From assembly GCA_048886185.1 (NCBI GenBank), contig JBHLKY010000004.1:90001-122000 (forward strand): a DNA stretch of 32,000 nt, in the 5' to 3' direction. Numbering within the stretch: position 1 is the stretch's first letter; every line of letters starts with the position of its first letter. Positions 1-32,000 of this stretch are shown here, in pieces. The translations under genes were made by a program, and so were the position numbers. Source of the stretch: Candidatus Hermodarchaeota archaeon. Lineage in GTDB: Archaea; Asgardarchaeota; Heimdallarchaeia; Hodarchaeales; Hodarchaeaceae. The notes beneath the pieces are model-generated. The model made no database searches. It was not told the DNA's origin and saw nothing but the letters and a program-made list of their open reading frames with translations.

Positions 1-673
1 AGTAATAAAAATTCCAACCGATGTCCGAGTGACTTATAAACATGTCTCACCTTTCAGTGACTTCACCAGTGTGTTTCATGAGTTTGGACATGCTATTCAC
101 GGAACATCAGGGAATCCGCAAGATCCTTTTTGGAAAAAATATATTGTTCCTAGAAGTGTTGCTGAAACTTTCTCTCTGTTCCTTGAAATGCTGTTACAAT
201 ATCCTCTCTTTCTGCAGCAAGAGCTCGAGTTATCTGAAGAGGTCACACGAAAAATTCTTAATAGCAGACATTTCATGAATCTCTACTTTCTTGCTTTTTA
301 CTCTGCTAATTCTTTAATGAAATTGGAATTCTGGAAGCGGGATTATACCTCTGAACAGGCATCCGCTCGGTTCCAGGAATTGACAAAAAGATTTTTTTGG
401 GAAATGCCAGGAGAATACTGGCTTTTACATCACATTATGCCTGATTATGATCTTTACACTCCATCCTATTTATTAGCGAGTATTCGTGCAAAGGAATGGA
501 TTAATCAAATGATTGATGAGTATGGCGAGGAATTTTGGAAAAGTACACAGGCAGGCGACGTTTTTAGGGACTTAGCAGCCACTCGGGGGGAATTTGATCT
601 GACAGTATGGGATATGGATCCACTACCTTATCTCGAGGAACAGTCCCAATTTGACTTTGATAACTCAGAATGA
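1..673 (+). CDS. M3/gluzincin-type zinc metallopeptidase (oligoendopeptidase-like), 5'-truncated by the window
   Basis: Frame is open from base 2 (VIKIPTDVRVTYKH...), so GTG29 is not the real start. HEFGH zinc motif followed by a downstream Glu ligand (SVAETFSLFLE), the gluzincin pattern. Confidence 0.8.
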   Translation, partial: VIKIPTDVRVTYKHVSPFSDFTSVFHEFGHAIHGTSGNPQDPFWKKYIVPRSVAETFSLFLEMLLQYPLFLQQELELSEEVTRKILNSRHFMNLYFLAFYSANSLMKLEFWKRDYTSEQASARFQELTKRFFWEMPGEYWLLHHIMPDYDLYTPSYLLASIRAKEWINQMIDEYGEEFWKSTQAGDVFRDLAATRGEFDLTVWDMDPLPYLEEQSQFDFDNSE

Positions 674-689
674 TGTAATAACAATTGAT

Positions 690-3287
690 TTACACTGTAA
701 AAATATTCCAATCATTGTCTAATTGTTCCATTCTATCAAGAATAATCTCAAAATTAATTAAAGCATCAATAGGGGTAATTCGATCATTTTCAATGTCTGC
801 GATTAAATATAAATTTTGTTGAGCATTCATATAAATCGAATTTGTATTATTGTTAGTTATATCCCCTCTAACCAACTCTTGCCAATTCTCAACAGCACTC
901 TCATTTAAGAGTTCCCCTTTAACATTTGTGAGATTCTCATAAGTGCTATTGGCACTAATTTGAGACAGAGTAAAATTATTTATAGCATTATCAGGTTCAA
1001 AGAGTCCCCCCTGAATAGTGGCTGTTAGGGTTTCGTTAAAGCTATATGAACCCAATGAAAAATATTTTATTGACTGAAGTGTGCCATTTAATGCTGAAAC
1101 GTATTGATCTGCAAAATTAATTCTCGAAGAAGCAGAATGAGTAAAATCTTCTAAGTCATCTAGTAGGAAATTGAGTTCATCAAGCTCCTCAAACTCAATA
1201 TATTCTTGAGAATCAATAACCGAACTCATATTTTCCAATCCTATTTTTGCTTGCTTTAAATATTCAGAAGTGTCATTTAATCCAATATCGATGTTGTTCC
1301 AACGAGGATCGAGAACGTTTGAAGAATTTGAGAAATCTATTGCTTGAATTTCGATAAGTGTGTTGTTTAATGACTGAAACATGTAGTTCGTATTCTTTAA
1401 TGAATATAAAAGATATTTTGTAATCTGATGTAAATTAAGGCTAAAAATAGTCAGATCACGGAATGGGATCACTGATCTTTTGGGTAAACTCTCAACATCA
1501 ACGTTTCTCATTGCTAATGAGGCATTATAATCTTTTTCAGCTTCTATAAGAATTCTTGATTTAAAATCAAATTTATTAAGGCTATCAAAGACTAAACTGA
1601 GCTTATAGGTACTATTTATCCATGGAACTATTCCAGAAACGACTGTAATTAGAATCGGTAATCCAATTTCGAGTTCAGAAAGCAAACTGGCCATTTCATC
1701 GAAAACGGAATAATTAAAGGTCTCCTGTACTTCACTTAAAAGGGCTAAAATTGGATCTTCAATGGTTGTTAGATTATTTACCCCATGTTGCATTAGTTTT
1801 AGTGCCTCTCTCATCTCAGCATCATATTCTTGGAAAAAACTTGATCCAAGACCTTCTTGGTAGGAGCTTTCAATAGAATTAAGTAAAATATCAAAGCTCT
1901 GATTCATTCCTAATTGAAGATTATAATACCCCCATAAAATATTAGAAAAATAGGGTACGGTATTAGCTAGCACTGTTGTTAGGGTTAATATCTCAGGTAA
2001 GTCTTCTAAGGGGATTCCAGCCACATCAGGCACTAAATAAGGTAGAATATAAGCTATCAAAGGATTTTCTCCGAATTGTCTAAATGAATTACCTGCTTTT
2101 GCTAAATGTTCTTGTGCTGATGCAATCAGTGCCTCAAGTTCCTGAAAGGTCGAATTGAGGTTTGTAATATATTTTGAAGAAAACATGTCTGTCATTTCTA
2201 GAAGACCGATACTCGCGTGAAGAGTGCCCTCTGATCCTTTTCCAAGAGCATGGTAAGTTAATGGAATAGTTATGATAGCAATGAGAAATAGAGCTGCGAA
2301 AAGTACTCTCAATGCCGTTGCACTTTTCCACTTCCTCTCTGATATCATAAAAAGGCCTGAAAGTCCGACTCCAATGGAGAAGGGGATCAGTATTATAATA
2401 ATACTATCAAGAAAGGGAACAATTACCTGTAAAAGCTCAATTCCTAGAAATACTTCTCGCCCAAGTTCAGATATGACTTCCTGTCTTTTTAGAATTCCTA
2501 CCAGATTCTGGCGAGAAATATTGTTAAAAATCCCCCAAGGATTAATACCACCCTCAAGAAATTGGATATGAATGAAGATTTCAATTAATAGATAAGTTAC
2601 AAATACTGAGATAACGGAAAGCGGAGCATATCTTGTTGACCTTTTCACGGCAGGATATAAGCACCATAATATTGCCAGGACTGCCAAACTCAGTACATAA
2701 CCAATCATTGTGTCTAGAATTTGTGTTGGTAAAATAATAATCATAATTGTAGGTAAAATAATACTTAAAGAAAAAACAATAATCTGACCTTCCACACTGT
2801 CTAGGAAAGAAACGAAAGTCTCTCTTTTTGTTAATTCAACAATGTTTGATGCATGATAAACGGTAGTGATTTTTCCGAGGCCTTTAACGGATGGAGAATC
2901 GGGTTTGATTATTTGAACTAAAACACTTAGTAATACATCGCTACCAAGATAATTATATTGCGAATCGATCCCTTCAAGGACTAAGTGTTCAAAAGATTGG
3001 CGGAAAATTAAGGAAATTGGGCCAATTTTCCCCATCACAAGCATTAAAATATGGATTTCTTGATTCTCATTCAATTCAGAGGTTCTTTTAAATTTTAAAT
3101 CTGTTAACATTCCTGAATGGAGAGTATACTTATTCTCCTCTCCATGAGACTGTAATGCTCGTAAGAATTTATCTTTGGGGAAATTAGGAAATTCCTTAGT
3201 CTTATCCTTCATGGGATTGACAAGAAATTGAAAGTGTTCTGCTCGGCCACCAGCCTGTAAGTTGAAGCTAATTTCCCATTCATCCAT
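690..3287 (-). CDS. Uncharacterised 5-TM membrane glycoprotein with ~170-aa N-terminal soluble domain and ~500-aa helical C-terminal ectodomain
   Basis: 865-aa ORF with ATG start. Five hydrophobic segments at about aa 170-345. I count 17 N-x-S/T sequons after the last TM and 1 in the TM3-TM4 loop. No family recognised. Confidence 0.8.
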   Translation of the reverse strand: MDEWEISFNLQAGGRAEHFQFLVNPMKDKTKEFPNFPKDKFLRALQSHGEENKYTLHSGMLTDLKFKRTSELNENQEIHILMLVMGKIGPISLIFRQSFEHLVLEGIDSQYNYLGSDVLLSVLVQIIKPDSPSVKGLGKITTVYHASNIVELTKRETFVSFLDSVEGQIIVFSLSIILPTIMIIILPTQILDTMIGYVLSLAVLAILWCLYPAVKRSTRYAPLSVISVFVTYLLIEIFIHIQFLEGGINPWGIFNNISRQNLVGILKRQEVISELGREVFLGIELLQVIVPFLDSIIIILIPFSIGVGLSGLFMISERKWKSATALRVLFAALFLIAIITIPLTYHALGKGSEGTLHASIGLLEMTDMFSSKYITNLNSTFQELEALIASAQEHLAKAGNSFRQFGENPLIAYILPYLVPDVAGIPLEDLPEILTLTTVLANTVPYFSNILWGYYNLQLGMNQSFDILLNSIESSYQEGLGSSFFQEYDAEMREALKLMQHGVNNLTTIEDPILALLSEVQETFNYSVFDEMASLLSELEIGLPILITVVSGIVPWINSTYKLSLVFDSLNKFDFKSRILIEAEKDYNASLAMRNVDVESLPKRSVIPFRDLTIFSLNLHQITKYLLYSLKNTNYMFQSLNNTLIEIQAIDFSNSSNVLDPRWNNIDIGLNDTSEYLKQAKIGLENMSSVIDSQEYIEFEELDELNFLLDDLEDFTHSASSRINFADQYVSALNGTLQSIKYFSLGSYSFNETLTATIQGGLFEPDNAINNFTLSQISANSTYENLTNVKGELLNESAVENWQELVRGDITNNNTNSIYMNAQQNLYLIADIENDRITPIDALINFEIILDRMEQLDNDWNIFTV

Positions 3288-3391
3288 CGCTTAAACCCTT
3301 GCCTTTTTTTCTTTCAGGAACTTGATATCTTGTAACTTCTTTTTAAGGATATCAGGGGAAGAAGATATAAAATCCATTGTTACTAAAATTG

Positions 3392-3412
3392 CTTATAAGT
3401 AATACTTATAAG
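3392..3412. promoter_or_regulatory. Dyad-symmetric double TATA-like element in a divergent promoter
   Basis: CTTATAAGTA-A-TACTTATAAG: perfect 10-bp inverted arms around a 1-nt centre, each arm containing TTATAA. Lies between the divergent starts at 3287 (-) and 3467 (+). Confidence 0.55.
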
Positions 3413-3466
3413 ATAGTTTTAGCCCTTTTTTTGAGTAAGTACTGCCTACATTGGAGTTGCTGAACA

Positions 3467-3997
3467 TTGTCTAAAGATAAGAAAGCGAAAGGAGGCAAGT
3501 TTGCCTTCAAATTATTGTTAGTCGGGGAACCTGAGGTTGGGAAGACATCATTGATAAAACGGTATGTTGATAATTTCTTTAAGGAAGGATACCAAATTAC
3601 TTTGGGAGTCGATTTCCTTTCTAAAACTGTTTCGATAGACGACAGGGAGCTTACTTTCCAAATTTGGGATGTCGCTGGGCAATCAGGATTTACCAATTTT
3701 CGTCATTTGTACTTGAAAAAAGCACATGGAGTTTTCTTAGTCTTTGATTTGACACGACCAGACCTTACATATGAAAAATTAGATCGATGGCGAGCTGATA
3801 TAAAAGAACAGAGTCCAAATGCTAAGGTTATTATTCTTGGTAATAAGGAAGATATAGCTCAAGGAAAATTACCTGCAAGCAAGGATGAAATCTTGAAAAG
3901 ATTTGAGGCTGAAGAATTCTTTGAAACCTCCGCTAAGACTGGGTCTCGAGTTCAAGAAGCTTTTCTTCAAATGGGTCAATATATACTAGGAGAATAG
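3467..3997 (+). CDS. Rab-like small GTPase (Ras superfamily)
   Basis: G1 GEPEVGKTS, G2 YQITLGVDF, G3 WDVAGQ, RabF-like YLKKA and LVFDLT, G4 NKED, G5 ETSAK. TTG start. No C-terminal Cys prenylation motif. Confidence 0.95.
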   Translation: MSKDKKAKGGKFAFKLLLVGEPEVGKTSLIKRYVDNFFKEGYQITLGVDFLSKTVSIDDRELTFQIWDVAGQSGFTNFRHLYLKKAHGVFLVFDLTRPDLTYEKLDRWRADIKEQSPNAKVIILGNKEDIAQGKLPASKDEILKRFEAEEFFETSAKTGSRVQEAFLQMGQYILGE

Positions 3998-4001
3998 TGA
4001 A

Positions 4002-4796
4002 ATGGTCTCGTTTGATGAACTAGAGACATTCCTAGCTTTCTTTGTGTTTCAAATGAAAGGAGGGAAACCGTTAATCGAGAAAGAATTCCGGAGTACAAAA
4101 GAAGCTAAATCCTTTCCTACTACTATGATATATTCACTCTTAAATTCTGCCTATGATATCTCACAAGGATTAGAGGAAGAGTCCATTGAAGAAGGTCAAT
4201 TGTTTCATGTAGATTTTGCTTCAATGCGTATCGCAGGTATTATTAGACCAGAAGGGCTTCTTTTTTCACTTATCTCCTCTTTATCAGCCTCAATACTTGA
4301 CATTGAATTCAAATTACGGACACTTATGACTTTATTCTTTGGAAATTTTTCCGATAAATTATCTAAGAAAACAATACGATTATCAGGTGTTGAGAAAGAG
4401 ATGTTTGACGAATCAATTCAGACAGTTATGACTGGGGAATCACGATACATGAGTGAATCCATGAAAAGAGAAGTAGAAGAGCACATAATTGCATGGATTA
4501 TTAGTGAAGATTCAATTAGGGGAGCATGTGTGTCTTCTTTTACTGGCGCTATTATTGTGAATAAGATGGATATAGAAATTCTCCCTTCTGCTGTACGTGC
4601 TATTCGTGGAGCATTTGCAGCACAATTAGAGAAACCAAGGTTCTTTCTCACAGTATCTGGTGATTCCAATATTTTTGTATATATTATTGGAGAAGGCTTG
4701 TTGTTACTTGTAGATTCAGATCCAAAATCTTCACCTGCCAATACTATTGGTTTGGTTGAGTGTATAGTTGAAGAACTAAGGAATCTAATTCTATAG
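4002..4796 (+). CDS. Putative longin-like + roadblock/LC7 two-domain protein
   Basis: N-terminus FLAFFVFQMKGGKPLIEKEF resembles the longin/AP-sigma beta1-beta2 opening, and the domain ends with the longin-like LRTLMTLFFGNF...FDESIQTVM helices. C-terminal ~115 aa follow the roadblock helix-beta-beta-helix-beta-beta-beta-helix pattern (IRGACVSSFTGAII...NIFVYIIGEGLLLLVDSD...IVEELRNLI). Starts 4 nt after the GTPase stop. Confidence 0.65.
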   Translation: MVSFDELETFLAFFVFQMKGGKPLIEKEFRSTKEAKSFPTTMIYSLLNSAYDISQGLEEESIEEGQLFHVDFASMRIAGIIRPEGLLFSLISSLSASILDIEFKLRTLMTLFFGNFSDKLSKKTIRLSGVEKEMFDESIQTVMTGESRYMSESMKREVEEHIIAWIISEDSIRGACVSSFTGAIIVNKMDIEILPSAVRAIRGAFAAQLEKPRFFLTVSGDSNIFVYIIGEGLLLLVDSDPKSSPANTIGLVECIVEELRNLIL

Positions 4797-4830
4797 GGAT
4801 ACTTAATTCAATCTTGTTGAAGGCTTAATT

Positions 4831-6948
4831 TTGTTGCCTCAGAAAAGTTCAATCTATTTCCCTATTATTTGGCACGCTCATCAACCTGCAGGGAACTTTC
4901 CATATATTATCGAGGAAGCCTATCAAAAATCCTATCTCCCTCTACTTCAAACAATTTCAAAATATCCAGCCATCAAATCAAGTTTACATATTTCTGGGTC
5001 TCTTCTGATGTGGATTCAAGAAAATCATCCAAGATATTTAGAGCAAATAGCAACACTTTACAGTCGAAAACAAATCGAAATTATTGGTGGAGGTTTTTTT
5101 GAGCCTATTTTGGCTATAATCCCTGATAGAGATAAAGAAAAACAAATTCAATTAATGTTCGATTGGTGGGTTCAAAATTACAATATTGTACCTCAGGGAA
5201 TTTGGCTAGCTGAAAGAGTATGGGTTCCAAACTTACCTCCAATTCTGGTTAAAATGGGAGTAAATTTCACTTTTATTGATGATAATCTTTTCCGTATGGC
5301 TGGATATTCCGAAAAACAGACATTCTATGCGTATGTGACTGAGGATCAAGGAAAAACACTTACAGTGTTTCCAATTAATGAAAGAATAAGATATTTAGTA
5401 CCATGGAAAAATCCAACCGAGACAATTAAATATTTAATGAAAGGTCGTGATGAATATCATGAGAAAATTATTGTTATGATTTCTGATATGGAAAAGATGG
5501 GAGTTTGGCCTGCTGGTGATCGCACAACTCATGAGATTTGTTATGTTAAAGGTTACAATGGAATACCTTGGATGCATGAGTTTTTTGAAGCAATTTCAGC
5601 TAATTCATGGATAAAGCCAACCTTAATTAGTGATTATCTAAAAAAACATAATCCGAGGGGTCTTCTTTATTTGCCCACAAGCAGTTATGATAAGATGGCT
5701 ACATGGTCACTACCCACTCCGCTTAGGAAACGACTAGAAAATTTACAAAAAAAAATTACTCAAAAAGAAATTGAATCTGAATTAGCTAAGGATATTTTAA
5801 CCTTTACTTCTGGATCTATCTGGCAGAATTTCTTGGTTAAATATTCTCAAGCAAATATCATGCACAAAAGAATGCTAATATGCCGTAAAAAAATAGAGGA
5901 AACAGAGGCCGACCTTCCACATCTACCTTCAGAGAAGTTTGAGAAAATTTGGAAAGAATTACTAAGTTCACAGTCTAATGATGTATATTGGCACGGATTA
6001 TTTGGTGGGATCTATTACCGATTCCTTCGACATTCAACCCACAAACATCTGATACAGGCTGAGTTTCTTTTGGACAAACTCCGAGAGGAAGAAGGTCTGA
6101 AAGAGTTTTCTGGAAAAATCATTGATGTTTTACTTGATGGTCAACCTGATGGAATCTTAGAAAACAAAAAAGTTTCGTGTTATATTTCCTCGCTTATTGG
6201 AGGATCAATTTTTTCACTTAACCTTAAGGAATGTGGATATAATTTTCTTAATGTATTAACTCGTCAAAAGGAATCTTATCATACTAAGAAGATGCACAGT
6301 GTCCATGATCGTTTTGAAAAATGGTCCTTTCAAGATCACTTTGTCCCTATCATGATTTCTGAAGATTCTTTTAAAGAAGATCATTATCTTGATCTTGGAG
6401 ACTTTGCTAACAATCGTTACGAAATCTCTCAAGATACAGAATGGAGTATGATTTTGAAACGTCAGGGAGAAATTAAGTTTGAAGGGAAACTAATTCATAC
6501 GAAAATAAGCAAAAAATATCAATTACGATCAAATACACTTCAAATTGCATATAATATAGATTTTTCAGAAGCCATAAAACCACAAACTCTTTTTTTCTCG
6601 CCTGAAATCAATCTTATTGGAGCATCCTTTCCATATAAAACCACAGGAATCATAAATGACTTGCCTTTTGATTTAGCTAATTCTTGTACCTTCACTAATT
6701 GTAAAACAATCGAAATTAGGGATTTAAATGAACAGGAATGTGTTTCAATTGTTGTTAATTTTGATATAGCTTGTGATGGTGTAGTATTTCCCTTATATTC
6801 CATCCCGAAAAGCGAAATCGGATTTGAGGAGATCTATCAAGGTACTTCAATTTTTCCTAAAATCAAGATCTCTGGGAAAAAACTAGAGTGTGAGATTGAA
6901 CTAATTTTGAAGTCGATTAACAAAGATAATGAAATGAACACATTCTAG
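4831..6948 (+). CDS. GH57 4-alpha-glucanotransferase / alpha-amylase
   Basis: GH57 motifs HAHQP, EIIGGGFFEPILAII, catalytic Glu in GIWLAERVW, acid/base Asp in SDMEKMGVWP, and QSNDVYWHGLFGGIY. The 705-aa length fits the Thermococcales-type glucanotransferase. Confidence 0.9.
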   Translation: MLPQKSSIYFPIIWHAHQPAGNFPYIIEEAYQKSYLPLLQTISKYPAIKSSLHISGSLLMWIQENHPRYLEQIATLYSRKQIEIIGGGFFEPILAIIPDRDKEKQIQLMFDWWVQNYNIVPQGIWLAERVWVPNLPPILVKMGVNFTFIDDNLFRMAGYSEKQTFYAYVTEDQGKTLTVFPINERIRYLVPWKNPTETIKYLMKGRDEYHEKIIVMISDMEKMGVWPAGDRTTHEICYVKGYNGIPWMHEFFEAISANSWIKPTLISDYLKKHNPRGLLYLPTSSYDKMATWSLPTPLRKRLENLQKKITQKEIESELAKDILTFTSGSIWQNFLVKYSQANIMHKRMLICRKKIEETEADLPHLPSEKFEKIWKELLSSQSNDVYWHGLFGGIYYRFLRHSTHKHLIQAEFLLDKLREEEGLKEFSGKIIDVLLDGQPDGILENKKVSCYISSLIGGSIFSLNLKECGYNFLNVLTRQKESYHTKKMHSVHDRFEKWSFQDHFVPIMISEDSFKEDHYLDLGDFANNRYEISQDTEWSMILKRQGEIKFEGKLIHTKISKKYQLRSNTLQIAYNIDFSEAIKPQTLFFSPEINLIGASFPYKTTGIINDLPFDLANSCTFTNCKTIEIRDLNEQECVSIVVNFDIACDGVVFPLYSIPKSEIGFEEIYQGTSIFPKIKISGKKLECEIELILKSINKDNEMNTF

Positions 6949-6994
6949 CAGAATTTTACTGCTTAAGGAAAGTTGGATCTAGAAATTATTTATC

Positions 6995-7153
6995 TTAAGA
7001 GAGTAAGAAGAGGAAAAAAATTATTCCAAATAAAAGAATAAGACCTGATCCATATGTAAAAGTGATATCCAAGACTGTTCTTAATTTCTTAATCATGGAT
7101 TCCATATTATCTTCAAATAGATTAAGGATATTAGCATTTAAAAACCCTTCCAT
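6995..7153 (-). CDS. Candidate 52-aa small protein with C-terminal TM helix (not in ORF track)
   Basis: Manual translation: MEGFLNANILNLFEDNMESMIKKLRTVLDITFTYGSGLILLFGIIFFLFLLS*. A TATAAAAA element lies 29 nt upstream (7183-7190, minus strand). No family recognised. Confidence 0.3.
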   Translation of the reverse strand: MEGFLNANILNLFEDNMESMIKKLRTVLDITFTYGSGLILLFGIIFFLFLLS

Positions 7154-7315
7154 CCTCTACCATGTAAAATGGAATAATGATCTTTTTATAGAGTACAATT
7201 AAGGTCAATAGGAAAAAGTTCGTTTTTTTTATGCAAAATTCATAATGAAAGAAATGAAGAATTCATTTTTCTTTTTGAGAAATTACCTTTGAGGAGTTAT
7301 TATGCTGCAGTGAAA

Positions 7316-8986
7316 TTATTGTAGATATTTCCTCCATAATCTTACTTTTTTCCTTCTACGTCTTAAGATATTATTAACAATTAAAACTCCAATCATTATG
7401 ATGAGGTCAAAACCAAAAGTACTTCTTGATGTTGGATTTTGAAGATTTGGGAATCCGATTTTAAGGTTTTGATTTCTCAAATCCAAACTCCCTAGATTAA
7501 CTGTTAGGTTCTTTGGCCGCCAAAATTTGTCAAATATGTGTTCTCCGAAGTATATTGGATTATCATCTAAATATATAGTATAAGATTCAGTTACTTGTCT
7601 ATTTGTACGAAAATAATACCACGTTTGCCAAGTGACAACAAGATTTTTCTCTTTATATGTAATATCTGGAATTGAGCTGACAATAGGATTGAATCGAAAT
7701 CGATCTACATGATAAATTCGATATGAAGTCTCTTCTGTGTTTGGAAAATTCATTTCCCAAACGATATGACCAGTATCGTTTACTTCAACTATTCTGGCAC
7801 CTAAATTTGTGTTTGGGTGGGAATTCATTCCAAATGTGCCTAAATGATTCCCATTTGGTAATCTATCTGCATCACATATAACAGCACTATAATATTCCCG
7901 TGGAGCGACCCATGACCATGATTCATTAGCAGTCATTGTCATTTCATCAATAGTAATTTCAAGCATCCTATTATGACCACTAAAACTTCCGATTTGATTA
8001 TGAAAATTATTATCAAAAATGATGAAGGTGTTATCATCAACTTTCTCTAAAGCATGGGGATGGTAGAAAAGGGATTCCTTTTGATTCCCATCTAGATCAA
8101 AGAGAGAAAAATTTCCATACTCTCCTAGTCCCCAGATTATTTTCCCAGTTTTATGATCAATCTTGTAAAAAGTGTTTGGATTTCGTGGGTTATAGTATAT
8201 TACATCTTCCTCTGCATCAAAAAAAATAGAATTTGAATGCGTAATATCAGCAATACCACTATCCATATCTTGGAAAGGACACCAATAGTTAGGTTTTATG
8301 AAGGAATGTGTATCTAATGACCAAACAAGTTCTCCTGATCTAGTATATTCATTGATTGTGTCATACATGTATTCTTGGCCATCGATCTCAATTCTATATT
8401 TCAAAAAAGCGAAAAAAGTATCATTATTTGGATTCCATTCAAAGTCATGATGTCCAAAAAAATCTAAAATCTGAACATCATTATTTTGTACATTCCATAA
8501 AACAGCGTTTGCTTCTTTATTACCTATTTTTTTAGCACATAAAACGGTATCTGAGGTAATGAATTTAGCTGGGTGCATATAATCTTTCATTTCAGCAATA
8601 ATATCCCCCTCTGTGCTAGTAATAAGCAGTGTTCTCTTTTTTTCCTTGTCTAAATTTATTTCAGTAAGTTCAAATAGATTGTATCCTTTGAAATAATCTC
8701 CTAAAATAGTAATGTTCATTATTGCATCATCTAGACTTGAGACTCTTGATTGACTGTTACGATAATTAAAGGTATTCTTGAGTAATATTTCCTTTGAATT
8801 AGCCATTTTTTTCTTTAATTGGGATTGTTGGAAGTCAATGTCGATCTTATTTATATTAAGTGAGTTTATGCTATAAAATGTAAGATTTGTAGTACAACTG
8901 GATATAATTAATGAAATAATTGAGATTAAGATTAAACCTCTGAAAAAACAATAATGTTTTTCTCTGCAGTGCAATTCTAATCCCAA
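7316..8986 (-). CDS. Aryl-sulfate sulfotransferase (ASST) family beta-propeller, secreted and C-terminally anchored
   Basis: ASST-type catalytic motifs GHHDFEW, DITHSNSI, YNPRN, FYHPHAL, plus DADRLPNGN and YR. N-terminal hydrophobic signal-like segment, and C-terminal TFGF + TM + RRRRKK. Start codon uncertain (TTG). Confidence 0.85.
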   Translation of the reverse strand: MGLELHCREKHYCFFRGLILISIISLIISSCTTNLTFYSINSLNINKIDIDFQQSQLKKKMANSKEILLKNTFNYRNSQSRVSSLDDAIMNITILGDYFKGYNLFELTEINLDKEKKRTLLITSTEGDIIAEMKDYMHPAKFITSDTVLCAKKIGNKEANAVLWNVQNNDVQILDFFGHHDFEWNPNNDTFFAFLKYRIEIDGQEYMYDTINEYTRSGELVWSLDTHSFIKPNYWCPFQDMDSGIADITHSNSIFFDAEEDVIYYNPRNPNTFYKIDHKTGKIIWGLGEYGNFSLFDLDGNQKESLFYHPHALEKVDDNTFIIFDNNFHNQIGSFSGHNRMLEITIDEMTMTANESWSWVAPREYYSAVICDADRLPNGNHLGTFGMNSHPNTNLGARIVEVNDTGHIVWEMNFPNTEETSYRIYHVDRFRFNPIVSSIPDITYKEKNLVVTWQTWYYFRTNRQVTESYTIYLDDNPIYFGEHIFDKFWRPKNLTVNLGSLDLRNQNLKIGFPNLQNPTSRSTFGFDLIIMIGVLIVNNILRRRRKKVRLWRKYLQ

Positions 8987-9225
8987 TTATTTCATAATTA
9001 GCTGATTATTTTACTTTTTGTGCTCTTTATACAGTTTACTTATTAAATCATCGTTCTTAATAGAAAAGTGCCTTTTATTATTAAGTAATACAATTTCCTT
9101 TCAATTTTAGAGAAATAATTCTTAAATCCTCTCTTAATCTTAATTAATTCCTCATCTTCATTCCGAATTGGTAAACATATTTTATAAAAATTGTACAAAC
9201 TATAAATAACTCAACATAGAATCGA

Positions 9226-9984
9226 CTAATATTCTTGTTTTCTCATAAAAATATGCTTTTTAGAAGAAAAATAAATAATTAAGAGTAAACTGATAAGGAT
9301 TCCTGGAATCAAAAGGATATAGGGATATATGATAACATCTAGCAAAAAATATAACAATAAAGGAATCAGCAAGAGCATAAGAAGACTGATACAAAAAAAA
9401 ATATGGGAATACAAATATTTGACTCTAATTTTCGGAGCTTCCTCGATGAATTCATGTCTCACTTTGTTTGAAGTTAATTGTAAATTTGATTCAAAAATTA
9501 ATAATGCTTCTTCCTGAATACTTGAGAGAGGTATCCGAGCATTCTGATACCATTTGTTTAATTTCATCAGTTCTAAACCCATGATTATTCGAAATAATAT
9601 GGTAATTCCTAAGAAAATATCAAGTAAATTAGGCAAGAGAGGATAATTTGGATTGTCAAAGAAACCTTGTTGTTGTGAAAAGAGATTATAAAAATGAATG
9701 TATGTAGCCATTATGAATACCACTCCTTGAGAGATTGGAATAGAGATATGAGGAAGTTTTGTTGTATAGATTTCAAGAGGAAGAACGATGACAACAGCTA
9801 TTAAAAATGCTGTAACAGGAACCAAGCTAATCTGATTGATTGTTTCGATAAGCAATAAGAAAAATATTAATCCTGTTGATATCCAAAATAACAACTGAAT
9901 GTTCTTTTCATATTTTGATTGAGCTCTTGAGGACCAGATACCTATTAATTCAGGACTCAAAGGGGAGCTCAAACTTGAACTCAT
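9226..9984 (-). CDS. Uncharacterised membrane protein (about 6 TM), last gene of the MoxR operon
   Basis: Hydrophobic ORF. ATG at 9984 overlaps the DUF58 gene stop (ATGA coupling), so I prefer it over the track start at 10002. Confidence 0.7.
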   Translation of the reverse strand: MSSSLSSPLSPELIGIWSSRAQSKYEKNIQLLFWISTGLIFFLLLIETINQISLVPVTAFLIAVVIVLPLEIYTTKLPHISIPISQGVVFIMATYIHFYNLFSQQQGFFDNPNYPLLPNLLDIFLGITILFRIIMGLELMKLNKWYQNARIPLSSIQEEALLIFESNLQLTSNKVRHEFIEEAPKIRVKYLYSHIFFCISLLMLLLIPLLLYFLLDVIIYPYILLIPGILISLLLIIYFSSKKHIFMRKQEY

Positions 9985-11348
9985 TGTAAATTCACCGCCC
10001 ATTGAGGGATAAGGGATTCTTCGTGACCAAATTCTTCTCTAAGCATGATTAAAAGGTTTTGTTCTACCGATTCAACTTTTAGGTACGTTCCTTGAACATC
10101 TTCTAGTATCTCACGAAGTTTTTGTTCTCTTTTAGAATACTTACGAGATACTCGTTCTTTTATGATGGATGCTTGTTGAAGTTTCTCTAAGGTATTTAAA
10201 TGCCTAATAGAGAGATCTGCATGTACTATCCCAAACTTATCTCCACGTAAATCAACAAAAATTATTTTATGACCAAATTTGGCCATTCTAGTTATAGATT
10301 TTAATTTTTCATTCAGAATTCCTTCAGTATCACTTATAATGACTAATAATCCACGAGTACCTTTCAAAGTGAGGATAAAAGGAAGGATGGATTCAAATCG
10401 GGCACGAGTCTTAGAAGCAATTTGATCAAATGTGAGTTTCGCGGTTTTTTCATATAAACGGGGGCTTTTAAGGGGTTTCAGGTATTTTTGTGGCTTTTCA
10501 TCAAATAAAATGAATCCAAAAGCATCATTTGTAATGGATGCCATTTCTGCTAATTCAAGAAGTGTTGTTAAGGCATATTCAAGCTTTCTAGAACGCATAG
10601 TCCAGCTTATGTCTATGGCGACTAAGATTCTGAAGACCAATTCATCAGTATACTCTTTTGATATTAGTTTTCCTTGTCTGGCACTAGCTTTCCAATAAAT
10701 TTTACGTGGTTCATCTCCACGAACGTACTCTCGTAATGAAAAGAACTCATCTCCTTGTCCTCGCCGACGATAAGCATGGTGTCCCCTGAGGATGTCTCTT
10801 ACCCTCTTTTTGTATTGTTTGTCCAAATGAATATATGGACGAGCAGGAATGACTCGTATTTGGACTGAATCTTCGATTTCATACGAATCGCGATATAATC
10901 CTAAAGGATCTCCTCGATAAATTAGGAGGGGATAAAATTCATGGAATCCACGTTTGGAAAAAGTAAAAATAAAAGAAAAGTTTCGTTTTTCTCTAGAATT
11001 TAGATGAATTGTTTGATGTGTAAATCCTTTCACCAGAAACACATCTTTCGTAAAGCGATTCTCAAAAGTAAGAGTAAGAGGATTATTTTGAGAGTTTTGA
11101 ATCTGCAAACGGCAAAGTAGAAATCCTCCTAGAGTCACAGTTGAAGAAGAAAATACACGAAAAACAGAAAAGTTACATGAATTTCGATAAAAACGAAGGC
11201 ATGGAAGGAAATAGAAAACTAATGCAAATGAGGGTAACCAGAGAAAAGTTAACCCAAAATTCATGCCTAAAAGGCCACCAATGAACGCTAGTGCTAGTAG
11301 AGCTTGGCCCTGAGGAGTAAGTTCGATTTTATGTGATAATTGATTCAC
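9981..11348 (-). CDS. DUF58 / vWA-like domain protein (MoxR partner) with N-terminal TM hairpin
   Basis: GDEFFSLREYVRGDEPRKIYWKASARQGKLISKEY is the DUF58 signature. MIDAS-like AIDISWTM and IISD. Adjacent to moxR. Confidence 0.9.
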   Translation of the reverse strand: MNQLSHKIELTPQGQALLALAFIGGLLGMNFGLTFLWLPSFALVFYFLPCLRFYRNSCNFSVFRVFSSSTVTLGGFLLCRLQIQNSQNNPLTLTFENRFTKDVFLVKGFTHQTIHLNSREKRNFSFIFTFSKRGFHEFYPLLIYRGDPLGLYRDSYEIEDSVQIRVIPARPYIHLDKQYKKRVRDILRGHHAYRRRGQGDEFFSLREYVRGDEPRKIYWKASARQGKLISKEYTDELVFRILVAIDISWTMRSRKLEYALTTLLELAEMASITNDAFGFILFDEKPQKYLKPLKSPRLYEKTAKLTFDQIASKTRARFESILPFILTLKGTRGLLVIISDTEGILNEKLKSITRMAKFGHKIIFVDLRGDKFGIVHADLSIRHLNTLEKLQQASIIKERVSRKYSKREQKLREILEDVQGTYLKVESVEQNLLIMLREEFGHEESLIPQWAVNLQ

Positions 11349-11364
11349 GAGGAAACCTCAACTA

Positions 11365-12306
11365 TTACAGAATTACTTCAGTTGATTTCAGGATATTATC
11401 AACAATCTGAATGACAGGAACTTTGTCCATTTCTGTTTCAGGTGATAGAATTAATCTATGATTTACAACTGGGAAAAATAACATTTTAACATCATCTGGT
11501 TCAACATAATCTCTTCCTAAAAGAGCTGCATGAGCTTGTGCAACCGTCATTAACGATATAGATGCACGAGGGGAACCACCAAGTGTTAATCCGTAGTGTT
11601 CACGGGTTTTTCTCATAAGGTTGACAATATATTCCATAATTTTATCAGATACCAAAACGTCTTGTCGTACAAATTGTTGAATCTTGAGGATAAGATCTGC
11701 GGTACCTAGTCTCTGAACAGGAAGAATATCTTGTTTCTGTTTTAATTGCAGCATATTTATTTCAGAATCCTTATTTGGATAGGAAATTAATTGTCGTATG
11801 AGAAATCGGTCTAATTGAGCCTCAGGAAGTGGGTAAACACCTGCCTGTTCAATAGGATTCTGAGTAGCCATCACAAGAAAGGGTTTAGGGAGTTTGTATG
11901 TTATTCCTTCATGACTTACTTGACGCTCTTGCATTGCCTCTAAAAGAGCTGATTGAGTTTTTGGCGGAGCACGACTAATTTCATCACAAAGAATTATATT
12001 GGAAAATACTGGTCCTTTAATGAAAGAAAATTCTTGAGTTTTTAAATTAAAAACAGAGACACCCGAAATATCTCCAGGCATTAGATCTGGTGTAAACTGA
12101 ATTCGTTTAAAAGCTAGCCCTAAAATCTCTGCAAGAGAATAAGCCATCATAGATTTAGCAATACCCGGAACCCCCTCGAGTAAAACATGCCCATTTGCAA
12201 AGAAGCATGCCAAAATATTTTTCACCGCGTAATCTAGACCAACTACTCGTTGATTAATTTCTTGGACTATACTGTTAACAATATCTTTGATCTCATTGGG
12301 ATCCAT
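11365..12306 (-). CDS. moxR: MoxR-family AAA+ ATPase
   Basis: HVLLEGVPGIAKS (Walker A), RIQFTPDLMPGDISG, ILCDEISRAPPKTQSALLEAMQE, ATQNPIEQAGVYPLPEAQLDRF, GGSPRAS, and NHRL. Confidence 0.95.
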   Translation of the reverse strand: MDPNEIKDIVNSIVQEINQRVVGLDYAVKNILACFFANGHVLLEGVPGIAKSMMAYSLAEILGLAFKRIQFTPDLMPGDISGVSVFNLKTQEFSFIKGPVFSNIILCDEISRAPPKTQSALLEAMQERQVSHEGITYKLPKPFLVMATQNPIEQAGVYPLPEAQLDRFLIRQLISYPNKDSEINMLQLKQKQDILPVQRLGTADLILKIQQFVRQDVLVSDKIMEYIVNLMRKTREHYGLTLGGSPRASISLMTVAQAHAALLGRDYVEPDDVKMLFFPVVNHRLILSPETEMDKVPVIQIVDNILKSTEVIL

Positions 12307-13546
12307 TTATTTTCTCTCCAATCCTTTTTTCTTGTTCTTGGATTTGTTTAATCAAATTTTTAGACATTTTAACATCAATATATCGGTACATCAAATAATC
12401 TTCATATTCCATTCTTGTTAGAGGAGACATTTTGGAGGATGATAGCCGAATTTCATCAGCTATAATAGCACGATAGAGATCTGGGAGCGTACTTCTTTTT
12501 ATTAAACGCCCTAGTTCGTTTTCTTCCTCTGATTGGATGAAAGCAGGTATTGCGTGTACCTCTTTCTGAACTTGGAGTGAAGATCGAATATTAGTAGTTA
12601 CCTGGTGAATTTTTTCGGTTTTCTTTATTCCAATAATCCCACCAAGTATAATTAGTGTGATTATTGCTATCAACGGGGAATGAAATACTCCCATTATCAA
12701 AACTCCAGCTGTTCCTATAGCTGCTTTCCCAGTAGGAGGTATCCATAGTTTTCTACTTTCATCAAAAAGTATTTTATTGTTTCCATTTGCTATTAAATAA
12801 GATAATAAGTTGACTAGCCACAGTTGATTATCTCTTTTATCAATTATATCATTTGTAGGAAATGCAGAGTCCCCAATTACAATGAATTTTCCTCCACTTT
12901 TCTCAAACCTCAAAATTCCTCCCAAATAACAATTTTCAACCACAGATTCATTTGTACGGTAGAATCTACCATCATGGTTCATATCCTCCCATGTTTTTCC
13001 TTCAGTGATAAATAATGGAAAAAAAGTTGTTTCCTCAATAAATCGTGATCTTTGAACCCTAACAGCTCTATTGAATACCATTGTGTAAATTGAAGGCTCA
13101 TGTTCTGGAATACCTATACCAGATTGGTTAATAATAGGTAAAAATGGATTTCGATCATGAAAATCTTGGTCAATTACTGTTCCACCGAGGGTGATCCCAA
13201 AAGCAGAAGTCAGTATTCTTGAATAACCATGATCTTCAAAGAGGATTACGTCTCCACCATTTTCCACAAATTGTCGTAAATAATTGCTATCTTCGGTGAA
13301 ATAAGGTAAACTCCCCCCTACGATAATGATCATATCAGTTTTAACATTTCCTAGTAATCTAAGAGGAGTTGTGGTATCACTCACGCTGACATTTCCGATT
13401 GAAGATATCAATGATTTAAAGTCAGAAAGTCCATTCCAACTTGTATTTTCTAATGTAAATGGTGCTGGTTGAAGAGGAGGTATCACTAATATTGAGAGTA
13501 AAATGAATGCAAGACCGAACAAGTATTCTCGTCGCATTTTTCTCAA
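12293..13546 (-). CDS. DUF4350-like membrane-anchored protein
   Basis: N-terminal TM, then ENTSWNGLSDF, GGDVILFED, GKFIVIGDSAFPTND and ILFDES, then a C-terminal TM. Start revised to TTG13546, which sits 7 nt downstream of a GGAGGT SD motif and avoids a 50-nt overlap. Confidence 0.75.
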   Translation of the reverse strand: MRKMRREYLFGLAFILLSILVIPPLQPAPFTLENTSWNGLSDFKSLISSIGNVSVSDTTTPLRLLGNVKTDMIIIVGGSLPYFTEDSNYLRQFVENGGDVILFEDHGYSRILTSAFGITLGGTVIDQDFHDRNPFLPIINQSGIGIPEHEPSIYTMVFNRAVRVQRSRFIEETTFFPLFITEGKTWEDMNHDGRFYRTNESVVENCYLGGILRFEKSGGKFIVIGDSAFPTNDIIDKRDNQLWLVNLLSYLIANGNNKILFDESRKLWIPPTGKAAIGTAGVLIMGVFHSPLIAIITLIILGGIIGIKKTEKIHQVTTNIRSSLQVQKEVHAIPAFIQSEEENELGRLIKRSTLPDLYRAIIADEIRLSSSKMSPLTRMEYEDYLMYRYIDVKMSKNLIKQIQEQEKRIGEKINGSQ

Positions 13547-13550
13547 TAAT

Positions 13551-14276
13551 TTAACCTCCTTTGCTGTCTGATTTCCATTTAAGGACTTGTTCATCAACAA
13601 TCATTAGTTTAAAACATTCTATGAACTCTTCTAAGTCCTTTCGTGAGGCGGGTTTTTGTCCATATGTAATAAGGTAAAACTGCTCAACAACAGTTATCAT
13701 TGCCTCATGATTGAAATAGGGAATTTTCAGTAAAGAAAATTCTCTAGGTGTTAACCATCCTGGTCTTGAGATCTTTGAGTACTCCTTTAGTGCTGCATCT
13801 AATCGTTCAAAGCCTTCTGTTATTCCTTGATTAAAACGACCATCTAAACACTCGTTAAGAAATCTAATGATCTCCTCAATTCGTTTTCCAAGAGTTTGAC
13901 GTCTGATTTCAAGCTCTTTGGTCTCTGCTTTAACAGATTCAGTTATTTTTTCTTCCATTTGATTTTTCTTACGTCGTTGTGTTATAATCATTGATATGCC
14001 AAGGATTGAAACCATTAATAGAAAGATGATGATGATAATCCATACACCAGTTTCACCAAGTCCAAAAGTTCCACCAATAATTGGAATATCAATTGAAGGG
14101 AATTCAAAGTCAAAAATAAAGGGATTAAACTGAGATATAGGGTCATCTGTTAACGAAACATAATCGTAATCCTTTTGTTTTTGATAAGGAGAGTTATTAC
14201 TCCCACCATCAACGACAATAAAAATACTAGCAAGAAGGATTAACAGAAGTACTATTAATGTTTTATTGAATTTCAT
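13551..14276 (-). CDS. DUF4129-like membrane protein
   Basis: Signal/TM plus a second TM, then the C-terminal GWLTPREF...FYLITYG motif typical of DUF4129. Context next to DUF4350-MoxR-DUF58 agrees. Confidence 0.7.
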   Translation of the reverse strand: MKFNKTLIVLLLILLASIFIVVDGGSNNSPYQKQKDYDYVSLTDDPISQFNPFIFDFEFPSIDIPIIGGTFGLGETGVWIIIIIFLLMVSILGISMIITQRRKKNQMEEKITESVKAETKELEIRRQTLGKRIEEIIRFLNECLDGRFNQGITEGFERLDAALKEYSKISRPGWLTPREFSLLKIPYFNHEAMITVVEQFYLITYGQKPASRKDLEEFIECFKLMIVDEQVLKWKSDSKGG

Positions 14277-15072
14277 CTATTAAATCCCCTAGCTGCGGTT
14301 TTTGCTTTGATCGTGAGAATTTTTTCTTATGAATATAGAATGAACATGTGACTTGATTCCATTTATTGTTGCAGACATTCGGGATGAAGAAATCCTTTTT
14401 ATTTGAAATGGTGCATTTGTTTTGATAATTCAAGTAACGACAGAGAGTTTGGTTTGAATCTTGTCTATCAGGTTGAGCAAGAAACACCTGAGGAGGAACT
14501 GCACGAAATGTATATCTTTTTCCAATAAGATATCCAAATAACGCTGGGATGATCATTGTCAGCGAAAGCATTAGAATTCCTTGTCCTAGAACTATTAATA
14601 GCATAAAAATTACAGTAGAAATTAATAATATACCTATAGAAGGTATTAAAGAACCCAAGCCTGTGAGAGTAAAGAGAAGAAACAGGAATAAGGTCACTAT
14701 TGTACCTATGAAGATAGGTGGGGCAAATAAAATTGAACGATCGTGTTGTGGGCCAAAAACACTTCCTGTAAGAAATCCAGCAAGGAACCATGGAAGTTCA
14801 CTTAAAAAGAACAAAAGCGGATTCGTTGTAATGAAAAAAAATGGAGATAGTGAAATCATTATTAACGGGGTTAACAAGTCTAATTCAGGTAATCCAGTTA
14901 CTCCTAAAAACATAAGTCCTCCAATATAGTTTGGATCAAGCTTCAATAGTAGCACGATAACCTCGAAAAAAATAATATGAATACTAAATCCTGTGAATAA
15001 TAAGAAAAATCCAGCTTTTAATTTTCCTGCGTTATCACTTGATTTTAGTCTTGTAATCCGTCTGAATGGCAT
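14263..15072 (-). CDS. Uncharacterised polytopic membrane protein with C-terminal 4-Cys motif
   Basis: About 5-6 TM segments, then CRYL-x5-CTI-x11-CNN-x6-CSFY. Confidence 0.7.
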   Translation of the reverse strand: MPFRRITRLKSSDNAGKLKAGFFLLFTGFSIHIIFFEVIVLLLKLDPNYIGGLMFLGVTGLPELDLLTPLIMISLSPFFFITTNPLLFFLSELPWFLAGFLTGSVFGPQHDRSILFAPPIFIGTIVTLFLFLLFTLTGLGSLIPSIGILLISTVIFMLLIVLGQGILMLSLTMIIPALFGYLIGKRYTFRAVPPQVFLAQPDRQDSNQTLCRYLNYQNKCTISNKKDFFIPNVCNNKWNQVTCSFYIHKKKFSRSKQKPQLGDLIDEIQ

Positions 15073-15079
15073 ATGAGTG

Positions 15080-16810
15080 CTAGCTCGCGTCTTTTCTAAC
15101 CTCCTTTAATGAGTTTCCAAGTATCTTGTTCTTATGAATCTGGTATTCAGGAAATACTGGAGAATAATTGAAAAAAAAGGTAATAATAAAACGATATATG
15201 AAGAATGTAAGGAACAATCCCCCCATAAATACGAATACTAATCCCAGAATATCTTGGGTCACAACTGCTCGCATGAAACCAACAATCATAAATCCAATGA
15301 GTATTATAAAAATTAATAATATTAATACAAGAAAGTAACAGAATAATACTAACATACCTGCGGTTCTATTGAATAATAAAGAGATAATTACGTTTATTAA
15401 CGTTGTGAGGCCCATTAAAAAATAAAAGATTAATATTGGGTTAATTATAGATCCTAAACCATCCATTTGACCAAAAATAAGGATAGTTAGAGGTGCAAGC
15501 AGGAACGCCATACTTGCTAGAGATGTAATTCCTAATATATATGTTTCTGACTGGGAGAGAGCTTTGAGGTGTAGTTCTATTAAGGGAGTAACTTTTTTAT
15601 TGCAATGTGGACATAAAGAAGTTGTTTCTGAAATGAAACCGCTGCAATGAGAGCAGATTACAAAAGAACTAGCTCCACAGGTTGAACATGTACCTAATAT
15701 GAGAGGATTGAAACAAAATGGACAAGAAATATGCTTTCTTAATTTATTTACACTAATATGTGTTAAAATTCTTGGAACAGGAATATTTTTGTGAATGTCT
15801 AAGGTCTTATTTGAGTAATATCCATTGTGGAAATGAGGATTTAATACTTCCAATCCACATGTAAGACAAATTTCTGGTTGGTTTCTAAAATTATTTATTA
15901 TTTCAAACAATAAAAGGAGAACGGCAAATATTCCAAATATTGCTAAGACGCTATAGAGCTCAATTACTGCATCTGGAAGATAAACACCATAAATTACGTT
16001 AATTGTATTCCAGAAGGAATGAAATCCCCAACCCAAAATAAAATAACCACTGCTTGTAAGTATTGCCGTCCTACTATTCTGTTTTTCTACCAAACTTATT
16101 TTCAACTTACCAATTCCAAGAGATATAAGAAATGTTGCTAATATGTGTAATGGAAAAAGGGTTCGAAATAAAATTTGGAAAAAAATCCCTTCTGTTGATC
16201 CAGAGGCGTCAACGGCACTCCACTGATTCAAGAATAATTCTAAGAATGTGAAGATTGTTCCACTTACGATACCATAGAAACCAATCTGCCTAAGTGTTGC
16301 TACAGAGAAGTGGGTTTCAAATTCTGAAGTTGAATCACTAATTTCTGGGTTAAATAACACAATAGGAGATTGCAATATTACTATTAAAGGTATTATCTTC
16401 ATGAATTCTTCGTTTGCTGGAAGAATGATTCCAAAAATCAGCTCAGTGACTACAAATAGCTCTATGGTTGTTGATTCTAGAATAAATAATCCGGAAATGG
16501 CTTCTAGAAGGAGCAAAATTAATCGCTGATTTAGCAGTAGTGCTCCTAATACTACTAGGATACTTCCAAATAGAACAGGGAAGAATGTTTTTCTGATTGA
16601 TGAAATTTCTGGTCTTAAAGTTAAAAATGATCCAGCTAAGGGAGTCCAAATTCCTAAAAACAAAAGTGGTCCAAGATATTGCGTTAGAGTCCAGATAAAA
16701 GGATCCCAATTAGAAATCCAAGTAAGCCCAAAAAGAATTATTAGACTTGTGAAAGTTAAGACGCTAGTAATTCTAAGGAGAAGTGAAACTCGGTTATTTC
16801 TTTTATCCAT
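15080..16810 (-). CDS. PrsW-family glutamic intramembrane protease fused to zinc ribbons and extra TM helices
   Basis: All four PrsW motifs are present in order: PANEEFMK, FTFLE, RTLFPLH, GWGFHSFWN. Then CLTC..HFH, CPFC..CSTC, CSHC..CPHC, and about 4 more TM helices. Confidence 0.85.
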   Translation of the reverse strand: MDKRNNRVSLLLRITSVLTFTSLIILFGLTWISNWDPFIWTLTQYLGPLLFLGIWTPLAGSFLTLRPEISSIRKTFFPVLFGSILVVLGALLLNQRLILLLLEAISGLFILESTTIELFVVTELIFGIILPANEEFMKIIPLIVILQSPIVLFNPEISDSTSEFETHFSVATLRQIGFYGIVSGTIFTFLELFLNQWSAVDASGSTEGIFFQILFRTLFPLHILATFLISLGIGKLKISLVEKQNSRTAILTSSGYFILGWGFHSFWNTINVIYGVYLPDAVIELYSVLAIFGIFAVLLLLFEIINNFRNQPEICLTCGLEVLNPHFHNGYYSNKTLDIHKNIPVPRILTHISVNKLRKHISCPFCFNPLILGTCSTCGASSFVICSHCSGFISETTSLCPHCNKKVTPLIELHLKALSQSETYILGITSLASMAFLLAPLTILIFGQMDGLGSIINPILIFYFLMGLTTLINVIISLLFNRTAGMLVLFCYFLVLILLIFIILIGFMIVGFMRAVVTQDILGLVFVFMGGLFLTFFIYRFIITFFFNYSPVFPEYQIHKNKILGNSLKEVRKDAS

Positions 16811-16858
16811 CTTTGATATTTTATTGTATAATATTATAATCTCTCCAATAAACAGATT

Positions 16859-18457
16859 TTACTCAATAGTGTGTTTAAATCCATCATAAGCCCATCCTAA
16901 ACTTACAGTTCTATACGCTTCCAAGAGACGATTAGAAATAACATAGATAATTGAAGTTATGAGTCCAGAACTGAAGAGAAAATATAGTGATGAAGAAAAT
17001 AAGATCTCAATGTATCCGATGAAATAAGATCCAATAGAGAAAATGAATATTATTCCAAGAGTTGTCCAAAAATATCTTCTAGTAAATCTCCAAGAACGTC
17101 TGAGACTAAGGATAACTCCACTTTCGTCATCAAAAACGATGGACATATTAACATAAGTAAAAAGAATACTAATGAGAAGAATTACAATAACAGCACCAAA
17201 TACTGCAAAAAGAACTAGAAAAGAAAATACTAACAACATCAAGTAGCTTGAGTTGTAACTCCAAATAGGAGAAAGGATCAATCCTGAAAGAAAAAGCAAG
17301 ATGAAAATAAATCCAAAAGCTAAAGCTAAAATTATTCCCAAGATGAGGAGTTGAGCTATCAGTGCTTTGGGAAGAAACTTGAGACTCCCTTTGAAACTTT
17401 TACCAATATTAAAGGGAGTTTCTCTGTTAATCTCTTTAAGACTATTATAATACCAACATTGGAAGAAAATATTCATGACAAAAGAAATTATGGTTAGAAT
17501 AATGAGAGATGAGAAAGAATAAACAATTTGTTCTGCAGATCTATATGAAAAAGGCGAGAAAAGACCTGATAAGATAGAACTGGGATCATAAATGTAACCA
17601 GTATTCAAACCAAGAAGAATTAATCCTCCATCTGTTATCATGCCAAATAAAAAAATCAAAAAGAGTTGAGGATAAGTTCTTAAGTAATAAATTCCATTTT
17701 GTAAGATCGAACTAGCGTTTAATGTTATTTCTCTCGGGATTTTGAAACCCAATTGTGGGGGGTGGTGGGTGGTAGGAGCTAATGATTGATGACCGCAAAC
17801 AGGACAGCGTACTTGAGATAGGACTTCAAAATTAGTTTGTGATCCATTTTTAAATAGCTGAAGAGAGATTAACTTAGCTTTTTCGCGATCTTGTTGTTGG
17901 AGTATATTTTTTGTTATCGCTTTTGATAATGATTCATCAAGAGAGGTTCGTGATACAAGTATTTGTAGATTTGGATTGATTTCAGTCATTATAGCTGAGT
18001 CACGATCGCAATACCACCAATCTATTGGCCTCTTTTGGTGATAAATTAATAAATTGTAACCACAATTTCTGCAATAATCTCCTATTGTGAGTTGTCCACA
18101 CGCAGGACATTCAATAAAAGATTCTTTAGGGAGTATTGGTTCTTGCTCTGTTTTTGCATAATCCAGAGGTTTTTCAATTAAAGATTGACTACAATTAGGA
18201 CAGAAAAGACGAGATGAGTCAATAGTAATTCCACAGGTTGAACATTGACGTAATTGCTGTTTATCAGCTTCGAAAGGATTTCCACATTCAAAACAAAATC
18301 TTCCGTCTTTTGGGTTAACCATACTACATTTTGGGCAATATTTTGTAGTATCTGGTTGAAAAAATTCCATTTCTGAGCGTATAGATAAATTTATTCCACA
18401 ATTAAAACAGAATTGAGCGCTTTCAGGATTTAGGGTGTTACATTTATGACATTGCAT
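16859..18457 (-). CDS. Multi-zinc-ribbon protein fused to a ~6-TM membrane domain
   Basis: Four CxxC..CxxC pairs (CHKC/CFNC, CPKC/CFEC, CSTC/CPNC, CPAC/CRNC) plus CDRD...CPVC. C-terminal membrane domain with SLRRSWRFTRRYFWTTLGI resembles the membrane proteins found in bacterial DUF4129-MoxR operons. Confidence 0.8.
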   Translation of the reverse strand: MQCHKCNTLNPESAQFCFNCGINLSIRSEMEFFQPDTTKYCPKCSMVNPKDGRFCFECGNPFEADKQQLRQCSTCGITIDSSRLFCPNCSQSLIEKPLDYAKTEQEPILPKESFIECPACGQLTIGDYCRNCGYNLLIYHQKRPIDWWYCDRDSAIMTEINPNLQILVSRTSLDESLSKAITKNILQQQDREKAKLISLQLFKNGSQTNFEVLSQVRCPVCGHQSLAPTTHHPPQLGFKIPREITLNASSILQNGIYYLRTYPQLFLIFLFGMITDGGLILLGLNTGYIYDPSSILSGLFSPFSYRSAEQIVYSFSSLIILTIISFVMNIFFQCWYYNSLKEINRETPFNIGKSFKGSLKFLPKALIAQLLILGIILALAFGFIFILLFLSGLILSPIWSYNSSYLMLLVFSFLVLFAVFGAVIVILLISILFTYVNMSIVFDDESGVILSLRRSWRFTRRYFWTTLGIIFIFSIGSYFIGYIEILFSSSLYFLFSSGLITSIIYVISNRLLEAYRTVSLGWAYDGFKHTIE

Positions 18458-18661
18458 ATCAATCCTTCCAAACCCTATTATTAATTTCTTCTAAGTTGTG
18501 GGCCCTCATTTTCCTTTCTAATGTTTATTAAATTTCTATATTAAAATTATTGCGATACAAGAAATGGAATAATTGAGTTATTAGCTATAGTTCTATATTC
18601 TTGGACATTTTATATTTAAGTTGTCTCAAAATTTTTAACACATTGAAAAGAAGATGAAATA

Positions 18662-19120
18662 TTGATAATAATGAGAGCTAGTAAGCAAGAAGACATCTCC
18701 AAAGTCATTGAATTAATGAATATTTGCTTTAAAGATGAAATAGACCGTGGAATGGAGTTACCAACTCCTTCTCTCATAACTTCAAAGATTGAACAGGAAA
18801 AAGTTATTCTTCTAGTGGACGAGGAAGATAAAAAACTTATTGCTTTTTCTTTGATAAAAGCAGAAACGACTGAAAACCCAGCACAGATACAGATGTTAGG
18901 AGTAGATCCAAGTTACCAACGTAATGGGATTGGGACACGATTAGTTGAAGCCTGTTTAGATCTAGCACGAGAAAAAGACTGGAAGAAGGTAAAAATATTT
19001 GTGAGACCCTGGAATGTACCCATGAGAAAAATCATTGGGCATTTTGAATTCATTCCTGAAGGATATTTAAGGAAAGAATTCTTGAGCGAAGATTTAATCG
19101 TATATTCTTTCTTTCGGTGA
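18662..19120 (+). CDS. GNAT-family N-acetyltransferase
   Basis: Acetyl-CoA motif A LGVDPSYQRNGIGTRLVEAC and C-terminal N..MRK...HFEF. Start may be ATG18671. Confidence 0.9.
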   Translation: MIIMRASKQEDISKVIELMNICFKDEIDRGMELPTPSLITSKIEQEKVILLVDEEDKKLIAFSLIKAETTENPAQIQMLGVDPSYQRNGIGTRLVEACLDLAREKDWKKVKIFVRPWNVPMRKIIGHFEFIPEGYLRKEFLSEDLIVYSFFR

Positions 19121-20106
19121 AGAGTTCTAAACATATGCACTTCTCCACAAAAAAACCAAACATGGATTTCACCTTCAAAGCATTCATTATAGTAGTGCTG
19201 TGGGCAACTCCTCCCTTAGTATCAAAATTATGGGTTGGGTCAAAAGGAGTGTTTCCAGGTTTGTTTTTTGGTTTTCTTCGATATAGCATCGGATCATTCG
19301 TGTTGTTACTGGTTATAGTGTTTTATAAGAAATTCAAGAACTTTCAACTACTTTTAAAGGATCATTTTAAGCCTATTTTATTTTGTGCTCTCTGGTTAGT
19401 CTTAATGATAATTGGACAAAATTTTTCTGTTCTTTTTATCCTTGGAGGGAGTTCTTCTGTGCTTCTGAATTTTAATCCAGTTCTTATTTATCTATTTGCT
19501 CCTCTTTTATTCGTAGATGAACAATATACGCGCAAGAAAACCTTAGGGTTTTTTATCTCTTTTATTGGTATAGGATTAGTCTTCTTGGCTTCATTAGAGA
19601 TTAATTCTACGATATCAACAGAGTTTATTATTGGCTACGGTTTAGGATTCCTTTCTGGAATAGCTTGGGCTGGATATTCTATCTCATTAAAACGATTTTT
19701 CCAAGAAGGTAATTCTCAAGAAGTAACTGCTCTTAATCTTCTTGTTGCTGCGACTTTCCTTCTGATTTTTTCGATTATAACCGAACCTACTCCAACATCC
19801 GAAAGTTATACCCTTGAAAGTATTTGGGGAATCATTGTGATAGGTGTTGGGGCCGCAGCAATTGCTTTTACTCTCTATTTACAACTAGTTCAAAAATATG
19901 GAGCAACTCAAGCTGGAAACATACAATTTCTTATCCCTCTTGTCTCTTTATTGTTTGCATTCATTTTCTTGGGTGAATTCTCTCTCTATACTCTTATAGG
20001 AGGAATTTTGTGTGCAGTGGGAGTAGCGATGGTTAATTATGAAAGAATTGATAATAACAGAACAGTGGTTACCTCCTTAATTGAAAAATCTATTTGTGTT
20101 GAGTAA
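19117..20106 (+). CDS. DMT/EamA-family transporter
   Basis: About 10 TM in two repeats. LWATPP, FLRYSIG, LLNFNPVL, GIAWAGYSI, IQFLIPLVSLLFAFIFLGE. GTGA overlap with the GNAT stop. Confidence 0.9.
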   Translation: MKSSKHMHFSTKKPNMDFTFKAFIIVVLWATPPLVSKLWVGSKGVFPGLFFGFLRYSIGSFVLLLVIVFYKKFKNFQLLLKDHFKPILFCALWLVLMIIGQNFSVLFILGGSSSVLLNFNPVLIYLFAPLLFVDEQYTRKKTLGFFISFIGIGLVFLASLEINSTISTEFIIGYGLGFLSGIAWAGYSISLKRFFQEGNSQEVTALNLLVAATFLLIFSIITEPTPTSESYTLESIWGIIVIGVGAAAIAFTLYLQLVQKYGATQAGNIQFLIPLVSLLFAFIFLGEFSLYTLIGGILCAVGVAMVNYERIDNNRTVVTSLIEKSICVE

Positions 20107-20198
20107 AAGTTTACCAATTGTTAAAACTTAATAAAATAAACCTTTTGGTGCATCTTATAGAATTAATCTCCTTTTTAATCAAAGGATGCCCAAATTAA

Positions 20199-21479
20199 TT
20201 GACAGAAAAACCAACCAAGGGAATAGGACCGAAGCTTAGCCTTTTTTCTGCAACAATAGTACATTGTTCTGTGGAGATACCTTTTTTTATTTTTCCTGTA
20301 GTTTTATTACTTGTTGGGAAAGATCTTTTTCCAGTCGAATCTGCACTGACCTGGATCGGCCTTGGTGCCTTAGGGACTGTGGGAACTCTCGCGGCTGGCC
20401 TCCCCTCACCATTTTTTGGGAAGCTTGCCGATAAATATCGTCGGAGTACTTTAATGTTTGTTAGTTTGATATTAGCTGCCTCAGGGTCTTTGGGTGTTGG
20501 TTTGTTTGGAGAATCTTTTGTCGTTATGTTCGTATGTGTTATTTTAATGGGTCTTGGTCTTGCTTTATACCATCCTGCTGGATTATCATGGATTTCAACT
20601 ATATTCGAGGATCCAAAAACCCATGCTTTTTCAAACAAATATGTCCGTATCTTAGCACTTCATGGAATAGGAGGTAGCACAGGAGCTTCTATTGGCCCTT
20701 TATCGGTTTATTTCCTAATTAATACAACTGGATGGCGTTCTATCTATCTGTATTGGTCCTTTCCTCTAATCCTCCTAGCAGTCTTATTCTGGATTCTAAT
20801 TGGAAGGTTTGAACAATCTGTTGATTGTTCTGAATTCTCTCCCTCTGAGGAAAACATTCCTATTAAAAAAGAAAATAATAAAATCATTTCAAATTGGAGT
20901 CAATATTCAGTAATCATATTGATCTTTAGTTTTATAACGGTAATGTCATTAACTAGAGGTATGGTGAACTTCATTCTCTCGCCCTTCCTTTCTGAGGTGA
21001 AAAATATCGAAATTGCAACTGCTGCTCTCTTTATTGGTCTTTCAACCTTGATAGGATCAACAGCTCAGATTTTAGGTGGTTTTTTCGGAGATAAATATGG
21101 AGAACGATTAATGCTTCAAATTAGTGCTTTTCTCCAAATATTTGCACTCGTTGGGATTTTTATTATTTTTGTTAAAGAGGTAATTTTTCTTTTATATGTC
21201 CTTCTGGGAATGATTAACGCATTATTTTGGCCCTCAACTAATAGTTTAGTAGCTAAAAATTCAAGAACAGAAAGGGGAAAAGCATTTGGGTGGGTAATGT
21301 TAGTTGCAAATCTGATTGGTGCTCTTGGGCCATCTATTGATGGCTTTTTGCGTGGAATTGATCCAAATCAATATTTGCTAATTTTCGGATTTTCCATTGT
21401 TTTTTCATTATGTGGATTTATTTTTCTAATTTTCTTAAATACCTCATCAACAAAAAATACAACCAAAAACTTCATTTAG
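20199..21479 (+). CDS. MFS transporter
   Basis: 12-TM pattern. Motif A-like GKLADKYRRS and GFFGDKYGER, plus GLGLALYHPAG (Fsr-like). Confidence 0.9.
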   Translation: MTEKPTKGIGPKLSLFSATIVHCSVEIPFFIFPVVLLLVGKDLFPVESALTWIGLGALGTVGTLAAGLPSPFFGKLADKYRRSTLMFVSLILAASGSLGVGLFGESFVVMFVCVILMGLGLALYHPAGLSWISTIFEDPKTHAFSNKYVRILALHGIGGSTGASIGPLSVYFLINTTGWRSIYLYWSFPLILLAVLFWILIGRFEQSVDCSEFSPSEENIPIKKENNKIISNWSQYSVIILIFSFITVMSLTRGMVNFILSPFLSEVKNIEIATAALFIGLSTLIGSTAQILGGFFGDKYGERLMLQISAFLQIFALVGIFIIFVKEVIFLLYVLLGMINALFWPSTNSLVAKNSRTERGKAFGWVMLVANLIGALGPSIDGFLRGIDPNQYLLIFGFSIVFSLCGFIFLIFLNTSSTKNTTKNFI

Positions 21480-21502
21480 TCACAAAGTGGTAAATTATAG
21501 AA

Positions 21503-22156
21503 ATGGCTACAATACTGATGACATTAGCAGAAACAAAAGCACCAAATAAATATGAGTGGTCAATAAATCTCTTGACTTTAGGACGCCGTGGAAGAATCTA
21601 CGACTATCTAAAGCAGAAATATCTTCAGGAGAGTCAATTATTACTTGATGCAGGATGCGGTACTGGCCGGTTTATGGAGGTTGCAGATACCTCTTGGATA
21701 ACCTCGATTGGTATTGATGTTTCTGAGGGTATGCTTCAAGAAGCACAGAAGAGATTTATAGGCAAAAAACATGATCACTCTCTTATTCAAGCATCGATAA
21801 CTTCTTTACCCGTGAAATCTGAAGTTTTTGACGTAGTTATTTGCAATTTGGTTTTATCAGAATTAAATTATCAACAAGTGCAGGATTCAATTAATGAATT
21901 TATATTTTGTCTGAAAAAAGGTGGGCTTCTTCTTATTGTTACTGAATCAGTTCCTAAAAGTAAGTTCAAACGTTCAATCATCAATATTGCAAGAGTTCCT
22001 GCTTTCATGATAGCTTCACTAATTAGTAAAACTCCAAAACATCCGATTCACGATATAATGACACCTCTCTCACGTTGGGGCTCTATTATTGATCAAAAAA
22101 CTTACCTTGGTGGATATCTCACATTGTTTGCTATAAAGAAAAATGATAACAAGTAA
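21503..22156 (+). CDS. Class I SAM-dependent methyltransferase, resembling corrinoid-protein-associated methyltransferases (CpaM-like)
   Basis: Motif I LLDAGCGTG, GIDVSEGML, FDVVICNLVLSEL, LKKGGLLLI. The N-terminus ILMTLAETKAPNKYEWSINLLTLGR matches my recollection of the CpaM family, which is unverified. Confidence 0.8.
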   Translation: MATILMTLAETKAPNKYEWSINLLTLGRRGRIYDYLKQKYLQESQLLLDAGCGTGRFMEVADTSWITSIGIDVSEGMLQEAQKRFIGKKHDHSLIQASITSLPVKSEVFDVVICNLVLSELNYQQVQDSINEFIFCLKKGGLLLIVTESVPKSKFKRSIINIARVPAFMIASLISKTPKHPIHDIMTPLSRWGSIIDQKTYLGGYLTLFAIKKNDNK

Positions 22157-22189
22157 GAGTATAAATGCTGAAAAAATCCTCAAAGTAGA

Positions 22190-22208
22190 CTTATAAGTTT
22201 ATATATAA
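22190..22208 (+). promoter_or_regulatory. Putative TATA box upstream of the HgcA-like gene
   Basis: CTTATAAGTTTATATATAA in the 89-nt gap, about 40 nt before the start codon. Confidence 0.4.
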
Positions 22209-22245
22209 TCTAAATTTTTAACATGTTTATCGGAAAAGTCTGATC

Positions 22246-23229
22246 GTGGTCATGATGAATATATCAGACGTAATTAAAGAAGTAATTTCGATTGTGATTG
22301 CAGGACTCGCATTCCCAGGTCTAAATTTGAAGGTAAGACCTGGACTTTATCCAAATGGAAATCCTGGTCCTTCTGAAGAATCTCCTGTGTTGGTAAGTTC
22401 AAACTATTTTGTGACAAAAAAAAGAGTAGTTTCTTACTTAAAAAATCAGAATATTGCTTCATGGTTACTAATTGTTGACACCGAGGGTGTAAATGTTTGG
22501 TGTTCTGCTGCAGGTGGTCATTTCACTGCTGAGAAGATCCTCGCCCAAATAGAAGACACAGATCTGTCAGAGGTAATCAATCATCGTCAATTGATACTTC
22601 CACAGCTATCTGCTGCTGGAGTTGATCATACTCTACTAAAAAAAGTTGGATGGGAAGTCCATTTTGGTCCTGTAGATATCGAAGATTTGGGGACGTACCT
22701 AAAGAATAATCATATAAAAACAGTTGATATGTCTCTAATCAAATTCAATCTAAAAAGACGTATAGAGAATACTATCTCTCATAATTTCTTTATTTCTTTG
22801 ATTTTAATTCCATTAATATTAGGAATTGCAGTTTTAGCCCAACCACTGGGCTTTCTCCTACAACCTTGGTCTCGGTGGTTAATAAACAATATCTTTTTTC
22901 TCTTGACTTATATTTGGTTCTTTGGGTTATTATTTGGTCTTCTTTATCCTTATCTCCCATTTAATTCTGGATTTTTCAAAGGAATTATCTTATCGGCATT
23001 TCTGACTCCATTTTCTATCTTGATTTTTATGACAAGTCCTATTTTGGAATCTGCTTTAGGACTTGGTACTATCCTCCTCTATAATGTTATTATTAGTACA
23101 GATTTTGATGGATTCACACCTCTTTGGGGAACTGACTTTATCATCAAAGATTATATCCTTCTAGCTGGAGCAGCTGGATTAATTATTATAGGATTAATAA
23201 TTACACCATTTATTATTGGAGTTTTGTAG
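22246..23229 (+). CDS. HgcA-like corrinoid protein (CdhD/E-like cobalamin-binding domain + 5 TM)
   Basis: VRPGLY..GNP..ESPVLVSSNY, LLIVDTEGVNVWCSAAGGHF (cap helix), HRQLILPQLSAAG, GWEVHFGPV, then five TM segments with DFDGFTP before the last. Confidence 0.9.
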   Translation: MVMMNISDVIKEVISIVIAGLAFPGLNLKVRPGLYPNGNPGPSEESPVLVSSNYFVTKKRVVSYLKNQNIASWLLIVDTEGVNVWCSAAGGHFTAEKILAQIEDTDLSEVINHRQLILPQLSAAGVDHTLLKKVGWEVHFGPVDIEDLGTYLKNNHIKTVDMSLIKFNLKRRIENTISHNFFISLILIPLILGIAVLAQPLGFLLQPWSRWLINNIFFLLTYIWFFGLLFGLLYPYLPFNSGFFKGIILSAFLTPFSILIFMTSPILESALGLGTILLYNVIISTDFDGFTPLWGTDFIIKDYILLAGAAGLIIIGLIITPFIIGVL

Positions 23230-23232
23230 ATC

Positions 23233-23451
23233 ATGGTAATTCATTTTAATCAAAAACGATGTATTGGATGTCACTTCTGTATTCAAGTGTGTCCTCGTGG
23301 ATGTTTCGAATTTAATGCTGAAAAAAATAAAGCTGATGTTATTAATCCCATTTTTTGCTTGAAATGTCGAGCATGTGAACTTAATTGTGAAGGAAATGCA
23401 TTAAAGATAGAGAAATTCATTTTTCATAATTTTCTACAGCAATTAATATAA
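23233..23451 (+). CDS. 2x[4Fe-4S] ferredoxin, HgcB-like
   Basis: CIGCHFCIQVCP and CLKCRACELNC cluster motifs. Starts 3 nt after the HgcA-like stop. No Cys after the second cluster motif. Confidence 0.9.
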   Translation: MVIHFNQKRCIGCHFCIQVCPRGCFEFNAEKNKADVINPIFCLKCRACELNCEGNALKIEKFIFHNFLQQLI

Positions 23452-23549
23452 TTTTAACCATATAAAGATGAACCTATTTTAGGGAGTCGATCTCAGAGTA
23501 TGATTAGAAGTAGCATTTATAGGATGTGTGAAAGAAGAAATCATGGGAT

Positions 23550-24101
23550 TTAAGAGTTAATTATACCTTGTCGGATTAGAATTTCTTTCGTTAGATGGAA
23601 AAAGGCTTCACGTACATTTTTATCGCGATAAGCTGAAGTCTCAAGGTACTTAATTGGCTTAAAATCTGGAATTATATCATCTTCAAGATAACTATAATCT
23701 ATACTTATCATTTCTTCAAGGTCAGATTTATTACCAATTAAAATCTTTGGAATGTACTCTCCAAGTCGTTTGTCGATTTGTTCCTTCCATTCGTATAGCT
23801 CTTCAAGTGTCTCGGGTCTTGTGAGATCGAAAACCAAAAGAGCCCCATTAGCTTTCCTGAAAAAAATCTCCCTTAAAGTTTGGAAACGTTTCTGTCCTGC
23901 AACATCAAAGATAACCAGATTAACAAGAGTTCCATCAACTTCAATTCTACGATTGGTGGGATCTAAGCCCACTGTCAACAAATAGTTGAACTCGAATTTG
24001 TCCTCTACATAACGACGTACAATTGAAGTTTTACCTACAGCACCCGCTCCACAAATAATAATTTTAAGATGAAATTTTGCCTTCTGATCGTCATAGTTCA
24101 T
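23550..24101 (-). CDS. Rab-like small GTPase (second paralog)
   Basis: G1 GAGAVGKTS, G2 YLLTVGLD, G3 FDVAGQKRF, LVFDLT, G4 NKSD, G5 ETSAY. No C-terminal Cys motif. Confidence 0.95.
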   Translation of the reverse strand: MNYDDQKAKFHLKIIICGAGAVGKTSIVRRYVEDKFEFNYLLTVGLDPTNRRIEVDGTLVNLVIFDVAGQKRFQTLREIFFRKANGALLVFDLTRPETLEELYEWKEQIDKRLGEYIPKILIGNKSDLEEMISIDYSYLEDDIIPDFKPIKYLETSAYRDKNVREAFFHLTKEILIRQGIINS

Positions 24102-24355
24102 TTGGTTTCACTTGAAATTGTCTTTTAAGAAGAAAAAGAAGTGATAATTTTAAAATATACTCATTATGAATTATAACTGAATCTTAAACTCATAACAATA
24201 GCCGATCGATAATCAGTAAAAATCTATTGTAAGTTAAACTTTTTAACGATAGGCATTTAACATCATTAAAAAACTGTTGTTTTTTCCTATAGATAAGATT
24301 CCCTTTCTTGATTACTATAAAATAGATCAACTTTTTAAAAACGGAGTTTAGGCAA

Positions 24356-26227
24356 GTGACATCAATTATAACAGAACTGAGTCGTATTCCATGGAAAGAA
24401 TACCTTAAAAGTCAATTATACAAGATATTTGGTTTCTTAATCATTGCTCTTTTGATTATTGGCGTGATGATAGTTTCTCAAGACATCGATCTTTCAACTG
24501 CTTCGATAAACGATCCAAAATATATTATCGCAGTTCTTCTTTCGAGTCTTTGCTTTTTTTTAGTACTCATTGGTTTTTCCAAGATTATACTCTTCGATAT
24601 GGCATCTGAATTTGGTTTACGCGATGAGGAATCTAATCAGATAGTATACAATACTCGATTTTTTCTTTTTTCAGCTTTAGCTTTATCATTTTGTTGTGCT
24701 ATTTATTTATTACTCGATGTTTTCCTTTACCAAGAAAATCCAGCCTTAAATTTAAAATCAACTTATCTTGAGCTACTTCCTGTATTAGCTATGGAATGGG
24801 TGCTTGTTGCTTCTGAAGCAACTATTCCTAATCTCACAGAGAAGATAGGAACAGGAAAAGAATTTTATCAAACGGCTCGGAACATATATTTTGCCTTTTT
24901 TTTCCTAATTATCATTGCATTCTCATTATTAGTTTTCTTATCCATTTTGACAAGCTTTGCACGTAATAGAGTAGTTTCAAAATTTAAAAAAGAAGAAGAA
25001 ATAAACGAAGAGGAGGAGAATAAGCGTCTTTATAAGATAATAGCTTGGTTTGGGATCCCAATATTCAGCTTATTTCTATCCACTTTTTTGGCTTCTTCTA
25101 TGGGACCGATTATTGCAATTATCCTTATTGGACTATTCATCTGGTGGATATACCAATTAGTAAAGTTTATCTTTCTAGTTTTAATAAAAGGACTTAAAAT
25201 TACTGCATTTATAACAAGTGTTAATTTTTTATTGATTATTCCATTGATTGGCATATTATATCTACTACCAGTAGTATCTTGGACATTATGGGATATCTTC
25301 TTTGAAAGTAAGACTGATATTTGGGGAGTGTTTGTAGGACGTGCTTTTGATGTCATCAACATAGTTCAACTCGACTTTGTTTTTATTACTATGATTGCTA
25401 CTATTATTGTTGGATTTGCAGAGGGATTTGCAATCGTTGCTATACTCACAGCGATTTCTAGAGGCGCAGAAGTCGCTCGAACAGGACGAGTTCTAACTCG
25501 TTCCCCTCCAAAAGTAGCTGTGATTATGAAATATTTGATTATGTTTTCAGCATGGCTAGGATTATCTTGGAATAGTTTACGTGGTATTCTTGAAGTTCTA
25601 AAAGAAGAGCTCCAGCTTACGCTACCACAGTTCTTAGAAGATTTTCTTTCAGTTCCCTCAATAGTCTACTTAATTTATGAAGAACTAGTGATCCCATTGT
25701 CAGAATGGCTTGAGGTTCTATGGCCAACATTTAAATACATACCATTTCTACTCTTACCACTTTATTTCATTATTGCTGCTGCCTTTAAATTTCTTTCAGT
25801 TACTCTCGTTACCCCACGGGTTAAAGAACGTCTTTCTGTATTTTTTCTTCTTATCTCAACTGCTTTTGTATTGATCATAACAAATATTCTAGGTGACATC
25901 TATGAGCTACATGAAGTAAATCCACTTCTTTATGCCGATGCGCCTCTCTTAAGCCAAGGTTTTGTCGATATTCTCTATCGTGCTGTTGTTTATTTTGAGT
26001 ATGTTGAATCAGTAGCATTCTACATTGGATTTATTTTTGGGTTTGTTTGGGTTATTCGAAAAATTATAAAAAGTCGAAGTAAAAGCAGTTTAGAGACATT
26101 TCAACCAGAAGAAAGACGAATCCCTGAATCACCTAATTTATCTCTGACACCAGATGTAAAGGGATCTGATGAGGATATTCAGCAACCAGATTCCAATCCT
26201 CTAGCTCAAAATGATCTGAATGGGTGA
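24356..26227 (+). CDS. Uncharacterised polytopic membrane protein (about 13-14 TM)
   Basis: 623-aa ORF, GTG start with GGAG upstream. Many hydrophobic segments, an acidic loop KKEEEINEEEENKR, and a disordered-looking C-tail. No family recognised. Confidence 0.8.
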   Translation: MTSIITELSRIPWKEYLKSQLYKIFGFLIIALLIIGVMIVSQDIDLSTASINDPKYIIAVLLSSLCFFLVLIGFSKIILFDMASEFGLRDEESNQIVYNTRFFLFSALALSFCCAIYLLLDVFLYQENPALNLKSTYLELLPVLAMEWVLVASEATIPNLTEKIGTGKEFYQTARNIYFAFFFLIIIAFSLLVFLSILTSFARNRVVSKFKKEEEINEEEENKRLYKIIAWFGIPIFSLFLSTFLASSMGPIIAIILIGLFIWWIYQLVKFIFLVLIKGLKITAFITSVNFLLIIPLIGILYLLPVVSWTLWDIFFESKTDIWGVFVGRAFDVINIVQLDFVFITMIATIIVGFAEGFAIVAILTAISRGAEVARTGRVLTRSPPKVAVIMKYLIMFSAWLGLSWNSLRGILEVLKEELQLTLPQFLEDFLSVPSIVYLIYEELVIPLSEWLEVLWPTFKYIPFLLLPLYFIIAAAFKFLSVTLVTPRVKERLSVFFLLISTAFVLIITNILGDIYELHEVNPLLYADAPLLSQGFVDILYRAVVYFEYVESVAFYIGFIFGFVWVIRKIIKSRSKSSLETFQPEERRIPESPNLSLTPDVKGSDEDIQQPDSNPLAQNDLNG

Positions 26228-26262
26228 TATTTGTCCCCAAAAGTTTTTCAGGTAGCCTAGGA

Positions 26263-26796
26263 ATGCAATTCTTAATCGGAATAACTGGTCTTATGGGAAG
26301 TGGAAAATCTACAGCTGCAGATCATATTGTAAAAAAGTATGGATTTACACGAATGAGGCTTTCTGGAAAGATGCGAGAAATTGGTATTGAATTGGGTTTA
26401 GAAATCACTCGGGATTTTCTTCAAAGCTGTGGGAAGTTTTTCCGAGAATTTGATGACGATATCTGGGTGAGATATCTTGTTAGAGAAATTCAAAAAACCT
26501 CAGCTTCAATAGTAATCGATGACATAAGAAGAATGAATGAAGTGGTTTATCTGAAACCTCTTGGCTTTAAATTCATCAGAATTCAATCGTCTTCTGAAAA
26601 ACGTAGGACAAGAATTGAAGTTCGGGGGAAAAAAAGGATCTCAAACTTGGATTGGAAAAGATGGTCTGACCATTTAACTGAAACTCAAGTCCTTCAGCTT
26701 CCTGTTGATTATATTATCGAAAATGATGGGTCACTAGAAGAGTTAAGAATAAAAATAGATGCTGTTATGGAAAAGGTTTTAGGACAAGATAATTAA
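26263..26796 (+). CDS. P-loop NMP-kinase-fold protein (dephospho-CoA-kinase-like / dNMP-kinase-like; substrate unknown)
   Basis: LIGITGLMGSGKST, IVIDDIRRMNE, HLTE, DYIIENDGSLEEL. ATG26263 is preferred over GTG26224. Confidence 0.8.
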   Translation: MQFLIGITGLMGSGKSTAADHIVKKYGFTRMRLSGKMREIGIELGLEITRDFLQSCGKFFREFDDDIWVRYLVREIQKTSASIVIDDIRRMNEVVYLKPLGFKFIRIQSSSEKRRTRIEVRGKKRISNLDWKRWSDHLTETQVLQLPVDYIIENDGSLEELRIKIDAVMEKVLGQDN

Positions 26797-26811
26797 TTTT
26801 CGACCACTCTA

Positions 26812-27228
26812 TTAACTATCTTCATACTCCTTCAGGAGATCTAAAGAACCTTTCATCTTTTTAACAACTTTTTCTTTCTTTCGTGAAGCTAATGCCCCTT
26901 TTAACTCATCAACACTGAATTGTTCGTCTGAATGCTTTTGATCCCCTCCCATCCCAGCGAGGAAAGTTGCCTGTCCCCCTAGGGGGATATCACGCGATTT
27001 TGGTTTCATTTGACGGATATACACTTGTAGAGAATCAATGAAGTTTCTCCCTACTTTAAGGAGTAAATCATCAATCGAACCTGGATTATTAGTGCCATAC
27101 TCAACGCCACGCCGAATTTCATTAATTTGATTAGTTAATTCTTGAGGATTTGTCCGATTTGCGATCAAATCGAGTAATTTTTTAATTTCTTGGTTAAACC
27201 AAGCCGTATAATCAGTTGAATTTGTCAT
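26812..27228 (-). CDS. Hypothetical helical protein
   Basis: 138-aa ORF with ATG start and natural amphipathic-helix composition. It fills the gap between neighbouring genes without overlap. Confidence 0.65.
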   Translation of the reverse strand: MTNSTDYTAWFNQEIKKLLDLIANRTNPQELTNQINEIRRGVEYGTNNPGSIDDLLLKVGRNFIDSLQVYIRQMKPKSRDIPLGGQATFLAGMGGDQKHSDEQFSVDELKGALASRKKEKVVKKMKGSLDLLKEYEDS

Positions 27229-27377
27229 GAGGAGTAACCTTCAATATCTTAAATAAAAAGTATTTCGTTTTTATTTATTAGTTCCTATTCATTTTATGTG
27301 CATATTTTCGTAGTTTCTCAAGGAAATGAGTAAATATTCTATCTTAATAGGTTAATCATGACTTCTGAATTTTTATT

Positions 27378-30300
27378 TCATTCAATATATTTTTCTCGAA
27401 TAATCTGGCTTTTTGTTGATAGAAGATCCTTCCATTTCTTCTTTTTCTGTTTTTCTAGAATGGCTAAATATTCCTCTAGTAATTCAGAATAGTCTTTAGC
27501 CAATCCAGTTGGAGCCTCATCTAATTTTTCAATGACCTCATCTAACCTTTCCAACGCATTTAGATAATTTTCAGTTTTCAAGTCTTCTTCAATCATTTTA
27601 TGTAGAAGATCCAACGTTGCTGGAATATTAGCAGTCATTTTGGATTGCTCGAGGGCTAATTGAACAGCAGATTCGTAGATTTCTTTATGTGATTTGTGTT
27701 TCATACCTATCATATAAAATATCCTTGATACCATTTCTCTATTCTGACTATCAATATTTTGAGTTAAGTCATTTAAAAAATTAAGGCCTTTTAGAATAGT
27801 TTGTTTTGGTAGTTCATGATATTCTAATATTGAACTTATTTCATTGACTATCTTCATCTTTGTATTAGAATCAATCACTTGTAGATTAGATAGATTCTCC
27901 TCTAAGGTCTCAAATAGTGAAGAGTATTCTTTTACTTTTGTAAGTTCTTGAGTAAAGAGAACAATAAAATAGCAGAGTACATTTTCTGCCTCTGCTACTT
28001 CTGTTAGGGCATTAAAGAAGAGAACTACTTGGTTTTGGAAAAGTTCTTGTTGCTTTTTCTTCTTAGATTCAATTATTAATAGTATAAGGGCATCCAGAGT
28101 CTCGTAAAGGATTTTCTGGGCAATTTCCTTTGGTTCCATGGTTAACAACATGTTAACATATATTTTAAGAAGGTCTTTCGATTTTAAGGGGGAGCTTGTG
28201 ATAAACGCAGGTAGGAGATCTTTTACAAAAGCCACAGTTTCTTTAAATTTCGATTCTTCGATTCCAAGGGCTGTCATATCTAGCACTTGAGAAAGAGCAC
28301 CATCAATATTCCCGCGTCCAATTAAAGCATCAATTTTTCTATTTTCTACCTCCAAGATTTTTTCTGTGAGATTTAACTGCCTATAAATACGTTCCTGGAA
28401 TTCTAGAAAGTTTTTAGCTTCATCATATTTCTTTTGTTGAAAAAGCGCCTTCACAAAATCATCTGATGCTTGGAGAACTGGTTGTATTGATTGTTCTAAT
28501 TTTTCATCATAAGTAACCGCTAAAGGCGCCCATGCCCGTTCTAAATATATCATCGTGTAAGGTAGGTTATTTACGCTCCATAATTTACGAGCTTCACCAA
28601 GAGCAATTGATGATGACTCCTGAAACATCTCTAGATCAGTATAAATGGATAGTGCACGATCCACAAGAACAAAATATGTGTCATAATCCTTTTCAGTAAA
28701 TCGATCTTTTGCTACAGTTAAACATGTATCAGCAATTGCAAGAGAATTTGTTGAGGTTGAACCTTCGGCTTTAGCGAGAGTTTGCATTCCCTCTTCAATT
28801 TTTCCAACTTTTAGCAGGGCAGTTCCATAATCCTGATAAAATTTAAATAATTCATCAGATGATCCTGTCTGTGTTATAAGTTCTTTCGCTTGATCAAAAT
28901 ACTTATAGGCTTTATCCTCATCTGTAGAAATAAATTGAACAGCTCGGGTCATGATTAATTCTGCAGCTTCATTAGTTTGGCCTAATTCTTTAAGAATTGT
29001 GATTAAAAAAGATAAGAACAGATCTGCAGTTTCTTCATCAGCAAGATCCTGAAAAAAATTCTTTTTCTCAAAAGCAAAATCCATTAGGAGGCCATATTTT
29101 TCAACAGCATTTTCTGCTTTAAATTTCTCGTAAGCATCCTGTAGAAACTCAAATCCAGGGGCAAAATATTCAAATTCAAATAGTCGAATTGCTAATTCAA
29201 ACATTGCGTCCCCATGTGCGTCTTTCAGTCCTAAATAATCGTATAAATCAAGAATGAAACTAAAAAGATCTTTCACTAAAGAAATATCGGTTTTTTGAGA
29301 AAGAGCTTCTATAATCTGATCTTCCAAGCTTTTAATAGTTTGTAATACCGATTCTTGAGAAGATTGTGTATCTATCAATAGTTTAATTTGTTTAGAGCGC
29401 AATTTTTTTGCGAGCTCATATTTTCCTTTTGAAAAAAGTACTGTAGAGAACTTTTCTAATCGTGCTAAAGCTCGTGGGATCTTCTTTATTCTTACAAGAA
29501 AATCAAAGTCCTGTTGATGGAGTTCCATTGCCTTATCAAAATCATTTGACTCAAGGAACTTCATAGCATTGCTTGCAAACAAAGAATCATATTCATCATT
29601 ATCCCCAAGTTGGAGGTATGTATTTCCAAGTAAATGTAAAACTTCATTGAAAATAGAATATGGGACATAGAGTTCCAATCGTGATAATTGTTCTTTAAGA
29701 GTTTCACTAAACGTTTTAATTGTTTCATGGTCAGACGTTTGGAATAGAGAAGCTGCCTCACGTAGAGAATCAACTTGTTTTTCATAATTCCCCCAAGAAG
29801 CATAAGTCTGTGCCATTTTTACATTCAATAATCCAGCTGATTGATTATCGTCAATTCGTATGTAACAATCTACTAAAAAGGATTTGAAAAATTGAAGTTT
29901 GGCGATTTCTTTTCTTTCTGCAAAAATCTCAAGACTTTTTTCTAATACCTCCCCTATTTTATGAACACCACTAAAACGATTATTATTAATTAGATATGTT
30001 ATTGCTTTCTCTATAAAGGGAAAATCATCTGGAATATTTCTTTGTTCGAAAAGCTGCAGTCCTAGTTGCCAAATATACAAAGCTAATTCTTCTACTTCTT
30101 GGCCATAATTTAATTTTCTGCAGATATCTTCCATTTTGTCAAAATATACAAGAAATGGGAGATTGTCAAATTCACCTTTGAATGGTAAGAGAAGAGTATC
30201 GACCTGATTTTTCCCTTCTTGAAAAAGATATTCTATGATTTTTTTACGTATTGCTTCATCACCAAATGATAGAGAATTATTGATTGCTTCATCAAAAAAA

Positions 30301-31214
30301 CTAAATCCTTCTTCGACTTGCTTATTCTTAATATTTATTCTTCCTACTTCAAAAAGGATATCAGACATTTCATCAAGTGATTTTGCCAATAAATGAGCTT
30401 CTCTTGATTTTGAAATAAGCATCATTGCAATTTGCTTTTTTTCTATATCCGAAAATCGATCCTGTAAAATTTCAAGACCTATTTCGGCATATACCTCTTT
30501 CTCCTTATTTAATACATTTTCTTGATGAGTTTCATCATCAAATATACCACGGGCATCATCAAATAATAAGAATCCTCTTTCAAAACGAAGCTTTCTTATA
30601 TTTAAATCAGCTTCAACAAGAAAAGCTTCAAAAATCGCTTCTTTGTTATTCATTAAATTATAAATAGTACGTGCTCTCTCAAATGCTTCATCTGCCTCTC
30701 CCACGGCTTTTTTAGTATTTGTTAATTTTTTCCCAATTTCTATAAAAATTTCCCCAGCTCTAAGAAATTCTTCATTCCTTTGTACGATTCCAGAAACTAT
30801 TTCTCTACACTCCCCAAGAAAATATCTGGTCATTGCACCATGTTTAGAAATGTATCGATTGCTTTCATTCAAGACTCGAATATATTCTTCGATTAATGGG
30901 ATAGCTGCTGCCGCATACCGAAATAGTTCTTTTTTTGTTTTGTTTTTCCCTTTCCTGGCTGCGCTAATTATTTTTCTATAAAGTACAATGACTTTTTCTG
31001 TTTTCTTCACCTTTTGTTGAGCTGTAATTGCTCGCTCAAAGTATTTTAGACTTTCTATATAATTTTTCTGATCAATATAAACTTCTGCTAGCTCAACAGC
31101 TGCTTTGCTAGCATCTTCCCACTTTTTTTTCTTTTCTATTTTATTTAATTCATTGAGTTTATCCTCAATATTCAATGAGAAGTCAACTCCTTTCACAGCG
31201 GGATCTTCACACAA
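27378..31214 (-). CDS. Large TPR/SNAP-like alpha-solenoid protein
   Basis: 1278-aa all-helical ORF with recurring TPR-like units (LAEVYIDQKNYIESLKYFERAI; MAQTYASWGNYEKQVDSLREAASLF; YGTALLKVGKIEEGMQTLAKA). The real start may be TTG31175, which has GGAG 11 nt upstream. Confidence 0.8.
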   Translation of the reverse strand: MCEDPAVKGVDFSLNIEDKLNELNKIEKKKKWEDASKAAVELAEVYIDQKNYIESLKYFERAITAQQKVKKTEKVIVLYRKIISAARKGKNKTKKELFRYAAAAIPLIEEYIRVLNESNRYISKHGAMTRYFLGECREIVSGIVQRNEEFLRAGEIFIEIGKKLTNTKKAVGEADEAFERARTIYNLMNNKEAIFEAFLVEADLNIRKLRFERGFLLFDDARGIFDDETHQENVLNKEKEVYAEIGLEILQDRFSDIEKKQIAMMLISKSREAHLLAKSLDEMSDILFEVGRINIKNKQVEEGFSFFDEAINNSLSFGDEAIRKKIIEYLFQEGKNQVDTLLLPFKGEFDNLPFLVYFDKMEDICRKLNYGQEVEELALYIWQLGLQLFEQRNIPDDFPFIEKAITYLINNNRFSGVHKIGEVLEKSLEIFAERKEIAKLQFFKSFLVDCYIRIDDNQSAGLLNVKMAQTYASWGNYEKQVDSLREAASLFQTSDHETIKTFSETLKEQLSRLELYVPYSIFNEVLHLLGNTYLQLGDNDEYDSLFASNAMKFLESNDFDKAMELHQQDFDFLVRIKKIPRALARLEKFSTVLFSKGKYELAKKLRSKQIKLLIDTQSSQESVLQTIKSLEDQIIEALSQKTDISLVKDLFSFILDLYDYLGLKDAHGDAMFELAIRLFEFEYFAPGFEFLQDAYEKFKAENAVEKYGLLMDFAFEKKNFFQDLADEETADLFLSFLITILKELGQTNEAAELIMTRAVQFISTDEDKAYKYFDQAKELITQTGSSDELFKFYQDYGTALLKVGKIEEGMQTLAKAEGSTSTNSLAIADTCLTVAKDRFTEKDYDTYFVLVDRALSIYTDLEMFQESSSIALGEARKLWSVNNLPYTMIYLERAWAPLAVTYDEKLEQSIQPVLQASDDFVKALFQQKKYDEAKNFLEFQERIYRQLNLTEKILEVENRKIDALIGRGNIDGALSQVLDMTALGIEESKFKETVAFVKDLLPAFITSSPLKSKDLLKIYVNMLLTMEPKEIAQKILYETLDALILLIIESKKKKQQELFQNQVVLFFNALTEVAEAENVLCYFIVLFTQELTKVKEYSSLFETLEENLSNLQVIDSNTKMKIVNEISSILEYHELPKQTILKGLNFLNDLTQNIDSQNREMVSRIFYMIGMKHKSHKEIYESAVQLALEQSKMTANIPATLDLLHKMIEEDLKTENYLNALERLDEVIEKLDEAPTGLAKDYSELLEEYLAILEKQKKKKWKDLLSTKSQIIREKYIE

Positions 31215-31535
31215 TCATGTGCTTTATAAGCAGAATCTTAGCATTAAAAATGATACAGAATCCAATCTCACATATTAGAAAGTTATAATTATTTTTCAAT
31301 AACCAACTCACACTTTAAATTGTTATTTGATACTCTTTATTTTCCTTAAATTATTTTCTTTATCACTTTTATAAAGGAATTTTGTCCTATCTAATCCTCT
31401 CTTACTATAAATTCTTAATAATTCAATAGAATAATGAAAAGTCACTTGAAATAACAATGAGGTATATATATTGGTATCTCTATTCTCTTTTAGTTTGCTT
31501 AATAATACGTAGAAAAAAAAAATATGTTTTCTTTG

Positions 31536-31810
31536 CCAATGGAAGTAGCTTCCACAGATATTCTTATATTCGCTGTAATTAGAAATCTTACGAAGAATAA
31601 AATAATCCTCAATTGAAGATCCCAGAAAAAAATAACATGACAATGAGACTAGGAAAATAATTTAAACTGTGTTTTCAAAAAATAATAAACCTAAAGAAAA
31701 TAAAAAAAAAATAATTGCCCCTAGATAGATTGGATGACGAGAAAACGCATAAAATCCTGTTTTCAAAAAAAAACTAAACAAATTGCAATTACTTCTGGCA
31801 GCATTAGCAT
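31536..31810 (-). pseudogene. Decayed isoprenylcysteine carboxyl methyltransferase / PEMT-family gene
   Basis: One frame reads LKTGFYAFSRHPIYLGAIIFFLFSLGLLFFENTV*IIFLVSLSCYFFLGSSIEDYFILRKISNYSEYK, which has the ICMT RHPxY and E..L....Y..Y motifs. In-frame TAA at 31662-31664, and the ATG frame is broken at an A9 run (31765-31773). Confidence 0.7.
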
Positions 31811-31868
31811 GACATAAAATCCTTAATGCGACCTAAATTTTTTCGTTTAATAATGTTGAGGTTATAAA

Positions 31869-32000
31869 ATGAGAGTTGCAATGTTTGCGAGTGAAATGGT
31901 GCCCTACATTAAAACAGGGGGATTAGCTGATGTAATAGGGTCTTTACCTAGAGTTTTGGCTGAGAAAGGAGTCCATGTAGATGTTTTTATACCATACTAC
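31869..32000 (+). CDS. glgA: Glycogen synthase (GT5), 3'-truncated by the window, not in ORF track
   Basis: [44 protein letters not shown] contains the KTGGL nucleotide-sugar motif. GAGGT SD lies 6 nt upstream of the ATG. Confidence 0.92.

Follow-up and report, generated by a model that had tools for sequence, protein, structure and literature searches.

Locus and Rab-like GTPase

The stretch of DNA analyzed here, referred to as the window, comprises 32,000 nucleotides from Candidatus Hermodarchaeota archaeon (Hodarchaeales; assembly GCA_048886185.1, contig JBHLKY010000004.1, positions 90,001 to 122,000 of the forward strand). It contains a gene for a Rab-like small GTPase, which is followed on the same strand by a gene for a protein joining a longin domain to a roadblock domain (LR protein). 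The features of this locus, in window coordinates, are as follows.

3453-3456, + strand: Shine–Dalgarno (SD)-like GGAG, approximately 10 nt 5′ of the TTG of the GTPase gene
3467-3997, + strand: Rab-like small GTPase of 176 aa, TTG start, TAG stop at 3995-3997; assigned by Pfam Ras, PDB matches and motifs
3988-3992, + strand: SD-like AGGAG in the 3′ end of the GTPase gene, approximately 10 nt 5′ of the ATG of the partner
3998-4001, + strand: 4-nt spacer tgaa separating the TAG of the GTPase gene from the ATG of the partner, from the ORF coordinates
4002-4796, + strand: LR protein of 264 aa, from an unannotated family, ATG at 4002
4029-4433, + strand: canonical longin domain, aa 10-144, topology bbabbbaa; from AF2 models, VIA-align (Z 13-14.3) and conservation
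4434-4445, + strand: inter-domain linker motif G-E-S-R, aa 145-148; from conservation and a dip of the AF2 pLDDT to 66
4455-4790, + strand: roadblock domain, aa 152-263, topology abbabbba, G182 invariant; from AF2 and Z 15.3 to 9jue_D

Both SD-like motifs were read from the sequence. The location of AGGAG within the GTPase coding sequence, close to its stop codon, suggests translational coupling of the partner. A first-pass annotation had described a 4-nt gap and a 264-aa partner, and the ORF coordinates agree exactly with both.

Pfam assigns the GTPase to Ras (5e-41). In a search of the PDB by sequence, its top 60 matches are Rab or Ypt proteins without exception, the best solved relatives being Rab32, Rab2, Ypt6, Rab10 and Rab1 (approximately 1e-30). 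The motifs of the GTPase are intact: all G boxes are present and conserved in the ortholog alignment, i.e., the P-loop GEPEVGKT, T45, DVAGQ, NKED and SAK, and the DxxGQ motif is retained with Q72 being invariant. With its G1 to G5 boxes and with Rabs as nearest relatives, the protein is, as judged from its sequence, a Rab-type GTPase. Its switch I reads YQITLG. The polybasic N-terminal extension that starts at the TTG is conserved among orthologs. A C-terminal cysteine, as required for a geranylgeranylation motif, was found neither in this GTPase, which ends in ...QYILGE, nor in any cognate ortholog. In total, the window genome encodes 52 Ras-like ORFs.

Domains and spread of the LR family

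The window LR protein has no match in Pfam or NCBIfam. The Robl_LC7 model (PF03259) gives no match at E≤1 to this protein or to 28 aligned members of its family, and sequence searches of the PDB, using either the LR protein alone or a profile, returned nothing significant, the best match being Loki profilin on the C-domain (E 1.2). AF2 models, with a pLDDT of 85.6 for the full-length protein and 89.9 for the N-domain modelled alone, indicate two folds. In two such models, DSSP assigns the N-domain the elements E10-17, E23-28, H40-55, E67-71, E75-82, E86-93, H98-115/117-120 and H129-144. The predicted b-b-a-b-b-b-a(-a) order, with a five-stranded antiparallel sheet, is that of a canonical longin domain. 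Using VIA-align, residues 9-147 superpose on canonical longins (synbindin, Trs23, Sec22b, VAMP7, sigma-adaptin) with Z 13-14.3 over 119-128 residues; individual values are 14.3 for synbindin, 13.8 for COPI, 13.7 for Trs23 and 13.4 for both Sec22b and VAMP7. The longin residues F16, G21, L47, F88, S97, D100, K104, L111, F112 and F135 are conserved in the LR family, and R82 is conserved only within the window subfamily.

In the AF2 model, a linker of approximately 7 residues connects the two domains; its G145 is invariant and R148 is kept in 26 of 28 aligned sequences. In the C-domain, DSSP assigns H152-168, E172-179, E184-187, H194-206, E214-218, E223-230, E233-239 and H245-263. The modelled a-b-b-a-b-b-b-a order is that of a roadblock/LC7 domain, the fold of MglB, LAMTOR and Robl. 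According to VIA-align, residues 155-264 match Roadblock3 of MK-D1 (9jue_D) with Z 15.3 and an rmsd of 2.1 Å over 110 residues, followed by MglB (Z 14.3) and MP1-p14 (Z 13.6). The AF2 models and the Foldseek and VIA-align comparisons thus bear out the longin-like N-half and roadblock-like C-half of the first-pass annotation, and the folds that it had named as contrary outcomes, two roadblocks or PAS/GAF, were looked for by structure prediction and fold search and are absent. Individually, the N-domain is a generic longin and the C-domain a generic roadblock.

The combination of the two sets the LR protein apart from several known systems. The best single-domain matches to its N-domain are the longins of the TRAPP core (Bet5/Trs23, TRAPPC1/C4, sedlin), in which a longin heterodimer forms the platform of a Rab1 GEF. 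However, these longins are single-domain proteins that need Bet3-type partners and have no roadblock fusion, whereas the LR domains are fused. The superfamily of the LR protein includes the Asgard single-domain roadblocks and longins as well as the Loki 'Roadblock-Longin' (PDB 9jue, 7yh1, 7f8m, 8yqg/8yqk), and the Loki longin domain matches the LR N-domain with Z 11.2. These comparators are either single-domain or have the reversed order, roadblock then longin, whereas in the LR protein the longin precedes the roadblock. As for the LR pair, MglA and MglB are a small GTPase and a roadblock-fold regulator encoded in a prokaryotic operon, with MglB working as a dimer. Yet MglB is a lone roadblock to which the LR protein adds a longin, and the window GTPase, compared with MglA, is Rab-like, has a canonical DxxGQ and finds its best solved relatives among Rabs rather than in MglA. 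Identity of the pair with MglA/MglB was therefore rejected. Likewise rejected was the longin-DENN architecture of folliculin, as the C-domain is a roadblock (Z 15.3); no DENN/folliculin match was found in Pfam at E≤1 in 28 members, nor any such Atlas cluster. The operon of Liu et al., encoding a LAMTOR1-like roadblock, a Rab-like GTPase and a DENN protein, may be the same cassette, although at LR loci there is no DENN domain by structure or Pfam and no consistent upstream roadblock gene.

The LR family itself is conserved throughout the Asgard archaea, organisms that possess dozens of small GTPases and many longin and roadblock proteins. Of 400 Asgard genomes, 373 contain matches to the LR profile, always under the label 'hypothetical'. 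In the window clade and its nearer relatives, 30 of 36 distinct members are immediately preceded by a GTPase gene of the same orientation, from which they are separated by -14 to +28 nt. Because these members come from unrelated contexts, the pairing of GTPase and LR protein is not due to chance. The adjacency is kept down to 25% identity, while the flanking genes are otherwise wholly replaced. A second LR paralog in the window genome has its own cassette, likewise directly after a GTPase, and some relatives carry tandem GTPase-LR-LR and GTPase-LR-GTPase-LR arrays. Among more distant LR members (mostly family f20), on the other hand, none of 21 has a GTPase neighbor and the neighbors vary, so the linkage is specific to certain clades inside a pan-Asgard family. 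Within these clades, the operonic adjacency supports the functional coupling to a cognate Rab-like GTPase that the first-pass annotation had proposed. Such linkage differs from what is reported for Asgard GTPases and longin/roadblock proteins, which are rarely matchable from gene order, the GTPases of MK-D1 generally not sharing operons with roadblock or longin genes (PMC10933270).

Comparison with tri-longin Rab GEFs

For Mon1-Ccz1, the topologies reported for tri-longin (TLD) Rab GEF subunits are bbabbbaa in the first domain (LD1) and abbabbba in the second (LD2; PMC8833172). The order and topologies of the LR domains are identical to these. In a Foldseek search of the PDB with the LR model, the top 12 matches are TLD GEF subunits in which both domains are spanned (283-324 columns, E 4.7e-8 to 2.7e-6), and VIA-align superposes residues 8-276 of Fuzzy on residues 9-264 of the model with 221 residues aligned. 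Among the nearby Atlas clusters, the only eukaryotic multi-domain one is FUZ/MON1/HPS1, with TM 0.50-0.56 over 173-201 residues. These models point to a new correspondence, in which the LR order matches LD1-LD2 of the TLD subunits without LD3. The earlier reading of a fusion of modules is thereby refined, as the layout is that of LD1-LD2 and not an arbitrary combination of the two module types.

The TLD subunits Mon1/Ccz1, Fuzzy/Inturned and HPS1/HPS4 share with the LR protein a canonical longin followed by a roadblock-type longin in one chain, together with a Rab-type GTPase as partner. In addition, the tandem LR paralogs of some genomes recall the heterodimeric TLD subunits. There are, however, clear differences. 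TLD subunits are 400-650 aa long and have a lamtor-type third domain, LD3, completed by helix alpha-X, which the linker between LD1 and LD2 contributes; the LR protein stops at residue 264, right after the roadblock, and has neither. Its relatives are 248-273 aa long throughout, and a search for longer LR forms found no fused or three-domain versions, which is weak evidence. The LR pair moreover belongs to a prokaryotic organism and is encoded by operonic genes. The two-domain superpositions on TLD structures have an rmsd of approximately 10 Å, so the modelled inter-domain geometry is unlike that of these structures. Fuzzy LD1 matches the LR longin with Z 13.0-13.2 over 127-131 aligned residues, which is tied with the TRAPP, SNARE, COPI and adaptor longins (Z 13-14).

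Profile searches give a similar picture. Of the longin models in Pfam, only those of the TLD group are hit by the 28 LR family members: PF19036 is matched below threshold by 9 of them (best 1.3e-4) and PF19031 by one. The best relative reaches 25.2 bits against a cut-off of 26.1 bits, and neither the window LR protein nor any of the 28 members scores above gathering with PF19036 or PF19031 (LD1) or with PF19037 (LD2). In the reverse search of the window genome, PF19036 ranks other ORFs above the LR genes and PF19037 finds nothing, so the sub-threshold matches are a weak hint only. As the domains are individually generic and the Pfam links lie below threshold, the apparent membership of the LR family in the TLD group is unproven.

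The GTPase partners offer a further point of comparison. Substrates of TLD Rab GEFs have a switch-I tyrosine followed by a catalytic lysine or arginine, the YK motif (Y37-K38 in Ypt7, Y38-K39 in Rab23). The window GTPase instead has Y42-Q43, with glutamine at the catalytic-lysine position; YQ is invariant in 16 of 16 orthologs of its subfamily, in which no YK/YR motif was found. In the same genome, the cognate GTPase of the paralog has YS instead of YK. The window pair therefore cannot operate by the TLD mechanism in its strict form. Many LR-linked GTPases of the sister subfamily do share the motif of the TLD substrates, YK being present in 8 of 13 cognates as compared to 5 of 38 Ras-like GTPases of the window genome.

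Candidate roles and origin

The chances are about even that the LR protein is a dimeric platform controlling its cognate GTPase, most probably as a GEF. The two genes would be co-transcribed and probably translationally coupled. Two LR copies would pair via their longin domains to form the platform, presumably as a homodimer in the window genome and as heterodimers in genomes with tandem copies. This platform would bind the cognate GTPase directly at its switch regions and govern which nucleotide it carries, with stimulation of GDP release as the most probable mode. Co-folding of two LR copies with one GTPase, each with its own alignment, gave a score of 0.42, against 0.41 for a control in which chain 1 was unrelated, and is given no weight either way.

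Alternatively, the LR protein could be a GAP, with the roadblock and/or longin platform acting on the GTP form and the arginine of the linker, G-E-S/T-R across the family, serving as an arginine finger beside the GTPase's own catalytic glutamine. The conserved R148 sits in a flexible linker loop next to the invariant G145, and the invariant Q72 of the GTPase is such that an arginine finger could be accepted. MglB, a roadblock protein among the top C-domain matches (Z 14.3), is a GAP. FLCN-FNIP, GATOR1 NPRL2/3, C9orf72-SMCR8 and their Heimdall look-alikes also combine an N-terminal longin with a second domain and act on small GTPases, and FLCN/SMCR8-type longins carrying an arginine finger have been described from Heimdall archaea (PMC12290439). 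We nevertheless hold a GAP role to be unlikely. The motif of GAP longins is an adjacent Gly-Pro before strand 2 (PMC12290439), which was never seen in the LR family; the turn is G21-K22-P23 in the window protein and G-x-P or G-x-T/L in its relatives. The LR C-domain is moreover a roadblock and not a DENN or NPRL2-specific domain, and no FLCN, SMCR8 or NPRL2 chain is among the top matches, with the exception of the Lst4 longin (Z 10.6).

A non-catalytic role as scaffold, effector or membrane adaptor, comparable to Ragulator, the Rag C-terminal domains, SRX-SRbeta or Rsg1 on Fuzzy, is improbable as well. In such a role, the protein would localize the GTPase or relay its state while leaving nucleotide kinetics unchanged. 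Longin and roadblock dimers are often passive platforms (PMC3747258, PMC10933270), SRX, LAMTOR and the Rag C-terminal domain are among the structural matches (Z 11-13), and a GTPase with a polybasic N-terminus but no lipidation site may need help with its localization. However, the close operonic pairing of one LR gene with one GTPase gene, seen for each of the paralogous GTPases, would rather be expected of a dedicated regulator, and the enrichment of YK among cognates of the sister subfamily speaks for nucleotide exchange. That the adjacency reflects conserved gene order only, the LR protein acting on a target other than the neighboring GTPase, is very unlikely. While the unlinked distant members and the generally non-operonic GTPases reported for MK-D1 fit this explanation, the adjacency outlives flank turnover and sequence divergence, and both paralogs of one genome follow GTPases at short distances.

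For a GEF-type platform, an evolutionary scenario can be put forward tentatively, and we consider it possible rather than probable. The eukaryotic TLD Rab GEFs (Mon1-Ccz1, BLOC-3, Fuzzy-Inturned) would descend directly from the prokaryotic LR family of the Asgard archaea. A di-longin with a dedicated Rab-like GTPase, in some cases with tandem paralogs and YK substrates, would later have gained LD3 and become the activator of the Rab7/Rab32/Rab23 group. No link between Asgard proteins and Mon1/Ccz1-type GEFs was found in the literature consulted. If the scenario is true, the core of endolysosomal Rab activation predates eukaryogenesis. Elsewhere, the LD1-LD2 layout is known only from the TLD Rab GEFs, the activators of Rab7, Rab32/38 and Rab23. 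Both proteins of the cassette are small and apparently soluble, making them amenable to biochemistry and co-structure determination. The LR cassette represents a dedicated one-to-one pair of GTPase and regulator in the Hodarchaeales, which are among the closest known relatives of eukaryotes; such a matched pair is rare and provides a handle on where eukaryotic Rab activators originated.

Gene pair and its surroundings

The window has a low GC content (about 0.30-0.36) and its source DNA was found in sediment metagenomes. Judging by the source names of the closest homologues, the organism is a member of Heimdallarchaeia/Hodarchaeales. The first-pass annotation had pointed out a GTPase ORF followed, after a gap of 4 nt, by an ORF for a 264-aa partner, and this pair is real and lies where it had been placed:

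3467-3997, + strand: GTPase ORF, 176 aa
4002-4796, + strand: ORF of the longin-roadblock (LR) protein, 264 aa

The spacer between the ORFs consists of the four bases tgaa, and a Shine-Dalgarno-like GGAG/AGGAG motif is located approximately 10 nt 5' of each start. Because the second motif sits within the 3' end of the GTPase gene, the arrangement fits translational coupling of both genes, judging from the sequence.

The GTPase matches Pfam Ras (5e-41) as well as TIGR00231, and its best 60 solved relatives in the PDB are all Rab/Ypt proteins, with Rab32, Rab2A, Ypt6, Rab10 and Rab1B at the top (~1e-30). It has an intact P-loop, switch-I Thr, DxxGQ, NKxD and SAK, none of which varies across orthologues of this cognate GTPase, i.e., the GTPase encoded directly upstream of an LR gene. 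Given these relatives and motifs, 'Rab-like' is a fair label, except for the absent prenylation site, as the protein has no C-terminal cysteine. The entire subfamily lacks this cysteine and has a conserved polybasic N-terminal extension (window 3467-3511; M-S/P-K-K-K-x-K-G-x-K-F-A-F), a Lys-rich element that may bind the membrane in place of prenylation. In the source genome, the cognate-GTPase profile picks up 52 ORFs (E<=1e-8), versus only two full-length LR genes. One further Ras-like small GTPase is encoded in the window (23550-24101, - strand; C4:113550-114107; E 2.7e-45 against this profile).

Divergent from the GTPase gene, an 865-aa multi-pass membrane protein without a Pfam match is encoded (690-3287, - strand), an arrangement that is kept in a different assembly (locus L005, 861 aa). 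A GH57-type alpha-amylase/4-alpha-glucanotransferase gene (4831-6948, + strand; PF03065, PF09094, PF09095) lies on the same strand as the LR gene and begins 34 nt 3' of it; this order is also kept in L005, but is absent outside the genus.

Domain folds and likeness to tri-longin Rab GEFs

No Pfam or NCBIfam model matches the LR protein, no PDB sequence does so significantly, and all named entries of its family are called 'hypothetical protein'. An AF2 model built from a 28-sequence alignment (pLDDT 85.6, pTM 0.64) consists of two domains, with topologies b-b-a-b-b-b-a-a (residues 10-144) and a-b-b-a-b-b-b-a (residues 152-263). When compared with 48,161 PDB representatives using VIA-align, the C-domain matched the Asgard roadblock 9jue_D (Z 15.3, rmsd 2.1 Å, 110 residues), followed by the Asgard roadblock 7yh1 (Z 14.7), MglB (14.3) and MP1-p14 (13.6), while the N-domain matched the longins of VAMP7, sedlin and synbindin (Z ~13). 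These topologies and matches bear out the fusion of a longin with a roadblock that had been called from sequence alone; two roadblocks and PAS/GAF folds are excluded by the predicted structure and the fold search.

The source genome additionally contains single-longin ORFs matching the LR N-domain (C4:224919-225371 and C1:29792-30286) and longin-like segments within 873-aa and 368-aa proteins (contigs C8 and C5). In another search match, P0079 (3347 aa), 19 separate stretches match the LR roadblock part (query residues 185-225), which suggests a repeat protein of roadblock-like units.

[quoted passage not shown] The alignments span 283-324 columns covering both domains (E 4.7e-8 to 2.7e-6), and with VIA-align, Fuzzy 8-276 corresponds to residues 9-264 of the model. 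In Mon1/Ccz1, LD1 is a canonical longin (bbabbbaa), LD2 is of the roadblock type (abbabbba) and LD3 is lamtor-type, completed by a linker helix (Klink et al., PMC8833172). The LR protein reproduces the LD1-LD2 topology exactly, but ends after the LD2 equivalent. In the ESM Atlas, FUZ/MON1/HPS1 is the only nearby eukaryotic multi-domain cluster (TM 0.50-0.56; 173-201 residues aligned, both domains), with no DENN or folliculin cluster near the protein.

However, this link is less specific than the structure rankings suggest, since any longin-plus-roadblock chain would accumulate score on TLD proteins. For the LR longin modelled by itself (pLDDT 89.9), synbindin (Z 14.3), COPI (13.8), Trs23 (13.7), Sec22b and VAMP7 (both 13.4) and Fuzzy LD1 (13.0-13.2) are equally good matches. 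The only longin Pfam models touched by the family are those of TLD proteins (PF19036 in 9 of 28 sequences, PF19031 in 1 of 28), all below threshold; the top-scoring relative reaches 25.2 bits for a cut-off of 26.1, and the window protein matches neither model, even sub-threshold. Across the whole source genome, ORFs other than LR genes rank first for PF19036, and PF19037 finds nothing. Two-domain superpositions on TLD structures have an rmsd of ~10 Å, and the modelled inter-domain geometry therefore differs. For these reasons, the modelled LR protein can be called TLD-like in architecture, its TLD membership being unproven.

Conservation of the family and of its linkage with a GTPase

An exhaustive search of 1.84 billion representatives yielded only 18 LR clusters, of ~250-270 aa and with identity down to 22%. 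Within the phylum, 373 of 400 genomes, from 82 of 85 genera, contain matches to the LR profile, usually more than one. In the tree, the window protein belongs to a long-stemmed clade (support 100/100) confined to its own genus and one metagenomic sequence; the second full-length paralogue of the source genome (contig C19) falls in a different clade. K104, G145 and G182 are invariant across LR subfamilies, and F16, G21, L47, F88, S97, D100, L111, F112, F135 and R148 are at least 90% conserved. Among these residues are those of two motifs, S-x-x-D-x-x-x-K where longin helix 2 begins and G-E-S/T-R in the inter-domain linker.

A Ras-type GTPase is encoded directly upstream on the same strand for 30 of 36 distinct LR members (loci L001-L045), the two genes lying -14 to +28 nt apart. 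Among the exceptions, two are genes cut by contig ends and one is the downstream LR copy in a GTPase-LR-LR operon. Adjacency is also kept in relatives at 25-28% identity, where all other neighbours differ, and the source genome's own paralogue follows a 273-aa Ras-family protein. By comparison, no adjacent GTPase was found in 21 loci of distant Asgard families (mostly f20), whose neighbours vary, in agreement with the published statement that GTPase genes of MK-D1 as a rule do not share an operon with genes for roadblocks or longins (PMC10933270).

Some loci hold several copies: L044 (G127:C11) has two cassettes in tandem (GTPase-LR-GTPase-LR), L007 (G078:C134; identical to L043), from the same order as the window, has the GTPase-LR-LR operon, and the locus tags of the family members P0077 and P0090 are consecutive. 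Such tandem copies would be consistent with Mon1-Ccz1-like heterodimers. The second LR copies in L044 and L007/L043 diverge strongly (long branches) and are candidates for Ccz1-like partners.

Directly 3' of the LR gene, a hexapeptide-repeat (LbH/eIF2B-epsilon-like) protein is encoded in the source genome's paralogous cassette (L014 3805-4521, - strand) and in a distant assembly (L004 4766-5296, + strand); the protein is a candidate for a third conserved component of the paralogous cassette. In L050 (G006, distant Asgard), the genes 3' of an LR homologue are a standalone Robl_LC7 gene (3327-3698, + strand; PF03259, 8.7e-14) and a 154-aa ORF of no known family.

Possible action on the GTPase

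When a TLD GEF acts, switch I is rearranged such that the Lys/Arg after a conserved Tyr moves into the nucleotide pocket, and Rab23 stimulation is abolished if either residue is mutated (10.1101/2025.03.27.645700, preprint). In the window GTPase the Tyr is kept and followed by a Gln that is invariant in the subfamily; in the cognate of the paralogue it is followed by Ser. Among sister-subfamily cognates, 8 of 13 have Y-K, versus 5 of 38 Ras-like GTPases of the source genome, a rough comparison of related, non-independent sequences. A TLD-type exchange mechanism is thus plausible, on these residues, for part of the LR family, but it cannot apply in unchanged form to the window pair. The most likely function of the LR protein, to which we give an even chance, is that of a dimeric longin-roadblock platform that regulates the putatively co-expressed Rab-like GTPase, probably as a GEF. 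A GAP role is a less likely but serious alternative: it would agree with R148 lying within a conserved flexible loop and with the normal catalytic Gln of the GTPase, but the LR family lacks the directly adjacent 'GP' by which GAP longins are recognised (PMC12290439). A scaffold role is an alternative of the same weight.

Among eukaryotic signature proteins, those of the longin, roadblock and Rab-like GTPase types are well known from Asgard archaea. Solved structures cover Asgard roadblocks, one longin and a Loki 'Roadblock-Longin' protein, which has the opposite domain order to the LR protein. In the conserved Asgard operon described by Liu et al. and proposed as GEF, a Rab-like GTPase is encoded together with a LAMTOR1-like roadblock protein and a protein labelled 'DENN'; the LR cassette may partly overlap with this operon, but has no DENN signal. 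None of the papers searched ties Asgard proteins to Mon1/Ccz1, Fuzzy or HPS1. As far as folds and gene linkage go, the earlier interpretation, a single-chain regulator of a cognate Rab-like GTPase, is supported. What is new is a probable regulator with two domains and a TLD-like architecture, encoded in a prokaryotic operon, and this matched, experimentally tractable pair lets an Asgard origin of TLD-type Rab activation be tested.

Follow-up and report, generated by a model that had tools for sequence, protein, structure and literature searches.

Three open reading frames on the forward strand lie next to each other in the window (the whole stretch of DNA analyzed here, 32,000 nucleotides), and encode a class I SAM-dependent methyltransferase (MT), an HgcA-like corrinoid membrane protein and an HgcB-like ferredoxin. 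An earlier note, prepared from the letters of the DNA, had described three adjacent co-oriented genes of a probable Asgard archaeon; all three frames were found on the + strand, and the host belongs to the Hodarchaeales/Heimdall group. The features of the locus are as follows, in positions of the window.

21503-22156, + strand: CpaM-like class I SAM-dependent methyltransferase (MT), 217 aa
21641-21667, + strand: MT motif I, LLDAGCGTG (sequence reading)
22157-22254, + strand: spacer between MT and the HgcA-like gene, 98 nt
22199-22212, + strand: TATA-like TTATATATAATCTA in this spacer, putative internal archaeal promoter (sequence reading)
22255-23229, + strand: HgcA-like corrinoid membrane protein, 324 aa, ATG start
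22246-23229, + strand: longer version of the HgcA-like frame, 327 aa, upstream GTG start
about 22255-22750, + strand: corrinoid-binding domain of the HgcA-like protein
22486-22527, + strand: cap motif GVNVWCSAAGGHFT of the HgcA-like protein, with the codon of Cys83 at 22501-22503
about 22750-23223, + strand: five-helix membrane domain of the HgcA-like protein
23233-23451, + strand: HgcB-like 2x[4Fe-4S] ferredoxin, 72 aa
23260-23292 and 23356-23388, + strand: CX2CX2CX3C motifs of the ferredoxin, CIGCHFCIQVCP and CLKCRACELNCE (sequence reading)

The start of the HgcA-like gene was set at the ATG at 22255, since this start is used by the orthologues and by the database copy P0001. The gap between the HgcA-like gene and the ferredoxin gene is 3 nt, and that between MT and the HgcA-like gene is 98 nt; at the latter position the spacers are 77-98 nt in close relatives and -3 to +1 nt in the Thorarchaeota version. 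Because a TATA-like element lies inside the 98-nt spacer, the three genes may not share a single transcript. The sequencing runs listed for this DNA were DNA runs of sediment metagenomes, which may be the source of the assembly, and included no RNA. A scan of positions 21000-24400 against Rfam (E <= 1) gave no match, and thus the spacers appear to be without a riboswitch or a known RNA. Upstream, an MFS gene ends only 23 nt before the start of MT; in close relatives, a TrmO gene on the opposite strand sits between these two. In orthologous trios (56-78% identity), the order and spacing of the three genes are kept while the neighbouring genes vary. The neighbours of the trio (EamA, MFS, Ras-GTPase and a 622-aa membrane protein) are common to close relatives only and are absent from the Thorarchaeota version, and the Hodarchaeales and Thorarchaeota contexts have only MT, the HgcA-like gene (A) and the ferredoxin gene (B) in common. 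Since the neighbours are limited to close relatives, gene context was dropped as a clue to the substrate. In the look-alike split modules of Thorarchaeota, the next gene encodes an HdrA-like FAD/Fe-S oxidoreductase.

The three proteins

MT was assigned by Pfam to Methyltransf_11/25 (Methyltransf_11, E 3e-18). Its best match in NCBIfam was NF043040 CpaM, named 'corrinoid protein-associated methyltransferase', with 134 bits (cut-off 180) over model positions 3-215 of 216, which leads the next family (54 bits) by 80 bits. The earlier note had considered that grouping with UbiE/MenG-type enzymes would speak against its reading; UbiE/MenG scored 52 bits, so MT groups with CpaM and this objection falls away. 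In an alignment of 30 sequences comprising stand-alone and fused CpaM forms, MT has all ten invariant residues (M6, E10, L48, G51, G53, G55, D72, M77, S119 and E148), which cover the SAM motif as well as the M..LE helix at the N-terminus. The AF2 model (pLDDT 88.9) has the Rossmann methyltransferase fold, and its fold neighbours, Coq5, PmtA, ChlM, TleD and CmoA (TM 0.6-0.75), are generic small-molecule methyltransferases, so that the fold search gave no clue to the substrate. A complex prediction from the alignment of MT and that of the corrinoid domain scored 0.00, which is evidence in neither direction.

In Pfam, the N-terminal 150 residues of the HgcA-like protein correspond to the corrinoid domain at the C-terminus of PF03599 CdhD (E 6e-20); in the PDB, they match the CFeSP large subunit (E 2e-15). 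The cap motif reads NVWCSAAGGHF; the Cys of the cap helix is kept and there is no Lys. Cys83, together with G78, N80 and W82, is invariant across the family. In the AF2 model (pLDDT 92.8, pTM 0.85), five long C-terminal helices (166-195, 199-233, 239-257, 263-287 and 293-323) agree with the hydropathy and with the five TM segments given in the earlier note. The top Foldseek match of this model was the HgcAB model 9a0b_A, and the next matches were CFeSP large subunits (rmsd 2.0-2.4 A over about 130 residues, 31-32% identity). A sequence search of the PDB returned CFeSP and generic methyltransferases only, with no solved HgcA or CpaM. Against NCBIfam, the HgcA-like protein scored 198 bits with NF043039 (cut-off 285) and 164 bits with NF040863 (cut-off 275). 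When read through the stop codon into the ferredoxin, it reached 259 bits with NF043039, still below 285.

The ferredoxin belongs to the Fer4 families of Pfam and has eight cluster cysteines; the second cluster motif is directly followed by E, not P. Its best NCBIfam match was the C-terminal part of NF043039 (52 bits), and it scored 49 bits with NF040864 HgcB (cut-off 99). Thus, all three proteins score below the curated cut-offs. Past the second cluster, the ferredoxin has neither a Cys nor a C-terminal Cys pair (it ends in ...FHNFLQQLI), and post-cluster Cys is likewise absent in 8/8 orthologous split modules.

Place of the trio in a catalogued family

The trio is of a kind already on record. 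NCBIfam pairs CpaM (NF043040) with an HgcAB-like fusion protein (NF043039), known as 'fused HgcAB' paralogues (Podar 2015, Gilmour 2018, Lin 2023), and the trio is a fully split, divergent form of this catalogued set. It has the same three domains in the same order and the same partnership with MT, these two models are the best NCBIfam matches of its proteins, and the HgcA-like protein groups with this set in one large clade that stands opposite true HgcA. Unlike NF043039, in which the ferredoxin is a C-terminal domain, the ferredoxin of the trio is a gene of its own, set off by a stop codon and the 3-nt gap, and A and B are split in all of the orthologues as well. Unlike the curated members, the proteins of the trio score below the cut-offs (134 vs 180 for CpaM and 198 vs 285 for NF043039), and, at about 30-33% identity, their clade splits off outside the core clade of A-B fusions. 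Full-text searches of the literature found no paper that links a methyltransferase to HgcAB-like proteins; the matches to 'CpaM' were unrelated acronyms.

At all 20 of the Asgard loci from whole genomes, the HgcA-like gene either carries a CpaM-like MT as a fusion or has one directly upstream (a 21st, L031, is cut by the contig end and stands outside this count). The same coupling was found in 80/80 of the best 80 genome-contig loci, which, according to their records, come from Asgard archaea, Bathyarchaeia, Chloroflexota (including Dehalococcoidia), Acidobacteria, Bacteroidetes, Victivallaceae and Thermoanaerobaculales. At four loci in GC-rich genomes, MT had been missed by ORF calling and was present on inspection, and locus L047, which has masked bases, was excluded from the conclusions. 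None of the four true hgcA loci had a CpaM-like MT. Four architectures were found, all of them in Asgard archaea: three separate genes, an MT-A fusion with a separate B, a separate MT with an A-B fusion, and a single chain MT-A-B. MT is fused in 60 of the 97 paired loci, across which the pairwise identities of MT and of the HgcA-like protein correlate with r = 0.92 (r = 0.69 for pairs below 45% identity), although shared ancestry contributes to this. The synteny check proposed in the earlier note thus came out in its favor, as the coupling held in all of the complete HgcA-like loci examined. The domain identities of the three parts, their intact cofactor motifs and their obligate genomic coupling are plain. 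Since every complete locus examined (about 100) has MT either fused or adjacent, and all fusion permutations occur, the three genes should form one functional unit, as the earlier note had proposed, and the comparison of loci strongly suggests a functional link between MT, the HgcA-like protein and the ferredoxin.

Asgard genomes carry up to three paralogous modules of CpaM, HgcA-like protein and ferredoxin each. For example, three modules are present in G134, a Thorarchaeota genome: one with all parts in a single MT-A-B chain, one with an MT-A fusion and a separate B, and one with MT, A and B split. The genome of the trio has a paralogous module on another contig (C17), with MT and the HgcA-like protein in one 553-aa chain and a ferredoxin; it has the same parts as the trio, with 31% identity in the corrinoid and membrane part and 27% in MT. 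Unlike that of the trio, the partner ferredoxin on C17 keeps a tail rich in Cys, with GCGC... and Cys as the last residue. Among the partner ferredoxins of the MT-HgcA fusion class, 18/21 have at least 3 post-cluster Cys and 16/21 have a C-terminal CC. MT-HgcA-like fusions accompanied by an HgcB-like ferredoxin are common in Heimdall, Thor and Chloroflexota. The split modules form a Hodarchaeales clade and a look-alike Thorarchaeota clade, both outside true HgcA. Our quick tree resolved neither a sister relation of these two clades nor the origin of the split form, for which fission of an MT-A fusion and fission of an A-B fusion both come into question.

The CpaM and HgcAB-like family is the sister group of HgcAB, the mercury methylase (Parks 2013). 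In the quick tree, the HgcA-like protein lies outside the true-HgcA clade (SH-aLRT 99) and in a clade of its own (SH-aLRT 100). Of 52 true HgcA, at least 80% have the same residue at each of 21 positions, and this residue is seldom seen in the sister clade; of this HgcA signature, the HgcA-like protein has 0/21 residues. The Lys column of the cap motif has K in 52/52 true HgcA and in 0/62 sister-clade proteins. Thus, the corrinoid protein, which the earlier note called HgcA-like, is a relative of HgcA but not HgcA itself. What is particular to the trio is its three separate genes, scores below the cut-offs, a clade of its own, the lack of the entire HgcA signature and a ferredoxin without a tail. 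The corrinoid-binding domain is also homologous to that of the CFeSP large subunit (AcsC/CdhE) of the Wood-Ljungdahl pathway. However, CFeSP is soluble, has neither a membrane domain nor a Cys ligand, and passes a methyl group, received from methyl-tetrahydrofolate or methyl-pterin via MeTr, to the Ni site of ACS. No CFeSP was found in the genome of the trio.

A proposed methyl-transfer cycle and its alternatives

We consider it fairly likely that the trio, as a fully split representative of the CpaM and HgcAB-like family, works as a single membrane-bound system for SAM-dependent corrinoid methyl transfer. In such a system, the 72-aa ferredoxin would pass low-potential electrons to the cobalamin on the HgcA-like protein and bring it to Co(I); the CpaM-like MT would bind SAM and offer its methyl group to Co(I), giving methyl-Co(III) with Cys83 as the axial ligand; and the methyl group would then go to an acceptor at or in the five-helix membrane domain. 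The loading of the methyl group by the SAM enzyme, put forward in the earlier note, is an inference. Purified true HgcAB uses SAM as the methyl source with no extra methyltransferase (PMC11588087), forming, after reduction, methyl-Co(III) from SAM with Co-S(Cys) ligation. Because true HgcAB reacts with SAM in this way, the CpaM domain may have a role other than cobalt loading. As for the cofactor, at least 9 other proteins with a B12-binding domain are encoded in the genome of the trio, which indicates that corrinoid is in use in the host cell. No CobS, CbiB or CbiC was detected in this 96%-complete genome, and thus the cofactor would need to be salvaged.

One alternative, rather unlikely in our view, is that the corrinoid protein and the ferredoxin carry out reductive chemistry, such as halomethane dehalogenation or another Co(I)-dependent reduction, and that MT only re-activates Co(II) with SAM in the manner of MetH, or methylates the product. 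Reductive methylation of the MetH type needs a ferredoxin, SAM and a corrinoid, and these are the ingredients of the trio. Furthermore, the HdrA-like oxidoreductase gene next to the Thorarchaeota split modules points to the supply of a strong reductant. However, MT is fused, and hence stoichiometric, in most members (60/97 paired loci), as suits a partner in catalysis better than a factor for occasional repair, and the activation domain of MetH and class I methyltransferases have different folds. HgcAB expressed heterologously has been reported to dechlorinate CCl4 as well as to methylate Hg (2026 preprint 10.64898/2026.04.26.720869), but this was true HgcAB, not the clade of the trio, and the preprint is silent on fused forms.

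It is also conceivable, although unlikely, that MT acts in the same pathway as the corrinoid protein but methylates a substrate of its own, a small molecule or a lipid, with no methyl group passed between the two proteins. The fold neighbours of MT are indeed ordinary small-molecule methyltransferases, and the gene for an MFS transporter lies just 23 nt before MT. However, most of the family consists of covalent fusions (MT-A or MT-A-B), no further conserved pathway gene travels with the module from lineage to lineage, and MFS and MT are parted by the opposite-strand TrmO gene in close relatives.

If the trio is a methyl-transfer system of the proposed kind, its acceptor is probably not Hg(II), since the conserved residues specific to HgcA are all missing and the ferredoxin is without the Hg-handling cysteines of HgcB. 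A target other than Hg, as suggested by the earlier note, therefore remains the better reading, while the candidates named there (another metal(loid), a thiol/sulfide or a membrane substrate) are conjectural. That the trio does methylate mercury, as a diverged HgcAB helped by an accessory methyltransferase, is very unlikely, in spite of several likenesses: as with HgcA/HgcB (NF040863/NF040864), the gene for a corrinoid membrane protein with five TM helices and a Cys ligand in the cap helix is followed, here after 3 nt, by that for a dicluster ferredoxin, the best structural match is the HgcAB model 9a0b, and SAM, the methyl donor of HgcAB (PMC11588087), is the likely methyl source of the trio. 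Unlike HgcA, however, the HgcA-like protein reads WCSAAGGH in place of WCA(A/G)GK, thus lacking the Lys of N(V/I)WCA(A/G)GK, besides all 21 signature residues; it also lies outside the HgcA clade and remains at 164 bits against the NF040863 cut-off of 275. Unlike HgcB, in which C73 and C94/C95 are needed for Hg methylation (PMC11588087), the ferredoxin has no counterpart of these residues. Unlike the true hgcAB loci, a dedicated SAM methyltransferase stands beside the HgcA-like gene. Furthermore, the only member of the sister family that has been assayed, the fused HgcAB-like protein of Pyrococcus furiosus, did not methylate Hg, a result cited in PMC10083202. Finally, that the three genes are neighbours by chance or are decaying remnants, as the three scores below the NCBIfam cut-offs might suggest, is hardly credible and is contradicted by the comparative data, since none of the three frames is broken and their cofactor residues are conserved, the trio, whether split or fused, comes back at every related locus examined, the orthologous trios hold their order and spacing despite changing neighbours, and the MT-A association occurs in all complete loci examined.

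Meaning for the HgcA superfamily

The trio, read as a SAM-dependent corrinoid methyl-transfer system, bears on the natural function of the HgcA superfamily. We know of no benefit of mercury methylation to the cell, and SAM was recognised as the donor in this reaction only in 2024. The constant coupling of the sister clade of HgcA to a dedicated SAM methyltransferase is comparative evidence that the transfer of methyl groups from SAM to cobalt is old and general in membrane corrinoid proteins. A wider reading, possible but doubtful at present, is that the paralogous modules of Asgard archaea are specialised by acceptor, those with a Cys-tailed ferredoxin for soft metal(loid)s and the tail-less split class for a non-metal, membrane-associated substrate, and that the SAM methyltransferase was the ancestral methyl-loading device of the superfamily, later lost from true HgcA. 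If this were true, it would give an independent explanation for SAM as the 'unexpected' donor in mercury methylation. Since each component is a separate small protein, the split trio would be convenient for reconstitution, and, being without Hg-handling cysteines, it offers a natural contrast to the Cys-tailed paralogue of the same genome in the search for the substrate.

Genes, proteins and family

The three co-oriented genes described in the earlier note lie on the plus strand, in a source genome (G000) of 4.84 Mb that is 96% complete.

Module genes, spacer and flanking syntenic blocks
18662-21479, upstream of the module: GNAT gene, EamA transporter and MFS transporter
21503-22156, plus strand: class I SAM methyltransferase (MT), ORF of 217 aa
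22157-22254: spacer of 98 nt from MT to A, with TATA-like TTATATATAATCTA at 22199-22212
22246-23229, plus strand: HgcA-like corrinoid membrane protein (A), ORF of 327 aa, or 324 aa from the ATG at 22255
23233-23451, plus strand: HgcB-like ferredoxin (B), ORF of 72 aa with two CX2CX2CX3C motifs
23550-26796: Ras-like GTPase (minus strand), multi-pass membrane protein of 622-623 aa, and AAA_18/dNMP-kinase-like gene

MT matches Pfam Methyltransf_11 (E 3e-18), with motif I at 21641-21667; its model (pLDDT 88.9) is similar in fold to many small-molecule methyltransferases, a comparison that gave no pointer to the substrate. The ATG at 22255 is also the start of A in the orthologues and in the database copy of A (P0001). 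The N-terminal domain of A resembles the corrinoid-binding end of PF03599 (E 6e-20) and the large subunit of the corrinoid iron-sulfur protein, CFeSP (PDB sequence match, E 2e-15), and carries the cap motif GVNVWCSAAGGHFT, in which Cys83 (codon 22501-22503) is the predicted cobalt ligand. In the AF2 model of A (40-row alignment, pLDDT 92.8, pTM 0.85), a Rossmann-like domain is followed by five long helices (166-195, 199-233, 239-257, 263-287 and 293-323), in agreement with hydropathy. The best Foldseek match in the PDB was the integrative HgcAB model 9a0b_A (28% identity, full length), followed by CFeSP large subunits (rmsd 2.0-2.4 A over about 130 residues). Every detail of the first observation holds, among them the five transmembrane helices and the 2x[4Fe-4S] ferredoxin.

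The best NCBIfam model for MT was NF043040, "corrinoid protein-associated methyltransferase CpaM" (134 bits, full-length), against 54 bits for the next family and 52 for UbiE/MenG; the grouping with UbiE/MenG-type enzymes that the earlier note had considered was not found. A matched best NF043039, "HgcAB-like fusion protein" (198 bits; 164 for the HgcA model NF040863), and B the C-terminal part of NF043039. The scores of MT, A and B are all below the curated cut-offs (180, 285 and 99), and the module represents a divergent form, split into separate genes throughout, of a family already named by NCBI. In the literature, "fused HgcAB" appears only as paralogues for rooting HgcA trees, and the Pyrococcus furiosus protein is reported not to methylate Hg (PMC10083202, PMC7438021). 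Our full-text literature searches found no paper that mentions a methyltransferase partner of HgcAB-like proteins.

Linkage of the three genes across genomes

Eighty of 201 Asgard genomes surveyed with NF043039 had matches, and 21 HgcA-like loci were excised from the survey genomes together with controls. All four possible architectures are present among them: three separate genes (the window type, in Hodarchaeales relatives and in a second look-alike group, family f10, of Thorarchaeota), an MT-A fusion with separate B, MT with an A-B fusion (the canonical NCBIfam pair), and a single MT-A-B chain. The single chains, of 596 and 655 aa, comprise CpaM, HgcA-like and dicluster ferredoxin parts (L021:1983-3773 in genome G052; L022:1252-3219 in G134:C4); the Thorarchaeota genome G134 holds the single chain, the MT-A fusion type and the split type together.

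MT is fused or adjacent in 20 of the 21 Asgard loci, the remaining one (L031) ending at a contig edge. A broader pattern scan of genome_contigs gave 589 relatives, and each of the best 80 of these has a CpaM-like MT either fused to the HgcA-like part or directly upstream of it, after four ORF-calling artefacts were resolved. These 80 loci belong to Asgard lineages, Bathyarchaeia, Chloroflexota (including Dehalococcoidia), Acidobacteria, Bacteroidetes, Victivallaceae and Thermoanaerobaculales. As negative controls, four of four true hgcA loci with a WCAAGKG cap had no CpaM-like neighbour. MT and A-part identities co-vary over 97 paired loci (r = 0.92 overall, 0.69 for pairs below 45% identity), which is consistent with co-inheritance and is not proof of co-evolution, because shared descent contributes. 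Several lines of evidence therefore indicate that the three-gene link is real, and the synteny of MT with HgcA-like genes, proposed earlier as a check, holds.

The window block is syntenic in five Hodarchaeales/Heimdall relatives (L017, L018, L019, L046 and L048) and not beyond; the EamA, MFS, Ras and 622-623-aa membrane-protein neighbours, the last without a Pfam match, are conserved only among close relatives. Hodarchaeales and Thorarchaeota contexts share MT, A and B only, and in the relatives' loci TrmO, DUF362 and YjeF_N insertions occur around the trio, never within it. MT begins only 23 nt past the stop of the MFS gene at 21479, and the spacer carries the TATA-like element; transcription may therefore run in two units, MFS-MT and A-B, instead of one.

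The Asgard host that the earlier note thought probable is supported: the nearest database proteins (56-78% identity) are labelled Candidatus Hodarchaeales, Hodarchaeota, Heimdallarchaeota or Promethearchaeota, and the modules have GTPase genes of the Ras and Arf families as neighbours. The window DNA is recurrent in sediment metagenomes.

Relation to HgcA and a paralogous module

In a tree of the corrinoid and membrane part (117 sequences; IQ-TREE quick search, LG+C20 PMSF), true HgcA formed a group of 54 rows (SH-aLRT 99), 52 of them with a WC[AS][AG]GK cap. Window A fell apart from these, in a second group of 62 rows (SH-aLRT 93) that contains every MT-associated form. It belongs to an eight-row clade (support 100), and the Thorarchaeota split form (cap WCGSRGGH) to another (support 100); the quick tree gave no resolved order among these two clades and the MT-A and A-B clades. 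Against a 50%-identity representative library, window A scores 391 bits with its own clade and 161 bits with the protein that comes next, which marks it as a well-separated subfamily. The two large groups are told apart by 23 alignment columns; at 21 of these the distinguishing residue is one that true HgcA conserves, and window A has it at none of the 21.

Other Asgard genomes encode proteins of 590-600 aa (L035:1455-3254, L036 and L037) in which an N-terminal FeS domain and a full PF03599 match are joined, at the C-terminal end, by a second, tandem repeat resembling the corrinoid domain. They are CFeSP-type proteins whose C-terminal domain is duplicated; collected as a possible outgroup, they were left out of the comparisons.

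A second, paralogous module lies in the same genome on contig C17 (about 29.8-31.7 kb, minus strand; L001:1405-3348). Its CpaM-like domain and HgcA-like protein form one 553-aa chain with the cap INVWCAAGGGHFS; next comes an HgcB-like ferredoxin of 89 aa whose tail is rich in Cys (GCGC..., and a Cys as last residue). A convergent Arf-family GTPase gene (315 aa, with a C-terminal extension) lies just downstream, as a Ras-family gene lies beside the window module.

Mercury methylation requires C73, C94 and C95 of HgcB (PMC11588087). In the ferredoxin of the window module, Cys is absent beyond the second cluster. The same holds for eight of eight ferredoxins of split modules in genome_contigs. 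Among the ferredoxin partners of MT-A fusions, 18 of 21 have at least three post-cluster Cys and 16 of 21 a C-terminal CC, and the C17 ferredoxin is a member of this cysteine-tailed class. This contrast suggests that the paralogous modules handle different acceptors.

Cofactor, reductant and proposed chemistry

Window A and the C17 fusion are the only PF03599 matches in G000, which therefore has no Wood-Ljungdahl CFeSP (CdhD/E). CobS, CbiB and CbiC were not found by Pfam in this 96%-complete genome, and nine genes have a B12-binding domain (PF02310) above the cut-off, with a tenth just below; thus, the organism is probably a cobamide salvager without a Wood-Ljungdahl corrinoid protein.

In Thorarchaeota, the gene after the split look-alike has the same orientation and encodes an HdrA-like protein of about 890 aa (L067:4776-7447) with two FAD/NAD(P) regions and a 4Fe-4S dicluster. 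This neighbour is conserved in seven loci (L067, L029, L039, L040, L111, L115 and L122) and absent from the window; it may be an electron-input partner. Most of the Chloroflexota MT-A fusions (39 of the 80 loci; L050-L121, genome_contigs) lack an adjoining ferredoxin gene, unlike the archaeal fusions; for these Chloroflexota forms the reductant must come from elsewhere.

Once reduced, HgcAB, whose dicluster ferredoxin is HgcB, takes a methyl group from SAM to give methyl-Co(III) ligated by a Cys thiolate (PMC11588087). From homology and the obligate coupling, the most likely scheme for the window module is that the ferredoxin would reduce cobalt to Co(I), CpaM-bound SAM would methylate it, and an acceptor located at the membrane domain would receive the methyl group. 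The methyl-transfer cycle of the earlier note is reasonable as a functional picture, each of its steps being inferred. Loading by CpaM is the weakest link, because HgcAB is methylated without an extra methyltransferase. Alternatively, CpaM might take part in reductive re-activation, or the product might be its substrate. A reductive role of the corrinoid protein is also in play, in view of a 2026 preprint on dehalogenation by HgcAB (10.64898/2026.04.26.720869).

The cysteine-tail contrast within one genome is the most useful new observation, and the comparative data independently favour SAM-dependent chemistry throughout the HgcA superfamily.
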